DNA from: Candidatus Omnitrophota bacterium
Lineage (GTDB): Bacteria > Omnitrophota > Gorgyraeia > Zapsychrales > Fredricksoniimonadaceae
NCBI GenBank assembly: GCA_043775535.1
Contig: JAYVSG010000127.1
Span: forward strand, 1 to 44,829
DNA length: 44,829 nt
Direction of reading: 5' to 3'
In this document: in pieces, positions 1 to 44,829 of the stretch
Numbering within the stretch: the first letter of the stretch is position 1
How the letters are laid out: every line of letters starts with the position of its first letter
Position numbers and translations under genes: made by a program
The notes under the pieces: generated by a model
What the model was told of the DNA's origin: nothing
Databases searched by the model: none
What the model saw: the letters and a program-made list of their open reading frames with translations, nothing else

Positions 1-495
1 GGACAGCAGATGGCAGCAGCGCAACAGATGCAGGCCGCCCAGCTCCTGATGGGCGCGCAGGCCGCGCAAGCCGCACAGGAAGCGCAGCAAGCAGCGCTCG
101 TGTCGAAGGCTGGTCGTCCCTATGAATCGGTTGACCCCTCGCAGATCGAAGACGTGGTTGACATATCTGAAGTTTGGCAAAGCCTTGAGAAAAGCAGCAG
201 GGCGTGGACACTGTTGATCGACCGCCAGGCCAAGATCATGACCGTCGATGAATTCATCAGCCGTTTCCGGAAGCAAGGTGTGCGCATCGGCAAACCCGGC
301 CAGTTCTATGCCCAGATGGTCGAGGACCTGGCATCCCAGAATCCCCGCATGCTCGAGGCCCCTTTCCAGCAGATCATCCAGATGTTGGCCGTCATGGAAT
401 ACGATTTTGACAATGGCACCGACCGCGATGCCCTGGCCCGCAAGGTGCTTGGCCTGCAGGTGTATGAGCAGAACAAAAAACGTTTAGGAAGATAG
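1..495 (+). CDS. Hypothetical protein, 5'-truncated by the window edge. Gln/Ala-rich low-complexity stretch followed by a globular C-terminal part.
   Basis: Frame 1 is open from nt 1, with no stop before the listed ATG at 10, through to the stop at 493-495. The stop lies 1 nt before the glpK start. No family motif recognised. Confidence 0.5.
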   Translation, partial: GQQMAAAQQMQAAQLLMGAQAAQAAQEAQQAALVSKAGRPYESVDPSQIEDVVDISEVWQSLEKSSRAWTLLIDRQAKIMTVDEFISRFRKQGVRIGKPGQFYAQMVEDLASQNPRMLEAPFQQIIQMLAVMEYDFDNGTDRDALARKVLGLQVYEQNKKRLGR

Positions 496-496
496 G

Positions 497-1975
497 ATGC
501 CCAAATACATTCTGGCCATTGATCAGGGCACCACAGGCTCGAGGGCTTTTGTCTTTGATGCAAAGGGCAAGGTCATTGCCCGCGCCTACCGTGAATTCAC
601 GCAATATTTCCCGAAGCCCGGATGGGTGGAGCATGATGCCCTGGGCATCTGGTCTTCCGTCGAGTCCGTGGTCCGCCGCGCCGTTAAAGAGGCGAAGTTA
701 CGCCCCCAGGACATCGCCGCCATCGGCATCACCAACCAAAGGGAGACCACGGTCGTTTGGGACCGTGCCACAGGCAAGCCTTTGCATCGCGCCATTGTCT
801 GGCAGGACCGCCGCACGGCTGCCATGTGTTCGTCGGCCCCGCTCAAGCGCCACGCTGCCTATGTCCGTTCAGCGACGGGACTGCGCTTGGACCCTTATTT
901 CTCCGCCACCAAGCTCCAATGGCTTTTCAAACATGTGCCCGGACTCAAAGCAAAGGCTGACCAGGGGGGCGTGTGTTTTGGGACCATCGATTCATGGCTT
1001 ATGTATAAATTGAGCGGCGGTGCGCTGCATGCGACCGATCTGAGCAATGCCTCGCGTACCATGCTTTTTAATATCCGCACCAAGCAATGGGACAAGCATT
1101 TATTGAACATATTCAATGTGCCCTTGGCATGCCTGCCCCAGGTTTTTCCGTCCGGGAATGAATTCGGCACCACCGCAGCAGTGGCAGGATTACCGTTGGG
1201 CATTCCCATTACGGCTGTGATGGGTGACCAGCAGGCGGCCTTATATGGTCAGGGATGTTTTCTGCCTGGAAGCATCAAGAACACCTATGGCACGGGATGC
1301 TTCATGGTGCTCAATACGGGTAAACATTTGAAACGCGCGGACAATGGCCTATTGACCACCCTGGCTTGCGATGCACAAGGCCGGTCCGTGTATGCCTTGG
1401 AAGGGTCGGTGTTCATCGCCGGGGCAGTGGTGCAGTGGCTGCGTGATGAACTTAAGGTGATCAAGACTTCCGCCGAGGCCCAGGAGGTTGCGGCCCGTGT
1501 GAAGGACACGGCCGGAGTATATTTTGTACCTGCCTTTGCCGGGCTTGGTGCGCCCTATTGGGACCCGGATGCGCGGGGCCTGATCACGGGCTTGACGCGC
1601 GGGGCCAATTTGTCCCATATCGTGCGGGCGGCCATCGAGTCCATGGCCTACCAAAGCAAGGATGTCTTTGACCTGATGTCACAGAGTTCAGGCCTTAAGA
1701 TTAAGTCCATTGCCGTCGACGGCGGCGCCTGCCGCAATAACCTGTTGATGCAATTCCAGGCCGACCTGATCGGAGCCAGTGTGGTCCGTCCTAAAATGGT
1801 CGACTCAACCGTGGCCGGCGCGGCACATCTGGCCGGTGTCACGGCCGGGCTGTGGTCGGTGAAAGATTTGGCCCGGATGCGCGGTACGGACAAGGTGTTC
1901 CGCCCGTCCATGCCGGCCAGTGAAGCTCGGGCGAAATATGCCGGCTGGCAGGCTGCGGTCAAGCGGGCCCTATGA
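497..1975 (+). CDS. glpK: Glycerol kinase
   Basis: 492 aa. N-terminal LAIDQGTTGSRAFVFD...YFPKPGWVEHDA matches the FGGY/GlpK signature along the full length. AGGAAG lies upstream of the ATG. Confidence 0.95.
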   Translation: MPKYILAIDQGTTGSRAFVFDAKGKVIARAYREFTQYFPKPGWVEHDALGIWSSVESVVRRAVKEAKLRPQDIAAIGITNQRETTVVWDRATGKPLHRAIVWQDRRTAAMCSSAPLKRHAAYVRSATGLRLDPYFSATKLQWLFKHVPGLKAKADQGGVCFGTIDSWLMYKLSGGALHATDLSNASRTMLFNIRTKQWDKHLLNIFNVPLACLPQVFPSGNEFGTTAAVAGLPLGIPITAVMGDQQAALYGQGCFLPGSIKNTYGTGCFMVLNTGKHLKRADNGLLTTLACDAQGRSVYALEGSVFIAGAVVQWLRDELKVIKTSAEAQEVAARVKDTAGVYFVPAFAGLGAPYWDPDARGLITGLTRGANLSHIVRAAIESMAYQSKDVFDLMSQSSGLKIKSIAVDGGACRNNLLMQFQADLIGASVVRPKMVDSTVAGAAHLAGVTAGLWSVKDLARMRGTDKVFRPSMPASEARAKYAGWQAAVKRAL

Positions 1976-2217
1976 AGGACTGGTCCGTATACATCGTGCG
2001 CTGCAGCGACGGGACCCTGTATACCGGATCCACCAATGATATCGAACGCCGCCTTAAGATGCACAATGAAGGCAAGGGCGCACGGTATACGTCCGGCCGG
2101 GGACCGGTGCAATTAGGATATAGAGAGAACGGCTGGACCAAGTCCCAGGCATTCGCGCGCGAGGCCGCCATCAAGTCTTTGACCCGTCTTGATAAAATAA
2201 AACTCTGCAATATGTGA
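1972..2217 (+). CDS. GIY-YIG domain protein (UPF0213/YhbQ-like small nuclease-fold protein)
   Basis: 81 aa. WSVYIVRCSDGTLYTGSTNDIERRLKMHNEG reads as the GIY...YTG...R..H motif set. ATGA overlap with the glpK stop. Confidence 0.85.
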   Translation: MKDWSVYIVRCSDGTLYTGSTNDIERRLKMHNEGKGARYTSGRGPVQLGYRENGWTKSQAFAREAAIKSLTRLDKIKLCNM

Positions 2218-2224
2218 GATCAGT

Positions 2225-3727
2225 GTGAACCGCGACCTTAAAAGATTCCCTAAAAGGCATTACGACCTTCTCGTCATAGGCGGAGGCATCAATGGTGCGG
2301 CCATTGCCAACCTGGCCGCGGCGGCCGGTGCGCGTGTCGCCTTGGTCGAGAAAGCGGATTGGGCATCGGGCACGTCGAGCAAATCCACCAAGCTGCTCCA
2401 TGGCGGCATCCGTTACCTTGAGAATTTTGAATTCGACCTGGTCGCTGAATCCCTGAAAGAGCGTTTCATCCAATGGAAGAATGTGCCGTACCTGGTCAAG
2501 CCCGTGCGTTTTGTGGTGCCGGTATACAAGGGTGCGGGTCGGCCATTGTGGATGATGAAATTGGGCGTCTGGCTTTATGACCTTTTAAGCGGCCGTTACA
2601 GTCTTGGCGGCCATGCGACCCTTTCCGTTGAAGAAGTTTTGCAGCTGGCGCCGGGCATTGAACAGGACGGGTTGGCCGGCGGGGTCTCCTATTTTGACGC
2701 GCAAATGGATGACGCGCGCATCTGCCTTGAGAATGTGCTGATGGCTAGGAAGCGCGGGGCGGACATTGCCAATTATGTGGAGGTGGTGGAATTCTTGAAG
2801 GTCAACGGCAGGGCCACGGGCGTGCGCGTGCGCGACACTCTTTCCGGTGATGTGGCGCAGATCATGGCGGAAAAGATCATTGTGGCCGCCGGGCCATGGT
2901 CGGACCGGATGAAGCACAAGGACAGTCCGCAGTCACGCCCCTGTTTGAGGCCCACCAAGGGCGTGCACATTGTGCATAAGGGAACGATCGGGGAGAATGC
3001 ATTTTTATTGCAGAACAAGGACGACAAGCGCATCTTTTTCATCATTCCCTTCAAGGGCAATATGCTCATCGGCACCACGGACACCGACTACAAGGACATG
3101 CCGGACCAGGTGCGGGTGGAAGAAGAGGACATTGACTATTTACTGAGCCGCTCCAAGGCCGCCTTTCCCGCACTGGATTTTTCCAGGGAAGGGATCATCA
3201 GCACCTTTGCCGGCTTAAGGCCCTTGGTCCATGAACGCGGGTCCCCGTCGAAGGTGTCGCGCAAGCATGTGCTTGAACGGAATTTTTCCGGCGTTTATTA
3301 TGTGATGGGAGGCAAATACACCACCTACCGGGCCATTGCCCGGGAATGTGTGGCCAAGCTTTTGCCCGACCGCGTCCGGCGTTTGCCCGGCGGGGAACAT
3401 TATGCCCTGTTCGGCAGCGGCCTGGTGCATGAAGATGTGAGGACCACGGCCGTGCGTTACGGGGTCCCGGCGGAGACCGTGCAGTACCTCATGTCCCTGT
3501 ATGGCAGTCGTTTCAGCGATGTGCTGGCACTGACGGAAGCCGACCATTCCCTCAAGGGCAAGCTGTGCACCTGTTCCCCGGCCATCCGTGCGCAGGTGCT
3601 GTATTCGCTCAATACGGAAATGGCCATGGGCGTGGATGATATTTATGACCGCCGTTTGGGTTTGAGCTATAATAACTGCCCCGACCGGAAATGCCGGCAG
3701 GCGATCGTTGAAATGTTAAAACAATAA
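2225..3727 (+). CDS. glpD: FAD-dependent glycerol-3-phosphate dehydrogenase/oxidase
   Basis: 500 aa with a GTG start. DLLVIGGGINGAAIA...SGTSSKSTKLLHGGIRYLE closely parallels the GlpD N-terminus. Sits in glpK context. Confidence 0.9.
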   Translation: MNRDLKRFPKRHYDLLVIGGGINGAAIANLAAAAGARVALVEKADWASGTSSKSTKLLHGGIRYLENFEFDLVAESLKERFIQWKNVPYLVKPVRFVVPVYKGAGRPLWMMKLGVWLYDLLSGRYSLGGHATLSVEEVLQLAPGIEQDGLAGGVSYFDAQMDDARICLENVLMARKRGADIANYVEVVEFLKVNGRATGVRVRDTLSGDVAQIMAEKIIVAAGPWSDRMKHKDSPQSRPCLRPTKGVHIVHKGTIGENAFLLQNKDDKRIFFIIPFKGNMLIGTTDTDYKDMPDQVRVEEEDIDYLLSRSKAAFPALDFSREGIISTFAGLRPLVHERGSPSKVSRKHVLERNFSGVYYVMGGKYTTYRAIARECVAKLLPDRVRRLPGGEHYALFGSGLVHEDVRTTAVRYGVPAETVQYLMSLYGSRFSDVLALTEADHSLKGKLCTCSPAIRAQVLYSLNTEMAMGVDDIYDRRLGLSYNNCPDRKCRQAIVEMLKQ

Positions 3728-3738
3728 CAGAGGGGCAT

Positions 3739-4809
3739 ATGAACACTGAATCCAAAACATTTTTAGTTGACCTTTTAAGCCAATGCGGGCCTTCCAGCGC
3801 CGAGGAAGCAAACCGTGCCGTATGGGTGAAGCGCACACAGAAATTTGCGGATCAATTGCGTGTGGATGTGCACGGCAATGCCATTGCGGCATTGAACCCG
3901 AAAGCAGAATTCAAGGTCATGCTGGCCGGCCATATTGATGAGATCGGATTTTTGGTTTCCCATATCGACAAGGAAGGTTTCCTTTATGTCATCGCCATCG
4001 GTGGCATCGATCCGGCCGTACTGCCCGGGACCTCGGTCAAGATATTGACCGCCAACGGCCCCATCGACGGCATCATTGGCAAGAAGCCCATCCATTTGAT
4101 GGAAGAGAGCGAACGCGGCAAGGCCATGCAGATCAAGGATTTTTGGATCGACATCGGCGCCAGCGACCGGGAAGATGCCTTGAAGGTTGTTGAGTTGGGA
4201 GACCCTGTTTCTTATGCGCCCAACGTGAAATTCTTGCGTAATGACATGTTCACCTCCAAGGGCTGCGACGACAAAGTCGGCGCCTTTGTTGTCTCCGAAG
4301 TCGTTAAGATCCTGGCCGCCTCCAAAAAGCTCGACAAGAAGATCGGTGTGTGGTCGGTTGCAACCGTGCAGGAAGAAGTTGGCTTGAGGGGCGCCCGCAC
4401 ATCCGCCTTCGGCATTGCCCCGCACGCGGCCATTGCCGTGGATGTCGGCTTCGCGTCCGACACACCGGGCATCGACAAGAAGGTCGTCGGTGAAGTGGCC
4501 CTGGGCAAAGGCCCTGTCCTGCACAAGGGTCCGAATACCAATCATATCCTGGGAGATCTCCTGGCCAAGACAGCCAAGGCCAAAAAGATCCCGTACCAAT
4601 TCTCTTCGCTTGGACGCCCGGACGGCACGGACACCGGTGCCATCCAGATCGCCCGCGACGGCACGGCCACGGCCCTGGTCAGCATACCGAATCGCTATAT
4701 GCATACCATGGTCGAGACCTGCTCGCTGACCGACTTGGTCCATTCCGCGGAACTCATTGCCCAGAGCATTCTGGCCATGAAGCCCGGGATGAGCTTTGTC
4801 CCCAGATAA
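3739..4809 (+). CDS. M42 family metallopeptidase (glutamyl aminopeptidase / FrvX-like)
   Basis: 356 aa. GHIDEIGFLVSHIDKEGFL, GCDDKVGA and QEEVGLRGA are typical M42 metal-ligand motifs. GAGGGG RBS. Confidence 0.85.
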   Translation: MNTESKTFLVDLLSQCGPSSAEEANRAVWVKRTQKFADQLRVDVHGNAIAALNPKAEFKVMLAGHIDEIGFLVSHIDKEGFLYVIAIGGIDPAVLPGTSVKILTANGPIDGIIGKKPIHLMEESERGKAMQIKDFWIDIGASDREDALKVVELGDPVSYAPNVKFLRNDMFTSKGCDDKVGAFVVSEVVKILAASKKLDKKIGVWSVATVQEEVGLRGARTSAFGIAPHAAIAVDVGFASDTPGIDKKVVGEVALGKGPVLHKGPNTNHILGDLLAKTAKAKKIPYQFSSLGRPDGTDTGAIQIARDGTATALVSIPNRYMHTMVETCSLTDLVHSAELIAQSILAMKPGMSFVPR

Positions 4810-5741
4810 TGACCGCATTGTTCAAAGCCGCCTTTGAGAAACGCATTCCCCTGCGTGAGCACACCAATGCCCTGCGCCTGGTCAATGGGCGGGGCGACGG
4901 TCTCGATGGGCTCATTCTTGAGGAATACAACGGCCATTTCGTGGCCCAGGCTTTTGAATCCCGCTGGGTTGCGCAGGCAGAGCTGATCGCAGAGATCGTG
5001 CGCACCCACTTCAAACCGCAATGCCTCCTGCTCAAGGACCGTTCCACGACGGCCTCATCTGCTGCCGACGACATTACATCCCGCTTCCTGATCAAGGGGG
5101 CGTCCCAAACAACAGTCCAAGAATATGGGCTTTCGTTCGCGGTCGATGTGCATGACGGATTGAATGCGGGATTGTTCCTGGACATGCGCGCCAATCGTCG
5201 GATGGCAGGCGCGGTCTGTAAGGACAAAAAGGTGCTCAACTGTTTTTCCTATACCTGTTCCTTCGGCGTGCATGCGCGCGCCAATGGTGCCGCCGAGGTC
5301 TTGAATGTGGACTTGAGCCGCAATTACCTTAAGCGCGGGCAGGACAATTATGCTTTGAATAAGTTTGCGCCTGGACGCGGTGAGTTCCTTTGTTTTGACG
5401 CGGTAGAATTTTTGGAAAAAGCGGTCAAGAAGGCCAATTGTTTTGATGTGATCATCATCGATCCGCCGTCCTTTGCGCGGGGGGACAAAAAGACCTTCCA
5501 GGTCAAGCGCGACCTCCCGGCGTTATTGGACAATGCCGTGAAGGTGATCACTCCTGGCGGGCATATCCTTGTTTCCACGAATTTCAACGGCATTGCGCAT
5601 ACGGACCTCAAGGGCATGTTAAAGCACGCCGCTGACAGCCGGCCCATCAAGGACATGGCCCCCATCGGGCAGGACAAGGATTTTCCCGGCACCAATACCT
5701 TCAAAGAAAGTTATCTGGCGGGCGTATGGGCATCATTTTAG
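4809..5741 (+). CDS. Class I SAM-dependent RNA methyltransferase (RlmI/RlmK-like)
   Basis: 310 aa. LNCFSYTCSFGVHA (SAM motif I region) and IIIDPPSF (motif IV). TAATG overlap with the upstream gene. Confidence 0.7.
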   Translation: MTALFKAAFEKRIPLREHTNALRLVNGRGDGLDGLILEEYNGHFVAQAFESRWVAQAELIAEIVRTHFKPQCLLLKDRSTTASSAADDITSRFLIKGASQTTVQEYGLSFAVDVHDGLNAGLFLDMRANRRMAGAVCKDKKVLNCFSYTCSFGVHARANGAAEVLNVDLSRNYLKRGQDNYALNKFAPGRGEFLCFDAVEFLEKAVKKANCFDVIIIDPPSFARGDKKTFQVKRDLPALLDNAVKVITPGGHILVSTNFNGIAHTDLKGMLKHAADSRPIKDMAPIGQDKDFPGTNTFKESYLAGVWASF

Positions 5742-6433
5742 GCAAGGTCGCTTTGGAACGCGCCCTGTCCAAACTGGGTCTCGCATCGCGTTCACAAACA
5801 CGCCAATGGATATTGGAGGGACGGCTTGGTGTCAATGGCCGGACCGTCAAGGACCCTGATTTCCTAGTTGTTCCTGAGAAAGATGTTTTTACCGTCGACG
5901 GCAAGGCCCTGAAGCCAGCGGCCCGGCAGACCATCATGCTCAATAAACCCAAAGGCTATGTGACGACCAAGAGCGACGAGAAAGGCCGCAAGACCGTCTA
6001 TGATCTCTTGCCGAAAGAGCTGCATAATCTGCATCCGGTCGGCCGCCTGGACATGAACACCACCGGCCTCCTACTGTTGACCAATGACACCAAATTATCG
6101 AGTTACCTGACCGAACCCTCCAATGGCATTGAACGTGAATATGTCGTGAGCGTTGAAGGCAGGATCGAGGACAAGGACATTGAAGTTCTCTTGGCAGGCA
6201 TTGAGGACGACGGAGAGATCCTTAAGGCCAGTCAATTGACCGCGCGCAAGATCAGCGGCCGCGAATCACATTTGGATGTTATCCTGACCGAAGGCAAGAA
6301 CCGCGAGATCCGCCGCATGTTCAAGGCCATCGGCCATGAAGTGATCTCCCTTAAGCGCATTGCGTTTGGCACCGTCACCCTGGGCGATCTGCCGTCGGGC
6401 CAGTATAAGAATATCAGCATGGGTCAGCCATGA
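5726..6433 (+). CDS. Pseudouridine synthase, RsuA/RluB family (S4 domain plus catalytic domain)
   Basis: 235 aa. S4-like LERALSKLGLASRSQTRQWILEGRLGVNG and the catalytic HPVGRLDMNTTGLLLLTND motif. Confidence 0.85.
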   Translation: MGIILGKVALERALSKLGLASRSQTRQWILEGRLGVNGRTVKDPDFLVVPEKDVFTVDGKALKPAARQTIMLNKPKGYVTTKSDEKGRKTVYDLLPKELHNLHPVGRLDMNTTGLLLLTNDTKLSSYLTEPSNGIEREYVVSVEGRIEDKDIEVLLAGIEDDGEILKASQLTARKISGRESHLDVILTEGKNREIRRMFKAIGHEVISLKRIAFGTVTLGDLPSGQYKNISMGQP

Positions 6434-7659
6434 TCTACGATTCCATCATCATAGGCGCAGGTGCGGCAGGTTTGATGACTGCGATCACGGCCGCGCGGGG
6501 CGGGGCTCAGGTGCTCCTGTTGGACGGTCAGAAGAAGATCGGGGCCAAGATACTCATGTCTGGCGGCACCCGCTGCAATGTCACCAACAAGGCGGTGAGC
6601 GAGAAGGATTACAACAGCGGTCAGCGGATGCGCGTGCGCAATATCCTGCGCGGTTTCGACAATATCCAGGCCATCCGTTTTTTCAAGGAGATCGGGGTGG
6701 AGCTGGTGCTCGAGCCCACAGGGAAATATTTCCCGACCACACATTCAGGCAAAACAGTCCTCGATGCCCTGCTCGCCGAATGCGGCAAGTTGAATATCGA
6801 GGTCAAGGCGGAGCATAAGGTGGAAGCGGTCACTTTTGCAGAGGGCATTTTTACCGTGCGCGGCAATGGATTTGGTTTTCAAGGCAGGACGGCCGTTCTC
6901 ACGACCGGCGGCCTTTCCTATCCCGGCACGGGCAGCGACGGGATTGGATTCCGAATTGCCCAGTCCTTCGGCCATACGGTCTTAGACACCATGCCGGCCC
7001 TGACACCGCTCACCACGGATGATGAAGAGTTAAAGTCGATCAGCGGCATTGCCCTCCCCGTTGCGCTGGACCTTTACAGCAAGGGTAAAAAGAAGCTTTC
7101 CATGACGGGGGACTTCCTGTTCACGCACATCGGCTTCAGCGGCCCCGTGGCCTTGGACATCAGCCGGCATTGGCTGGCCTGTGCCGCACAGTCCCCGCAG
7201 ATCTTTGCGAATTTTTTCCCTGAACATACGACCGAGACGTTCACAGCCTTCATACAAGATGAAAGCATCAAGCATCCCAAGAAGACGCTCAGGACCGTCT
7301 TGACCGACAGGATGGCCCAGCGCATGGCGGCGGTATTGCTGGCCAAACAAAAACTCGATGGCAATGTCCTGCTCAACCAATTGGGCAAGGAAGCCCGCCG
7401 GAGGTTGGCCGAAGCCTGCACGCATTATCCGCTTGCCATCAGCGGGGCGGTTGGATATAGTAAGGCAGAAGTCACTGCAGGCGGTGTTGACCTCGCTGAA
7501 GTCAATCCCAAAACGCTTGAGTCGAATGAACAACAAGGGCTGTTCTTGGCCGGCGAAGTTTTGGACGTCGACGGCAGGATCGGTGGTTTTAATTTCCAAT
7601 GGGCCTGGGCCAGCGGGCATGCTGCGGGACAGGCGATCGCACGAAAGGAAAAGAAATGA
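6430..7659 (+). CDS. HI0933/YhiN-like FAD-binding flavoprotein (aminoacetone-oxidase-like family)
   Basis: 409 aa. IIIGAGAAGLM dinucleotide fold, MSGGTRCNVTN, and the C-terminal GEVLDVDGRIGGFNFQWAWASG signature. Confidence 0.85.
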   Translation: MIYDSIIIGAGAAGLMTAITAARGGAQVLLLDGQKKIGAKILMSGGTRCNVTNKAVSEKDYNSGQRMRVRNILRGFDNIQAIRFFKEIGVELVLEPTGKYFPTTHSGKTVLDALLAECGKLNIEVKAEHKVEAVTFAEGIFTVRGNGFGFQGRTAVLTTGGLSYPGTGSDGIGFRIAQSFGHTVLDTMPALTPLTTDDEELKSISGIALPVALDLYSKGKKKLSMTGDFLFTHIGFSGPVALDISRHWLACAAQSPQIFANFFPEHTTETFTAFIQDESIKHPKKTLRTVLTDRMAQRMAAVLLAKQKLDGNVLLNQLGKEARRRLAEACTHYPLAISGAVGYSKAEVTAGGVDLAEVNPKTLESNEQQGLFLAGEVLDVDGRIGGFNFQWAWASGHAAGQAIARKEKK

Positions 7660-8036
7660 GCAAGAAGATCATCAAGACAGACAAGGCATCCTTACCCGTT
7701 GGGCCGTACAACCAGGCTGTTTCCATCGGGAATTTAATTTATACGGCAGGACAGATCCCCCTCGACAGGTTAGGCAACATGGTCGCCGGCGGCATCAAGG
7801 AACAGACCCAGCAGGTGTTGGAAAATGTGAAGTCGGTGATCGAGGCCGGCGGTTCCAAGCTCGACAATGTCGTCAAGGCCACGGTGTTCCTGAAAGACCT
7901 CAATGATTTTGCAGGCATGAACGAGATCTACAGCCAGTATTTCAAGTCAGAGAATGCACCGGCGCGCACCACCATCCAGGTCTCCCGCATTCCCAAGGAT
8001 TCCCTGGTCGAGATCGAAGTCGTTGCCCATACCTAA
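7656..8036 (+). CDS. ridA: RidA/YjgF family reactive-intermediate deaminase
   Basis: The listed ORF starts at 7599, but MSKKIIKTDKA... at 7656 gives a typical 126-aa RidA (PVGPYNQAVSIGNLIYTAGQIPL). This start also makes an ATGA overlap with the upstream stop. Confidence 0.9.
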   Translation: MSKKIIKTDKASLPVGPYNQAVSIGNLIYTAGQIPLDRLGNMVAGGIKEQTQQVLENVKSVIEAGGSKLDNVVKATVFLKDLNDFAGMNEIYSQYFKSENAPARTTIQVSRIPKDSLVEIEVVAHT

Positions 8037-8044
8037 GGAGCGAT

Positions 8045-8617
8045 ATGAAATATTGTGCGATGGTCTTGATGACTGCGTCATTGCTCTTGAGCGGTGCCTG
8101 CCAAACGTATGCAGCAGGAGGAGAAACCATGCCCAGGAGCATTTATGATCTTACCGTCAAGACCATCGATGGCCAGGAGAAGTCCCTTGCGGATTACAAG
8201 GGCAAGGCGCTTTTGATCGTGAATACCGCAAGCCATTGTGGCTTTACCTCGCAGTACAAAGGACTGGAAGCCCTATATCAGGAATATCGGTCCCAAGGTT
8301 TCGAAGTCCTGGGTTTCCCGGCCAATAATTTCATGGGCCAGGAGCCGGGCAGTAATGAAGAGATCAAGAAATTCTGCGAGTTGAAATACAAGACCACCTT
8401 CCCGATGTTTGCCAAGATCAGTGTGGCTGGAGGGGATCAAGCCCCGCTCTATGCCTACTTGACCAAGGAGAGCCCTTTCCCGGGATCTATCTCCTGGAAT
8501 TTCAACAAGTTCCTGATCGACCCCACGGGCCGGGTGGCTGCGCGTTTTGATTCCAGGGTGACTCCCCAAGCGCCTGAACTGGTGGAAGAGTTAAAGAAGG
8601 TCCTGCCCAAGCCGTAA
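8045..8617 (+). CDS. Glutathione peroxidase family protein with N-terminal signal peptide (Cys type)
   Basis: 190 aa. LIVNTASHCGFTSQY, FPANNFMGQEPG and WNFNKFLID motifs. A hydrophobic N-terminal leader precedes the mature domain. Confidence 0.9.
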   Translation: MKYCAMVLMTASLLLSGACQTYAAGGETMPRSIYDLTVKTIDGQEKSLADYKGKALLIVNTASHCGFTSQYKGLEALYQEYRSQGFEVLGFPANNFMGQEPGSNEEIKKFCELKYKTTFPMFAKISVAGGDQAPLYAYLTKESPFPGSISWNFNKFLIDPTGRVAARFDSRVTPQAPELVEELKKVLPKP

Positions 8618-8653
8618 GTGGCATCAAGTATATATATATGGTATCCTTTCGGC

Positions 8654-11600
8654 ATGTTCCGCAAGGGTGCCATTTTTTGCCTTATCCTGTCCTTTTTCTC
8701 TTCGACCGTGATCGGGCCGGCCTATGCCCAGGGGGTGCAGGAATTGCCTGTGCCGGGTGCCATGGTTGCCTTAAGCCCGGCCTTTGAACCGGTCTTGCTT
8801 AAAGGCCTTAAGGTCGATCCCCAGAACCCATTCGCTTTTGATTTCATTGTGGATACCGGCAGCGATCCCGTCATTGCAAACGAAGAAAAGCAATCCCAAT
8901 TAAAAGCAGAGGCCGACACCCTGATCAAATATTTCATGGCCGCCATGACGGTGCCTGAGAAGGACCTGTGGGTCAACCTTTCGCCCTATGAAAAAGACCG
9001 TATGATCGCCCCTGATCTTGGGCAGACGGAAATGGGACGGGACATGCTGGCCCAGGATTATGTGCTCAAGCAATTGACCGCCTCGCTGATCTATCCGGAG
9101 AAAGAATTGGGCAAGACATTCTGGGACAAGGTTTATGCCAAGTCCCGCGAACTTTACGGCACCACCGAGATACCGGTCAATACGTTCAATAAGGTCTGGA
9201 TCGTCGCTGACCGCGCCGACGTCTTCGAACGCGGAAATACGGCGTATGTCACAGGTGCGCATCTTAAGGTCATGCTTGCGGAAGACTATACAGCTATACA
9301 GAAGCAGATAGTTAAAGCGGGTGACCCGAAGGCGGGGACCCCGTACGCCCGCAGCGTAAGCGAGGACGAACGGGGTGCCGCAGGGGCAGGACCCGCTTCA
9401 CTAGCTTCTCAGATCGTCCGCGAAGTCATCCTTCCTGAATTGGAAAAAGAAGTGAATGCCGGCCAGAACTTTGCGCCGCTTCGACAGATGTTCTATGCCA
9501 TGATCCTGGCCTCCTGGTACAAGACCGCCCTCAAGGATGCGGTCCTGACCCAGGTCTATGGCAACCAGGGTAAGGTTTCCGTCGGTGTCAATGCGATGGA
9601 TGAAGGGGAGAAGGACAAGATCTTCGAGCGTTACCTGCAGGCCTACAAGAAGGGTGTGTTCAATTATATCAAGGACACGGCCGCTCCCGATGGTACATCC
9701 ATCCCTCGCAAATATTTCTCCGGCGGTGCCGACTTTGCCATGCTGGGCCGACCTGGCTTCCTGCATCGCAGCCAGACCGAGCTGCCGGCATCCGGCCTGA
9801 TCACGGGCAAGGCCTTCAAGGTCAGCGGGGATGCGGCCATGAACAGCGGGTCGTCATCTGTGCCGGACCAGACGGAACATCCGGATTTTGGCAGAATGTT
9901 CGATGCGAATGCACTTCTTACCTTCACAAGAGAGGATGCATACATTGATCTTCACCATTTGGGAGCTGCCATCTGGGCGGGGTTTCAGAGCAACAAAGCA
10001 GGGGTCAAAGGGATCACCATTCAAGATAAATTTGTTCTGCCTAAGGCAATGTTTTATAAGCTTGACCCGGATGGATTGGCACTACCTCTGTCTCAAGAGG
10101 AGATATCCCGACTGCCTAAAGAGACAGGGGTTGTTCACTTGAGATTGGATGATAAGAACGAAGCGTTTGCCTTCTTGTCCGGCGGCACCATTGTACTGGC
10201 CACATCCGGTTTTTCGATCGCTCCGGAACAAGATGCGGGAGACCAGCAGGCGGTCATAGACCGCCAGCAGCCCTTATATGCCAAGATGGTTTTGCTCACG
10301 GATCCCCGGCAAGCCATACGCAAGATGCTTAGGGAAGAGTTTGAGAAAAAAGGAGCGGTGGTCACTGAATTTGTCGGTAAGGAAGAGGACATTGTGCATC
10401 ATATCAGGGGCATCGATCTGGTCGTCATGGATGCGAGTGATGGGGGAACGGAGGAATCCAAGGACATGGCTATAGAGACCGCCAAGTTCCTAAGTGCCCA
10501 GGGAACCCCCGTTATCATGTTTACGCAACAGGATCCCACAGAAATAAACGGAGAATTATGGCGCCGGGGGATAACGGCTTCGGTCAAGGTTGCCGTTGTT
10601 GCCAAACAGTCCGGGCCGGTAAATATCATGTGGCATGCACGGCGAATGATCGAGGAGAAGGACAAGGCAATGTTGAGCTTGGTCTCCAGACCGCAATTGG
10701 ATTTTATGACAGATGTGCAGCCGAGATTCGATGCATTTCAGAAAGCCATTGAAGAAGTCGAACGGCTCTATCAAAAGCCGTACACGGATAAAGAAGCCCT
10801 TGCCCTGCTTTATCAGGAGGCATGGAAGAACAGCGGGGATCAGGAATCTTTATGGAATGCCTTGGTGAAAATAGAAGGCCTGCAGGAGGGCTTTGACCAA
10901 TACGAGCTTTCTCTTTTCACGCCGAAATTTGGTAATGTCGTCGACAAAGAAGATGTGCCGGAGATCCTTGAGGCGCACATGCAGCGGTCCATGGACCAGG
11001 CATATGCCCGGATGAAGGTCACTTTTGACGAGAGGATCAAAGATGCAACGGATGGAGAGCTGGAGGGCTTTTACGGTCTTTTTAGATGGGCACAAACAGA
11101 ATATCTGCGCGCCTTGGAAGATCCTGAAGATGCCCAGATAGGCGTGATGGCCATGTCCGCGCTTAATGCGGCACATGATTATTTTAGGGACAGAGCTCTG
11201 GATCTTGCAATGACGTCAAAGCCGGGCTCCCTTAAGGAGTCGATATCTAAGCGCCTAGCCCACTTCAGGTCTGAGGGCAATCATGCTATGGCGGACAATA
11301 TGATCGTGCTGATGGCTGTGCTGGTGCACGGCAATACTGGACCTATCGACCTTAAACAGTATGCAACAGAAGACAAGCTGCAAGAATTGATCGAAGATTT
11401 TGCATCAGCCGTTAGAAAGATGGGCAATGGCCCTTCAGCCTTGAGAGGGTTCTTAGCTCGGGGTTATCCTGTAGTTAAGAATGTAACGACCTTGGCGCCG
11501 GCATTTAATTTGGAAGCGCTTGTTGTATTCAGCGGTGTAAGGCATCGGGACTCCGCCATGACCGCCATTGTGGGCAGGGACGGTCTTTTGGCGCTGCCGG

Positions 11601-13192
11601 TGGGCGCGCGGGCCATATTGTTCACGGAGTCGGAGCATGACAAAGAGCAGCACCGTGACCGGGTGGCGACGGTTCTACGCACAGATGCCGCCAAAGGCAC
11701 CATTACGTTCGCGATCCCCATGAAAGGCTGGCCAAAAGACATCGAGGAGGAATATTTTGTGGATGAGTTTGGCGGGGAACGCAGGCTGAAGCTGATCAAG
11801 GCTATCCCATTGTCGAGCGAAGATGAAGCCACATGGGAGGAAGGCAAGGCGCTGCTCAAGAAGATACACGCGGAATTCAATAGGTTCAATGAATTTGGGC
11901 GAAGCGTGAGCGGGAATTTCAATGGGCTTGGGCATTTGATGGGAGGGCTCAATTCCGTTCTTTACCAGGAGTATTCCGATGTCATGGCCATGAATGCCAT
12001 GGACAAGGACTCGGATGAGGAAATGTTGACATTGCTTAAGATCATCCGCCGGCAGGTGGACAAATATTCGGACCAACAGGCGCGGTCAAAGATCTTGTCC
12101 GAGGCAAAAGATTTTCTGGCAAGATACAAGAACGTGCATGGAGATTCACGCGACGGCATGAAGAACACTTATTTTCTGTCGCTGTTCATCCAGGAAGTAT
12201 TTGAGAATGACGAGGAGTATGGGCATTTCGTCGACCATTTGAAGGTAGTCAAAGGTACGTTGGATGCCCATTCTGAGCGTATCAAAGACATTATCTCAGG
12301 GTTCTATCAACGCGACCAGCCCGATACTGTTCGAGACCCGGCCATGATCGGTGAATGGCGCAAGACGCGGCAGAACTTCATTTATAAATTCGCATGGGAG
12401 AGGGATAACGATAGTGTCATATTGGCCGTCAGTCCTGACTACCAGGACGGCGCCCGCGATGGACAGATCATTTATGAGATATTTCCCGTCCCATGGAAAG
12501 GGCAAAGTGAACAGGATATCATGGGCTTATATAAGGGGCATGTCACACTGACCCTAAAAGAGGGGGTGGTGACCGGCTGGCAGTCATTGGCTATTTCACC
12601 GCGCCGTGAGAAGGAGATGCCTTGGCTTGTTGGTTTCCTGGAGAGCAAACTTGAGACCTTAAAAGGAAAAATCTTATACCATGAGGCTACGTTCAGGGAA
12701 TTCGTTGAGACCTTCGCTCCCCAAGAGAAGGAAATTGCGTTGAGGGTTATGCAGATGTATCTCACCTATCTTGCAGGGGATCTGCCTGAATTCAACAAAG
12801 CCTCCCTTCCCGATAGTGTGGACATCTTCTTGGAGCGTTTTACACATACATTTCATGCTAAAACATTTTCCGATTTTAGGGATGTCGCCTTCTTGATGAG
12901 CCCTCTGAAGTATCAGGAAATGGTCGACTTGAGCATTCGTAATATATACACACAGATGACAGGGAGGCTCTTGGTCGAGTTCCGTGACCCGGCCATGGCC
13001 GTTACACCCGGCGGTATCGACCTTGACCGCGCCAAGATGCAGATGAATATTGAGAAAGAGGGCGAAGGGGTCAGGATGAAACTCAACCAGGAGCTGGTCG
13101 ACCGCATCCGGCGCCAGGGTTTTGACGGCCTGGAATTCAATATCCGCACCATTGTGCCTATCATCGACCTCAGGCAATTCCTATTTGCTTGA
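8654..13192 (+). CDS. Giant secreted protein of unknown function (~1,512 aa)
   Basis: Single uninterrupted ORF, 8618-13192 in the track. I prefer the ATG at 8654 because it yields a canonical Sec leader, MFRKGAIFCLILSFFSSTVIGPAYA|QG. No catalytic family motif recognised. Confidence 0.8.
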   Translation: MFRKGAIFCLILSFFSSTVIGPAYAQGVQELPVPGAMVALSPAFEPVLLKGLKVDPQNPFAFDFIVDTGSDPVIANEEKQSQLKAEADTLIKYFMAAMTVPEKDLWVNLSPYEKDRMIAPDLGQTEMGRDMLAQDYVLKQLTASLIYPEKELGKTFWDKVYAKSRELYGTTEIPVNTFNKVWIVADRADVFERGNTAYVTGAHLKVMLAEDYTAIQKQIVKAGDPKAGTPYARSVSEDERGAAGAGPASLASQIVREVILPELEKEVNAGQNFAPLRQMFYAMILASWYKTALKDAVLTQVYGNQGKVSVGVNAMDEGEKDKIFERYLQAYKKGVFNYIKDTAAPDGTSIPRKYFSGGADFAMLGRPGFLHRSQTELPASGLITGKAFKVSGDAAMNSGSSSVPDQTEHPDFGRMFDANALLTFTREDAYIDLHHLGAAIWAGFQSNKAGVKGITIQDKFVLPKAMFYKLDPDGLALPLSQEEISRLPKETGVVHLRLDDKNEAFAFLSGGTIVLATSGFSIAPEQDAGDQQAVIDRQQPLYAKMVLLTDPRQAIRKMLREEFEKKGAVVTEFVGKEEDIVHHIRGIDLVVMDASDGGTEESKDMAIETAKFLSAQGTPVIMFTQQDPTEINGELWRRGITASVKVAVVAKQSGPVNIMWHARRMIEEKDKAMLSLVSRPQLDFMTDVQPRFDAFQKAIEEVERLYQKPYTDKEALALLYQEAWKNSGDQESLWNALVKIEGLQEGFDQYELSLFTPKFGNVVDKEDVPEILEAHMQRSMDQAYARMKVTFDERIKDATDGELEGFYGLFRWAQTEYLRALEDPEDAQIGVMAMSALNAAHDYFRDRALDLAMTSKPGSLKESISKRLAHFRSEGNHAMADNMIVLMAVLVHGNTGPIDLKQYATEDKLQELIEDFASAVRKMGNGPSALRGFLARGYPVVKNVTTLAPAFNLEALVVFSGVRHRDSAMTAIVGRDGLLALPVGARAILFTESEHDKEQHRDRVATVLRTDAAKGTITFAIPMKGWPKDIEEEYFVDEFGGERRLKLIKAIPLSSEDEATWEEGKALLKKIHAEFNRFNEFGRSVSGNFNGLGHLMGGLNSVLYQEYSDVMAMNAMDKDSDEEMLTLLKIIRRQVDKYSDQQARSKILSEAKDFLARYKNVHGDSRDGMKNTYFLSLFIQEVFENDEEYGHFVDHLKVVKGTLDAHSERIKDIISGFYQRDQPDTVRDPAMIGEWRKTRQNFIYKFAWERDNDSVILAVSPDYQDGARDGQIIYEIFPVPWKGQSEQDIMGLYKGHVTLTLKEGVVTGWQSLAISPRREKEMPWLVGFLESKLETLKGKILYHEATFREFVETFAPQEKEIALRVMQMYLTYLAGDLPEFNKASLPDSVDIFLERFTHTFHAKTFSDFRDVAFLMSPLKYQEMVDLSIRNIYTQMTGRLLVEFRDPAMAVTPGGIDLDRAKMQMNIEKEGEGVRMKLNQELVDRIRRQGFDGLEFNIRTIVPIIDLRQFLFA

Positions 13193-13216
13193 CAATGTGT
13201 CCCCTTTCCTTATAAT
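13189..13216 (+). promoter_or_regulatory. Consensus sigma70-type promoter upstream of carA
   Basis: TTGACA (13189-13194), a 16-nt spacer, then TATAAT (13211-13216). It lies ~70 nt upstream of the carA ATG, and the -35 overlaps the stop of the giant gene. Confidence 0.6.
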
Positions 13217-13283
13217 TGGAAGGGCTTGGAAGAAAAGTTTCCCGCCACGCTGATTCCCATACGATTTTTAAGCAATAGGATCA

Positions 13284-14378
13284 ATGAAAGACGCCATACT
13301 ATATCTTGAAGACGGCGCTATTTTCCGCGGCCGGACTTTAAAAGAAACCGGAGAAACTGCAGGCGAAGCTGTCTTTAACACCGCGATGAGCGGGTACCAG
13401 GAAGTTTTGACCGACCCTTCCTATACCGGCCAGATCGTGGTGATGACCTATCCGCTGATCGGCAATTACGGCATCAACGACGACGACAACGAGTCTGACA
13501 AGGTCCACGTCAAAGGCTTTGTGGTCAAGGAATTCTGCCGCCGCCATTCCAATTGGCGCGCCACCAAAAGCCTCACCGAATATCTCAACGACAACAAGAT
13601 TATTGCCATGGAAGGGGTCGATACCCGCGCCCTGACCCGGCACCTGCGTGATGCCGGGGCCATGAAGGCCATGATTTCGACCGAAGACTTTGATCCTGCC
13701 AGTTTGAAACAAAAATTGGCCGCCATCCCTTCCATGGAAGGCGCGGACCTGGTCAAGGATGTCACCACCCCTAAGAAGTATGTGTGGAAGGCCAAGGGCC
13801 CGCGCAAATACAAGATCGCGGCCATTGATTGCGGCATCAAATGGAACATCCTGCGCATCCTGGCGGACTTGGGCTGTGAGACCCACGTCTTCCCGGCCAC
13901 GGCCACCCACAAAGAACTCATGTCGGTTAAGCCTGACGGCTTATTCCTGTCCAACGGCCCTGGCGACCCGGCGGTCGTGACCTATGTCACCAAGACGGTC
14001 CAAGAATCATTAGGGCAGCTGCCTATCTTCGGCATTTGCTTGGGCAACCAGATCCTCGGCCTTGCCTTGGGCGGCACCACCTATAAATTGAAATTCGGCC
14101 ATCACGGCGCGAATCACCCGGTCAAAGATCTTGAGGGCAACCGCATCGGCATCACTTCCCAGAACCATGGCTTCTGTGTGGACATCAAGAGCCTGGACCC
14201 CAAGGAAGTGGAAGTCATCCATACCAATTTGAACGACCAAAGCGTCGAGGGCATACGCCACAAGCGCCACCAGGCCTTTTCCATCCAGTACCATCCAGAA
14301 AGCGCGCCGGGCCCCCACGATTCCCAATATTTATTCAAGCAGTTCATCGATATGATCGAGGCGAAGAAGAATGCCTAA
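13284..14378 (+). CDS. carA: Carbamoyl-phosphate synthase small (glutaminase) subunit
   Basis: 364 aa. [14 protein letters not shown] (nucleophile Cys), HHGANHPV and QYHPE triad motifs. Confidence 0.95.
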
Positions 14379-17300
14379 GCGCACAGACTTAAAGAAAATA
14401 CTCATCATCGGCGCCGGCCCCATCGTCATTGGTCAGGCGTGTGAGTTCGACTATTCCGGTTCCCAGGCCTGCAAGGCGTTGAAGGAGGAAGGTTACCAGG
14501 TCGTTCTGGTCAATTCCAATCCCGCGACCATCATGACCGACCCGGAGATCGCGGACGCCACCTATGTCGAGCCTTTGACCCCGGAATTCATCGAGAAGGT
14601 TATCCAGAAAGAACGTCCCGACGCTATTTTGCCGACCTTAGGCGGGCAGACGGGCCTGAACCTTGCCATGAAGCTCTATGAGCAGGGCATCCTGGCCAAA
14701 TACCATGTGGAAATGCTGGGCGCCAAATATGAAGTGATCAAGAAGGCCGAAGACCGCAGCGAATTCAAGGCTGCTGCGATCAAGGTGGGTCTGGATGTGC
14801 CCAAGAGCCTCTTTGCCTATAATGTCGAAGAGGCCAAGAAGGCCGCGGAAACCATGGGCTTTCCCTGTATCATCCGTGCGTCCTTTACCCTGGGAGGAAC
14901 CGGCGGCGGCATTTGCCGTGACATGGAAGAATTCGAACGTGTCGCGGCCTTGGGGATCGAAAGCTCCATGACCCATGAGATCCTGATCGAGGAATCCATT
15001 GAAGGCTGGAAGGAATATGAACTTGAACTGATGCGTGACGGCGCGGACAATGTGGTCATCGTCTGTTCCATCGAGAATCTAGACCCCATGGGCGTCCACA
15101 CCGGCGACAGCATCACGGTCGCCCCTGCACAGACTTTGTCCGATGCTGAATACCAGACCATGCGCGATCATTCCATCCGCCTGATCCGTGAGATCGGTGT
15201 TGAGACCGGCGGTTCCAATATCCAATTCGCCGTTGATCCCAAGGACGGCCGCATGGTCGTCATTGAAATGAACCCGCGCGTGTCCCGTTCCTCGGCTCTG
15301 GCTTCCAAGGCCACAGGTTTCCCCATTGCCAAGTTCGCGGCCAAACTCGCCGTTGGTTATTCGCTCGATGAGATCCAGAACGACATCACGCGTGAGACCC
15401 CGGCCTGTTTCGAGCCGTCCATCGACTATGTGGTGGTCAAGATCCCGCGCTTCACCTTTGAGAAATTTCCGGAAGCAAAAGACATTTTAGGCATCCAGAT
15501 GAAATCCGTGGGCGAGACCATGGCCATCGGTCGCAATTTCAAGGAAGCCCTGCAAAAAGGCCTACGTGGCCTTGAGATCGACCATATCGGCCTCGACAAC
15601 AAGCAGGATTTCAGGGACATTGAGGACGAGAAGGTGCGCCTGCGCCTCAAGGAACCCAATGCCTCACGCATCTTTTATTTGAAATATGCCCTGCAAAAAG
15701 GCTGGTCCATCGACGATGTGTCCAAGATCAGCCTGATCGATCCCTGGTTCATCGACCAGATTGCCCAGATCCTCGAGCTTGAGAACCATTTGAAGGCCGT
15801 GGTCGCTGCTACCGGCACCGTCAGCCCGGAGCTGCTGCGCCAGGCTAAGGAATACGGGTTTTCCGACGCCCAATTGGGTGAGTTCCTCGAGAAGAGCGAG
15901 AAGGATGTGCGCGCGCTGCGCAAGGACATGGGCGTCGTCGCCACCTTCAAGGTGGTCGATACCTGTGCCGCTGAGTTCGAGGCCTATACGCCGTATTATT
16001 ATTCCACCTATGAGACCGAGGACGAAGCGGTGCTCAACAATGCCCGCCGCAAAAGCAAAAAGAAGAAGATCATGATCCTGGGCGGTGGTCCCAACCGCAT
16101 CGGCCAGGGGATCGAATTCGATTACTGCTGCTGCCATGCCTCGTTCGCGCTCAAGGACATGGGATTCGAGACCATCATGGTCAATTCCAATCCGGAGACC
16201 GTGTCGACCGACTACGATACTTCCGACCGTCTGTATTTCGAACCGCTGACCTTTGAAGACGTGATGAATATCTATGACATCGAGAAGCCCGACGGTGTGA
16301 TCGTGCAATTCGGCGGCCAGACGCCTTTGAACCTGGCCCGCAGGCTGCACCAGGCCGGGGTGCCCATCATAGGCACATCGGTCGATTCCATCGACATGGC
16401 CGAGAACCGCGAACATTTTTCGAAGCTGATCACCGAAATGAAGATCGCCCAACCGGCCAATGCCTCGACCACCACCAAGGACGAGACCCTGGCCGCGGCG
16501 CTCAAGGTCGGCTATCCAGTCCTGGTGCGTCCTTCATTCGTCCTGGGCGGACGGGCCATGCGCATTGTCTATGATGAAGAATCACTGCGGTCATTCTTGG
16601 ATGAGGTCCATAGCGTTTCGCGCGGCCATCCGGTCTTGATCGATAAGTTCTTGGAAGACGCACAGGAAGTGGACGTGGATGCCATCTGCGACGGGGAAGA
16701 TGTCTTCGTTGCCGGCGTCATGGAACATATTGAGAATGCAGGCATCCATTCCGGCGATTCCGCCTGTGTGCTGCCGCCGCACACCTTGAGCGAGGAAGTC
16801 ATCAAGGACATCAAGGCACATACCGTGCGTCTGGCCATGGCCCTCAAGGTTATCGGTCTTTTGAATATCCAGTTCGCGGTCAAGGGACGCCAGGTCTATG
16901 TGCTGGAAGTCAACCCGCGCGCCTCACGCACGTCGCCCTTTGTGTCCAAGGCCACGGGCGTGCCGCTGGCCAAGATCGCGGCCCAGATCATGGCCGGGAA
17001 GAAATTGAAGGAATACGACCTGCCCAACCCCGACGACCTTAAATATTTCGCGGTCAAGGAATCGGTATTGCCGTTTTCGCGCTTCTCAGGCGTTGACATC
17101 ATCCTGGGACCGGAGATGAAATCCACCGGCGAGGTCATGGGCACGGCGCCGACCTTTGGCGTGGCCTTTGCCAAGGCGCAGATCTCGGCCAACCAGTCGC
17201 TGCCCACATCGGGCACCGTCTTTATCAGCGTCAATGAACAGGACAAGCGCCAGGTGGCCTTCATGGCCAAGAAGCTGGCCGACCTCAAGTTCAAGATCTT

Positions 17301-17619
17301 CGCGACCAAGGGAACATCTAAGGTCTTGCGTTCCGCCGGGCTTTCGGTCACCATCGTCGACAAGGCCCAGGAGGGTGAAAATAATGCCTTGACCTTGGTC
17401 AAGAAAGGTGAGATAAACTTAATTATCAATACGCCTTCGGGTAAGAAGAGCCAGAGCGACATGCGCTCCATCCGCGCGGCTTCGATCCTGCACAATATCC
17501 CCTGCATCACTACCTTGCAGGGTGCCTGGGCCGCGGTCAACGGCATTGAGGCGATCCTTAAAGAAGAATTCACCGTCGAACCATTACAGACGCTGTACCA
17601 GACAAAGGTGGTTGTATAA
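14371..17619 (+). CDS. carB: Carbamoyl-phosphate synthase large subunit
   Basis: 1082 aa. [33 protein letters not shown], a duplicated ATP-grasp halves pattern, and a C-terminal MGS-like domain. 8-nt overlap with carA. Confidence 0.95.
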
Positions 17620-18992
17620 TGTGCGGTATCGTCGGTATCTCCCACCATAAAGAAGCAGGCAAGATGGCCTTCCTTGGCCTTTATGCCCTCCAGCATCGGG
17701 GCGAAGAGGCGGCCGGCATCGTGTCCTATGACGGCAAGGACACCCACATGATCAAGAAGGTGGGGCTTGCGGTCGATAATTTCGATGAAAACGACATGTC
17801 CAGGTTAAAAGGCCACGTCGCCATCGCCCACACGCGTTATTCCACCACCGGCTCTTCCAGCAACAAGAACATACAGCCCATTTTAGTAACCCACCGCAAG
17901 AAACCCATTGCCATCGCCCATAACGGGAATTTGACCAACACCGAGGAGCTCTACGCGAAGCTCGAGGATGAGGGGTCCATTTTCCAGACCTCCATGGATT
18001 CCGAGATCGTCGTGCATCTTTTGGCCAAGTCGGCCAATGGCGACTTGAAGACCTGGTTTTCCAAGGTGCTGGCCCAGCTCAAGGGTTCTTTCTCTGCGAT
18101 CTTCCTTTATGAAGACTACATCATTGGCGCACGTGATCCCCAAGGTTTTCGCCCGCTCAGCCTTGGGAAACTGGGGGACGGATACATCCTCGCTTCGGAG
18201 AGCTGCGCCTTTGACCTCATGAAGGCCGAATACGTGCGCGAGATCGAACCGGGTGAGATCGTCATCATCAAGGGGAACAAGATCGAGTCCGTGTTCCTTC
18301 CTGGCGCCAAGCAGGAACGTAAGCGCCAATGTGTTTTTGAGAATGTCTATTTTGCCCGTCCCGACAGCCATATCTTCGACGACAATGTGTACCAGGTGAG
18401 AAAACGCCTGGGTGCGCAATTGGCCAAGGAACACCCGGCCCAAGCAGATTTTGTCATGGGCATCCCCGATTCTGGGAATTACGCCGCCTTAGGGTTCGCC
18501 CAGCAATTAGGGATCCCTTTCGAGATCGGCATGATCAGGAACCACTATATCGGCCGCACCTTCATCCAGCCGACCCAGTTCCTGCGTGAGTTCCGGGTCC
18601 GGGTCAAGCTCAACCCCATTCGGGAGATGATCAAGGGCAAGAAGGTGATCGTGGTCGAGGATTCCATCGTGCGCGGTACCACGTCGAGGAATCGTATCGA
18701 AGAGATCCGCCAGGCCGGGGCCAAGGAGATCCACATGCGCATTTCCTGCCCGCCCATCAAGTCGCCCTGTTTTTATGGCATTGATTTCCCGTCCAAGGGG
18801 GAATTGATCGCGTATAACAAGACGGTCAAGGAGATCGCGGATTTCATCCAGGTGGACTCGTTGGGTTTTTTGAGCCTCGAGGGCATGCTCGGCGTCATGA
18901 AGGACAAGGACGCCTTCTGTTCTTCGTGTTTTACCGGCGATTATCCGGTGCATATCCCGACAAACAGCGATAAACTGCGGTTGGAGCCATGA
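17619..18992 (+). CDS. purF: Amidophosphoribosyltransferase
   Basis: 457 aa. MCGIVG Ntn nucleophile, the PRPP loop [13 protein letters not shown], and the C-terminal Cys cluster. TAATG overlap with carB. Confidence 0.95.
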
Positions 18993-20593
18993 GCAAATAC
19001 ATCTTCGTCACAGGTGGTGTTGTTTCCAGTTTGGGCAAGGGGATCGCGGCCGCATCGCTGGCCAAATTGCTTGAGGCCCGCGGCCTTAAGATCGCCATCA
19101 TCAAGTGTGATCCCTACCTGAATGTCGATCCCGGCACCATGAACCCATACCAGCACGGTGAGGTCTATGTCACCGACGACGGGGCAGAGACCGACCTGGA
19201 CCTGGGGCACTATGAGCGTTTCACCAATTCACTCTTGTCCAAGGACAGCAGCATCACCGCCGGCAAGGTCTATTATTCCGTCATCACCAAGGAACGCCGC
19301 GGGGATTACCTGGGCAAGACCATCCAGATCATCCCGCACATCACCGATGAGATCAAGGAACGCATCAAGAAGGTCGCCAAGGCCAATGATGTGGACATCA
19401 CCATCGTCGAGATCGGCGGCACCGTGGGCGACATTGAAAGCCTGCCGTTCCTGGAAGCCATCCGTCAGCTGCGCTGGGAATTGGGCGAGCATTATGCGCT
19501 CAACATTCACGTGACCCTTCTGCCGTACATCAAATCCGCCGGCGAACAGAAGACCAAGCCCACTCAGCATTCGGTCGGTAAATTGCGCGAGATCGGTATT
19601 ATCCCGAACATCCTGTTATGCCGCACGGAAAAGCCCATTGCGCAGGACCAGCGTGAGAAGATCGCCCTGTTCTGCAACGTGGACGTGGATTCCGTCATCG
19701 AAGCCGCGGACGTCAAACACATTTATGAAGTGCCTTCGGCGTTGAAGAAGGAAGGGCTCGATACACTGGTCTTGAAGAAGCTCAACATCAAGCTTCCGGA
19801 TCGCGGACTCAAGGCATGGGAAGACGGGGTCTTAAAGCGCCTGCGTTCGCCGGCCAAGGAAGTCAAGATTGCCGTCGTCGGGAAATATATCGCCCTGCAG
19901 GATGCGTACAAATCCATTTATGAAGCGCTGGTCGCGGCCGGCATTGCCAATAATGCCAGGGTCAATATCGTGAAGATCGACTCCGAGGACCTGGAAAAGG
20001 GCGACCCCAAGAAATTTTTGAAGGGTGTGCATGGAGTATTGATTCCCGGCGGCTTCGGCAGCCGCGGCATCGAAGGCAAGGTCAGGGCTGTCCAGTATGT
20101 GCGCGAGAACAAGATCCCGTTCTTCGGCATTTGTTTAGGGATGCAGATCGCCACCATCGAATTCGCGCGCCACATGTGCCATTTCAAGGACGCCAATTCG
20201 ACCGAATTCAACAAGGAAAGCGGCCATCCGGTGATCAGCTTGATCGAGGAGCAGAAGAAGGTGAAGAACCTTGGCGCCTCAATGCGTCTGGGTACCTATG
20301 TTTGCGCCGTTGAAAAGGGGACCAAGGCCTTTGATTCCTACAAGTCGGCGAAGATCTCCGAGCGCCACCGCCATCGGTATGAATTCAACAATGAATACCG
20401 CGCCAAACTTGAAGAAAAGGGTTTTGTGATCGCCGGGCGCAACCCGGAACGCGACCTGGTCGAGATCATTGAGATCAAGGACCATCCGTGGTTTGTCGGC
20501 TGCCAATTCCATCCTGAGTTCAAGTCCAAACCCGATGCGGCCCATCCCTTGTTCCGGGCCTTCATCGCGGCCGCGCTGGCGGGTGAAAAATAA
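18989..20593 (+). CDS. pyrG: CTP synthase
   Basis: 534 aa. [19 protein letters not shown] and the GATase motif GICLGMQ...HRHRYE. ATGA overlap with purF. Confidence 0.95.
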
Positions 20594-20615
20594 TAGGGGA
20601 CAGTCCCCTATTTTT
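20594..20615 (+). terminator. Intrinsic terminator, copy 1 of the AGGGGAC..GTCCCCT element
   Basis: TAGGGGACAGTCCCCTATTTTT sits directly after the pyrG TAA. GC stem plus a T-tract. Confidence 0.7.
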
Positions 20616-20636
20616 CTGGTATACCTTTACGAGTCG

Positions 20637-20661
20637 AAATAGGGGACAGCCCCCTATTTTT
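20637..20661 (+). terminator. Second tandem hairpin/terminator, copy 2 of the same element
   Basis: AAATAGGGGACAGCCCCCTATTTTT lies 21 nt after copy 1 and 16 nt before tRNA-Leu. Confidence 0.55.
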
Positions 20662-20677
20662 AACATTTGTTAGATTT

Positions 20678-20759
20678 GCGTGGGTGGCGGAATTGGTATA
20701 CGCGCACGTTTGAGGGGCGTGTGCCGCAAGGCTTGAGGGTTCGATTCCCTCCCCACGCA
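20678..20759 (+). tRNA. tRNA-Leu (anticodon GAG), class II with long variable arm, no encoded CCA
   Basis: Folded by hand. Acceptor GCGTGGG/CCCACGC. Anticodon stem CACGT/GCGTG with loop TTGAGGG. Variable arm GCC-GCAA-GGC. T arm GAGGG-TTCGATT-CCCTC. Discriminator A. Confidence 0.9.
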
Positions 20760-20791
20760 TTTTAATTTTAGTATTACCATTTCTTGCTTTT

Positions 20792-21496
20792 ATGACCAAA
20801 CCCATCGAAATATCTGCCAGCATCCTATCTGCAGACTTTGCCAACCTCGCTTCCGACATCAAAAAAAGCGAAGCCGCGGGTGTCGCCCGTTTCCACATCG
20901 ATTGCATGGACGGCCATTTCGTCCCGAACCTGACCATCGGTCCCATTATTGTCGAGGCCGCGCGCAAGCATACCCGACTTCCGCTGGAAGCGCATTTGAT
21001 GATCGAGCACCCGGGGCAATACATCGAGAGTTATGCCAAGGCCGGGGCGGACATCATCCAGCTGCAGGTGGAATGTTATGGCACGCGCAAGGCTTCTGCC
21101 CGGAACTGGGACCAGTGGCCCAAGGAAGTCGAGGCCGTGGACATTGATGCTTTACGTGCGGACCTCAAGAAGATCCGTGGTTTTGGTAAAAAAGCCTTTA
21201 TTGTCCTTAATCCGGGCACGCCGGTCATTAAGGATGTTTTGGGGGATTGCGACGGCGTCCTGGTCATGTCGGTCAATCCCGGTTTTGCCGGCCAAAAATT
21301 CATGTCTGAAGCCCTGCCCAAGATCGAAGGGCTCAAAAAGACCTTCCAAGGCGATATTGCCGTCGATGGAGGGGTCAATGCCCAAACCGCCCCCGCGGCG
21401 GTCAAGGCAGGCGCCCATGTTCTCATTACCGCCAGCTATTTCTACGGGGCCCCGGATTGGTCAAAAGCCGCGGCCTATTTGAAAAGTCTCTCCTAG
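20792..21496 (+). CDS. rpe: Ribulose-phosphate 3-epimerase
   Basis: 234 aa. SILSADFANL, HIDCMDGHFVPNLT, MSVNPGFAGQKF and VDGG motifs. Carries an insertion of roughly 20 aa relative to the E. coli enzyme after AGADII. Confidence 0.9.
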   Translation: MTKPIEISASILSADFANLASDIKKSEAAGVARFHIDCMDGHFVPNLTIGPIIVEAARKHTRLPLEAHLMIEHPGQYIESYAKAGADIIQLQVECYGTRKASARNWDQWPKEVEAVDIDALRADLKKIRGFGKKAFIVLNPGTPVIKDVLGDCDGVLVMSVNPGFAGQKFMSEALPKIEGLKKTFQGDIAVDGGVNAQTAPAAVKAGAHVLITASYFYGAPDWSKAAAYLKSLS

Positions 21497-21517
21497 CGTG
21501 GTATATTTATAGTACTT

Positions 21518-21832
21518 ATGAAGATGAACACTACAGCCCAAACCGCCATTGAGTATTTACTGCTCTCAAGCGTCGTGGCCACGCTTGTTTTTATGGCGTT
21601 CGCCCGGGGCGGGTTCATGTCCCAGGTGCACAATACGGCCAATGAGTATTACGAGGATGCGGCCAGGGTCATCATGGGGGATAACCCTAAGCCGATCAAT
21701 GGGGGATGGTGTGAATGGACCCCGTGTTCTCCCGGAGTGGCAACAAGTTACCGCACCTGCGAATGCCCCTCACCTGCCTTTGGCGGCAGTGAGTGCGGCC
21801 CTATCTCGGACGCCAAGAAGGGCTGCAGTTAA
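21518..21832 (+). CDS. Small pilin-like protein: Flp/class-III-signal-type N-terminus plus a Cys-rich C-terminal thrombospondin-type-1-repeat-like module
   Basis: 104 aa. The N-terminus MKMNTTA|QTAIEYLLLSSVVATLVFMAF has E at +5 and Y at +6 followed by a hydrophobic helix. The C-terminus is WCEWTPCS...RTCECPSPAFGGSECGP...GCS. Confidence 0.65.
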   Translation: MKMNTTAQTAIEYLLLSSVVATLVFMAFARGGFMSQVHNTANEYYEDAARVIMGDNPKPINGGWCEWTPCSPGVATSYRTCECPSPAFGGSECGPISDAKKGCS

Positions 21833-22758
21833 GTCTTCCGCTGGTCCCTGACGAAATTACTTTTTCCAACACTCTTTGCATACTTCTTTAATTCCGCACC
21901 GATCTCACCGACCTGCGCCACGTGGTTGATGTTCTGTCCGCGGTTGCTCACAATGCCGATCGAAATGGCGACGAAGGTGGCCGTGGTCGGGTTGCCCTGG
22001 CGGTCCTTGCCCATGATGAAACCGGCCTGGCGGTCCTCTTCGCTGTAAAAGGCGGGCGCTGCGAGGTCAAAGGCATCAATGATTTTTTGGCTCACCGCAT
22101 CCGCCTTGTCATCATCACAGATGAAGACGAAATCATCGCCGCCGATATGGCCCACAAAGCCTTCCGGCCCTGCGCCGGTCTGTGTCGCATCGAGCAGGAT
22201 GCGGGCGGTGGCGCGGATGATCTCATCGCCTCTTTCAAAACCGTATTTATCATTGAAGATCTTGAACTTGTCCAAGTCCGCGTACCCGACGGCAAAGAGC
22301 TTTCCGGAATCGATGCGGTTCTGCAATTCATCCATGATGGAGGCATTGCCCGGCAGGCGCGTCAACGGGTTGGCATCGAGGGAACGGATGGTGCGTTTGA
22401 GGATCATGCGGATGCGGGCGAGCAAGGCTTCGGGCTCGAAGGGTTTGATCAAATAATCGTCGGCGCCGGCCTCGATGCCGGTGACCATGTCCTTGGTGTC
22501 GCCTTTTCCTGTCAGCATGATGACGGGCAAATGGCTTAACAGCACGTCCTTGCGCAGTTCGCGCACGAATTGCGGGCCGGTCATGACCGGCATCATGTAG
22601 TCGGTGATGACAAGGTCGGGGGCTTTGAGTTTGACCATTTCCAGGCCTTCCTTGCCGTTGGGCGCGGAGATGACCGTGTAATGTTCCGAAAGGGTAAGGT
22701 TCAGGACGTCCAGGATGTCGGGATCGTCGTCGATGGTGAGGATCTTTTCTTTACGCAT
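21829..22758 (-). CDS. Response regulator: REC domain plus GGDEF-family domain with a non-canonical GGDDF motif
   Basis: 309 aa. REC motifs ILTIDDDPD...DLVITDYMMP...MLTGKG...IKP. GGDEF-type ADLDKFKIFNDKYGFERGDE...HIGGDDF. Confidence 0.85.
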   Translation of the reverse strand: MRKEKILTIDDDPDILDVLNLTLSEHYTVISAPNGKEGLEMVKLKAPDLVITDYMMPVMTGPQFVRELRKDVLLSHLPVIMLTGKGDTKDMVTGIEAGADDYLIKPFEPEALLARIRMILKRTIRSLDANPLTRLPGNASIMDELQNRIDSGKLFAVGYADLDKFKIFNDKYGFERGDEIIRATARILLDATQTGAGPEGFVGHIGGDDFVFICDDDKADAVSQKIIDAFDLAAPAFYSEEDRQAGFIMGKDRQGNPTTATFVAISIGIVSNRGQNINHVAQVGEIGAELKKYAKSVGKSNFVRDQRKT

Positions 22759-22769
22759 TGTGTCCTTCT

Positions 22770-24320
22770 TTATTTCGGTTTGACGTTGGTGTAGGCCGCG
22801 GATGAGACAGGCAGGGTGAAGGTGAAGGTGGTGCCCTGACCCACTTGGCTCTTGACGTTGATATGGCCGTGATGGGCTTCCACGATGTTCTTGGCCAGTG
22901 TCAGTCCCAAGCCGGTGCCCTTGACGTTCTGGTTGATCTCATTGTCCACGCGGTAAAATTCATTGAACAGTTTCCCCAGGTCGTCCGGCGGTATGCCGAT
23001 CCCCGTGTCCATGACGCTGAAGGAGGCGAAACCGTCTTCCACCCGTGGTGATGCGGCGATGGTGATGGTGCCGTTCTGCGGCGTGAATTTGATGGCATTG
23101 CTCAAGAGGTTGATGAACACGCGTTCGGCGTGGGTGATGTCGATGTAGATGTCCCTGACCTCCGGCGGCACCTCGGTCTTGAGCCTAATCTCCTTAGCAT
23201 TGATCTGCGGCGCCAGGAGGTCGGCCACATTGTCGATGATGGCCTTGGCGGGGTGTGGGGCAAACTTCATGTCCACGCGGCCGGATTCGATGCGCGCGAT
23301 GTCCAAGAGATTGTTGATGAGTTGGACCAGGTTATCTGAGTGGGTGTTGATCTTACCCAAACGTTCCTTGACCGCATCGGGGATCTCGCCGACCTTGCCG
23401 GCCATGAGGATGGCGGCATAGCCCTTGATCGAGGTCAGCGGCGTGCGCAATTCGTGCGAGACGGCCGAGATGAACTCGGTCTTGCGTTCGCTGATCTCGT
23501 TGACCTGGGCCAGGGCGCTGGCTAGCTGCTTGGTACGTTCCTTGACCTTGATCTCGAGCTCCTGGCTGGAGCGGAAGACCTTCTCGAAGAGCTGGGCGTT
23601 CTCGACCGCCTGTCCTATCTGGCTTGCGAGGATGCCGACCAACTCCTCATCGCCCTGGGTGATGGCCGGGGCTGCGTAGCCGTTGCCGACAAAGACAAAG
23701 CCGATGGTGCCCGCCTGTGTGCTGATCGGGGTCAGGACGAAGTTTTCGGTCTCGAAGACCGTGGTGATCTTTTCCTTGAGTTTGCGCGCTGCGTTGATGG
23801 AGGAGAGGGTGCGGTTCTCTCCCAGCGCGTTCTTCAGCAGTTCATCGCTGTTCAATTGGGGCAGGATGTTCCTGAGTTTTTCTTCAGGGAAGCCGAAATT
23901 GCTTTTGCCGCGCGCCTTACGATTCTCGTCGAGCGTGAGCACCAGGGCCCGCGCGAAACCGAGCTCTTCGAAGAGGGCAGGGTTGAGTTTCTGGAATATC
24001 TCACCTTCATTGAGGGCCTGGCTGATATGCCGTGAGGTGCGCTGCAGGACGTTGAGGCCGTTGAGACGCTTGTCGAGTTCTTCCTGGGCCTTGTTCAGTT
24101 CAAGGTCGGTGCGCACGATGAGCTTGGCCTGTTCGTCGAGCTCATTGAACGAGCGCATCAATTTTTGGTGGGCGGCCTGCATCTGCCGCAGAGATTCTTC
24201 CTTTTCAGCCAGCATCATCAGGAAATAAGCTACGACGCCGAGCAGGAGAACGCCGACGACCGCGAGGGCCATCCAGATCTGAGAAGAGTTGAGTGTCCAC
24301 GCGTTCATGATATCAATCAA
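22770..24320 (-). CDS. Sensor histidine kinase (TM helix, coiled coil, GAF-like domain, HisKA, HATPase_c)
   Basis: 516 aa. H-box SHELRTPLTSIKGY, N-box LLSNAIKFT, G1 DTGIGI, G2 GTGLGL. One N-terminal TM helix. Confidence 0.9.
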   Translation of the reverse strand: MIDIMNAWTLNSSQIWMALAVVGVLLLGVVAYFLMMLAEKEESLRQMQAAHQKLMRSFNELDEQAKLIVRTDLELNKAQEELDKRLNGLNVLQRTSRHISQALNEGEIFQKLNPALFEELGFARALVLTLDENRKARGKSNFGFPEEKLRNILPQLNSDELLKNALGENRTLSSINAARKLKEKITTVFETENFVLTPISTQAGTIGFVFVGNGYAAPAITQGDEELVGILASQIGQAVENAQLFEKVFRSSQELEIKVKERTKQLASALAQVNEISERKTEFISAVSHELRTPLTSIKGYAAILMAGKVGEIPDAVKERLGKINTHSDNLVQLINNLLDIARIESGRVDMKFAPHPAKAIIDNVADLLAPQINAKEIRLKTEVPPEVRDIYIDITHAERVFINLLSNAIKFTPQNGTITIAASPRVEDGFASFSVMDTGIGIPPDDLGKLFNEFYRVDNEINQNVKGTGLGLTLAKNIVEAHHGHINVKSQVGQGTTFTFTLPVSSAAYTNVKPK

Positions 24321-25497
24321 GCCCCAGGATCAGGATGCTTTCATTCTGCATGCAGGTGTTGTTGATGCCGTGTCCGGCGCCGAGGGGGACGATCTCGCCG
24401 AAGCCGTACATGCCGATGACAGGCACATTATTACCGAGTATGTCGCGCACCGCGCGTATTTCAACGCCGGCACTGCTTTTGAGGAGTTTTTGCCGGGCGG
24501 CGGATTCGATGATGATGACGAGCTTTGCTTCCTTCCCGCCGAGGGCGTCCTTGACCTGGTTGGCCGCGGTCATCGCGGATTTTCGGCAGGATTCGCGGCT
24601 GCCGATCATCAAATGCACTTCCGCACCCTGAGGGACCTCTCCCTGACATACAATACTCCCGTCCGGAAGTATGTCAACGGCATTCTTAAGCAGATATTGG
24701 CCCTGTTCCTCGAGATAGATGCCTAGGGGGTAAAGCAGTGCGTTCGTCGGTGAAATGCCTTTGGCGAGTTTCTGTGCTTCGGGCCCCAGGAAGGCATCAT
24801 AGAGGGCGAAGGCAGGCTTATCGTCAATGGTGTGGATCACATTATTGGTGGCTTTGGTGATGGTGCGGGGTTTTCCCAGCGGTTTGAAGCCATGCTGGTT
24901 GCCCGTACCCACGACCGCGCCGCCGATCAAGAGGCCCACCGCGCTTTGGGTCAGAACTTGTTTATTGTAGAACTGGCAGTCCTTGCGGTGTTTGCGGTCC
25001 ACACAGCCGACCGCCCCGAGCAGGGGGAAACCCAAGCCCAGCACTTCCTGTGCGCCGCGGATGAAGTCGGTATCGTTGTGGAATAATGGATCGGTAAAAA
25101 GGAGGCAGGCCTGCCGCTGGTGGGTCTTGAAATCCGCGTTGAGCTTGCGTCCCATTTCAAAGCCGGGCGTGCGCATTTCCTTGCCCGGCGAGGATGATAC
25201 GGCATTGATGGCAAAGCTCAGTTCGTCGGAATTGATGGCGAGCACGGCCAGCCCGCGGGAGAACACACCTTCCGTCAGGATGAGCCCGGCGGCGGAAGAG
25301 CCCAGCAGGCGTTTAGGCTGCAGGATCTTCTGGACCACCCCAAGCGCTTCTTCCCCGGCATAGGCAGGGGTGGCAAATAAAAGCACCAGGTCGGTCTGCG
25401 TTGTGTTCAGCTGACCCTTGGCCGCGACACAGGCGTGGTGCGCGGCTTCCTGTGCGTCGGCGGCCTGGCTGAACCCGATGGCGATCTGTGTAGGCAT
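24313..25497 (-). CDS. FIST (N and C) domain signal-transduction protein
   Basis: 394 aa. Overall pattern IAIGFS...DLVLLFATPAY...GSSAAG...LVIIIESAARQKLL...PVIGMYGFGEI resembles FIST_N/FIST_C proteins. 8-nt overlap with the kinase gene. Confidence 0.7.
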   Translation of the reverse strand: MPTQIAIGFSQAADAQEAAHHACVAAKGQLNTTQTDLVLLFATPAYAGEEALGVVQKILQPKRLLGSSAAGLILTEGVFSRGLAVLAINSDELSFAINAVSSSPGKEMRTPGFEMGRKLNADFKTHQRQACLLFTDPLFHNDTDFIRGAQEVLGLGFPLLGAVGCVDRKHRKDCQFYNKQVLTQSAVGLLIGGAVVGTGNQHGFKPLGKPRTITKATNNVIHTIDDKPAFALYDAFLGPEAQKLAKGISPTNALLYPLGIYLEEQGQYLLKNAVDILPDGSIVCQGEVPQGAEVHLMIGSRESCRKSAMTAANQVKDALGGKEAKLVIIIESAARQKLLKSSAGVEIRAVRDILGNNVPVIGMYGFGEIVPLGAGHGINNTCMQNESILILGLD

Positions 25498-25555
25498 AAA
25501 TGAGCACCAAACTTATGGAGCCACAGGCGACATCAAGTTTGCCTGTGCGAACTTA

Positions 25556-25591
25556 GATCGGATTTACGGCGGCCTAGCCGTAAATCCGATC
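25556..25591. repeat. Perfect 15-bp inverted repeat with a 6-nt loop
   Basis: GATCGGATTTACGGC-GGCCTA-GCCGTAAATCCGATC. It lies between the stop of the lipoprotein gene (25604) and the start of the FIST gene (25497). No flanking T-tract on either strand. Confidence 0.8.
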
Positions 25592-25603
25592 CTCCATGAT
25601 CTT

Positions 25604-25999
25604 TTAGAACCACAACTTGGATTTTTTGACGATGGCATCGAGGATCTTCCGGGAATCGTCCTCGCCGTTGATATAGCCGACCCGGACATCGATGCGCGTG
25701 TTCTTGGCATCGATGGGATGGATGTCGACCCAGACCTTGCGCTGTTGTTTGTCTGTACCCAGGACCTGGACCACTTCTGGCAGGGAGGTTTCCTTGTAGA
25801 CCTTGATGTCCATGTCCTTCAAGGCGTCCTTTGCTGCGGCGGACACACGGTCGGAGCCGACGTCCACTTCCTGGGTCACCTTGTCTGAAAGCCATTTGGC
25901 CGTTCCCGCACCAGCGGCACCGGCGGCAAGCAGGATGCAGCCGCTGAAGTTCAATACGCAGATACCGAGGCTCATGAGGACGAATAATTTCTTGATCAT
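25604..25999 (-). CDS. Small lipoprotein (DUF3568-like)
   Basis: 131 aa. Lipoprotein leader MIKKLFVLMSLGICVLNFSGC, then a Gly/Ala-rich linker and a small beta-rich domain. GGAAAGGGAA lies upstream. Confidence 0.7.
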   Translation of the reverse strand: MIKKLFVLMSLGICVLNFSGCILLAAGAAGAGTAKWLSDKVTQEVDVGSDRVSAAAKDALKDMDIKVYKETSLPEVVQVLGTDKQQRKVWVDIHPIDAKNTRIDVRVGYINGEDDSRKILDAIVKKSKLWF

Positions 26000-26016
26000 A
26001 GGATTCCCTTTCCTGA

Positions 26017-26388
26017 TTATTTATTTAACAGTTCTTTGACCTTCTCAAGGACCTTGAACACATCGAAAGGTTTGGACATGTAGGCATCGGCGGATTCGAA
26101 TTGTTCCGGTTCCGTGCTGCGCTCCGGTTCGATCAGGGCGCTTAAGACAATGATGGGGGTTTTCTTGAAGCGTTCGTCCTGGCGGACCTTCATGGTGAAG
26201 CGCCATCCGTCCATCACCGGCATGGTCAGGTCCACGATCATCAGTTCCGGGACGTAGTCTTTCAGCAGTTTCAATGCGGCAAACCCGTCGGCGGAGGTCC
26301 TGACCTCGTAACCATCTTTCTCCAGCACGGACTTGATCATGAAGACGATGTCCGGCTCGTCATCGACAACAAGTATCTTGTGAGACAT
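26017..26388 (-). CDS. Single-domain CheY-like response regulator
   Basis: The listed ORF starts at 26460. I prefer MSHKILVVDDEPD at 26388 because GAGGGG lies directly upstream. D..D/T/K receiver pattern: MIVDLTMP, VLSAL, SKPF. Confidence 0.85.
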   Translation of the reverse strand: MSHKILVVDDEPDIVFMIKSVLEKDGYEVRTSADGFAALKLLKDYVPELMIVDLTMPVMDGWRFTMKVRQDERFKKTPIIVLSALIEPERSTEPEQFESADAYMSKPFDVFKVLEKVKELLNK

Positions 26389-26393
26389 CCCCT

Positions 26394-26549
26394 CTAACTC
26401 CTGTTCAAATTCCCCTTGGGCTTCTGTTTCGGCGGTATGGAACCGGCGTGCAGATGGCAATAGGCTTCATGGTTATAGATGCTTAAGACGTGTTTGCACC
26501 CGTAATGTTTGCATTTCCTGCCCTTGCGGGATGAGGTCAATTTGACCAT
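26394..26549 (-). CDS. Small basic zinc-ribbon-like protein (51 aa), absent from the ORF track
   Basis: Hand translation gives MVKLTSSRKGRKCKHYGCKHVLSIYNHEAYCHLHAGSIPPKQKPKGNLNRS, with a C-x4-C-x12-C-x2-H pattern. AAGGAAG sits 4 nt upstream of the ATG, and the stop is 5 nt before the regulator ATG. Confidence 0.55.
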   Translation of the reverse strand: MVKLTSSRKGRKCKHYGCKHVLSIYNHEAYCHLHAGSIPPKQKPKGNLNRS

Positions 26550-26581
26550 GGCACTTCCTTTGCTTGTTTACCGGGCAAGAT

Positions 26582-28174
26582 CTAAATATGTACCCGGGCG
26601 AACGTATCGGCGGAAGCGGCTCTATGCGCCTCTTCAAATTCTGCGGGCAAAGGTTCGCGCAGAAGTTCACCGTCCTTCAAAAAGTTATAGATGCGCCCGA
26701 AATGCGCGGACTGGATGGTGTCCAGGCGGTGCATGATATGCCAGGGACGAAGTTCAGAAGGGTGGTCCAATCCCATGACGCCGATGATCTGGCTTAAGCT
26801 TTTGACCGTATTGCGGTGGTAGGAGGCCACGCGCTGGGATTTCTCCCCCGGCACCAGGCCGACGGTGAGGCCGGGATCATGGGTGGTAATGCCGACCGGG
26901 CAATGGTTGGAATCGCACTTCAGGGCTTGGATGCAACCTAAGGACATCATCATGCCGCGGGCGGAATAGATGGCGTCCGCGCCCAAGGCCATGTGGTGCA
27001 CCATGCCGAAGCCTGCGGTGACGCGTCCGCTGGCAAAGACCCGCACCTTGTCGCGCAGGCCGAAACCGGTCAGGGCATTGTGCACAAAGATGAGGCCTTC
27101 GGTGAGGGGATAGCCGATATGGTTCGAAAATTCGAGTGGTGCCGCGCCGGTGCCACCTTCGCCGCCGTCGACCGCGATGTAATCGGGCCTGATGCCGGTC
27201 TGGATCATGGCCTTGCAGATGGCCAGGAATTCATGGCGTTTGCCGATGCACAATTTGAAACCCACGGGCTTGCCGCCGGAGAGTTCCCGCAGACGGGCAA
27301 TGAATTGCAGCAATCTGACCGGAGTATCGCATCCCGGATGGGAGGCAGGTGAGATGATGGTCCGGCCGATGGGGACGCCGCGCACTTCCGCGATGTCCTT
27401 AGTTACCTTGGCGCCAGGCAGGATGCCGCCGCCGCCGGGCTTGGCCCCTTGCGACAATTTCAATTCGATCATCTTCACGTTGGGCAGGCGGGACTTTTCC
27501 TTGAACTTGTCAGGGCAGAAGGAACCGTTCTCCTGGCGGCAGCTGAAATAGCCGGTGCCGATCTGCCAGATCAGGTCCCCGCCGCCGTCCAAATGGTAGG
27601 AGCTTAAGCCCCCCTCGCCGGTGTTGTGCGCGAAATTCCCGATCTTGGCCCCTTTGCTGAAGGCCAGGACGGCGTTCTTGCTCAATGAACCGTAGCTCAT
27701 GGCGCCGATGTTAAGCAAACTTGCCGAGTAGGGATGGTTGCAATCCGTTCCACCGACGAGAACGCGCATGCCTTCCGGCTTCACCTGTTTGGGCAAGAGC
27801 GAATGGTTGACCCATTCATAACCGGTCTGGTAAAGGTCCTTCTGTGTACCGAAGGGGATGGTGTCGCGCACGTTCTTGGCGCGCTGGTAGATCACCGAGC
27901 GTTCTTCGCGGCTGAACGGGCGGCCGGAGGAGTTGGATTCGATGAAATACTGGTAGATCTCCGGGCGGATGAGCTCCATGAAGTAACGCAGGTGCCCGAT
28001 GACAGGGAAATTGCGGCAGATGGCCTTCTGGTCCTGGCACATGTCCCATAGCCCCAGGGCGATGAGCGGGCCGAACACGAACATGGAACACCACACCGCC
28101 GGCCAGGCCAGCCCGATGAAATAATTCAATAGGAGCACATAGAGGACAACGAACAGGAAAATACGACGGACCAT
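26582..28174 (-). CDS. Membrane-anchored FMN-binding glutamate synthase family protein (GltB central-domain-like)
   Basis: 530 aa. Two N-terminal TM helices, then LSQGAKPGGGGILPG, VDGGEGGTGAAP and ASGRVTAGFGMVHHMALGAD, as seen in glutamate-synthase FMN domains. Confidence 0.85.
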   Translation of the reverse strand: MVRRIFLFVVLYVLLLNYFIGLAWPAVWCSMFVFGPLIALGLWDMCQDQKAICRNFPVIGHLRYFMELIRPEIYQYFIESNSSGRPFSREERSVIYQRAKNVRDTIPFGTQKDLYQTGYEWVNHSLLPKQVKPEGMRVLVGGTDCNHPYSASLLNIGAMSYGSLSKNAVLAFSKGAKIGNFAHNTGEGGLSSYHLDGGGDLIWQIGTGYFSCRQENGSFCPDKFKEKSRLPNVKMIELKLSQGAKPGGGGILPGAKVTKDIAEVRGVPIGRTIISPASHPGCDTPVRLLQFIARLRELSGGKPVGFKLCIGKRHEFLAICKAMIQTGIRPDYIAVDGGEGGTGAAPLEFSNHIGYPLTEGLIFVHNALTGFGLRDKVRVFASGRVTAGFGMVHHMALGADAIYSARGMMMSLGCIQALKCDSNHCPVGITTHDPGLTVGLVPGEKSQRVASYHRNTVKSLSQIIGVMGLDHPSELRPWHIMHRLDTIQSAHFGRIYNFLKDGELLREPLPAEFEEAHRAASADTFARVHI

Positions 28175-28199
28175 TGGACCTGCCTTTTCTTATTTGGTA

Positions 28200-29009
28200 T
28201 TAGTCATCGTTCTGCAGCAGGGACGCTGTGATCATCACGCCGAGGATGGTCAAGACGTAGACAAGCTTTTCCAGGACACCGTGAAAATTCGAATCAGCGG
28301 ACATCACGCCGAAATTCATCGCGAATCCTGCCGTCAGGACCAGGCGCAGGATATTGATGGAAAAGGCCAACGGGATGAGGGAGGCCAGGATCGCCCATCT
28401 TTTCACCGTTGAAGCGCTTTGGATGTAGGCATAGGGCGCGGCGAAACCGGCCAGCAGCACGGTTGAATAAAAGACCGTCATGTCGCCGTGCAGGGGGATC
28501 GTGTATTTAGGGATGTTGAGGAACGCGCCTTCGGTCGACGAGGGCACCTGGAGCGCAGTCAGAAGCCAGGCAGTGCCGTGCACGATCACGGCGTTGAGCT
28601 GTGCCGATAAGGCGGCCGTCCAGGCGTCGGGGATCGAAAAGACAGCAATGGCATAGAGTGCGGCAAGCGGCAAGGCGCGGGCAGTGCCATTGTCCTTATG
28701 TTCCTTGACGGCAGCGCGTGCGGGCATGACTTCATCAGAAGGCCGGATGTCGACCTGGTTGGAAAATATTTTCACTTCTTCAAGGATACGTGAGCTGATG
28801 GGTTCGGCAGCAGGGGCAGCAGCCTGTTCAGCCATTGCGTTCTCGACAGCTTCCTTGATGACCGCCTGTTTGGAGGCAGTTTCACGCGCTTCCTCGACGC
28901 GCTGGGCAGTTTCCTGCTGGATCCGGCGCTGTTCGGTCATTTCAATGATCTGCCGGGTGGTGTATTTACGGCGATAAGATGTGGGAGCGGGTGTTGTTTG
29001 GTCTGACAT
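28200..29009 (-). CDS. Polytopic membrane protein, tentatively exosortase/archaeosortase-like, with a ~110-aa charged N-terminal extension
   Basis: 269 aa with about 5 TM helices. PLAFSINILRLVLT (N..R motif) and FHGVLEKL (H..G) resemble exosortase signature blocks. No Cys at the expected CSG position. Confidence 0.35.
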   Translation of the reverse strand: MSDQTTPAPTSYRRKYTTRQIIEMTEQRRIQQETAQRVEEARETASKQAVIKEAVENAMAEQAAAPAAEPISSRILEEVKIFSNQVDIRPSDEVMPARAAVKEHKDNGTARALPLAALYAIAVFSIPDAWTAALSAQLNAVIVHGTAWLLTALQVPSSTEGAFLNIPKYTIPLHGDMTVFYSTVLLAGFAAPYAYIQSASTVKRWAILASLIPLAFSINILRLVLTAGFAMNFGVMSADSNFHGVLEKLVYVLTILGVMITASLLQNDD

Positions 29010-29128
29010 GGTAAATCCCCTTTTTTAAACTTGAAGATAAGGGCATTTTACCACAGTTACGGGTTTCAGTTGAGGAAAACTTGCAGGGATTTAACCGGTC
29101 AGGATCATGCGGATGTTTTTTAGCCAGT

Positions 29129-29803
29129 TCAAAAAGAGAAGTGGATGCTTCCGGCTAAGGCTGCGCCATCTAAGAATTGGCCTTCAACATTGAACCACAC
29201 ACGCTCGCATAGGGGGAGATCGAAACCCGCGATGAGCCCCAGGTCTTTATCGGATTTGATGCGGTTACGTTCGTCTTCGATCCAATAGATCTTGTTCATC
29301 CGCGACCAGCGGGCGCCCAGGTAGGGCGTGATATTAAAGATGTCGTGGGACACCAGGGCGGAAAATTGCCAGTCGTCCAGCACAGTTTTGTGGTGGTTGG
29401 GCCCGACAGCGACCTGGTAAGGGTGGATACTGATGTGTTGGAAGCCCGCAACCACGCGTGTCGCATCATGATCGTACAATTTGACACGAAAACCGTAGCC
29501 GCCGCCCAGGTAGGTCGCATAATTGAGGTCCGGGTAATTGCCGCCGCGCTGGTGTATATTGCCCACCCCTCCTTTGAGGTCGAGGGAGAGCCAGTCCATG
29601 AGCCCGTATGAAAGCAGGGCAAAATACTGGAGGCTATGCATTTCGCCGTTGTCACCCTTAAGGTCCCGGTCAAGCACTGCATAGGATTGCAAGCCGCCAA
29701 AGAATTTACCTTGGGCGGGCATCTTGGTGCCGTACGCCGGGGCTGCATGGCCGAGGCCGCAGAAAAGGATGGATAATAATAAAGAAAATGTGAATGTGCG
29801 CAT
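29129..29803 (-). CDS. Outer-membrane beta-barrel protein (small porin/OmpW-like class)
   Basis: I prefer the start MRTFTFSLLLSILFCGLGHA|AP at 29803 (the ORF track gives 29839). Alternating hydrophobic beta-strand pattern, Gly/Tyr-rich, with a C-terminal ...IHFSF aromatic end. Confidence 0.7.
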   Translation of the reverse strand: MRTFTFSLLLSILFCGLGHAAPAYGTKMPAQGKFFGGLQSYAVLDRDLKGDNGEMHSLQYFALLSYGLMDWLSLDLKGGVGNIHQRGGNYPDLNYATYLGGGYGFRVKLYDHDATRVVAGFQHISIHPYQVAVGPNHHKTVLDDWQFSALVSHDIFNITPYLGARWSRMNKIYWIEDERNRIKSDKDLGLIAGFDLPLCERVWFNVEGQFLDGAALAGSIHFSF

Positions 29804-29829
29804 GGGCAGAACCTTTCTCTTATAAAAGA

Positions 29830-31059
29830 TCAGCGGCAATAGCTGCTGGTCGCATAGGCGCCGGTGCTGCAGCGGTCTTCGGTGGGAGAGCCCCAGCCTA
29901 GGCCGGATTTCCGGGACCCGCGGGGGGCTTTGCCCGGTTCATCCAAGGCTTTATCGAATTCCTGGTGTTTAACCGAGATGGGGGCCCCTTCCTTACCGAA
30001 TTCGGTGACATGGCGGTAGGTGCAGCCGGAAGTCAGGAGCAGGGCCAGGATGGCGATGCAGGGAAGGCCCGTCAAACGGAGCTTCTTGAATTCTGGGAAG
30101 CTGATGAGCTGGCGGTTCTGTTCATCCCAAAGGCGGAATTTTAGGGATTTGAAACTGCCCCGCAGGCTGATGGGCTCGATCTGCTGGAAGAGCACATTTT
30201 CGTCATGGCAGCGCTGCAGCATGTAATTCGGGATGCGCGGGCTTAAGTGGTGGATATGGTGGTAGCCGATATTGCCCGTGAACCACTGGAGCACCTTGGG
30301 CAGTTTGTAAAAGGAGCTTCCTTTCAAGGCCTCGGTCACATAATCCCAATCATCCTCACGTTCCCAGTACACCCCTTCGAATTGGTGCTGCACGTAGAAT
30401 AGCCATACACCGGCGGAACAGGCCATGATGAGCATGGGCAGCTGGATGAGCACATAGGCCTTCCACCCGATGAGGCCGTGCATGGCCAAGGCCATGGCCG
30501 CGATGCCGACGTTCGTCAGCATGATGCTGCGGAATTTTTTCCATCCGCCGTGGGGCCGGGGGAAACGGCGCAGCAGGATGAACATCACCGATGGACCGAT
30601 GACAAAAAGACAGAGGGGATTGCGTGCAAGGCGGTAGAAGGCGCGTTTGATGGGCGAAGCGTCCACGTATTCCTTGACGGTCATGGTCCAGATGTCGCCG
30701 ATGCCGCGCTCGTCGAGGTTTCCGGCGGAGGCGTGGTGCTGGGCATGTTCGTGCCACCAGTAATCATGGGGTGTGAAGGTCAGGACGCCGGTGACGAAGC
30801 CCCAAAAGCGGTTGGCCTTCTGCGACTTGAAGAAAGACAGGTGACCGCAATCGTGGAAGATGATGAAGATGCGCACCAAGAACCCGGCTCCGAGGACGCA
30901 CAGGGCCAGGGTGAGCCAATAGGACACGGCCAGGCTCAGGTATGCAAAGTACCAGAGCACGGCATAGGGGACCAGGGTATTGATGAGCTGCCAGGAGGCC
31001 AGCCGCCGGTCGGCGATCTGGTACTTGGCGATGATTTCTTTCCAGTTTTGGACGGTCAT
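29830..31059 (-). CDS. Membrane fatty-acid desaturase with an ~85-aa C-terminal extension
   Basis: 409 aa. Three His boxes: HDCGH, HEHAQHH and HHIHHL. The extension starts KKLRLTGLPCIAILALLLTSGC. Confidence 0.85.
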   Translation of the reverse strand: MTVQNWKEIIAKYQIADRRLASWQLINTLVPYAVLWYFAYLSLAVSYWLTLALCVLGAGFLVRIFIIFHDCGHLSFFKSQKANRFWGFVTGVLTFTPHDYWWHEHAQHHASAGNLDERGIGDIWTMTVKEYVDASPIKRAFYRLARNPLCLFVIGPSVMFILLRRFPRPHGGWKKFRSIMLTNVGIAAMALAMHGLIGWKAYVLIQLPMLIMACSAGVWLFYVQHQFEGVYWEREDDWDYVTEALKGSSFYKLPKVLQWFTGNIGYHHIHHLSPRIPNYMLQRCHDENVLFQQIEPISLRGSFKSLKFRLWDEQNRQLISFPEFKKLRLTGLPCIAILALLLTSGCTYRHVTEFGKEGAPISVKHQEFDKALDEPGKAPRGSRKSGLGWGSPTEDRCSTGAYATSSYCR

Positions 31060-31099
31060 GTGTAGCTAAATTATCATGTAAGCCGGCGTTAGGCTACTA

Positions 31100-31525
31100 T
31101 TATTCAACCAGCTTCGCGGTCATGGTGATCTTGGCATTCAACAGCCGGGAGATGGGGCAGCCCGTCTTGGCGTCATTGGCCAATTTCTCGAACGTCGCTT
31201 CATCCGTGCCCGGGACTTCAGCGCTGACATCCAGATGAACACCTGTCACGGTCCAGCCCTGTTCTAATTTTTCAAAACTGACCGTCGCGGTGGTGTCGAT
31301 GCGTTCGGCCGTCAGGCCGGCATTTCCCAACTGCACAGACAAGGCCATCGAGAAACATCCGGCATGTGCCGCACCGATCAACTCTTCAGGATTGGTGCCT
31401 GCAACACCTTCAAATCGTGTATTAAAGCCGTAGGGGGCCTTTGATAGAGCGCCGCTTTCCGTCGAGATGATGCCTTTGCCGTCTTTCAATGATCCAAGCC
31501 AAACTGCGGATGCCTTCTTTTCCAT
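31100..31525 (-). CDS. OsmC/Ohr family peroxiredoxin-like protein
   Basis: I prefer MEKKASAVWLGSLKDGKG at 31525, which has an AAGGAG RBS. Two conserved Cys are present (AHAGCFSMAL and TGCPISRLL). 141 aa. Confidence 0.85.
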   Translation of the reverse strand: MEKKASAVWLGSLKDGKGIISTESGALSKAPYGFNTRFEGVAGTNPEELIGAAHAGCFSMALSVQLGNAGLTAERIDTTATVSFEKLEQGWTVTGVHLDVSAEVPGTDEATFEKLANDAKTGCPISRLLNAKITMTAKLVE

Positions 31526-31826
31526 GAGATCTCCTTTATTAATATGTGATACAAGATAGCATAAATCAAAAACCCGCTGCAATTTATTTAATTGGAGAGG
31601 GTGGATAGTTCTCAGGTCCAACGGGAGCATTGTCATCGACCTGAGATTGCATTACACAAAATCCCATTAGAGGTAAGACGCCTGCTGGTATGAACAGGCT
31701 TTAAAACATCAGCATATTTTAAGAAATTGAGATAGCGACAACATAATTTTTCAGCATGCACGGCAAGTACACTAAATTGATGGACTGTCACCAAGATCGT
31801 ATTTTGATACAGCCTAGGTCTGTGGA

Positions 31827-32564
31827 TTATTCTTCAATGGCTTTTTTGAATCGTTCCCTAAGAGTCTTTTTAAGATCGTCATTCATATTTTCAAATTCTT
31901 TTGTTCTAACTGCAATTTTTTCTAAGGCCACTTTCTTATCGCCATAAGTATTCAGAAGATCTTCTACTTCTTGAAAATTACCAGGCTGGACCGAACGCAC
32001 ATCATGAATGATTATGTATAGTCGTGTTTGCATTAGCAGGATGCGGAGGTAATATTCAGCTAGCTCTAGTCTTTGCTTCAGGGAAGCTAAATCTTCATCA
32101 GAAATTTTGCCGTGTGATTTAATTTTGTCACTTAATAGATCCTGAGCCTTATTTACTATTCCCACTAAACCGATATATCCTTCAAGTGCCGTCCAATATT
32201 CTTGTCCCGAGTATTTATATAGTAAAGGATTAGTTATTACTGATGCCGATATGATTGTATCTAAATGAAAGAGTTGAAACGCATCTGTACTATTGCCTTT
32301 CAAGGCATCAATCTTTGACTGGTTATCACTGACTTCAACCATAATAGCTGTGAAGCTTCTTTTAAAAATATTTGCTTCAAATTCGTATCCCCTTTTAGAT
32401 TCTAATTGGACTGCAAGGAACACGCCGGCAAATGTAGCGGTTAGCGTAAGTACAAATGCCCATACTAATTCTGGAGCATTAACTGAGAGATGTTTTCCAA
32501 GAGGTTTTATTAGGCAAAGAACCCCGAAAATGATTGCTCCAATTCCAGCGTGAGTGATATTCAT
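31827..32564 (-). CDS. Hypothetical 2-TM membrane protein with a helical C-terminal domain (AT-rich orphan gene)
   Basis: 245 aa. Two N-terminal hydrophobic helices, then a charged helical region. GGAG lies 9 nt upstream. Composition is visibly AT-rich compared with the neighbours. Confidence 0.6.
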   Translation of the reverse strand: MNITHAGIGAIIFGVLCLIKPLGKHLSVNAPELVWAFVLTLTATFAGVFLAVQLESKRGYEFEANIFKRSFTAIMVEVSDNQSKIDALKGNSTDAFQLFHLDTIISASVITNPLLYKYSGQEYWTALEGYIGLVGIVNKAQDLLSDKIKSHGKISDEDLASLKQRLELAEYYLRILLMQTRLYIIIHDVRSVQPGNFQEVEDLLNTYGDKKVALEKIAVRTKEFENMNDDLKKTLRERFKKAIEE

Positions 32565-32668
32565 AATTTTCTCCGATAACGTTTTCTATGGGAACGGGAT
32601 TTCTAGAATCACTGCAACTGCTTTAATTTTCAAGCAGTTAACGTTAAGAAGTCCCGAAGAGGTGCATT

Positions 32669-32745
32669 TGGTAGCCCCAACCGGATTTGAACCGGTGTTT
32701 TCTGCCTGAGAAGCAGACGTCCTGACCAGGCTAGACGATGGGGCC
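32669..32745 (-). tRNA. tRNA-Glu (anticodon CTC) with encoded CCA
   Basis: Folded by hand on the minus strand. Acceptor GGCCCCA/TGGGGCT (G1-U72). D stem GTCT/GGAC. Anticodon stem TCTGC/GCAGA with loop TTCTCAG. T arm ACCGG-TTCAAAT-CCGGT. Ends A-CCA. Confidence 0.85.
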
Positions 32746-32778
32746 TTAGGAAGACATAAAATATAACACAAGGCGGGT

Positions 32779-33306
32779 TTACGTCAACTGTTTATTGCCA
32801 CCGGCCAGCAGGCGCAATTGGGCGGGGGTGAGCATCCAATTGAAGGTCGCAGATCCGGGTCCGGAAAGCTTTTCTGCCCGCAAACTGCAGAGGCCGCCTT
32901 TTTTGAATTCGATGGGGATGCTTTGGCCGCCGACTAGCAGGAAGGACACCATGCCGCTCAGGTGCGGCTCATGTCCGACGAGTAAAATGCGTCGGGCTTT
33001 TGGGAAATGTGTTGTGAGTTCTTTGAGCAGGTCTTCAAAAGCGGCAAAGGGGGTCAGCTGTTCCGTGATCCGGATGTCGGATGTCCGGATCTTGAAGACA
33101 GAAGCCACGATGGCGGCGGTCTGTTCTGCCCGCACATAGGGGCTTGAGAGCACAGCGTCAAAGGAGATGTCCAGCGCCTTCATGCCGCGCGCATTGTTCT
33201 GCATCTTGGCCCGGCCTTCATCCGTCAGCGGGCGCCGGCTGTCGTCTTCATATCCCGGTGTGCCGCGTTCAACGGCGATCGCATGTCTTAAGAAATATAG
33301 TTCCAT
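32779..33306 (-). CDS. sixA: Phosphohistidine phosphatase SixA
   Basis: 175 aa from MELYFLRHAIAVERG (RH motif), plus SSPYVRAEQTA and VGHEPHLS. The 358-aa listed ORF is an upstream read-through with no coding support. Confidence 0.85.
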   Translation of the reverse strand: MELYFLRHAIAVERGTPGYEDDSRRPLTDEGRAKMQNNARGMKALDISFDAVLSSPYVRAEQTAAIVASVFKIRTSDIRITEQLTPFAAFEDLLKELTTHFPKARRILLVGHEPHLSGMVSFLLVGGQSIPIEFKKGGLCSLRAEKLSGPGSATFNWMLTPAQLRLLAGGNKQLT

Positions 33307-33370
33307 GGGGTTCCGTTCCTGTTTATAATAGCATATCGCTATTAGAAGCGGAAGGAAAGGACGGCGGTCC

Positions 33371-33760
33371 ATGCGCATTTTTCTTTTGATCTGTGTATTC
33401 TTAACCGGCAGCCTTGCACACGCGGCCACCCATGGGTTTGACCTCAAGATCACGCTCAAGGACGACATCATCAAGGTCGGACATCCGGTCGAGGGCAAGG
33501 TCGCTGTGACCAACATGTACGGCGCCGGTCTGCCGGCCATCTTTAACATCGAATTGTTCCATGAAGACAGCCTGGTCGATCGAATAACGACCTCCGTCCC
33601 CAAGGTCCCCAACGGCATTACGGAATTTTCCTTTAAGAGATTCGGAATCCCGTTCTTTAACGAAGGCCCCGACAGCATCGGCACCTGGCGCATCCGGATC
33701 ATCCAGCAGAACATCGACGCTGAAGATGCGGCGCAGGCGCTTTTCGCGATTGTCCCGTGA
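33371..33760 (+). CDS. Small secreted hypothetical protein (beta-rich)
   Basis: 129 aa with signal peptide MRIFLLICVFLTGSLAHA|AT. No family motif recognised. Divergent from sixA. Confidence 0.6.
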   Translation: MRIFLLICVFLTGSLAHAATHGFDLKITLKDDIIKVGHPVEGKVAVTNMYGAGLPAIFNIELFHEDSLVDRITTSVPKVPNGITEFSFKRFGIPFFNEGPDSIGTWRIRIIQQNIDAEDAAQALFAIVP

Positions 33761-33790
33761 CATTGCCGGATGGGTAATGTATAATCCGGC

Positions 33791-35833
33791 ATGCACGAAT
33801 TGATCTTGGTACAGGACCTGTCTATTGTCATGGCCGTCAGCGCGGCCACGGTCATCCTGTGCCGTTTGTTACATTTGCCTGTTGTCCTGGGCTATATCCT
33901 GGCCGGGTTCATCATCGGTCCGCACACACCGCCGTACTCCCTGATCCATGAAGTGTCGACTATTCACATTTTTTCCACGCTCGGTATTATCTTCCTCATG
34001 TTCTCGATCGGTCTGGAATTCAGCCTGACCAAATTGTCTAAGGTCGGGTTTGTGGCCGTGCTCGCGGCCGTGCTCGAGATCACCCTCATGATCTGGATCG
34101 GTTTCTGCGTTGGAAAATTGTTCGGCTGGTCGTCCATGGACAGCATCTTCCTGGGTGCCATCCTGTCCATTTCCAGTACCACCATTATTGCCAAGATCCT
34201 CATGGAGACCAAGAAGATCGACGAGAAATTCGCCCAGGTGATCCTGGGGATCCTGGTGGTCGAAGATGTGCTGGCGGTGGTCATCATCGCCATCCTCTCC
34301 GGTATCGCCAACACCGGGACCCTAACCCTGCATGAGGTCAGCTGGGCCATGCTCAAGGTCATCATGTTCATCGCCGGACTCCTGGGCGGCGGGCTCCTGA
34401 TCGTCCCGCGCATCCTGGCCTATGCGCAGCGTTTCCATTTGTCCGAGATGATGGTGATGGTGGTCTTGGGGCTGTGCCTGGGCGTTTCCTTCCTGGCGGC
34501 CAAAGCGGGTTTCTCCGTCGCCTTGGGTGCGTTCTTGATCGGCGCCATCATCGCGGAAACAAAGCAATCCCACCAGATCGTCCTTAAGATGGAATCCATC
34601 CGCGATATGTTCACGGCCATCTTCTTCGTTTCCGTCGGCATGTTGATCGACCCTGCACTCCTGCAGCAATATTGGCTGCCGGTCCTCGTCATCACCCTGG
34701 TGACGATCTTAGGTAAGGTCTTCGCCTGCTCGCTCGGCGTGTTCCTCACGGGGAACAATGCCGCGACTTCCCTTAAGGTGGGCTTGGGGCTGGCGCAGAT
34801 CGGGGAATTCTCTTTTATCATCGCGCAGCTGGGACAGAACACCCAGGTGACCAGCTCCTTTCTTTATCCCGTCGCTGTCTGTGTTTGTGCGCTGACCACC
34901 ATTTCAACACCGTTCTTGATGAACCATTCTGATCGCATCACACGCATGCTCAAAGGTTTCGCCCCGGAGCAGGTGCTGGATGTGGCGGGGCTCTACACGC
35001 CGTGGATCGCCAAGATCACCGAGGGCGGCATCAACCAGCGCGGCAAAGCGCTCATCCTGCGGGACCTTGCCAAACAATTGCCCATGCTGGCGTTCTATGT
35101 ATTCGGTGCAGTGGGCGTGTACATGCTGGCATTGAAATTCAAGCCTGTCCTGGCCATGTCCGACGGACCATATTGGCCCATCATGGTCGCCGCCATGCTC
35201 CCGTTCCTGATCGGCTGTGCCTACACCATGGACAAGATCCTCTGGGAAGTGCTGTTCCTCAACCTGGTGGGCCCACGCAATGAGCTGTACCGGTCAAAGA
35301 ACGCAGGGTCGATCGTCCACAATATCCTGCGCTTCCTCGTGGCCCTCTTGACCGGGCTGGTCTTCACCACCATCATTTCGTTCTTCGCACCAACGAGCCA
35401 TCTGGGCGCGGCCATGCTCGTCGTCATCCTCATCTGCGGCGTGCTTCTGTGGCGTTCCGTGAGCAAGGCCCACGAGCATTTTGAAAGTATCTTTTTGAGC
35501 ATCTTTGACCGTGGGGCCAGCGAGGATGAAGGGCAGGCCAAGGTCAACCGTGAACAGTTCGTTGAACTTTTGCGCGGTAACAAGGCATTGGAATTCGAGA
35601 CCCAGGACGTGATGGTGCCGTACCATCCGTGCGCCTTGAACGTAAGCATTGCAGAATTGAATTTGAGGGCGCAGACGGGGGCGAGCATCGTGGCCATTTA
35701 CCGTGATGAAGAGTCCCTAGCTAATCCCGGCCCGCAGACCAACATCCTGCCGGGCGATGTGCTCCTGCTCATCGGCAGCGAAGAACAGCTGAAATCCTCT
35801 GTCCAATATTTACGTGGAAAAATGACTACCTAA
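33791..35833 (+). CDS. Cation:proton antiporter (CPA2/Kef-type) with extra TM segment and C-terminal TrkA-C domain
   Basis: 680 aa with a polytopic Na+/H+-exchanger-like N-terminal ~390 aa. C-terminal LNLRAQTGASIVAIYRDEE...ILPGDVLLLIGSEEQL is TrkA-C-like. Confidence 0.85.
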   Translation: MHELILVQDLSIVMAVSAATVILCRLLHLPVVLGYILAGFIIGPHTPPYSLIHEVSTIHIFSTLGIIFLMFSIGLEFSLTKLSKVGFVAVLAAVLEITLMIWIGFCVGKLFGWSSMDSIFLGAILSISSTTIIAKILMETKKIDEKFAQVILGILVVEDVLAVVIIAILSGIANTGTLTLHEVSWAMLKVIMFIAGLLGGGLLIVPRILAYAQRFHLSEMMVMVVLGLCLGVSFLAAKAGFSVALGAFLIGAIIAETKQSHQIVLKMESIRDMFTAIFFVSVGMLIDPALLQQYWLPVLVITLVTILGKVFACSLGVFLTGNNAATSLKVGLGLAQIGEFSFIIAQLGQNTQVTSSFLYPVAVCVCALTTISTPFLMNHSDRITRMLKGFAPEQVLDVAGLYTPWIAKITEGGINQRGKALILRDLAKQLPMLAFYVFGAVGVYMLALKFKPVLAMSDGPYWPIMVAAMLPFLIGCAYTMDKILWEVLFLNLVGPRNELYRSKNAGSIVHNILRFLVALLTGLVFTTIISFFAPTSHLGAAMLVVILICGVLLWRSVSKAHEHFESIFLSIFDRGASEDEGQAKVNREQFVELLRGNKALEFETQDVMVPYHPCALNVSIAELNLRAQTGASIVAIYRDEESLANPGPQTNILPGDVLLLIGSEEQLKSSVQYLRGKMTT

Positions 35834-37002
35834 TGAAGAAGTATTATCCGTTCCTCGACGGTTTCAGGGCCATTGCCATCCTCATGATCATGGCGCATCA
35901 TGCCCGCCGGGCGTTTGACCTGAACAACCTGCTGGCCAATGACCCGATCATATTAGGCTGGATCTATTTCAAGGCTAACTATGCGCTGGGCTTGGACCTG
36001 ACGGATCTTTATTACGGGCTGCAGCATTTCATCTACATGATCAAGGGCATCCTTGGCATTGAGATGTTCCTGGTTATTAGCGGCTTCTTGATCACCGATA
36101 TTTTATTTGGCGATGGGACGCGCCCGCCTTCCGTCGGCCGTTTTTACCAGCGCCGCCTGTTTCGCATCTATCCGTCATATGTCCTGCTTGTCATCATCAG
36201 CCTTACGGCATTTTATTTTCGGCATCCGGAACCTTGGACGAATATATCCGCCGTGGCCGCACACTATTTACTGCTGATCCAGAATTATTTCCCCCGCAAT
36301 CCGTTCCTGGAACACGCCTGGACCCTGGTCGTGCTGGAGCAGTTTTATTTCTTCTGCCCCCTGGTGGTGATGTGCGTGTACGCACGCGCGTCTTCACCGG
36401 AACAGCGGCGTAAGGCATTGGTCGTGATATGCCTGCTGGTCATGGCCGCAGTGACCTTCCTGCGCTGGTATTTCCTGACCTATGGCCATGCCCTGATCAC
36501 TTGGCCGCTGAAATCCCCGTATCCGTTCAAGACCACCTTGAACCACGCAGATGCCATTGCCTTCGGCTGTTTGTTGGCCTTGCTTAAGCCTTACTGGTCC
36601 AGTGTCAAGCAGGCCAAGGTGTTAGGAATTGCCCTCTGGTCGTCGGGGATGGGTTTGTTCTACTACTTATACTACATCGTGGATTGGAGTTATTATTGGG
36701 GGGAATGGTACCTGTACACGCTGGGTTATCTGGCCATCGGCGCCTTGGTGGTGGCGGCGTTCTACGGGGTTTCGGTATTTACGCGCCTGAAGCTTTTGCA
36801 GTGGATCGGCCGGCATGCCTATGGCATCTTTGTATGGAATTACCTGGTCTTGATCAGCTGCAAGGCCGTGATCGGGAAGGAATACCCGACGCTGCAGGTG
36901 CTGTTCTATTTTATTCTCAGTGTCGCCCTGGGAGTCCTCAGCACAAAGACGCTCGAGCGTTATTTTCTGCGCATCCGCGAGAAGGTCTCCCCTAAGACAT
37001 AG
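35833..37002 (+). CDS. Acyltransferase family 3 membrane protein (O-acyltransferase)
   Basis: 389 aa. N-terminal FLDGFRAIAILMIMAHH and about 10 TM helices. TAATG overlap with the upstream gene. Confidence 0.8.
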   Translation: MKKYYPFLDGFRAIAILMIMAHHARRAFDLNNLLANDPIILGWIYFKANYALGLDLTDLYYGLQHFIYMIKGILGIEMFLVISGFLITDILFGDGTRPPSVGRFYQRRLFRIYPSYVLLVIISLTAFYFRHPEPWTNISAVAAHYLLLIQNYFPRNPFLEHAWTLVVLEQFYFFCPLVVMCVYARASSPEQRRKALVVICLLVMAAVTFLRWYFLTYGHALITWPLKSPYPFKTTLNHADAIAFGCLLALLKPYWSSVKQAKVLGIALWSSGMGLFYYLYYIVDWSYYWGEWYLYTLGYLAIGALVVAAFYGVSVFTRLKLLQWIGRHAYGIFVWNYLVLISCKAVIGKEYPTLQVLFYFILSVALGVLSTKTLERYFLRIREKVSPKT

Positions 37003-37003
37003 T

Positions 37004-37717
37004 TTAGATGAGCAGGGAAATGGCAGCGATGAACATCATGCCGTAGACCACCATGCGAAAATGCTCCGGACGCAGGTGTTTGATGAATAGTTTTCCTGTG
37101 GCAGAACCTGCGATCATGGCCAGGCCCAGCACCATGCCGACCAAGGCGTCGGGTGGAGTGATGAGGCGGTAATGCTGCCAGAACAGGGTCTTACTGCCGT
37201 GGATGACGAGCGACGTGACCGCTTCACTGGCCACATAGGCGGCCGGCGGCAGGTTCAAGCTGAGAAATGCTGCTGCACCGATGGGTCCGGCACTGCCGAA
37301 TAACGATGACAAGAATCCAACGAGGAAGCCGACGGGTAGGAACCATTTGACCGGGATGGCAGGCATTTTCTTCCACAGTTGCAGGGCAAGCATCACCAGG
37401 AGGAAAACCCCGATCATCTTCATGACGATGGCGGCCGGCAGGTCAAGGAAGATCTTGGCCCCGATCAAGGCTCCAGGGATGGCCCCCAGACAGAAATACA
37501 GGACCGGTGTCCAGCGGATGTCCTTGAACCCCAGGGCAGCGCGTGAACCATTGCCCATCATCCAGGCAATGGTCAGGATGGGGATGGCCTGTTTGGCGCC
37601 AACCAAGTGAGAGAAGACAGGCAGGATCAAGAGCGACCCCCCAAAACCCGCGATGCCGGAGATGGTGGAGGCCAGCCAGCTGACGAATATCAATATTGAC
37701 CAGGTGAGAGGTTCCAT
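37004..37717 (-). CDS. TauE/SafE family sulfite/anion exporter
   Basis: 237 aa. Duplicated 4-TM pattern with ISGIAGFGGSLLILPV and LFGSAGPIGAAAF motifs. Confidence 0.8.
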   Translation of the reverse strand: MEPLTWSILIFVSWLASTISGIAGFGGSLLILPVFSHLVGAKQAIPILTIAWMMGNGSRAALGFKDIRWTPVLYFCLGAIPGALIGAKIFLDLPAAIVMKMIGVFLLVMLALQLWKKMPAIPVKWFLPVGFLVGFLSSLFGSAGPIGAAAFLSLNLPPAAYVASEAVTSLVIHGSKTLFWQHYRLITPPDALVGMVLGLAMIAGSATGKLFIKHLRPEHFRMVVYGMMFIAAISLLI

Positions 37718-37737
37718 ATTTGTAGTAGGATAATACC

Positions 37738-38442
37738 ATGCTCAAACAATTGCGCAACAGCTTACAAGAACAAGCAGACCCGGACAAGGCCCGCTTCCTC
37801 AAGACTTTTTTTAAGACCGGCCCCGGCCAATACGGGGAAGGCGATGTGTTCCTGGGGATCACCGTTCCTGCCCAGCGTGCCATTGTCAGGGATTTTGCCG
37901 CATTGCCGCTAGGGGACATCCAGGCCCTGCTCAACAGCTCCCTGCACGAAGAACGCTTAACAGCCTTGATCATACTCGTCGGACAATTCAAGAAGGCCGA
38001 CGAAAAAGGACGGGAGCGTATTTATAGGTTCTATTTAAAAAATGCGGCGCGCGTCAATAATTGGGACCTGGTGGACTCAAGCGCCCATCATATTGTCGGC
38101 GCGCACCTAGAAGGTAAGTCTCACGCCATACTTAAGGAATTGGCGCGTTCACCGATGCTGTGGGAACGGCGCATTGCCATGGTCGCCACCTTTTACCACA
38201 TCCATAAAGGCCGGAGCGAACCGGCCTTAAGCATTGCCCGCATGCTTTTGAAGGACGAGGAAGATCTTATGCATAAGGCTGTGGGCTGGATGCTGCGCGA
38301 GGTAGGCAAACGCGCTTCCCTGGCCGACCTAGAAGCTTTTTTGCGGCGCCACCACCAGGAAATGCCGCGCACCATGCTGAGGTACGCCATCGAGCGTTTT
38401 CCCGAAGCCAAACGCAAGGCCTATCTCAAAGGGCTTGTTTAA
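37738..38442 (+). CDS. DNA alkylation repair protein (AlkD-like HEAT-repeat family)
   Basis: 234 aa. FFKTGPGQYGEGDVFLGITVP, LHEERLTALIIL and the WMLREVGKR pattern. Confidence 0.8.
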   Translation: MLKQLRNSLQEQADPDKARFLKTFFKTGPGQYGEGDVFLGITVPAQRAIVRDFAALPLGDIQALLNSSLHEERLTALIILVGQFKKADEKGRERIYRFYLKNAARVNNWDLVDSSAHHIVGAHLEGKSHAILKELARSPMLWERRIAMVATFYHIHKGRSEPALSIARMLLKDEEDLMHKAVGWMLREVGKRASLADLEAFLRRHHQEMPRTMLRYAIERFPEAKRKAYLKGLV

Positions 38443-38468
38443 AAATACCGCTTATGTATAATAACCAC

Positions 38469-38912
38469 ATGATGAAATTATATGCCGCGCTGCTTTTATC
38501 CGTGCTTGTTTCCGGATGCGCCTTCAACGCCGTCTATGATCCTTTGCAATCCAACAGCACCCAGACCCTGCTTTTGAATGAGAGCGGACTGAGGAATGTC
38601 AAACTCGGCATGACCCCCAAGGAAGTGCACCAGGTGATGGGCGACGAGCTGGTCATCGGCTACGCCTACCAGAACCCCTTGCCCGGCGAAGCGTCCCCGC
38701 TGGCCGATGCCAAGGTCCCGTCCGAAAAACCTTTGACCATCGCCAATCCGTATAAGACCGACACCCGCAAGACCGACCGCGGTGAATGCACGGTCGAATA
38801 TTATGTCACCTCCGTGAAGCATCCTGACGGCAACATCACCGACGATGAATTAATGCCCCTCATTTTCTGCGGCGGCATCTTGACCGATAAGGGTTGGGAC
38901 CGCCTGAAGTGA
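38469..38912 (+). CDS. Small lipoprotein (SmpA/OmlA- or DUF3192-like)
   Basis: Leader MMKLYAALLLSVLVSGC with a lipobox. GMTPKEVHQVMG is a BamE-like turn. TATAAT at 38457-38462 lies just upstream, so a leaderless transcript is possible. The ATG at 38454 listed in the track is also possible. Confidence 0.7.
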   Translation: MMKLYAALLLSVLVSGCAFNAVYDPLQSNSTQTLLLNESGLRNVKLGMTPKEVHQVMGDELVIGYAYQNPLPGEASPLADAKVPSEKPLTIANPYKTDTRKTDRGECTVEYYVTSVKHPDGNITDDELMPLIFCGGILTDKGWDRLK

Positions 38913-39835
38913 AGCCGTTTTACGTTTCCCTGAAACCATTCCTCAACCATTGTTCCCTGCCGCGTCCTGCCAATTGGCCTGCCATTTTTGCCAACGGCCA
39001 TCCTGTTGAGGTGGAGATCGGTTTTGGCAACGGCGAATACCTGGCCCGCATCTGCGAAGAGAACCCGGACGTCAATTATGTGGGTTTTGAGGAATATTGC
39101 GAGCGCATCAGCCGTACTTTACGTAAATTGAGCCGGGCTCGTTCGGAGAATGTCAGGGTCTTTCGCATGGATGTGCGGCCAGGGTTCACCTTCCTGTTCG
39201 CGCCTAAAAGCATCCGCTACATCCATTGCCTTTTCCCGCCCCCGTGGCCCCGGAAATCCGACATCAAGCACCGTTTGTTCACACCCGAATTCCTGCGCCT
39301 GGCCAACAGCCGTTTGACCGACGGCGGGACGCTTAAGATCGTGACTGATTTCAAGCCCTATGCCGAATGGGTCACGGAGCAGGTGCCCGGCACAGGTTTT
39401 ACGCTCACTGAGACGGTGATCCCTGCCAGTTACGGCACCAAGTTCGAACGCAAATGGGCCGACGGCGGGCAGACTGAATTTTATGAGCTCATTTTATCCA
39501 AGAAAGAACACCAGGAACTTTTGCCCAAAGAGGAGGCGGCTTTGAACCATTACGATATCCAAGATTTTAACCCCGAGGTCTTTCGCATGGAAGATTTCTC
39601 GGATGGCCACGTTGCGGTCGCCTTCAAGGACTTTCTGTATGACCCTAAACGCCAAACCGCACTGATCTATTGCCTGGTGCATGACGAGAACTTGGTGCAG
39701 AATGTGCGCATTGTCGTGTCCAAGCGCAGGGAAGGGTGGCGGGTCAACCTGGCCCAGGGTTCCATGCTCATGCCCACCTCTGCCGTGGCCAAGGCCCTGG
39801 AATGCGTAAGGGACGCCGCGTTGCGGAATACCTAG
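38909..39835 (+). CDS. trmB: tRNA (guanine-N7)-methyltransferase with a ~110-aa C-terminal extension
   Basis: VEVEIGFGNGEYL SAM motif, FPPPWPRK, and LKIVTDFKPYAEW. The start is ambiguous: GTG at 38909 (GTGA overlap with the upstream stop) or TTG at 38894. Confidence 0.8.
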   Translation: MKPFYVSLKPFLNHCSLPRPANWPAIFANGHPVEVEIGFGNGEYLARICEENPDVNYVGFEEYCERISRTLRKLSRARSENVRVFRMDVRPGFTFLFAPKSIRYIHCLFPPPWPRKSDIKHRLFTPEFLRLANSRLTDGGTLKIVTDFKPYAEWVTEQVPGTGFTLTETVIPASYGTKFERKWADGGQTEFYELILSKKEHQELLPKEEAALNHYDIQDFNPEVFRMEDFSDGHVAVAFKDFLYDPKRQTALIYCLVHDENLVQNVRIVVSKRREGWRVNLAQGSMLMPTSAVAKALECVRDAALRNT

Positions 39836-39846
39836 AAAATTAGGGA

Positions 39847-39871
39847 AAATAGGGGACAGAGCCCTATTTTT
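39847..39871 (+). terminator. Intrinsic terminator, copy 3 of the AGGGGAC element
   Basis: AAAATAGGGGACAGAGCCCTATTTTT lies 12 nt after the trmB stop. Confidence 0.65.
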
Positions 39872-39879
39872 AATTTAGG

Positions 39880-40713
39880 ATGTCCAGTATGTTCCGCCGT
39901 GTGCTTGCCGTTATTTTGATCCTGACCCTTCTGGTCCCTGCCGAGGCTTTTGCTGCCAAGAAGAAAAGACGTGTCCGCACCGCCTACCCGACGGCCGTTT
40001 CAGCCATCGTGCTTGATGGTGTTTCCAATCAGATCCTTTTTGCCAAGAACATCGACCGGCGCATATTTCCGGCCAGCACAACCAAGGTCATGACCGTGCT
40101 CTTGGCCCTTGAGCGGCTGCCGTTGGACCAATATGTGACGGTGGGTCAAGCCCCCACCTGGGTGCAGCCTACAAAGCTGGACTTAAGGCCGGGAGAGCAA
40201 TATACGGTGAGGGACTTGATCTACGCGGCCCTGCTTAAATCCGCCAATGACGCGGCGGTTGTGCTCGCCGAGGCCATGGGAGGTTCCCAAGGCCAATTTG
40301 TGGGCATGATGAACGCCCGGGCCCGCAAGGCAGGGGCAATGAATACACAATTTGCCAATGCGCATGGGCTTCCGTCCCAGGGCGCCCAGTACAGTACGGC
40401 TAGGGACATGGCCCTTATCTATAAGGAAGCGCTCAAGAACAGTTTTTTCCGTGAAGCCATCACCTTGAAGTACCGTGTCATCTATTCCAAAGGCGGACGT
40501 CGGCATTTCTTGAAATCGCACAACAAAGCTTTGTTTGCCGGGTGGAAGAGGAATGTTTACGGCAAGACAGGCTATACGCGCCAGGCCCAGTCCTGTTTTG
40601 TGGGGGGGTATACCAAGGGCAGTGGCACGCAGGTCGTTGCGGTGTTCGGGTGTCGTAAACGCTGGCAGGACATCAAGTTCCTGATCGAACGCTATGGCGG
40701 CACAGATCTGTAG
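39880..40713 (+). CDS. D-alanyl-D-alanine carboxypeptidase (S11, low-MW PBP)
   Basis: 277 aa with a signal peptide. SxxK (ASTTKVMT), SxN (KSANDAA) and KTG (GKTGYT) motifs. Confidence 0.85.
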   Translation: MSSMFRRVLAVILILTLLVPAEAFAAKKKRRVRTAYPTAVSAIVLDGVSNQILFAKNIDRRIFPASTTKVMTVLLALERLPLDQYVTVGQAPTWVQPTKLDLRPGEQYTVRDLIYAALLKSANDAAVVLAEAMGGSQGQFVGMMNARARKAGAMNTQFANAHGLPSQGAQYSTARDMALIYKEALKNSFFREAITLKYRVIYSKGGRRHFLKSHNKALFAGWKRNVYGKTGYTRQAQSCFVGGYTKGSGTQVVAVFGCRKRWQDIKFLIERYGGTDL

Positions 40714-40773
40714 AATTGCTTGTTATCTAAAAATTTTTAAGGTAGACTTGATTTATAATCTTAGGAGGAACAT

Positions 40774-41586
40774 ATGAAAAATAATGTCATAGTCATTTTA
40801 TTGGTGGTGTTGATCGGTGTATTGTCCGGCGTCGGCCTTTTGTTCGGCATCGGCAATGCGGTCCAGGTCGCGACCTATCCCCTGGTCGAGAAATTAAGCG
40901 AAGTTGCGGCAGGACAGAAATCCATCGAGACCAAGCTCAATGTTCTGGACGCCAAGTTGACCTCGCTCAATGCCCAGGTCAGCAGCCGTTTGGCCGCTAA
41001 TGGTGGGGCCCAGCCGCAACAGCCCCAGCGTCCGCAGCCTCCGGCGGAAGATTACAATAAGGTCTATCCCATCCCTGTCGGTAATTCCATCATCGTCGGC
41101 AAGAAGGACGCGCCGGTCACCATCCAGGAATTCACCGACCTGCAATGTCCGTTCTGCGCCCGTTTCCATCCGGTGATCAATGAGGCCCTGAAGGCCTATC
41201 CGGACAAGGTGAACCTGCTCATCAAGAATTTCCCTCTGCCGTTCCATCCGAATGCCAAGCCTGCCGCCAAACTCACGCTGGCTGCTGCTGAACAGGGCAA
41301 GTATTATGAAATGGTGGAGATCCTGCTTGAGAACGGCGCGGATGTTACCGAAGCCAAGGTTAAGGAATATGCCCAGAAACTGGGTCTAAACTACGATAAG
41401 CTATTGGCTGCAGGCAAGGCCAATGATGCCAAGTATGAACAGCAGATCGCTGATGATATGGCGCTGGCCAATCAGGTGGAAGTGCGCGGTACACCGACCT
41501 TCTTCATTAATGGCAAGAAGACCATGGCCCGCGATCTGGCCGGTTTTAAGGCCGAGATCGATAAGATCCTGGCGGCTAAAAAATAG
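40774..41586 (+). CDS. DsbA-family thiol:disulfide oxidoreductase with N-terminal TM anchor, coiled segment and Pro/Gln linker
   Basis: 270 aa. CPFC active site and a C-terminal VRGTPTFFING (cis-Pro loop). AGGAGG RBS. Confidence 0.85.
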   Translation: MKNNVIVILLVVLIGVLSGVGLLFGIGNAVQVATYPLVEKLSEVAAGQKSIETKLNVLDAKLTSLNAQVSSRLAANGGAQPQQPQRPQPPAEDYNKVYPIPVGNSIIVGKKDAPVTIQEFTDLQCPFCARFHPVINEALKAYPDKVNLLIKNFPLPFHPNAKPAAKLTLAAAEQGKYYEMVEILLENGADVTEAKVKEYAQKLGLNYDKLLAAGKANDAKYEQQIADDMALANQVEVRGTPTFFINGKKTMARDLAGFKAEIDKILAAKK

Positions 41587-41664
41587 TTGCAAAAAGCCTG
41601 ATTTGCTGTATATTAGGCCTTTCTTGCAGCTAGCCAAATTAGACTTAATTTCAAGGAGTTTCAT

Positions 41665-41919
41665 ATGGGCGGTCGTGTAGGCGGAACACAAAGTAAGTAT
41701 TATATCGAAACAGCCGGGATGAAGGTGTCCGGCGGCCAGCAGGTGAAAGCGGGCGCGTGCTTGACCCGTAACGGCGACAAGTGGCAAGCTGGTTTGAATG
41801 TCATCGGCCGCAGCTCTTTGACCGCTCAGGTCGAGGGCGAAGTGTACTTTACCCGTAAGAAGAACAGCTATAAAAGAGTCATCACGCTCATCAATATCAA
41901 ACCGAACGCAGCCAAATAA
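41665..41919 (+). CDS. rpmA: Ribosomal protein L27 family protein, divergent N-terminus
   Basis: 84 aa. The core GMKVSGGQQVKAGACLTRNGDKWQAGLNVIGRSSLTAQVEGEVYF parallels L27 LGVK.FGG..V.AG.II.RQRGTK...G.NVG.G.D.TLFA..G.V.F. AAGGAG RBS. A possible promoter is TTGCAA-N16-TATATT at 41587-41614. Confidence 0.6.
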   Translation: MGGRVGGTQSKYYIETAGMKVSGGQQVKAGACLTRNGDKWQAGLNVIGRSSLTAQVEGEVYFTRKKNSYKRVITLINIKPNAAK

Positions 41920-41920
41920 C

Positions 41921-41966
41921 AAATAGGGGACGGAGCCCCATTTAAATAGGGCTCCGTCCCCTATTT
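41921..41966 (+). terminator. Long palindromic terminator, extended copy 4 of the AGGGGAC element
   Basis: AAATAGGGGACGGAGCCC-CATTTAAATA-GGGCTCCGTCCCCTATTT with 18-bp perfect arms. It sits between the L27-like stop and the glmS start. Confidence 0.7.
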
Positions 41967-41977
41967 CTTTCCCATCT

Positions 41978-43807
41978 ATGTGCGGTATAATCGGATATAT
42001 CGGTAACAAAGATGCAACCCCGCTGCTTCTGGAAAGTCTGAAGAGGCTGGAATACCGCGGTTATGATTCAAGCGGCGTTGGGGTCCTTGGCAATGACGCC
42101 AGTCTTTTGGTGCGCAAAGCCAAAGGCAAGATCCGCTTCCTCGAAGATCTGATCAAGCAAAAACCGCTGCCGTTCGCTCATGCAGGTATCTCGCACACCC
42201 GTTGGGCCACCCACGGTCTGCCCTGCGATGTTAACTCACACCCGCACACCGATAATAAACACCATTTCGCCGTCGTACATAACGGCATCATCGAGAATTA
42301 TTCCGAGCTCCGTGACCGCCTGAGAAAACAGGGCTGCCGTTTTGTCTCCGAGACCGATACCGAAGTCATCGCCCATTTGATCTCGACCCTGTACAAGGGC
42401 GACTTTGTCCTGGCCGTGCGTAAAGCGCTCGTCCAACTCAAAGGGGCATTTGCTTTAGGCATCATTTGCAAGGACCATCCGGACACCCTGATCGCCGCGC
42501 GCATCGGTTCGCCGTTGATCATCGGCGTCGGTGAACACGAGCATTACATCGCCTCCGACGTACCTGCCATCCTGGATAAGACCCGCAAGGTCATTTATTT
42601 GAAGGACAACCAGATGGCCGTGCTGACCAAGGAAAAGGCCGAGATCATGACCTTTGACGGCAAGAAGGCCCCGTTCAAGATCGACACAGTTTCGTTCTCC
42701 ATTGAAGCCGCGCAGAAACAGGGTTACGCGCATTTCATGCTCAAGGAGATCCATGAACAGCCTGAAGTGCTGGCGGCCATGTTCAAGCGCTCCTTCAAGT
42801 CCGGGCGTTTGGAACTCGAAGGTCTGAGCCGTTCGGATAAGGCCTTGAAAGCGATCAAGAAGATCACCATTGTCGCCTGCGGTACGGCATATCACGCAGG
42901 GATGGTCGGTAAGTATGCCATTGAAGCGCTGGCCCGTGTTCCTGTTGAAGTCGACACGTCCAGTGAATTCCGTTATCGCGATGCCATTGTTGATAAACAT
43001 ACCCTGATCATCGCTGTCAGTCAGTCCGGCGAGACCGCGGACACCCTGGCGGCCGTGCGTGAGGCTAAGGCCAAGGGCGCCAAGGTCGTATCTGTGTGTA
43101 ATGTGATCGGTTCATCGCTGGCCCGTGAGTCGGATGGGATCTTATATACGCATGCCGGTCCCGAGATCGGTGTGGCGTCGACCAAGGCCTATACCGCACA
43201 GCTGGCCATGATCTATTTGTTCGCGTTGAAGTTGGCCACGCTTAGGAAGGCCCTCACGCCGCTGCGCGCCAAGGCATTGGTCAAAGAACTTGTGAAGATG
43301 CCTGCCTTGATGAAGGACGTTATCAGCCACAAGCATTCTATCCAGAAGGTGGCAGAGGCCAATTCGCATTTCGGCTGTTTCCTCTACCTGGGCCGTAACA
43401 TCAATTTCCCGACCGCGCTGGAAGGTGCGCTTAAGCTCAAAGAGATCTCCTACATCCCGTCGGAAGGTTATGCTGCCGGCGAAATGAAGCACGGGCCCAT
43501 TGCCCTGATCGACGAATACCGCGCGGTCGTGTGCATCGCGCCGTCCTCGCACGTCTATGAAAAGATGGCCTCCAACATCCAGGAAATACGCGCCCGCAAG
43601 GGTAATGTCATTGCCGTGATCAGCAAGAAGGACAAAGAGATCCGCAAACTCGCCGACTATGCCCTGGAGGTCCCGGAGACCGAAGAGATATTCTCGCCGC
43701 TGTTGGCGGTCCTGCCCTTGCAGATGCTGGCCTATTATGTTGCCGTCAAGCGCGGATGCGACGTCGACCAGCCGCGCAATCTTGCCAAGTCCGTTACCGT
43801 CGAGTAA
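41978..43807 (+). CDS. glmS: Glutamine--fructose-6-phosphate aminotransferase
   Basis: 609 aa. MCGIIGY Ntn nucleophile, two SIS domains, and the C-terminal ...NLAKSVTVE end typical of GlmS. Confidence 0.95.
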   Translation: MCGIIGYIGNKDATPLLLESLKRLEYRGYDSSGVGVLGNDASLLVRKAKGKIRFLEDLIKQKPLPFAHAGISHTRWATHGLPCDVNSHPHTDNKHHFAVVHNGIIENYSELRDRLRKQGCRFVSETDTEVIAHLISTLYKGDFVLAVRKALVQLKGAFALGIICKDHPDTLIAARIGSPLIIGVGEHEHYIASDVPAILDKTRKVIYLKDNQMAVLTKEKAEIMTFDGKKAPFKIDTVSFSIEAAQKQGYAHFMLKEIHEQPEVLAAMFKRSFKSGRLELEGLSRSDKALKAIKKITIVACGTAYHAGMVGKYAIEALARVPVEVDTSSEFRYRDAIVDKHTLIIAVSQSGETADTLAAVREAKAKGAKVVSVCNVIGSSLARESDGILYTHAGPEIGVASTKAYTAQLAMIYLFALKLATLRKALTPLRAKALVKELVKMPALMKDVISHKHSIQKVAEANSHFGCFLYLGRNINFPTALEGALKLKEISYIPSEGYAAGEMKHGPIALIDEYRAVVCIAPSSHVYEKMASNIQEIRARKGNVIAVISKKDKEIRKLADYALEVPETEEIFSPLLAVLPLQMLAYYVAVKRGCDVDQPRNLAKSVTVE

Positions 43808-43830
43808 TACCCCATCCGTACTGGAGCAGC

Positions 43831-44487
43831 ATGCTGTATATCGTTTCCACCCCCATAGGTAATCTGAAAGACATCACCTTCCGTGCGGTTGAGACGCTCA
43901 AGTCCGTCGACCTTATTGCCGCGGAAGACACCCGCCACACCAAGAACCTCCTGGATGCCTATGAGATCAAGAAGCCGCTGACCTCGTTCTTTGAGCATAA
44001 CGAGGACAGGAAGACGGGCGAGATGATCGAGATGTTAAAGGCGGGGAAGAACATCGCCCTTGTCAGCGACGCGGGGACACCCGGCATCAGCGATCCGGGC
44101 TATGTGCTCATCAAGGCGGCCAAGGAAAATAATGTCCCCATGACCGTGATCCCCGGCGCCTGTGCCGCGATCGTGGCCCTGACCTTGTCGGGATTGCCGG
44201 CGCACAATTTCACCTTTGAAGGTTTTCTTCCGGTCAAGAGCGGGGCACGCCGCAACAAGCTCGAGGAGTTCAAGGGGCAGGAACGTACGGTCATCTTCTA
44301 TGAATCCCCGCACCGCGTGTTAAAGACATTGGAAGACATCAAGGAAGTATTGCCGGAAAGCATCGTCGTGTGCGCCCGGGAATTGACCAAGATGTTCGAG
44401 GAAGTAAAGCAGGGCACCGCCGAAGAGTTACTGCAGCATTTCACCAGCCATCCGCCCAAGGGCGAATTCGTCATTCTCATCAAGTAA
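43831..44487 (+). CDS. rsmI: 16S rRNA (cytidine1402-2'-O)-methyltransferase
   Basis: I prefer MLYIVSTPIGNLKDITFRAVETLKSVDLIAAEDTRHT at 43831, which has GGAG upstream. 218 aa. The listed 43756 start overlaps glmS. Confidence 0.9.
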   Translation: MLYIVSTPIGNLKDITFRAVETLKSVDLIAAEDTRHTKNLLDAYEIKKPLTSFFEHNEDRKTGEMIEMLKAGKNIALVSDAGTPGISDPGYVLIKAAKENNVPMTVIPGACAAIVALTLSGLPAHNFTFEGFLPVKSGARRNKLEEFKGQERTVIFYESPHRVLKTLEDIKEVLPESIVVCARELTKMFEEVKQGTAEELLQHFTSHPPKGEFVILIK

Positions 44488-44492
44488 GCGCG

Positions 44493-44829
44493 TTAGCAGG
44501 ACGTTCCGTCGCCGCCGCAGACACCGCAGGCATCTTCCACCACAGAACCGTCGCAGGACCCGCAGGAGTTGGGGGCAGGATTGCCGCATCCGCATCCTTG
44601 GTCTGTCATGCCTGAACATCCACAATTCACATCTGGGGCGGGATTGCCGCAACCGCATCCTAGGTCTGGGCCAAGGTTGACGTGGCCACATGATCCTGTA
44701 AAGCCGCAGGTATCAACGGTGCAGGGGTCGCTGTCATCGCAATCCGGGGGAGAGCAGGCACATGGAGGAAGGCCATTGCCGCAACCGCATCCATTGTCAA
44801 CGACAGAGCCGTCACAAGATCCGCAGGCA
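44493..44829 (-). CDS. C-terminal 111 aa of a cysteine-rich (about 19% Cys) secreted-type repeat protein; the 5' part lies beyond the window
   Basis: Absent from the ORF track because there is no in-window start. Hand translation of the minus strand, with codons phased from 44828, is stop-free to the TAA at 44493-44495. It reads ACGSCDGSVVDNGCGCGNGLPPCACSPPDCDDSDPCTVDTCGFTGSCGHVNLGPDLGCGCGNPAPDVNCGCSGMTDQGCGCGNPAPNSCGSCDGSVVEDACGVCGGDGTSC. Confidence 0.65.
   Translation of the reverse strand, partial: ACGSCDGSVVDNGCGCGNGLPPCACSPPDCDDSDPCTVDTCGFTGSCGHVNLGPDLGCGCGNPAPDVNCGCSGMTDQGCGCGNPAPNSCGSCDGSVVEDACGVCGGDGTSC

What the first reader, a model, noticed from the sequence alone, without database searches (positions are those of the whole stretch)
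8654..13192. Orphan ~1,512-aa Sec-secreted giant protein between housekeeping operons
This is the largest gene in the window and I cannot attach any catalytic or structural family to it. It has a textbook Sec leader (MFRKGAIFCLILSFFSSTVIGPAYA|QG). A ~370-aa N-terminal region follows, beginning LPVPGAMVALSPAFEPVLLKGLKVDPQNPFAFDFIVDTG, and then about 1,100 aa of mixed alpha/beta sequence with no simple tandem repeats. It sits tightly between gpx (36 nt upstream) and the carAB promoter, which overlaps its stop. That placement makes it look like core chromosome rather than an island. From memory, the N-terminal block and the C-terminal tail resemble uncharacterised large proteins of uncultivated Omnitrophota-like genomes, but I cannot verify this here.
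Basis: partly seen in the sequence, partly recalled or inferred. Interest (0 to 1): 0.7.

Follow-up and report, generated by a model that had tools for sequence, protein, structure and literature searches.

The report
Exported cap–cargo–cap modular protein, Omnitrophota
This 1,512-residue gene is not a true orphan: it is one member of a very large, undescribed, Omnitrophota-only family in which a secretion leader, a conserved head domain and a conserved 65-residue tail frame a string of swappable, cysteine-free modules separated by a four-residue "DxAM" motif, and here all five modules are unique.

Summary
The ORF is real (8654..13192, +, 1,512 aa), and the neighbours and the carA promoter are as described. 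It matches no Pfam, NCBIfam, PHROG, PADLOC or PDB family. Its two ends are not orphan. Residues 1-~396 (leader + N-cap) and 1445-1512 (C-cap) are 50-68% and 30-60% identical to at least 3,812 proteins; every named hit is from Omnitrophota. In all of them the N-cap is N-terminal and the C-cap is at the extreme C-terminus. What lies between differs completely: glycolytic enzymes, kinases, receiver and HTH domains, or nothing recognisable. The query's ~1,050-aa middle has one weak relative among 1.84 billion representatives. A motif, D-x-A-M, punctuates the family. It is 25-54 times over expectation, falls between Pfam domains and never inside them, and marks where homology stops and restarts. 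The query has seven copies, which define five modules. Family proteins are nearly cysteine-free (0.08-0.1% against 1.1-1.2% background; the mature query has none). The N-cap model has no structural match. Best reading: an exported modular chassis that displays or delivers exchangeable cargo. The export route, the role of DxAM (candidate processing site) and the destination are inferred, not shown. I found no published description.

The parts
8654..8728 (+). Predicted Sec/SPase I leader, aa 1-25 (MFRK / GAIFCLILSFFSSTVIG / PAYA|QG). It contains the protein's only Cys.
   Evidence: (108 of 114 family members pass the n/h/c heuristic). The equivalent segment of P0016 is a confident helix in the model.
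8729..9841 (+). N-cap, aa 26-396. Conserved family domain: LPxPGxMVxLSPAxEPvLiKGlkvxPxNPF ... LWVNLSPYEKDR ... NTFNKVWI ... PRKYFSGG, then a short beta segment ending in DAAM.
   Evidence: 50-68% identity to at least 3,812 proteins. 59 invariant columns. AF2 model pLDDT 74, pTM 0.71, with long helices plus one long beta-hairpin. No PDB or BFVD fold match.
9731..9742 (+). DxAM site 1 (DFAM, aa 360-363), directly after KYFSGG. Homology to relatives most often stops at aa 358.
9830..9841 (+). DxAM site 2 (DAAM, aa 393-396). End of the extended N-cap; this site is conserved across the family consensus.
9842..10660 (+). Cargo module 1 (aa 397-669), orphan. Residues 545-593 look receiver-like by eye but this is not significant.
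   Evidence: no homologues; REC profile score -3.6 bits.
10661..10672 (+). DxAM site 3 (DKAM, aa 670-673).
10673..11200 (+). Cargo module 2 (aa 674-849), orphan.
11201..11212 (+). DxAM site 4 (DLAM, aa 850-853).
11213..11548 (+). Cargo module 3 (aa 854-965), orphan.
11549..11560 (+). DxAM site 5 (DSAM, aa 966-969).
11561..12334 (+). Cargo module 4 (aa 970-1227), orphan.
12335..12346 (+). DxAM site 6 (DPAM, aa 1228-1231). The only cargo homology, to P0121 and P0003, starts exactly here and at a DxAM in both partners.
12347..12985 (+). Cargo module 5 (aa 1232-1444). Shared with two other family proteins, where it occupies a different ordinal position.
   Evidence: q1225-1368 matches P0121 84-254 (E 4e-17), and q1228-1366 matches P0003 492-670.
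12986..13189 (+). C-cap, aa 1445-1512. Begins with DxAM site 7 (DPAM), then PGGIDL ... and a small beta-beta-alpha-beta-alpha domain at the extreme C-terminus.
   Evidence: always 0-39 aa from the C-terminus in hits; GGID invariant; pLDDT 62-85 in the P0016 model; HSPs start at 1444/1445.
13189..13216 (+). Consensus sigma-70 promoter (TTGACA-16-TATAAT, 12 of 12) overlapping the stop codon, presumably for carA. It is context, not part of the protein.

Best explanation
The gene encodes one member of a very large, so far unnamed, Omnitrophota-restricted family of exported 'cap-cargo-cap' proteins. A Sec-type leader takes the chain out of the cytoplasm. A conserved ~370-aa N-cap with no detectable structural relative, together with a conserved ~65-aa C-cap, forms the invariant chassis that handles anchoring, assembly or onward delivery. 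Between them sits a string of domain-sized cargo modules, each preceded by the peptide D-x-A-M. Modules are gained, lost and reordered between these junctions, so close relatives share caps but not cargo. In other members the cargo is a recruited whole enzyme or regulator that has been purged of cysteine. In this gene it is five lineage-specific modules of unknown activity. SHOWN: the architecture, the family size and taxonomic restriction, the enrichment and inter-domain position of DxAM, module shuffling, cysteine avoidance, and the absence of any known family or fold. INFERRED: actual export, that the caps are the export/display machinery, and that DxAM is a processing or hinge site. Cleavage at A|M would release modules with native-like N-termini.
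For: Family and architecture: at least 3,812 hits cover only 20-29% of the query. The N-block is at the N-terminus and the C-block is 0-39 aa from the C-terminus in the top 119 hits. Every hit and locus that carries an organism name comes from an Omnitrophota MAG or a TPA bin labelled 'uncultured Planctomycetales'. 60 complete N-cap...C-cap genes were recovered in an independent metagenome sample. Cargo is variable: the query middle has no word-sharing homologue and one weak partial hit among 1.84 billion representatives. Hit middles carry PFK, HK+PGI, enolase, PGK, PPDK, TAL, ADK, PGM, REC, HTH and others. DxAM: 458 observed against 19.7 in shuffles. Internal sites number 326 against 13 expected. 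The density is 3.23 per 1,000 aa against 0.06 in background ORFs of the same loci, with 0 in the 12,317 aa of the other window ORFs. All sites lie between Pfam domains in six enzyme-bearing members. Homology ends at q358 and restarts at q1444/1445. The shared module starts at a DxAM in all three proteins that carry it. Module order is swapped between P0015 and P0049, and the His-phosphatase module runs DxAM-to-DxAM in P0051 and P0079. Selection acts on the peptide, not the DNA or translation initiation. Export: leader heuristics pass in 108 of 114. There is 0 Cys in 1,486 mature residues against 1.23% background, P about 1e-8. The family has 0.076-0.1% Cys against 1.11% background. There is no other TM segment. 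No known family or fold.
Against: No experiment or proteome shows export, cleavage or localisation. The signal-peptide call rests on a home-made heuristic because no SignalP or DeepTMHMM was available. Much of the family's recognisable cargo (ATP-, NAD- or PEP-dependent enzymes, DNA-binding HTH, RNAP alpha-CTD, receiver domains) has no obvious substrate outside a cytoplasm, which sits awkwardly with simple secretion. No dedicated secretion or protease gene is linked to the family genes. AF2 confidence for the N-cap is moderate, and N-C contacts could not be examined because coordinates are not exposed. The HSP-start test for DxAM junctions was only weakly positive (8 of 176 against 3.7 expected). 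This gene's cargo occurs on a single contig and cannot be cross-checked against a second assembly.
Confidence: 0.55

Rival explanations
1. Effector injection. The caps form a translocation device that carries the cargo across the envelope of a prey or host cell. DxAM processing then releases cysteine-free enzymes and regulators that reprogram the victim's metabolism and transcription, working like a protein-level counterpart of phage auxiliary metabolic genes.
For: The cargo needs a cytoplasm, yet the proteins carry Sec leaders and avoid Cys. Omnitrophota are described as ultra-small epibionts or predators (PMC10066038; PMC12583861, citing Kizina 2022). The PGI and ADK cargos keep their catalytic signatures. 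The top Foldseek hits for the N-cap, although insignificant, are nearly all ClyA-type pore-forming toxins. Hypervariable cargo fits an arms race.
Against: There is no significant fold match (TM <= 0.17). No linked secretion or injection genes were found. No toxin-like cargo was seen. Nothing shows contact with prey. Delivering whole glycolytic enzymes into a victim has no precedent.
Confidence: 0.2
2. Inner-membrane-tethered cytoplasmic scaffold. The hydrophobic N-terminus is an uncleaved anchor, and the enzymes and regulators act in the producer's own cytoplasm as membrane-attached metabolons.
For: The cargo repertoire is cytoplasmic in character. The 2026 Omnitrophota preprint favours a cytoplasmic-face reading for the TM-only giant proteins that carry the same Pfam content.
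Against: The leader has basic residues on its N-side and a conserved AxA site 2-3 residues before the conserved domain. This predicts N-in/C-out topology and cleavage. A ten-fold Cys depletion is not expected for cytoplasmic enzymes of an anaerobe. Ordinary uncapped copies of such enzymes exist in the same genomes, for example PFK and FBA next to P0006.
Confidence: 0.15
3. Variable cell-surface coat or adhesin. The caps anchor the protein on the cell surface, and the cargo is displayed and diversified to bind prey or evade phage. Enzyme domains serve as binding scaffolds rather than catalysts.
For: Supporting features are the leader, the Cys-free composition typical of many surface-layer and secreted proteins, multi-copy and tandem genes, and singleton cargo.
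Against: No adhesin, Ig-like, repeat or dockerin domains occur in this protein. The PGI and ADK signatures are retained, which argues for catalysis. No known anchoring motif is present.
Confidence: 0.08
4. Artefact: an assembly chimera or a decaying pseudogene whose middle is meaningless sequence.
For: The cargo has no homologues and lower GC3 than its surroundings. The protein is known from one contig only.
Against: A 4.5-kb uninterrupted ORF carries both caps in the correct order and frame. Seven family-typical DxAM sites fall at domain-sized spacing. The composition is globular, with no low complexity. Cys avoidance extends through the cargo. Module 5 is shared with two other family proteins and begins exactly at their DxAM sites.
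Confidence: 0.02

Closest known systems
Polymorphic toxin/effector proteins (CdiA with its VENN motif, Rhs/YD with DPxGL)
   Same: They have a conserved delivery portion plus exchangeable domains. A short conserved peptide marks the junction where cassettes are swapped, and in Rhs proteins it is also the site where the protein is cleaved. They are multi-copy and lineage-specific. (Basis: established knowledge of these families.)
   Different: There is no TPS, Rhs/YD or other known trafficking domain. Several delimited modules lie in series rather than one C-terminal toxin. A conserved C-terminal cap follows the variable part. The cargo is housekeeping-type enzymes and regulators, not toxins. 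No immunity gene follows: the carA promoter comes immediately after.
MARTX toxins
   Same: Conserved N- and C-terminal regions flank a variable array of effector domains that are released by processing between domains.
   Different: MARTX toxins have glycine-rich repeats, a cysteine protease domain and type I secretion without a Sec leader. None of these is present here, and the family avoids cysteine altogether.
Omnitrophota giant 'multi-enzyme' proteins (West-Roberts et al. 2023 preprint 10.1101/2023.11.21.568195; 2026 preprint 10.64898/2026.06.07.730766)
   Same: They come from the same phylum and carry the same odd cargo repertoire (PGM/PMM, hexokinase, PPDK, REC, HATPase, methyltransferase, HAD, HEAT) in proteins predicted to have signal peptides or TM segments.
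   Different: Those proteins are >= 10,000 aa, often with many TM helices. Neither paper describes an N-cap, a C-cap, a DxAM delimiter or cysteine avoidance. Whether they are built on the same principle could not be tested here.
Viral and bacterial polyproteins
   Same: One ORF strings together independent functional units separated by a short recurring peptide. Here the M of DxAM lies about where the native start Met of captured enzymes would be, so cleavage would give native-like products.
   Different: No protease domain was identified in the protein or next to it, and cleavage has not been demonstrated.
ClyA-type alpha-pore-forming toxins (NheA, MakA, SmhA/B, AhlB)
   Same: Both show an elongated helical bundle with one beta-hairpin. 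Members of this group are the top-ranked Foldseek hits for both models.
   Different: The matches are far from significant (E >= 0.3, probability <= 0.06, TM <= 0.17), and the hairpin here is not markedly hydrophobic. This is a lead only.

Membership tests
Omnitrophota cap-cargo-cap family (unnamed; defined here) | N-terminal conserved ~370-aa domain (LPxPG...WVNLSPYE...NTFNKVWI...KYFSGG) directly after a leader | tested here: met
   50-68% identity to the top 119 hits, with 59 invariant columns.
Omnitrophota cap-cargo-cap family (unnamed; defined here) | ~65-aa GGIDL... domain at the extreme C-terminus | tested here: met
   q1445-1510 aligns to the last 60-70 aa of 107 of the top 119 hits. 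GGID is invariant.
Omnitrophota cap-cargo-cap family (unnamed; defined here) | Cargo punctuated by DxAM at domain-sized spacing | tested here: met
   Seven sites in the query against 0 in 12,317 aa of background. The family-wide enrichment is 25-54 fold.
Omnitrophota cap-cargo-cap family (unnamed; defined here) | Near-absence of cysteine after the leader | tested here: met
   0 Cys in 1,486 aa against 1.23% background. The family has 0.076-0.1%.
Sec/SPase I secreted protein | Basic n-region, 10-20 aa hydrophobic core, small-x-small cleavage site | tested here: met
   MFRK / GAIFCLILSFFSSTVIG / PAYA|Q. The heuristic passes in 108 of 114 relatives. No dedicated predictor was available.
Sec/SPase I secreted protein | Demonstrated cleavage and extracytoplasmic location | not testable with these tools
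   This needs proteomics or fusion reporters.
Tat substrate | Twin-arginine S/T-R-R-x-F-L-K motif in a long n-region | tested here: not met
   The query has RK, and most relatives have KK, KR or RK in a 3-5-aa n-region.
Lipoprotein | Lipobox [LVI][ASTVI][GAS]C at the end of the h-region | tested here: not met
   The only Cys (aa 9) lies early in the h-region in the context AIFC.
Known C-terminal sorting domains (T9SS CTD, PEP-CTERM, LPXTG, GlyGly-CTERM and similar) | Match to the Pfam/NCBIfam models; for the exosortase, sortase and rhombosortase (PEP-CTERM, LPXTG, GlyGly-CTERM) types, a TM helix plus basic tail | tested here: not met
   There are no Pfam or NCBIfam hits. The tail has no TM helix and ends ...FLFA (consensus LLGL) without a basic cluster.
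Autotransporter / two-partner secretion (type V) | C-terminal beta-barrel of >= 250 aa, or an N-terminal TPS beta-helix domain | tested here: not met
   No Pfam hit. The C-cap is ~65 aa and alpha/beta. The N-cap is mostly long helices.
MARTX / RTX toxins | RTX or MARTX glycine-rich repeats, a CPD protease domain, no Sec leader | tested here: not met
   No Pfam or NCBIfam hit. A leader is present, and there is no Cys available for a CPD.
ClyA-type alpha-pore-forming toxins | Significant fold similarity to the helical bundle plus hydrophobic beta-tongue | tested here: not met
   Best E 0.32, TM <= 0.17. For P0016, AhlB gives E 1.2.
Response-regulator receiver domain (in cargo module 1) | Significant match to a REC profile with the D...D...T...K constellation | tested here: inconclusive
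   Pfam gives no hit at E <= 1. A family REC profile aligns aa 545-593 but scores -3.6 bits.

The most novel reading that the evidence does not exclude
The N-cap and C-cap are a new protein-translocation chassis with which ultra-small predatory or parasitic Omnitrophota export strings of cysteine-free enzymes and regulators and deliver them into other cells. DxAM is the processing site that releases each module with a native-like N-terminus. The result would be an 'injected metabolism', with cargo captured as whole ORFs and shuffled in frame between DxAM junctions.
Probability: 0.2. Interest if true: 0.95.

Novelty: categorically new. Interest (0 to 1): 0.78.

Why it matters
Omnitrophota are widespread, uncultivated, ultra-small bacteria thought to live on or prey upon other microbes. 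How they interact with hosts is an open question, and so is why they encode strange multi-enzyme giant proteins. This family gives a compact handle on that question, defined purely from sequence. It has thousands of members and two conserved caps without a known fold. It has a four-residue delimiter that can be searched for, mutated and looked for in existing proteomes, and a cysteine purge that marks recruited enzymes as working somewhere other than the producer's cytoplasm. If the caps are an export or delivery chassis, that would be a new secretion or display principle and a natural system for in-frame domain shuffling. Even on the most conservative reading, it defines two new domain families and a new linear motif that account for several large 'hypothetical proteins' per sampled Omnitrophota genome.

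Tried and rejected
1. Curated families. Pfam, NCBIfam, PHROGs, PADLOC, and PDB sequences searched by phmmer and by profile all gave nothing significant. The Huntingtin and coiled-coil hits come from unalignable low-complexity middle columns of alignment A1, not from the N-cap.

2. Fold searches. The N-cap model and a full-length short relative were searched against PDB and BFVD with no significant match.

3. Receiver domain in module 1. This was my own impression by eye and is not supported.

4. Internal repeats among the five modules. There are none.

5. DxAM as an internal translation start or a DNA-level recombination site. Rejected: SD-like motifs are at control level (18% against 59% at true starts) and the D and A codons are mixed synonymous codons. 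The query's own sites also show no upstream nucleotide conservation.

6. A C-cap that occurs alone. The C-tail profile search returned mostly 60-136-aa fragments. The one inspected on a long contig is the 3' piece of a split family gene.

7. Conserved neighbours, such as a dedicated protease or secretion genes. None was seen around P0002, P0006 or in the window.

8. A second copy in the window. There is none.

9. HSP-start proximity to DxAM as a global test of junction use. The result was only weakly above random (8 against 3.7), so I rely on the Pfam-boundary and specific-pair evidence instead.

10. Source organism and independent contigs. The exact-match look-ups returned no further record.

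11. Literature. Seymour 2023, West-Roberts 2023, the 2026 complete-genome preprint, Williams 2021 and searches on 'polyprotein' and 'GGIDL' found no description of the caps or the motif. Kizina et al. 2022 is not held.

Full report
OBSERVATION. The ORF is real. It runs 8654..13192 on the + strand and gives 1,512 aa from the ATG; an in-frame GTG lies at 8618. It is the largest ORF in the window. The ATG start gives MFRK..., the N-terminus typical of its relatives. A perfect TTGACA-16-TATAAT promoter at 13189-13216 overlaps the TGA stop. The protein has no internal repeats. It has no low-complexity windows and no hydrophobic segment of TM strength beyond the leader.

NO CURATED FAMILY, BUT NOT AN ORPHAN. 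Pfam, NCBIfam, PHROGs, PADLOC and PDB sequences give nothing significant. The best 119 hits cover only 20-29% of the query. BLASTP mapping shows why. Query residues 1-~400 match at 50-68% identity, always at the N-terminus of the hit. Residues ~1445-1510 match at 30-60% identity, always within 0-39 residues of the hit's C-terminus. Residues ~430-1400 match nothing. Every hit that carries an organism name is an Omnitrophota/Omnitrophica MAG. A scan of one genome per GTDB species found 35 loci. All are from Omnitrophota MAGs or from TPA bins labelled 'uncultured Planctomycetales', and I could not verify that label. Several MAGs contribute 2-3 loci each, even though the seeds were query-specific. 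Tandem or adjacent copies occur in L008, L017, L019 and L035. In an independent metagenome sample, 9 of 80 loci hold a second family gene within 10 kb. The window has only one copy.

THE CARGO. What lies between the caps differs from protein to protein. The cargo found includes:
- glycolytic and related enzymes: phosphofructokinase, hexokinase + PGI, enolase + histidine-phosphatase + PGK, PPDK/PEP synthase, transaldolase, PGM/PMM, UDP-glucose pyrophosphorylase;
- other enzymes: malate synthase + isocitrate lyase, adenylate kinase, methyltransferases, HAD and HD hydrolases;
- signalling and regulatory domains: receiver domains, HATPase, CheB, HPr, XRE and other HTH domains, RNA polymerase alpha-CTD, sigma-54 AAA+;
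- repeat domains: HEAT and TPR;
- often nothing recognisable.

The query's own middle (aa 430-1440) has no word-sharing homologue. In an exhaustive phmmer search of 1.84 billion representatives it has a single partial hit: P0121, E = 1e-10, covering about 100 aa. P0121 turns out to be a fragment of another family member.

THE DxAM DELIMITER. The C-cap consensus begins D.AM....GGIDLn, and the query contains six more D-x-A-M tetrapeptides, at residues 360, 393, 670, 850, 966 and 1228, plus the one at 1445.
- Enrichment in the 120 proteins: 458 observed against 19.7 +/- 4.2 in shuffles.
- Enrichment outside the caps: 326 observed against 13 expected. This is the only abundant enriched pattern of its type.
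- Specificity: every fixed position is specific (D 8.6x, A 9x, M 19x), with N and S as minor variants of D.
- Independent sample: the density is 3.23 per 1,000 aa of cargo against 0.06 in other ORFs of the same loci. The other 12,317 aa encoded in the window contain none.
- Spacing: the median distance between sites is 175 aa, which is domain-sized.
- Position relative to domains: in six enzyme-bearing members no site falls inside a Pfam domain. The sites bracket the domains. P0029 reads DxAM343-[hexokinase 353-781]-DxAM786-[PGI 842-1331]-DxAM1363. P0079 reads DxAM980-[enolase 1001-1459]-DxAM1471-[His-phosphatase]-DxAM1865-[PGK 1886-2285]. From the fraction of each middle covered by domains, I estimate the chance of this at roughly 1e-5 to 1e-6, assuming uniform placement of sites.

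Homology to relatives most often ends at q358, two residues before DFAM-360, and restarts at q1444/1445, the D of the last DPAM. The one shared cargo module starts exactly at a DxAM in the query (1228), in P0121 (87) and in P0003 (492). It is the last module in the query but the first or second in the others. P0015 and P0049 carry the same two modules in swapped order at 81-84% identity. The His-phosphatase module runs DxAM-to-DxAM in both P0051 and P0079. A global test on HSP starts was only weakly positive (8 of 176 against 3.7 expected).

The motif is selected as a peptide. The D and A positions use mixed synonymous codons. SD-like sequences upstream are at the level of control internal Met codons (18% against 18.5%) and far below true starts (59%), so it is neither an internal start nor a DNA site.

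The M lies 3, 13, 22 and 53 residues before Pfam model position 1 of enolase, PGK, transaldolase and PGI respectively. From my memory of where those models begin on the E. coli enzymes, these offsets are about where the native initiator Met would be. That would mean cargos were captured as whole ORFs, and that cleavage at A|M would give native-like N-termini. This is inference.

EXPORT SIGNATURES. The leader (MFRK / GAIFCLILSFFSSTVIG / PAYA|QG) is conserved in design across the family. It has a short basic n-region, a core with median 15-aa hydropathy of 2.26, and a small-x-small site a median of 2.5 residues before the conserved LPxPG. By these criteria, 108 of 114 intact N-termini pass. It is not a Tat leader (KK, KR or RK rather than RR, with a short n-region) and not a lipobox leader. 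The mature query has no cysteine in 1,486 residues, against 1.23% in the other 34 window ORFs; P is about 1e-8. The family averages 0.1% Cys in the cargo of the 120 proteins and 0.076% over the 73,782 aa of the independent sample, against 1.11% in neighbouring ORFs. Recruited enzymes share this purge: the 1,523-aa hexokinase-PGI protein has none. At least the PGI and adenylate-kinase cargos keep their catalytic signature motifs. The enolase and PGK patterns that I recalled from memory did not match, so those are inconclusive. Strong cysteine avoidance is what one expects of proteins that function outside the cytoplasm or must travel unfolded (established knowledge). It is hard to explain for cytoplasmic enzymes.

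STRUCTURE. AlphaFold2 on the N-cap (aa 27-400, 52-sequence alignment) gives pLDDT 74 and pTM 0.71. The model has two short strands, then long helices, one long beta-hairpin (protein aa ~181-208), then three more long helices and a short beta segment before DAAM-393. Foldseek finds no significant match in the PDB (best E 0.32, TM <= 0.17) or in BFVD. The top insignificant PDB hits are almost all ClyA-type pore-forming toxins (NheA, MakA, SmhA/B, MakB). I record this as a lead only. A full-length model of the shortest relative (P0016, 842 aa) shows the leader as a helix and the same N-cap. Its middle is mostly low-confidence. Its C-cap is a small beta-beta-alpha-beta-alpha domain with pLDDT 62-85, again without a PDB match. 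Coordinates are not exposed, so contact between the N-cap and C-cap could not be tested. Profile searches of both caps against PDB sequences are negative.

CONTEXT AND COMPOSITION. Family genes have no conserved neighbours. P0002 sits between ribonucleotide reductase and a polysaccharide synthase. P0006 sits between shikimate dehydrogenase/prepilin peptidase genes and an AAA ATPase, in a genome that also has ordinary stand-alone PFK and FBA. In the window, the cargo has GC3 of 0.59 (0.54-0.65 across modules), against 0.65 and 0.72 for the caps and 0.65-0.74 for the neighbours. That fits faster turnover or a foreign origin for the cargo.

INTERPRETATION. Three things are shown. The gene belongs to a huge, phylum-restricted family with the architecture leader + N-cap + DxAM-delimited modules + C-cap. 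The modules are exchangeable units. The proteins bear two independent signatures of extracytoplasmic life. What is inferred is that the caps are an export, anchoring or delivery chassis and that DxAM is a processing or hinge site.

The main tension is that much of the family's recognisable cargo needs ATP, NAD, PEP, DNA or RNA polymerase. This tension motivates two rivals. The first is delivery into another cell's cytoplasm, which is attractive given the predatory or epibiotic lifestyle proposed for the phylum (PMC10066038, PMC12583861) but has no direct support. The second is a cytoplasmic-face membrane scaffold, which the leader topology, the AxA site and the Cys purge all contradict. A surface-coat reading and an assembly artefact are less likely, for the reasons given under the rivals.

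COMPARISON WITH WHAT IS KNOWN. In logic, the nearest systems are polymorphic toxins and MARTX toxins. Polymorphic toxins have a conserved delivery part, a short junction motif such as VENN or DPxGL, and swappable domains. MARTX toxins have conserved ends flanking effectors that are released by processing. Every defining feature of those families that could be tested is absent here (see the membership table). In content, the nearest are the Omnitrophota giant 'multi-enzyme' proteins described in two preprints. These share the cargo repertoire and the predicted signal peptides or TM segments, but neither preprint mentions caps, a delimiter or cysteine avoidance. I found no description of this family in the literature available to me. 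The Kizina et al. 2022 genome and proteome paper could not be read, so prior mention there cannot be excluded.

VERDICT. I rate the family as categorically new, with the caveat above about literature I could not read, and as of high interest. It offers concrete tests that can be run now, on existing proteomes and complete genomes, for how these ultra-small bacteria deploy enzyme-laden exported proteins.

Noticed in passing
window 13189-13216: A perfect 12-of-12 sigma-70 consensus promoter (TTGACA-16-TATAAT) whose -35 hexamer overlaps the TGA stop of the big ORF. It lies 68 nt upstream of carA, and no terminator-like site lies between the two genes.
   Followed up: partly
window 31001-33000: GC content drops to 0.43-0.46 against about 0.55 elsewhere. 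The region covers ORFs at 31100-31636, 31827-32564 and part of 32779-33855 on the minus strand. It may be a foreign insert.
   Followed up: no
L039, L040, L041 (IMG/VR contigs; match at 5001-5951): Three contigs classified as viral in IMG/VR encode the N-cap at 54-61% identity. These could be prophage-adjacent host DNA, misclassification, or real carriage by viruses.
   Followed up: no
C-termini of family members (alignment A3): A subset of C-caps continues past the LLGL end with a 5-15-aa spacer and a terminal L-A-[GSK]-V motif (LAGV, LASV, LAKV). The query lacks this and ends ...FLFA.
   Followed up: no
L038 1920-10765: On a 238-kb long-read contig, family genes appear split into adjacent ORFs: 1,358 aa + 126 aa separated by 4 nt; then 130 + 1,055 + 136 aa, a run not checked for family membership. 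The 126-aa piece is the C-cap. This indicates frameshift errors or pseudogenes, and it explains the 'stand-alone tail' hits.
   Followed up: partly
P0015 aa 381-725 vs P0049 aa 585-937: Two closely related family proteins carry the same two cargo modules in swapped order at 81-84% identity. This is a recent in-frame module permutation.
   Followed up: partly
window 8045-8617: The glutathione peroxidase upstream has its own hydrophobic N-terminus (MKYCAMVLMTASLLLSGACQTYAAG), so it too is probably exported or lipid-anchored.
   Followed up: no
L037 2710-5008: The genome that encodes the capped enolase/His-phosphatase protein P0051 and the capped proteins P0006 and P0064 also has ordinary uncapped PFK and fructose-bisphosphate aldolase genes. 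At least some glycolytic steps therefore have normal cytoplasmic enzymes alongside the capped ones.
   Followed up: no
window 10-495: The first ORF begins with a Q/A-rich low-complexity stretch (MAAAQQMQAAQLLMGAQAAQAAQEAQQAALV...) and contains no Cys. It was not examined.
   Followed up: no

Follow-up and report, generated by a model that had tools for sequence, protein, structure and literature searches.

Why does one bacterial protein carry the same tetrapeptide, D-x-A-M, seven times? The protein is encoded on the forward strand (8618..13192; 1,524 aa from the GTG at 8618) of the window, the whole stretch of 44,829 nucleotides that was analysed, and it belongs to a previously undescribed family of head-cargo-tail proteins of Omnitrophota. 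Members of this phylum are nanobacteria that have not been cultured and probably depend on hosts; they are noted for their giant and multi-enzyme proteins.

Architecture of the protein and its family

Residue numbers are counted here from the GTG at 8618, as in the first-pass annotation. The positions given there proved correct, but translation more probably begins at the ATG at 8654 (residue 13), in which case the earlier numbering runs 12 above the gene model. This start gives a protein of 1,512 aa and matches a 1,512-aa database record. From the ATG, the protein opens with a Sec-type signal peptide (MFRKGAIFCLILSFFSSTVIGPAYA; 8654..8728), for which cleavage is predicted, by eye, after AYA. 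The signal peptide contains the single cysteine of the protein (residue 21), and the mature protein has none. A conserved head domain (8729..9730; residues ~38–371, ~335 aa) is recognised by homology to the family. The conserved C-terminal tail (12998..13189; ~65 aa) reads AVTPGGIDL...GFDGLEFNIRTIVPIIDLRQFLFA, follows the pattern P-GGIDL ... GF-G ... I-P, and aligns with the tails of more than 100 relatives, in which GGID is invariant.

The motifs lie between these conserved ends. DFAM (residue 372; 9731..9742) stands directly after the ...RKYFSGG of the head, and DAAM (residue 405; 9830..9841) is followed by the Ser/Pro-rich stretch NSGSSSVPDQ. The cargo (9842..12985) consists of six segments of 23–274 aa, separated by DKAM (residue 682; 10661..10672), DLAM (residue 862; 11201..11212), the variant NHAM (residue 888; 11279..11290), DSAM (residue 978; 11549..11560) and DPAM (residue 1240; 12335..12346). 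A second DPAM (residue 1457; 12986..12997) marks the junction before GGIDL. All eight sites were thus confirmed in position and sequence. Comparison of the protein with itself revealed that the segments between motifs are mutually unrelated, which bears out the earlier statement that the motif does not belong to a simple repeat. The cargo has no Pfam match. In a word-indexed search, a full HMMER scan against 1.8 billion representatives and a comparison with 30 genomes of the same family, homologues came up only for ~100 aa within the last module, the one opened by the DPAM at residue 1240. No match to a peptidase family was found in this protein in Pfam or NCBIfam.

This genome encodes at least 15–22 paralogues, the present protein included. 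The family is unannotated, has more than 2,200 database matches with head identities of 55–68%, and its head is found in 94 of the 101 genomes of the order. Its members share a Sec signal peptide (with an identical n-h-c layout and AxA site in 40 relatives), the ~335-aa head, a swappable cargo and the ~65-aa GGIDL tail. About 70 columns of the head alignment are invariant; Pfam and NCBIfam contain no model for the head, and the PDB gave no fold match. Cysteine makes up 0.07% of the family proteins vs 1.1% of the other ORFs of the genome. The protein studied here shows the whole set of family features, namely the signal peptide with the head, the tail, the near-absence of cysteine and the junction motif of its genome. 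In relatives, glycolytic and other housekeeping-type enzymes make up the cargo. Turnover of the cargo is very rapid, and even genomes of the same genus offer no orthologue.

Enrichment of the motif and its placement at seams

With 7.0% Asp, 9.2% Ala and 3.5% Met in the ORF, 0.35 copies of D-x-A-M are expected, in line with the earlier estimate of well under one, and seven are found besides the one N-H-A-M. Composition-matched shuffling, proposed as a check at the time, never gave six copies in 200,000 shuffles (maximum, five). When all short patterns of seven shapes that occur in this protein (9,227 in number) are ranked, D.AM is the strongest outlier (Poisson p = 9e-8; next-best pattern, 3e-5). 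A genome-wide control agrees: the family ORFs of this genome contain 58 D.AM vs 2.5 expected (64 vs 2.9 in a count over all its paralogues), and the remaining ORFs contain 110 vs 108 expected. Shuffles, the scan of all patterns and this control exclude chance or composition as the origin of the motif, as had been suspected. Across the family, D.AM is enriched 22–28-fold; 119 relatives hold 454 copies vs 20.6 expected, and the enrichment is 28-fold in the cargo alone. DxAM is also present in parts of the giant ORFs of genomes that use this motif.

Selection maintains the motif at the level of the peptide. Among its Asp codons, 41 are GAT and 23 are GAC (background, 773 and 395), and GCC precedes the ATG in 60% of motifs vs 71% of the Ala-Met pairs of the genome overall; codon usage at the motif is therefore that of the background, and the constraint falls on the peptide rather than on the DNA. 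The last two DPAM copies do share the identical 12 nucleotides GACCCGGCCATG, each preceded by an Arg codon (CGA and CGT), as first reported, but this 12-mer is DPAM written in the preferred codons of the genome and was rejected as a DNA-level signal. The same figures bear on the possibility that the motif is a scar, left in the protein sequence by DNA joints where modules have been exchanged. Homology blocks of family proteins do begin and end at the motif, and the rapid turnover of cargo would suit such a joint. However, the junction DNA is no more conserved than the amino acids demand: the Asp codons follow the background, GCC-ATG is the genome-wide habit, the codon of the second residue is free, and at most 7 of 12 bases are fixed. 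We consider a scar very unlikely.

In the 119 relatives, N.AM is enriched 8-fold and S.AM 4.5-fold, and alteration of Ala or Met brings the enrichment down to about 1-fold. The fuller consensus is [D>N>S]-x-A-M-[T/A/L/I/V]-[A/S/T]. Asp, Asn and Ser, the sole residues tolerated at the first position, are classic helix N-caps, and in an AF2 model a short helical turn follows the Asp at residue 1457, which serves as its N-cap, and a short helix also follows the equivalent Asn of the tail. Thus, the motif might be a passive structural linker, in which an N-cap and a first helical turn insulate the modules with no specific reader. Against this stands the strict requirement for Ala and Met (D.AL, D.AI and D.AV are not enriched in the family), and Thr, likewise a good N-cap, is not enriched at the first position.

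D-x-A-M marks the seams between protein-sized modules of exported Omnitrophota proteins. In relatives with recognisable enzymes, it is found in the short linkers before and after each complete enzyme. In P0075, motifs at residues 980, 1471 and 1865 bracket enolase (1001–1459), the last of them just ahead of PGK (1886–2285); P0030 has motifs at 343, 786 and 1363, on either side of hexokinase (353–781) and of PGI (842–1331); in P0069, transaldolase (758–1162) lies between motifs at 732 and 1171; and in P0016 a motif at 722 lies upstream of a receiver domain starting at 731. In family proteins, 37% and 34% of homology-block ends lie within 15 aa of a motif vs ~10% under random placement, and tandem motif copies occur in low-complexity spacers. 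The idea of module boundaries put forward in the first-pass annotation therefore holds on the evidence of relatives, the cargo of the protein itself being an orphan.

At the enolase, PGK, hexokinase, PGI and receiver modules, the Met of the motif occupies the place expected for residue 1 of the stand-alone enzyme. This would suit an initiator retained after gene fusion, or translation starting internally so that modules are made separately. Either origin is highly improbable: Shine-Dalgarno-like sequences precede 11 of 63 motif ATGs vs 55 of 418 other internal ATGs, and internal starts were rejected for this lack of enrichment; the upstream Asp and Ala are constrained as much as the Met; and the sister motifs N-x-A-V-L and D-x-G-H-V of other genomes have no Met, and one of them is followed by a complete phosphoglucomutase that likewise lacks a Met at this place.

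The comparison of aligned columns proposed earlier could be made at three of the seven sites, because the cargo of this protein has no orthologue. At the end of the head (site 372), [DNSC]-x-A-M is present in ~25% of 40 aligned relatives. Before GGIDL (site 1457), about half of 38 relatives have [DNSE]-x-A-M, and about nine more have D-x-A-[QLAIV]. Site 1240 is kept in one of two relatives (DQAM-LGDW in G224; DPSE in G176).

Genome-specific versions of the motif

The occurrence of D.AM is all-or-none per genome. On the head-domain tree this trait requires at least 6–9 changes, and it is independent of the head lineage and of the tail type. The tail helix opens with F-D-P-A-M in most relatives (L-N-Q-E-L in this protein), and a dependence of the motif on the DPAM-type tail was considered and rejected, as proteins with the other tail type also carry the motif in DxAM genomes. 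Some family proteins of DxAM genomes have few or no motifs (e.g., G161 L054 and G187 L061_1).

Within the genus g112, three genomes have 27, 10 and 5 D.AM (G187, G161 and G138, respectively), whereas G131 and G175 have none in 15 kaa and use (T)N-x-A-V-L instead (N.AVL: 15 observed vs 0.29 expected, p = 6e-21). Homologous junctions show the switch (ADQAMLSDSDDVGGIDM vs QTNAAVLPGADKVGGIDL), and N.AVL brackets a complete phosphoglucomutase. Other versions are D-x-G-H-V in G091 and A-A-S-P in G189. All paralogues of one genome share one version, and congeneric species differ. A pooled search of non-DxAM proteins found no alternative motif; searches genome by genome recovered these versions, which differ between genomes. 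The all-or-none occurrence per genome, the independence of head and tail, and the swap within a single genus are new observations.

A passive linker gives no reason to expect one version per genome with congeners differing (D-x-A-M vs N-x-A-V-L), and together with the residue preferences this makes it quite unlikely. Genome-specific versions argue instead for a trans-acting, genome-encoded reader. Since related species differ in their versions of the signal, the motif is the best current candidate for a recognition site, and probably a cut site.

A candidate processing signal

The reading that we prefer, with about even confidence, is that D-x-A-M is the seam signal of this lineage, read in trans, most likely by an endoprotease that acts after export and cuts the modules apart. 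Each seam of the exported, nearly cysteine-free head-cargo-tail chains would carry a short peptide signal; the product of another gene of the genome, most likely an endoprotease, would recognise it after Sec export; and cleavage close to the A|M or M|T bond would release the modules. A constraint over six residues with a free second position would fit an extended substrate lying in protease subsites.

The motif might also be read and left uncut, as a docking site at which a chaperone, export adaptor or assembly partner binds the seams of the unfolded chain, for instance, to separate the modules while the chain passes through Sec or the outer membrane, or to tether them. The evidence for a trans-acting reader counts equally for docking, the export context and cysteine depletion suggest unfolded transport, and the occurrence of the motif both in the tail helix and before GGIDL might mean that tail and seams share a partner. 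On the other hand, the version also switches where tails lack the motif (type-B tails), and the tandem copies in spacers suit a cut site at least equally well. Docking is, in our judgement, unlikely.

As regards a protease, subtilisin-type S8 peptidases were not found in the DxAM genomes G000, G132 and G140 and are present in non-DxAM genomes. C13 and C14 are absent from five genomes (three DxAM genomes other than the present one, and two non-DxAM), and C39 occurs in all five, inside giant ORFs, so that it does not discriminate. Since versions of the signal differ within a genus, all of these genomes probably possess the reader, with its specificity changed, and presence/absence profiling is therefore the wrong test.

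Several known systems resemble this arrangement. In viral polyproteins (picornavirus 3C, potyvirus NIa-Pro, birnavirus VP4 with x-A|A/S), whole proteins are likewise joined head to tail, the same site of 4–6 residues stands at every junction of complete proteins, and the consensus varies between related lineages, as expected for a protease co-evolving with its sites. Here, in contrast, the family is cellular, multi-copy (15–30 genes per genome) and exported, its processing is putative, and no embedded protease domain was found. In MARTX toxins of Vibrio and relatives, conserved ends frame interchangeable, unrelated modules with a short processing site between them. The likeness is an analogy only: the protein has no RTX repeats (no match to HemolysinCabind or another RTX model at E<=1) and no Peptidase_C80 cysteine protease domain, and its Sec signal peptide sets it apart from the type I secretion of these toxins. 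Moreover, its family carries housekeeping-type enzymes and regulators rather than known toxins, its site differs between species, and its cleavage is only proposed. Cargo of the type IX secretion system of Bacteroidota also combines a Sec signal peptide and a short conserved C-terminal domain with very diverse cargo, but the tail studied here has no Por_Secre_tail match (PF18962 / TIGR04183; E<=1, Pfam and NCBIfam), and the ~335-aa head, the multiple cargo modules with junction motifs and the phylum set the family apart. Unlike polymorphic toxins, the protein ends in a conserved tail rather than a variable toxin domain, and no adjacent immunity gene was found: its neighbours are a glutathione peroxidase gene and carA, and no neighbouring gene recurs across the 22 family loci of this genome.

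The closest setting is provided by the giant and multi-enzyme proteins of the same phylum, described in two papers (West-Roberts et al. 2023, 10.1101/2023.11.21.568195; a 2026 preprint, 10.64898/2026.06.07.730766) as long, exported or membrane-associated and equipped with metabolic enzyme domains. The giants exceed 10 kaa, whereas the present protein has 1.5 kaa. The authors ask whether such proteins are cleaved, and the main paper on them gives both this and the cleavage points as unknown. The S8 peptidase that the giant-protein authors propose was not found in the present genome. A few related terms searched in the two papers brought up neither the head-cargo-tail frame nor the junction motif.

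The four-to-six-residue signal supplies concrete candidate cut or recognition sites in Omnitrophota multi-enzyme chains and a rule by which structure prediction can take these proteins module by module, and the within-genus pairs of versions provide a natural experiment for locating the reader by co-evolution. Tentatively, Omnitrophota may make polyproteins, with dozens of exported enzyme chains per genome served by a dedicated protease whose specificity has shifted repeatedly, hundreds of junctions following, and the same signals may be the cut points of the giant proteins. Should cleavage be confirmed, viral polyprotein processing would have a counterpart in cells, and one of an extent so far undescribed in bacteria.

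The protein, its family and its cargo

The ORF at 8618–13192 (+) translates into 1,524 residues, numbered here from the GTG at 8618, which comes directly after the stop codon of an upstream glutathione peroxidase gene. The probable start of the protein is the ATG at 8654, where a textbook signal peptide begins and which matches a 1,512-aa database record; no clear Shine–Dalgarno sequence precedes either candidate start. The gene is flanked by the glutathione peroxidase gene on one side and by a nucleotide-biosynthesis run (carA-carB-purF-pyrG) on the other. Searches of Pfam and NCBIfam with the protein gave no match, and its sole cysteine falls within the signal peptide.

A homology search with this protein returned at least 2,224 hits among 8,000 candidates scored, and all of the named hits were from Candidatus Omnitrophica/Omnitrophota. 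The relatives align with the query over its first ~25% (50–68% identity) and a short C-terminal tail only, and every relative inspected has a Sec-type signal peptide at the N-terminus. Between the ~335-aa head and the ~65-aa GGIDL tail, the cargo differs widely, and includes glycolytic enzymes (enolase, PGK, phosphoglycerate mutase, hexokinase, PGI, PFK, PEP synthase), malate synthase/isocitrate lyase, transaldolase, receiver domains and HTH domains. Cysteine accounts for 0.07% of residues in the family versus 1.1% in other long ORFs. Of 101 genomes sampled from the order, 94 have the head domain, frequently with 10 to more than 25 copies each. Beyond the order it is rare, occurring in 7 of 121 genomes spread over the phylum. 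The genome harboring the window (G000; 1.79 Mb, 279 contigs) contains 22 family ORFs or fragments, about half of them interrupted by contig ends; this count is approximate, as the assembly apparently tends to break at the conserved head and tail. No gene recurs as a neighbour of these 22 loci, which lie dispersed among housekeeping genes. No description of the family or of its junction motif was found in the published literature searched.

The cargo of the protein under study (residues 406–1456) is an orphan: a word-indexed search gave zero matches, HMMER run in full against 1.8 billion representatives gave one (~100 aa), and no orthologue is present in 30 genomes of the same taxonomic family, three of them from the same genus. 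Receiver domains, a common cargo among relatives, gave no Pfam hit in it at E ≤ 1. The putative module boundaries in this protein were set by likeness to relatives. The segments between its motifs are mutually unrelated, and only the last cargo module, begun by the motif at residue 1240, has relatives; its start reads DPAM-IGEW here versus DQAM-LGDW in genome G224 and DPSE-KVVGEW in genome G176. A ~130-aa domain (GW-KL ... Y-I-V ... PWL-GF-E-KL--LKG) occurs once in this module (residues ~1260–1390), once in G176, and in three tandem copies in the relative L071 (G224:C45, ORF 2002–4965, −). The segment at residues 556–680 (window 10283–10657) terminates exactly at the DKAM motif at residue 682.

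Enrichment and placement of the D-x-A-M motif

The first-pass annotation had reported seven D-x-A-M tetrapeptides (residues 372, 405, 682, 862, 978, 1240 and 1457), an NHAM at residue 888, and a 12-mer, GACCCGGCCATG, shared after an Arg codon by the last two (DPAM) copies; all were confirmed in the translated ORF. The claim that this number exceeds chance was also borne out, as composition predicts 0.35 copies and the maximum in 200,000 shuffles was 5. Among the 9,227 short patterns of seven shapes observed in the protein, D-x-A-M is the strongest outlier (Poisson p = 9e-8 versus 3e-5 for the next). Conservation among homologues held in part: the motif is present in about one quarter of aligned relatives at site 372 and about one half at site 1457, while site 1240 is kept in G224 but not in G176. 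Two positions recur family-wide, namely right after the ...YFSGG of the head (site 372) and a few residues ahead of GGIDL (site 1457).

In 119 relatives, D-x-A-M was observed 454 times versus 20.6 expected, with a 28-fold enrichment in the cargo parts. The family ORFs of G000 carry 58 copies (2.5 expected), versus 110 (108 expected) in the remaining ORFs of ≥100 aa from this genome. The only other enriched variants are N-x-A-M (8-fold) and S-x-A-M (4.5-fold); when A or M is substituted, the ratio drops to about 1, with the exception of D-x-A-Q (2.2-fold). The residues following Met are biased towards T/A/L/I/V and then A/S/T, and the remaining flanks show no constraint. The junction motif has six constrained positions and a free second position. 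Certain family proteins in genomes that use D-x-A-M lack it.

Where the cargo of a relative includes recognisable enzymes, the short linkers flanking each complete enzyme on both sides carry the motif. By Pfam spans, P0075 has motifs at 980, 1471 and 1865 around enolase (1001–1459) and PGK (1886–2285); P0030, at 343, 786 and 1363 around hexokinase (353–781) and PGI (842–1331); and P0069, at 732 and 1171 around transaldolase (758–1162), while in P0016 a motif at 722 precedes a receiver domain starting at 731. Of the homology blocks common to the cargo of different family proteins, 37% start and 34% end no more than 15 aa from a motif, versus about 10% at random. Tandem motif copies are tolerated within low-complexity spacers.

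Selection on the motif acts on the peptide and not on the DNA. Across 64 motif sites in G000, Asp is encoded by 41 GAT and 23 GAC codons (background, 773/395), GCC makes up 60% of the motif Ala codons versus 71% at all Ala-Met pairs genome-wide, and the codon of x is free. As codon usage at the motif is near background, the shared 12-mer is simply DPAM written in preferred codons. Shine–Dalgarno-like sequences precede 11 of 63 motif ATGs and 55 of 418 other internal ATGs, so they are not enriched at the motif.

Genome-specific versions of the junction motif

The presence of D-x-A-M is all-or-none by genome. It is strongly enriched in six of six tested genomes of the window's own taxonomic family and in G133, G154, G148, G169, G177, G198 and G187, and absent or at expectation in G057, G091, G079, G145, G167, G141, G127, G183, G189, G131, G166, G208 and G217; sampling was small (1–10 proteins per genome), and calls for genomes with a single protein are provisional. 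On a tree of 50 head domains obtained by a quick maximum-likelihood search, motif-bearing and motif-free proteins interleave, with nine changes of the trait, at least six of them forced by well-supported branches. The head paralogues diverged before the species did, so the motif tracks the genome rather than the gene lineage. Its presence is also independent of tail type.

The switch occurs even within one genus (g112). D-x-A-M was observed 27 times in G187 (2.1 expected in 18.2 kaa sampled), 10 times in G161 (1.07 in 8.4 kaa) and 5 times in G138 (0.70 in 4.9 kaa), whereas none was found in G131 (1.05 in 9.8 kaa) or G175 (0.55 in 5.2 kaa). The seams of the latter two (proteins L047–L051) carry (T)N-x-A-V-L instead (N-x-A-V-L, 15 versus 0.29 expected; p = 6e-21), and the switch is visible in aligned homologous junctions, such as ADQAMLSDSDDVGGIDM of G187 versus QTNAAVLPGADKVGGIDL of G131. 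A complete phosphoglucomutase of G131 (Pfam 453–950) lies between N-x-A-[VI] motifs at 429 and 1006, and no Met follows the motif that precedes the enzyme. Therefore, the Met of D-x-A-M belongs to the signal, and the idea that it is a leftover start codon was rejected.

Other genomes showed D-x-G-H-V (G091; 5 versus 0.25 expected) and A-A-S-P (G189; 5 versus 0.24), and the versions are mutually exclusive among the genomes examined. In small samples, further candidate versions read K-D-A-G-H-V-(T/V)-x-L in G091 (L006, L007), A-A-S-P-(A/V) in G189 (L027, L029, L030) and A-S-S-x-L in G217 and G208 (L044, L045, L016), and the distant branch G061/G095 has A-S-S-P-V (6 versus 0.05, likewise a small sample).

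Giant ORFs and the putative reader of the motif

D-x-A-M is also enriched in giant-ORF pieces of genomes that use it (G140, 9 versus 0.9 expected; G132, 7 versus 1.2). On contig C86 of G000, an ORF of 7,278 aa or more, open at the contig end and with 0.03% Cys, has five D-x-A-M and three S-x-A-M copies clustered at residues 2159–2956 (1.3 D-x-A-M expected over the whole ORF), and part of this giant protein seems to use the junction signal as well. The versions proper to G131 and G091 were not seen in the sampled giant-ORF pieces. West-Roberts et al. (10.1101/2023.11.21.568195) state that it is not known at which points Omnitrophota giant proteins are cleaved.

Seam placement, tandem copies and the six-position constraint are best fitted by a processing protease that would recognise the motif. 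The motif could instead serve in docking or structure and not be cut, a role with which AlphaFold2 models are compatible, as they show a short helical turn N-capped by the Asp both at site 1457 and in the homologous helix of the tail. As for the protease reading, no reader was found among the candidate families: Peptidase_C39-like domains lie inside giant ORFs (6,160 to 44,145 aa) in five of five genomes tested (G131:C3, G132:C1, G091:C1, G140:C13, G187:C30), and subtilisin S8 domains, which are common in this order (present in 63 of 101 genomes), were not found in G000 or in most genomes of its taxonomic family.

The genome-specific versions are the main new result. What is new is that the motif is all-or-none per genome whatever the head lineage or tail type, and that it switches at homologous junctions within one genus; the codon-level analysis of G000 and the negative outcome for the candidate protease families are new as well. 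Dozens of old paralogues in a genome share one signal, congeneric species differ in it, and it is constrained at the peptide level only, as would be expected if the motif were read by a factor whose gene lies elsewhere in the genome and whose specificity may have shifted between species.

Follow-up and report, generated by a model that had tools for sequence, protein, structure and literature searches.

On sequence comparison, the stretch 12986-13192 of the window (the whole analysed piece of 44,829 nucleotides from contig JAYVSG010000127.1 of the Candidatus Omnitrophota assembly GCA_043775535.1) can be securely assigned as the constant C-terminal module of an undescribed protein family of one Omnitrophota class, in which a conserved head, a variable cargo and this tail follow one another. 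The tail occurs only together with the conserved N-terminal head and is not a free tag. Based on structure modelling, it may represent the closing half of a two-part frame, in which the first tail strand is added to the head region and both ends would serve as one handle, a reading to which a probability of roughly 45% is given. We infer that the tail is neither an autonomous domain nor a signal of the sortase type.

The ORF list also contains a longer form of the tail gene with a GTG start at 8618 (1,524 aa). The ATG at 8654 is more likely to be the start, as the product in the public collection is 1,512 aa in length. Residue numbers given here for the window protein are counted from the 8618 start. 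The features of the gene are the following:

8654..13192, + strand: whole gene, 1,512 aa from the ATG at 8654
8654..8731, + strand: probable Sec-type signal peptide, MFRKGAIFCLILSFFSSTVIGPAYA and then Q, read directly from the sequence
8732..9727, + strand: conserved head domain of ~330-350 aa, ending in an invariant YFSGG (from paralog identity and invariant columns)
9731..12985, + strand: variable cargo region divided by D-x-A-M (from motif positions and statistics)
9731, 9830, 10661, 11201, 11549 and 12335 (start nucleotides), + strand: D-x-A-M tetrapeptides in the cargo, at residues 372, 405, 682, 862, 978 and 1240
12986..12997, + strand: last D-x-A-M junction, DPAM at residue 1457, directly upstream of the tail
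13010..13024, + strand: GGIDL core, the sole invariant part of the tail (from genome copies and an alignment of 76 tails)
13025..13189, + strand: tail body (from AF2 on the 76-sequence tail alignment and column statistics)
~13052-13075, ~13088-13117 and 13130-13189, + strand: predicted tail-body elements, namely a β-hairpin, a helix and a Pro-containing hydrophobic end, LEFNIRTIVPIIDLRQFLFA

Translation of 12986-13195 (+) gives DPAMAVTPGGIDLDRAKMQMNIEKEGEGVRMKLNQELVDRIRRQGFDGLEFNIRTIVPIIDLRQFLFA followed by a stop at 13190. The tail thus reads exactly as described in the initial annotation, with DPAM-x4-GGIDL and then ~55 residues up to the end of the gene, but its end proved slightly atypical: the window copy keeps GGIDL and the hairpin, while its last strand (LEFNIRTIVPII) departs from the family, with LEFNIRTIVPIIDLRQFLFA in place of the consensus GF-x-PVIINI-x-P-x3-L-x2-LLG. 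No credible Pfam or NCBIfam match was obtained with the full-length window protein, cargo included. The gene lies between a glutathione peroxidase gene on one side and ORFs 13284-14378 and 14371-17619 on the other, which from their sequences we take to be carA and carB.

Distribution of the tail and its pairing with a head

In the source genome (1.79 Mb in 279 contigs, 90% complete) the 69-aa tail query matched 14 places. An iterated profile, run over all 16,835 ORFs with a length of 50 aa or more, converged on 15 ORFs and one further ORF cut by a contig end (E 1e-18 to 1e-29, well outside what chance would give), all with the match at the C-terminal end. The suggestion of a dedicated, conserved module is thus borne out by a multi-member family. 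GGID is invariant in all 15 genome copies and 98-100% conserved in the 76 aligned tails. The consensus consists of D-x-A-M, three to six residues, GGID(L/F)N, a hairpin around (D/E)G-x-G(V/I) and often DPA-x-L, with a distal part of G(F/L)-x-PVI-x-x-I-x-P and then L-x-x-(L/F)LG.

A profile of the 15 tails was also run against 1.84 billion representative proteins. At E ≤ 1e-3 the tail-bearing proteins, clustered at 50% identity, amounted to 6,330 clusters, of which 3,219 remained at E ≤ 1e-10. Among the 150 best hits of the 6,330 clusters, the match was C-terminal in 149 and ended at most 23 residues from the C-terminus, and in 67 GGID was preceded by an exact D-x-A-M at a distance of no more than 14 aa. 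Across 201 genomes sampled from the phylum Omnitrophota, this tail type was present in 11. Eight of these represent four families of the order to which the window belongs, in which every sampled genome has it; the others are the source genome itself and two from other parts of the class. Copies numbered up to at least 28 per genome, as in a 95% complete genome of the same genus. A head-pattern scan of species-representative genomes yielded at least 594 loci; among the 80 of these that were listed, all carried the titles Candidatus Omnitrophota/Omnitrophica or "uncultured Planctomycetales" bins. The mention of GGIDL/GGIDF tails in candidate phyla in the initial annotation fits Omnitrophota, going by this distribution of homologues.

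A word-indexed search with the tail region returned the query as its only match, and the tail profile found no relative among PDB sequences. No Pfam or NCBIfam model matched the tail, in agreement with the earlier statement that it corresponds to none of the PEP-CTERM, T9SS CTD or LPXTG signals. Searching the accessible literature for GGIDL or D-x-A-M in such a context gave nothing relevant.

The window protein begins with the Sec-type signal peptide and the head ending in YFSGG, and the same n-h-AxA layout was read at the start of other family members. Its head is 48-59% identical to those of its paralogs, with which it shares an N-terminal stretch of ~370 aa and the tail, and nothing between. 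Many columns are invariant in the head alignment of 73 homologues, and no match to the head was found in Pfam, PDB sequences or Foldseek. Head and tail were both present in 7 of 7 complete genes of the source genome, where all head-only and tail-only ORFs were cut by contig ends except for a 114-aa remnant on contig C88. A tail was likewise carried by all 111 homologues selected by their head, and both parts by 38/38 complete ORFs in 20 stretches from relatives, the single-ended ORFs there lying at the ends of the fetched stretches. The module described in the initial annotation is therefore conserved and shared, but it is not a tag carried freely by unrelated proteins. Head identity correlated with tail identity (r = 0.80, with 0/999 permutations as high), a co-divergence which is also expected from simple co-inheritance in one gene.

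Several candidates for a stand-alone tail were examined and rejected. Two short tail proteins on long contigs proved to be fragments from long-read assemblies of low coverage with frameshifts, those seen as short ORFs in relatives had been truncated at contig ends, and the 114-aa ORF on C88 has a stop upstream of it and represents a remnant. No cargo-less member of the family was found; at the two loci considered as such (L134 and L152) the tail of one gene abuts the head of the next. A 1,516-aa protein of the same-genus genome was also rejected as an ortholog of the window protein, as both cargo and context were different.

The overall family layout is a Sec signal peptide, a head ending in YFSGG, one to many cargo modules split by D-x-A-M, a last D-x-A-M and then GGID(L/F) with ~55 residues. 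Middle regions were homologous in <1% of pairs, and this held for heads of 80-90% identity as well. Pfam domains detected in the cargo of homologues were of cytoplasm type (PGK, adenosine deaminase, PP2C, protein kinase, HATPase, REC, GNAT, NUDIX, DnaJ and M48). In the window protein D-x-A-M occurs seven times against 0.34 expected (0/5,000 shuffles reached seven), and across the family its enrichment over other ORFs is 37-fold. A possible DNA-level signal at this motif was discarded because the excess of GCC-ATG reflects a codon-pair bias seen throughout the genome, and D-x-A-M is therefore regarded as a protein-level feature. The tail consensus includes a second DPAM, which is missing from the window tail.

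Sister lineages and predicted structure

Of the 201 genomes, 26 carry the head, every one from the same class, and 15 of the 26 lack the tail type of the window. At the end of the proteins in these 15 the GG motif persists, with different sequence after it; three such ends read GLGGIDLRNMRINLR, VGGLLLSQVRLR and LGGILLTRISITSIPV, each up to the stop. Some tails in these lineages are short, with GG and ~10 strand-like residues, and an alternative form has GGIDFRxLP(M/I)T and then a helical domain of ~100 aa. No Pfam or NCBIfam match was obtained with the alternative tails. Before the GG motif, SSP is present in place of D-x-A-M. Since the GG motif is kept across these differing tails, the universal core would be GG plus one amphipathic strand, which appears too small for a domain and fits strand addition.

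In all lineages the head ends in YFSGG-hydrophobic-(D/E/N)-hydrophobic, which mirrors the GG-I-D-L of the tail. Alignment of the tail with the segment after the head using hhalign gave a weak, suggestive similarity (probability 21%, P = 0.001).

Modelled alone from the 76-sequence alignment, the tail gave no confident fold in AF2, reaching a pLDDT of 69 and a pTM of 0.30. Residues 29-31 and 34-36 of the tail were predicted as strands and 41-50 as a helix, followed by an extended end; no match to this model was found in a Foldseek search of the PDB. A full-length model was also made of a complete family member of 600 aa, using 73 homologues. The head, predicted as a helix-rich α/β structure, was modelled with a pLDDT of ~85-90 and the tail with 70-74, and a Foldseek PDB search with the whole model returned no neighbour. 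The internal DPAM of the tail lies at a helix N-cap in this model, and the motif there may therefore be structural. DSSP assigned no strand in residues 375-547 and a single tail strand at 548-552, right after GGIDL. As the DSSP string of this one medium-confidence model contains no other β-strand beyond residue 374, the partner of the tail strand would be a strand of the head region, for which the unpaired strand 368-374, directly before the first D-x-A-M of this member, is a candidate. Mean-field DCA, underpowered at a Meff of ~120, showed no clustered couplings between head and tail, with 10 of the 60 top pairs being head-tail pairs, below the 26% expected by chance.

Possible roles of the tail

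It is suspected that the family protein would be exported by Sec, after which the first β-strand of the tail, following GGIDL, would join a strand of the head region. The cargo would then be bracketed between two similar boundaries of the form GG-hydrophobic-acidic-hydrophobic. As a single handle, head and tail could decide the fate of the cargo, be it retention, display or onward secretion, and the D-x-A-M just upstream of the tail would be a possible release point.

Other roles were weighed against this one, and the four readings are not fully exclusive. The tail might be a C-terminal secretion or sorting domain, read in trans by a putative outer-membrane machine after Sec export, possibly together with the head, so that the protein is moved or anchored. 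Its strictly terminal position on proteins with Sec signals would suit such a role, as would its length of ~60 aa with β-elements, the very large family with diverse cargo, as for a common export handle, and the six secretins of the source genome. We nevertheless hold recognition in trans to be somewhat unlikely. No known CTD model matches the tail and no co-distributed or adjoining machinery was found, with no recurrent non-family neighbour gene across 20 loci. The ShlB/TpsB-type transporter (PF03865) of the source genome was rejected as a partner, since it occurs in 7/11 tail-bearing and 85/190 other genomes and does not track the tail. The extension after the motif varies from 0 to 23 residues, and the free C-terminus is therefore not what is read. 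The tail is moreover never found without the head, and sister lineages keep the head while exchanging most of the tail.

A transient role is improbable, but has some observations on its side. The tail could be a removable pro-piece, cut at the last D-x-A-M or at the GG, which would for example keep the cargo unfolded or inactive or recruit a processing protease. This would agree with the D-x-A-M found 3-10 residues upstream of GGID in many members, with the concentration of this enriched motif at module borders, with the second DPAM inside the consensus tail and with the double glycine being the most widely conserved element. On the other hand, no protease was found to be universally present or adjacent to family genes, the internal DPAM may be structural as noted, and the window tail has none. 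A signal of the exosortase, sortase or rhombosortase type, processed by the product of 28200-29009, is almost certainly not what the tail represents. This ORF, 15 kb from the tail gene, was correctly named as exosortase-like in the initial annotation and is a real, divergent member of the exosortase family (PF09721, E 2.5e-13). The link suggested between the two is contradicted by the phyletic pattern: an exosortase is present in 3/11 tail-bearing genomes against 43/190 others and is absent from eight of the 11, among them the genome of the same genus (95% complete) in which the tail genes number at least 28. As its distribution does not follow the tail, the link fails. No PEP motif, TM helix or basic cluster is found in the tail, the end of which carries R, D, R and prolines, and there is no LPXTG motif and no model match. 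Scanning the genome with PF07589 revealed only one ordinary PEP-CTERM protein, a different protein on contig C19, which can be considered a possible exosortase substrate. No sortase was found in the source genome, the positive controls having given matches.

A broader proposal, which we regard as doubtful, is that head and tail act as a clasp around freely swappable, protein-sized cargo, which would be inserted between the two similar boundaries named above and cut at D-x-A-M. This would amount to a bacterial "cassette carrier" or polyprotein system, with which dozens of enzymes of cytoplasm type might be exported by host-dependent Omnitrophota nanobacteria via putative machinery, perhaps into the cells of a prey or host.

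Comparison with described systems and significance

The C-terminal domains of T9SS (Por_Secr_tail, Bacteroidota) resemble the tail in being conserved modules of ~60-80 aa that close Sec-exported proteins at their C-terminus, accompany very diverse passengers and occur many times in a genome. Unlike these, the tail matches neither TIGR04183 nor Pfam Por_Secr_tail at E up to 1, does not form a stable β-sandwich alone in AF2 and has an obligate N-terminal partner in the head. With the SprA model (PF14349), neither the source genome nor the control genomes gave a match. With PEP-CTERM (PF07589/TIGR02595), LPXTG and GlyGly-CTERM signals it shares the C-terminal position, and an exosortase is present in the source genome; it differs in lacking the motif, the TM helix and the basic end, in showing no co-occurrence with an exosortase and in coming from a genome in which no sortase was found. 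Two-partner secretion (TpsA/CdiA with TpsB) also combines a Sec signal, a conserved N-terminal domain and long variable regions, and the source genome holds a ShlB/TpsB-type gene. However, the head has no Haemagg_act/TPS match, the model predicts a helix-rich α/β structure for it and not a β-helix, TpsB is absent in 4/11 tail-bearing genomes and present in 85/190 others, and TpsA proteins have no constant C-terminal tail, unlike the head-cargo-tail family.

In MARTX toxins and polymorphic toxin systems, constant delivery parts surround exchangeable effector-like modules, with short conserved junctions suggesting processing. The framing of swappable modules by constant parts and the short conserved junctions are shared with the present family. 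It differs from them in that Pfam revealed neither RTX repeats nor a cysteine protease domain nor an architecture of T1SS type, and in its Sec-type leader, constancy at both ends, D-x-A-M junction and mostly cytoplasm-type enzyme cargo. The giant proteins of Omnitrophota (West-Roberts et al., 2023, bioRxiv 10.1101/2023.11.21.568195; also 10.64898/2026.06.07.730766) belong to the same phylum and are likewise long proteins of several domains, exported or associated with membranes, in which Pfam finds content of cytoplasm type. Head-cargo-tail proteins are mostly 0.6-3.5 kaa and do not reach 10 kaa or more, and text searches of the two preprints gave no passage on a constant C-terminal tail or a head/tail frame.

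The present analysis adds tail-specific tests, the exclusion of the exosortase and of TpsB, the shrunken and alternative tails of the sister lineages and the similarity between the motifs at the end of the head and the start of the tail. Approximately 17-20 genes of the 1.8-Mb source genome end in this tail, with relatives carrying at least 28, and the 24 family ORF pieces of the source genome total 18,366 aa, or ~3% of the assembly. Head and tail resemble no described domain, fold or secretion signal in Pfam, NCBIfam, PDB or Foldseek searches, and the cargo between them includes kinases, phosphatases, deaminases, methyltransferases, response regulators and peptidases, which are not normally found behind a Sec signal. 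The role of the constant ends would explain how a large share of the proteome is deployed in an uncultured and probably host-dependent phylum. A new route of export or processing might come to light as well, together with a natural scaffold tolerating almost any inserted domain.

Exosortase and secretin genes

In the window, one gene encodes a divergent member of the exosortase family, for which the top NCBIfam match was XrtV at a score far under the XrtV cut-off:
28200-29009, (-) strand, divergent exosortase (PF09721, E 2.5e-13)
A PF09721 search found no exosortase match in the same-genus genome. The source genome (G000) encodes a single bona fide PEP-CTERM protein, located outside the window (C19:4478-4546). 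Six secretin genes (PF00263) were also detected within this 1.79-Mb genome, on contigs C37, C4, C23, C129, C40 and C73.

Gene arrangement and captured sequences

The glutathione peroxidase gene (8045-8617) stops one base ahead of the GTG of the long form of the family ORF (8618) and 36 nt ahead of the likely ATG (8654). With this spacing, the family gene is probably co-transcribed with a housekeeping gene, without a dedicated operon. Tandem family genes were observed at two loci, with the ATG of the following gene overlapping the end of the preceding one, which suggests translational coupling of successive members:
L134, 686-689, overlap of 4 nt (ATGA)
L152, 688-713, overlap of 26 nt

Mini-copies of GGID(L/F) inside family proteins are rare and adjoin D-x-A-M junctions; these may be relics of the fusion of two family genes:
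P0041, 605-636
P0082, 536-585
P0031, 21
P0054, 984
P0285, 734

A twin-arginine (Tat-like) signal sequence was found within the cargo of a paralog on contig C252 of G000 (~nt 12830-12930, residues ~437-470), where it directly follows one of the D-x-A-M junctions (DRAM-SSDMGRRQFLSKLGIAIAGVSAGVML). This paralog also carries an HExxH motif (AHEVAH). Protein P0285 likewise has a Tat-like sequence after a junction in its cargo (DRAM-MTRRNFLSSSVAAGIGL). Judged from these sequences, it looks as if whole genes were captured with their own signal peptide included. The use of GCCATG at D-x-A-M sites is due to a strong genome-wide codon-pair bias, with GCC encoding ~71% of Ala preceding Met across G000.

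Sister lineages and the conserved head

Proteins of sister lineages within the same class (L027-L038) share 31-38% identity over the head and contain only 0-1 D-x-A-M each. Their terminal GG motif, often preceded by SSP or SSSP, is followed by a tail of about 10 residues or by a ~100-aa Cys-containing helical domain terminating in ALVIVDS. About 80 columns of the head are invariant in the family alignment (A3), and none of them is a His or Cys. S, K, D, E and R are among the polar residues at these columns, in stretches such as WVNLSPYE..R, T.MGRD.L..DY.LKQ and FNKVW. The head may be an enzyme, for example a junction protease.

Follow-up and report, generated by a model that had tools for sequence, protein, structure and literature searches.

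Omnitrophota are widespread, uncultured, ultra-small bacteria that are thought to be predators or parasites, and the locus considered here raises the question of what is encoded by a small gene set among housekeeping genes in one of them. The gene lies within a 44,829-nt stretch of DNA that was analyzed as a whole (the window), where a sequence-only reading had described it as a Flp-like mini-pilin with a thrombospondin type 1 repeat (TSR) as its head. The basic landmarks of that description hold up. The open reading frame gives a translation identical to the peptide quoted earlier, rpe ends 21 nt upstream, the gene's 3' end and the stop of the convergent REC-GGDEF gene share 4 nt, no Shine-Dalgarno (SD) sequence is present upstream of the gene, and the 44.8-kb window holds no pilus, Tad, or prepilin-peptidase genes. 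A six-frame scan of the window for further class III, type IV pilin, or TSR motifs likewise found none. The features on which the argument draws are as follows.

20792 to 21496, plus strand: rpe (ribulose-phosphate 3-epimerase), the conserved upstream neighbor (tblastn synteny; Pfam family on an orthologue).
21479 to 21484, plus strand: putative promoter of the gene, -35 box TTGAAA, located within rpe near its 3' end (promoter scan).
21499 to 21507, plus strand: putative extended -10 element TGgTATATT, with the ATG 10 nt later (promoter scan).
21518 to 21832, plus strand: coding sequence, 104 aa plus stop; the product is prepilin-like and has a TSR-type domain (translation, homologues, synteny).
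21518 to 21538, plus strand: predicted leader peptide MKMNTTA, residues 1 to 7, with predicted cleavage after A7 (85 family N-termini).
21539 to 21604, plus strand: predicted mature N-terminus QTAIEYLLL..., residues 8 to 29, the alpha1-N helix (residue statistics, AF2, PF04021).
21614 to 21673, plus strand: predicted amphipathic continuation of the long helix past the RGG kink, residues 33 to 52 (AF2 and family motif).
21686 to 21829, plus strand: putative reduced TSR, residues P57 to S104, PxPINGGWC...YRTCECPSPAFGGxxC...C (profile, hhalign, Foldseek, AF2).
21829 to 22758, minus strand: convergent REC-GGDEF response regulator (active-site motif GGDDF), first gene of a conserved GGDEF-HK-FIST block.

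We confirmed that the small gene is real and conserved. A set of 5.8 billion proteins contains 19 homologues with 38 to 61% identity, and further loci were found in 26 GTDB species, every one an Omnitrophota MAG, and at 51 positions in metagenomes. At E<=1e-10 a profile search returned 303 representative proteins, a mix of family members and multi-TSR proteins, and the related clusters number about 100. Nearly all of the 26 GTDB loci share the order carB-purF-pyrG-rpe-[gene], facing REC-GGDEF, HK, and FIST genes; by tblastn synteny rpe lies upstream in 25 of them, and so it does in every metagenome locus but one, among those that extend 900 nt or more beyond the match on that side. One could still suppose that a chance open reading frame occupies the rpe-GGDEF spacer and that its TSR likeness is an artefact of Cys, Gly, and Pro composition, a reading that would suit the missing SD and the Pfam and NCBIfam scans, in which the single sequence matched nothing significantly. 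We regard this as refuted and its probability as negligible. The roughly 100 clusters are conserved at the protein level, with 35 to 57% identity across loci amid neighbors that are 70 to 90% identical, and they share invariant residues (G54, P57, G62, W64, C65, C81, C83, P84, P86, A87, F88, G89, G90, and C93); the promoter is conserved; and the family profile matches exclusively TSR proteins rather than other Cys-rich folds. Two overlapping open reading frames (21549 to 21851, plus strand; 21493 to 21642, minus strand) were dropped; conservation tracks the 104-aa frame.

Sequence comparison also indicates that a sigma-70-type promoter is conserved at the gene. The promoter scan of the window gene gave 10 of 12 matches, and a TGnTATATTT-type motif is present in 27 of the 28 loci examined. 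By inspection, an ATG follows this -10 motif by about 8 to 11 nt in approximately 22 of the 27, most of which also carry a -35-like TTGnnA box (consensus TTtGc.AA) at a 17-bp spacing. The window itself contains two copies of the -10 motif against 0.13 expected, and the second is the promoter of a tRNA-Glu gene. Because such a promoter would leave a 5' untranslated region of only about 1 to 5 nt, the mRNA should be leaderless or nearly so, which would account for the missing SD. We picture a probable leaderless mRNA, transcribed from a strong promoter that belongs to the gene and is of one type with that of the tRNA gene in the window.

The N-terminus was claimed in the earlier reading to carry a G/A-XXXXEY processing motif followed by a hydrophobic helix, and constraints on the putative cleavage site across 85 distinct family N-termini bear this out. 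Position -1 is G (67 sequences) or A (18) and nothing else, position +1 is Q in 84 of the 85, E5 and Y6 are fixed, and position +9 is L or I. The window protein has A|QTAIEY where most of its relatives have G|QTxLEY, and its hydrophobic tract of 22 residues (Q8 to A29, with E12 as +5) equals the family median. Class III signal peptides are defined by a hydrophilic leader ending in Gly or Ala, followed by about 21 mostly hydrophobic residues with Glu at +5 (PMC8179133), and archaeal examples carry a QXSXEXXXL motif with Q at +1 (PMC2910488). The leader MKMNTTA and the tract from Q8 to A29 correspond to the first definition, and the family consensus GQTSLEYLLL reproduces the archaeal pattern Q(+1)-x-S/A-x-E(+5)-x-x-x-L exactly; sequence comparison thus supports a match of the family N-termini to both. 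AF2 predicts helices at residues 5 to 28 (pLDDT 90 to 93) and 33 to 52, kinked at RGG (pLDDT 78 to 93 over the block), which together give the N-terminal alpha-helix of about 50 residues expected of class III and pilin proteins. The second helix carries a family motif, GYYNxVTRVIMG.

Domain databases give fainter signals. The Pfam check of the single sequence went against the earlier proposal: TSP_1 (gathering score 21.6 bits) and Flp_Fap (PF04964, E<=10) gave no match, nor did TadE or N_methyl, and the class III signal family PF04021 matched residues 7 to 27 at only 12.8 bits (gathering score 23.7; E=0.12). PF04021 is nevertheless the sole N-terminal Pfam match and recurs across the family, with relatives at 17 to 22.5 bits, below the gathering score, and precomputed matches on five relatives. 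The N-terminal half alone retrieved nothing as a query, and a 24-sequence N-terminal profile retrieved only family members that bear the TSR module, bar one 73-aa fragment on a 551-nt contig. As a result, these searches provide no TSR-less relatives that could tie the helix type to a particular machine.

Could the N-terminus instead be an uncleaved (type II) signal-anchor that holds the protein in the inner membrane, where a small periplasmic TSR-like domain might engage the FIST/HK/REC-GGDEF module? Such a role would fit the strict conservation of the GGDEF-HK-FIST neighborhood, the absence of pilus genes nearby, and the DsbA-like protein encoded in the window. However, these neighbors are convergent and hence not cotranscribed with the gene, and two translocated copies (L006 and L070) have kept the promoter but not the neighbors. 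A membrane anchor also has no need of an invariant G/A at -1, Q at +1, E5, and Y6, so a plain anchor is insufficient as an explanation. An A-F-A site before R30 (a possible signal peptidase I site) is not conserved. Overall, we consider a signal-anchor unlikely. Cleavage as a Sec/signal peptidase I substrate at A-F-A|R30 was rejected as well; beyond the unconserved site, the tract is of membrane-spanning length and contains the invariant Glu.

TSRs have an adhesive, extracellular role and are a hallmark of animal matrix proteins and of apicomplexan invasion adhesins. Profile comparison and modeling indicate that the C-terminal module of the window protein is a true but reduced member of this group. 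Searched against the PDB, the family profile finds TSR proteins only (E from 5e-10 to 1e-3) and no other Cys-rich folds, and hhalign aligns it to verified TSP_1 repeats over 42 columns with 98.1% probability (E 1e-13). The pattern PINGGW..W..C...R.C..P.P.FGG..C.G....C aligns column for column with PF00090 repeats such as those of TSP-1 (TSR2/3), properdin, UNC5, ADAMTS13, and apicomplexan TRAP/MIC2. The AF2 model, built from a 52-sequence alignment (an earlier 19-sequence run reached a pLDDT of only 63), has an overall pLDDT of 87 and 91 to 94 in the TSR region, a prediction that may in part reflect the sequence similarity itself. With this model as query, the top 16 Foldseek matches are all TSR-domain proteins (rmsd 2.8 to 5.6 A over 51 to 62 columns; E 0.03 to 2.8), so the predicted fold likewise resembles the elongated, three-stranded TSR structures. 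The family profile also retrieves proteins with 15 to 27 Pfam TSP_1 repeats. In some relatives canonical TSRs directly follow the module; one family member, P0029, has three of them that pass the TSP_1 threshold, among them the bridging form GGWCGWSACSASCGMGTQTRACACPAPVYGGAAC. Fifteen TSRs are also found on one bacterial N_methyl pilin.

The module departs from canonical TSRs in several respects. It is shorter, and the CSxxCGxG turn with C2 is lost, as is C6. The six cysteines of the window protein (C65, C70, C81, C83, C93, and C103) do not follow the usual C1-C5/C2-C6/C3-C4 scheme: C70, C81, C93, and C103 map to C1, C3, C4, and C5, and C65 and C83 form an added Cys pair (in GGWC and CxC) that is invariant in the family. 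C70 and C103 co-occur across the family (Fisher p=3e-6), which supports a C1-C5 bond. Taken with the mapping, Cys co-occurrence suggests disulfides C81-C93 (C3-C4 of the TSR), C70-C103 (C1-C5), and, in place of C2-C6, a putative family-specific C65-C83. Any Trp-Arg ladder would be minimal. The window protein has W64xxW67 and a single R79; across the family the first Trp is conserved, the second is found in 19 of 79 sequences, and the Arg in 46 of 79. Pfam TSP_1 detects 7 of 44 family modules at E<=1 (best 7e-4) and none at its threshold. Judged on the family, both earlier structural calls, the prepilin-type signal and the TSR-like module, are supported; judged on single-sequence Pfam scores, they are not. 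The interval assigned to the module in the earlier reading, nt 21707 to 21826, spans 40 codons (W64 to C103), whereas the peptide quoted for it has 41 residues.

The architecture of the family bears on what the module does. At this one locus, orthologues are anywhere from 83 to 1,642 aa long, with exactly one TSR module, in a fixed position. Beyond it, hypervariable tails with 10 to 15% cysteine vary from 0 to about 1,500 residues between species; a quarter of family members, at 125 aa or less, have no such cargo. In the long orthologues, the Cys-rich tails match no Pfam or NCBIfam family besides TSP_1 and one weak TIGR02232 match. Because orthologues reach 1,642 aa, the TSR module is better seen as a conserved pedestal, and not necessarily as a head, which argues against the simple major-pilin fiber, with one TSR head per subunit, that had been envisaged. 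The window protein itself is, by these comparisons, the minimal, bare-pedestal member of a modular pilin-like family. This family is previously undescribed and is seen here in Omnitrophota only (26 GTDB matches).

Based on these observations, we favor, at a probability of about 0.55, the reading that the gene encodes a prepilin-type protein that presents a TSR pedestal on a type IV filament, is expressed from its own promoter, and likely acts in attachment. A prepilin (A24-type) peptidase whose gene lies elsewhere in the genome would cut off the leader MKMNTTA, leaving a mature protein with Gln at +1 and Glu at +5. Its N-terminal helix of about 45 residues would reside first in the inner membrane and then pack into the core of a type IV filament built by a Tad/Flp-like or T4P/T2SS-like machine. 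By homology and prediction, the exposed part is a single disulfide-locked, reduced TSR, which in orthologues serves as the pedestal for a tail that can reach about 1,500 residues. Members of the family would then be "modular pilins" that carry adhesive cargo, most likely as low-copy or tip subunits, with attachment to surfaces, host cells, or prey cells as their most likely role. Counting against a pilin are the housekeeping neighborhood without pilus genes, the Ala rather than Gly at -1 in the window protein, the subthreshold single-sequence Pfam scores without Flp_Fap, TadE, or N_methyl, and the orthologues above 1,000 aa, which are hard to fit as ordinary filament subunits.

Several of these points could also be taken to mean that the class III signal serves surface anchoring and not fiber formation: after cleavage by a prepilin peptidase, the hydrophobic N-terminus would hold the protein at the surface, or, in a variant, a very short pseudopilus or secretion stub would display the TSR module and its giant tail. 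Archaeal class III signals are found on many nonpilin surface proteins, such as sugar-binding proteins and proteases (PMC2910488). In Omnitrophota, small class III signal genes lie in secretion loci, beside T2SS/T4P-like genes and giant genes (bioRxiv 10.1101/2023.11.21.568195). The size of the longest orthologues and the distance from any machinery in nearly all loci point the same way. For most related loci, the 10-kb flanks lack pilus machinery and prepilin-peptidase genes, and a tad locus (TadV, TadA, TadB/C, RcpA) is absent from the window and from the flanks of about 75 related loci. The same evidence suits a minor or tip pilin, however. A pure display anchor would not readily account for the cargo-less quarter of the family, and the motif of the second helix is conserved as though it packs against partners. 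In favor of a filament, one relative adjoins T2SSF, T2SSE(MshEN), and secretin genes, in a second one a secretin gene lies at a distance of about 5 kb, and T4aP and Tad systems are common in Omnitrophota (PMC10066038). We regard anchoring as possible but clearly less probable than presentation on a filament.

Comparison with known systems helps to place the protein. With Flp/Tad pilins (Aggregatibacter Flp1, Caulobacter PilA) it shares the short leader, the G/XXXXEY-type motif, the hydrophobic helix, small size, and an orphan structural gene. It differs in matching no PF04964 profile, in lying outside a tad operon, in the near-invariant Q at +1 of the Omnitrophota family, and in a mature length of 97 aa with a predicted disulfide-bonded TSR domain, about twice the size of Flp, whereas PF04964 pilins are about 40 to 60 aa when mature and have no globular domain. 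Archaeal class III proteins of the DUF361/QXSXEXXXL type (EppA substrates) share the signal motif, although the host here is bacterial, the PF04021 scores of 12.8 to 22.5 bits stay below gathering, and the family head bears no relation to those of archaeal pilins. Modular type IV pilins (Streptococcus sanguinis PilB with vWA and PilC with lectin; CofB, TcpB, GspK) share the plan of an N-terminal pilin module with grafted adhesive modules, as well as very variable architectures and an expected tip or low-copy location (PMC8179133); Dataset S1 of that study includes one protein with IPR012902 and two TSP1 repeats. In contrast to these, the Omnitrophota family has a Flp/archaeal-type signal instead of N_methyl, a TSR in place of the usual alpha-beta pilin head, and cargo whose length, among orthologues of a single locus, varies between 0 and about 1,500 aa.

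The locus is a concrete candidate for partner recognition in Omnitrophota, with a strongly promoted, single-copy gene for a protein predicted to be surface directed. A pilin helix and a TSR make up the portion that species have in common, whereas the rest varies between them from nothing to about 1,500 Cys-rich residues; the long-tailed members are good candidates for host or prey attachment. The family adds to evidence for TSR use in bacteria and extends the idea of modular pilins to Flp/archaeal-type signals. More tentatively, and with odds well below even, we speculate that the family marks a so-far-unseen Omnitrophota type IV filament in which a TSR subunit head has replaced the alpha-beta domain and the same locus has diversified into giant Cys-rich adhesins. 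If this is true, it would be a fast-evolving organelle for host or prey recognition in ultra-small, probably parasitic bacteria, evidence for a TSR adhesion fold native to bacteria, and a case of independent TSR recruitment onto two pilin types, Flp/archaeal-type and N-methyl. Since the family escapes Pfam thresholds, a dedicated family profile would improve its annotation. Its members are annotated only as "hypothetical protein"; one homologue bears the JGI label "Flp pilus assembly pilin Flp".

The open reading frame (ORF) that the sequence-only reading had picked out as a mini-pilin with a thrombospondin type 1 repeat (TSR)-like head is present, and we recover the same product, all six of its cysteines and the W64xxW67 pair. 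The spacing reported to both neighboring genes is also correct. The gene and its neighbors are as follows.

20792..21496, +, rpe, ending 21 nt before the prepilin-like gene
21518..21832, +, prepilin-like/TSR gene, product MKMNTTAQTAIEYLLLSSVVATLVFMAFARGGFMSQVHNTANEYYEDAARVIMGDNPKPINGGWCEWTPCSPGVATSYRTCECPSPAFGGSECGPISDAKKGCS
21829..22758, convergent (-), REC-GGDEF response regulator by Pfam, its stop overlapping that of the prepilin-like gene by 4 nt

A search of 5.8 billion proteins returned 18 homologues (38-61% identity) that are unannotated or "hypothetical", one of them carrying the JGI name "Flp pilus assembly pilin Flp". In their alignment G54, P57, G62, W64, C65, C81, C83, P84, P86, A87, F88, G89, G90, and C93 are invariant, and E12 and Y13 almost so. 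The survey of related genomes that had been proposed found the family in 26 loci, with each GTDB species represented by one genome, and in 51 metagenome loci. The GTDB loci belong to MAGs labeled Candidatus Omnitrophota or to TPA assemblies labeled "uncultured Planctomycetales", the latter with identical gene order and neighbors 70-90% identical. In 25 of the 26, the order carB-purF-pyrG-rpe-[gene] is followed on the opposite strand by genes for the REC-GGDEF protein, a histidine kinase, and a FIST protein. The most divergent subgroup keeps this order as well, and so do all but one of the metagenome loci with sufficient upstream sequence. Neighboring proteins are 70-90% identical to those of the window, whereas the prepilin-like protein is 35-57% identical, which points to fast evolution outside a few constrained motifs. 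These comparisons establish the window ORF as a conserved gene; that it is spurious is refuted. The convergent response regulator (21829-22758, -) has the cyclase motif GGDDF, not GGDEF, as do its counterparts at two related loci (L005 and L019), and its Pfam match leaves a third of the GGDEF model uncovered, so that a degenerate cyclase and a c-di-GMP receptor are both possible readings.

At the N-terminus, the sole Pfam match of the window protein is a sub-threshold one to PF04021 Class_IIIsignal (E=0.12); Flp_Fap, TadE, and N_methyl do not match, nor does any model in an NCBIfam scan. The proposed pilin-type signal therefore fails as a single-sequence profile match but stands at the level of the family. 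Of 9 long relatives tested, 8 match PF04021 at 17-22.5 bits (threshold, 23.7), as does the database protein P0070, and precomputed PF04021 matches are present for five database members of the family. We anchored 85 distinct family N-termini on the Glu at +5, counting from the predicted residue after cleavage. At -1, directly ahead of the conserved Gln, only Gly (67) and Ala (18) occur; +1 is Gln in 84, +6 is Tyr in all 85, +9 is Leu or Ile, and the median distance to the first charged residue is 22 residues. The pattern is that by which a class III signal peptide is defined, a hydrophilic leader ending in Gly/Ala, then 21 mainly hydrophobic residues (PMC8179133), and an archaeal QXSXEXXXL motif with Q at +1 has been reported for EppA substrates (PMC2910488). 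The family consensus G/QTSLEYLLL conforms both to this motif, with Q at +1, and to the G/XXXXEY motif of Flp pilins, and these two classes are the nearest to the family's signal. AlphaFold2 (AF2) places helices at residues 5-28 and 33-52 of the window protein, with an RGG kink between them. Alignment and model thus establish a class III-type signal with cleavage-site constraints and a long predicted helix. We consider an uncleaved signal anchor holding the protein in the periplasm improbable, since it would not need the restriction of -1 to Gly or Ala. A candidate signal peptidase I site, AFA/R, was rejected because it is not kept among relatives.

The head corresponds to a C-terminal module (P57-S104). 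In a single-sequence scan Pfam TSP_1 does not match the window protein, which by itself matched human thrombospondin-1 TSRs in the PDB weakly (E 1.7e-4). A profile of 44 distinct modules (alignment A2) matched best the TSP-1 TSR2-3 structure 1lsl (E 5e-10), followed by UNC5B/D/A, ADAMTS13, complement C6 and C8-alpha, and BAI1. Its first 17 PDB matches are TSR proteins without exception, the remainder are weak (E > 0.5, TDP-43), and other cysteine-rich folds do not occur among them. When the modules were scanned singly, TSP_1 was the sole recurring Pfam family (7/44, best E 7e-4), its gathering score being reached by none of the 44. Against 1.84 billion representatives, the full-length family profile gave 1,106 matches at E<=1e-3; the best 150 are whole-profile N-terminal matches, which are family members, or module-only matches in 4 to 27 copies, which are multi-TSR proteins with Pfam TSP_1 repeats (P0020, 27, E 1e-280; P0021, 15; P0122, 5). 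Aligned by hhalign with 22 repeats from verified TSR proteins (98.1% probability, E 1e-13, 42 columns), the modules place W64 and W67 on the WxxW pair, C70-S71 on the "CS" of C1, R79 on the Arg preceding C3, C81 on C3, C93 on C4, and P84, P86, F88, G89, and G90 on PxPxFGG, with C103 at the expected C5 position. Unlike a canonical TSR, however, the module lacks the CSxxCGxG turn with C2, as well as C6, and so is without two of the six TSR cysteines, together with most of the Trp-Arg ladder; it has instead an extra invariant pair, C65 (right after the first Trp) and C83 (in CxC). The family member P0029 (574 aa, rpe synteny kept) carries three above-threshold TSP_1 repeats behind its module (51.9 bits), and one of these, GGWCGWSACSASCGMGTQTRACACPAPVYGGAAC, is by sequence a bridge between the two forms, since its TSR core is canonical but the two cysteines peculiar to the family are also there. 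At L006, a locus with a translocated family copy, a near-canonical TSR, GGWGPWSACDPPCGPGHRTRTC, starts eight residues past the module.

The predicted structure, which had been called for as a check, agrees. AF2 with 52 sequences gave a mean pLDDT of 86.7 (module, 91-94), and the best 16 Foldseek matches in the PDB are all TSR domains (TSP-1, ADAMTS13, complement C8, UNC5, properdin; rmsd 2.8-5.6 Å, 51-62 columns, 27-37% identity). Probability is 0.84-1.00 for the best 11, and E-values are 0.03 to 2.8, in line with the small size of the domain. Across 79 modules, the loop cysteine (C70) and a cysteine 5-13 residues past C93 (C103) are correlated (both in 59, neither in 10, discordant in 10; Fisher p=2.9e-6), as expected of a C1-C5-type disulfide, and we infer disulfides 81-93, 70-103, and 65-83 in the window protein. 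Family profile, hhalign, and predicted fold establish the module as a single TSR-derived, apparently cysteine-locked unit. The TSP1-like head is thus upheld by homology to TSRs, though not by a single-sequence TSP_1 match. The window also encodes a 270-aa DsbA/thioredoxin-like protein (40774-41586, +), which could be a source of disulfide formation for exported Cys-rich proteins, the prepilin-like one among them.

The gene was said to have no obvious Shine-Dalgarno (SD) sequence, and this is borne out. A sigma-70-type promoter immediately upstream puts the ATG about 1-5 nt into the predicted transcript, which accounts for the absence.

21479-21484, +, -35 box TTGAAA, 17-bp spacer to the extended -10
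21499-21507, +, extended -10 TGgTATATT, ATG 10 nt past the -10 hexamer
32669-32745, -, tRNA-Glu(CTC), preceded by a second TGNTATATTT copy with TTGACG 17 bp upstream
32669-32790, -, the same tRNA-Glu(CTC) gene taken together with its promoter TTGACG-17 bp-TGTTATATT, of the same extended -10 type as the prepilin-like gene's

The extended -10 occurs in 27 of 28 loci examined, though the rest of the spacer is unalignable, and most of the 27 have a -35-like box 17 bp upstream (family consensus, TTtGc.AA-N17-TG.TATATTT). The ATG follows the motif by ~8-11 nt in ~22 of the 27, while five others have a longer leader, some with AGGAG-like sequence; the translocated L006 copy retains the promoter. Conservation of this kind establishes that the gene has a promoter of its own. 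The two TGNTATATTT copies in the window compare with 0.13 expected, and a tRNA-type promoter suggests strong, constitutive transcription. At L070, the metagenome locus without the rpe neighborhood, a Mutator-family transposase gene (1961-3235, -) lies directly upstream of the family copy, which suggests that IS elements can carry promoter and gene together to new sites.

The window protein is the minimal form of a modular family. Proteins at the same post-rpe position elsewhere reach 1,034 aa (L005), 1,366 aa (L019), and, in other species, 1,126, 1,151, and 1,138 aa. The 67 representatives that passed strict filtering by motif are 89 to 1,642 aa long (median, 297), and 16 are <=125 aa. Each family protein has exactly one module, always straight after the helices. 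The tails behind it are species-specific, 10-15% cysteine in most long members, and match almost no database family. What the family conserves is a leader, a helix, and a single TSR, with cargo from none (window) to ~1,500 residues, the same layout of conserved N-terminal unit and variable cargo as in the "modular pilin" design of Streptococcus sanguinis PilB and PilC (PMC8179133). Dataset S1 of that paper holds a single IPR012902-IPR000884-IPR000884 protein, without discussion there. At the P0029 locus (L034, 2517-5686, -), the TSR-pilin and GGDEF genes are separated by two inserted genes. One encodes a membrane protein of the HTTM (vitamin K gamma-carboxylase-like) type and the other a protein whose thiol-disulfide oxidoreductase domain is DCC1-like, and the pair may have a role in maturation of the Cys-rich tail. 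The bacterial P0021 (1,392 aa; L030, 2404-6582, +), which adjoins clpP and clpX, joins an N-methyl type IV pilin N-terminus (GFTLVEV...) to 15-16 canonical TSRs, so TSR arrays exist on a second pilin type.

Pilus machinery was reported missing from the window, and a gene-content check confirms this: we found housekeeping, redox, signaling, and envelope genes only, with no ATPase, platform, secretin, or A24 peptidase and no further prepilin-like ORF. Almost none of the related loci have machinery in their flanks either. The L006 copy lies beside a divergent T2SSF, T2SSE (MshEN domain), and secretin block (L006/L033, 1-8650, -) that also has three unannotated small/medium ORFs, a 149-aa ORF, and a TraC_F_IV/TraG-type (TraC-like) ATPase; type IV pilus components are seldom combined in this way with conjugation-type ones. 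L005 has a secretin gene ~5 kb downstream of the family gene, and both are weak links to machinery. T4aP genes occur in nearly all Omnitrophota genomes and Tad complexes in many (PMC10066038), and small class III signal genes accompany T2SS/T4P-like loci beside Omnitrophota giant genes (bioRxiv 10.1101/2023.11.21.568195).

We find a pilus and adhesion function plausible, the whole case coming from sequence and prediction. The protein would work like a modular type IV filament pilin: after predicted prepilin peptidase cleavage behind A7, the helix would be drawn out of the inner membrane into the filament, exposing the TSR (plus tail in other species) on the cell surface, where it might mediate adhesion to surfaces, hosts, or prey. 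A surface anchor that uses the class III signal but forms no fiber, which would suit the machinery-free flanks, is a less likely alternative. Within a filament, orthologues that differ so greatly in length favor a subunit that carries cargo and is low-copy or sits at the tip over a bulk one, with a major pilin as the remaining option given the strong promoter and many cargo-less members.

The window protein reaches none of the PF04964, PF07963, and PF00090 thresholds, and by sequence the family, here in Omnitrophota MAGs only, is an unannotated one that combines class III signal, helix, reduced TSR, and variable Cys-rich tail. In our literature search no paper connected type 1 TSRs to pilins or to Omnitrophota, "thrombospondin" in the Omnitrophota literature referring to type 3 repeats. 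The family is relevant to pilus biology, TSR evolution, and the biology of an uncultured phylum.

Other features of the window are the following.

8618-13192, +, 1,524-aa ORF that matches no Pfam family and whose N-terminus resembles a signal peptide, flanked by the glutathione peroxidase gene and carA; a 125-aa response regulator takes its place at the related locus L001
20592-20760, +, region holding a terminator-like hairpin with a 9-bp stem, right at the pyrG stop, and the tRNA gene of the next line
20677-20760, +, tRNA-Leu(GAG), after that hairpin, between pyrG and rpe
28200-29009, -, membrane protein resembling exosortase (EpsH), a hint that this organism has a sorting system of the PEP-CTERM type
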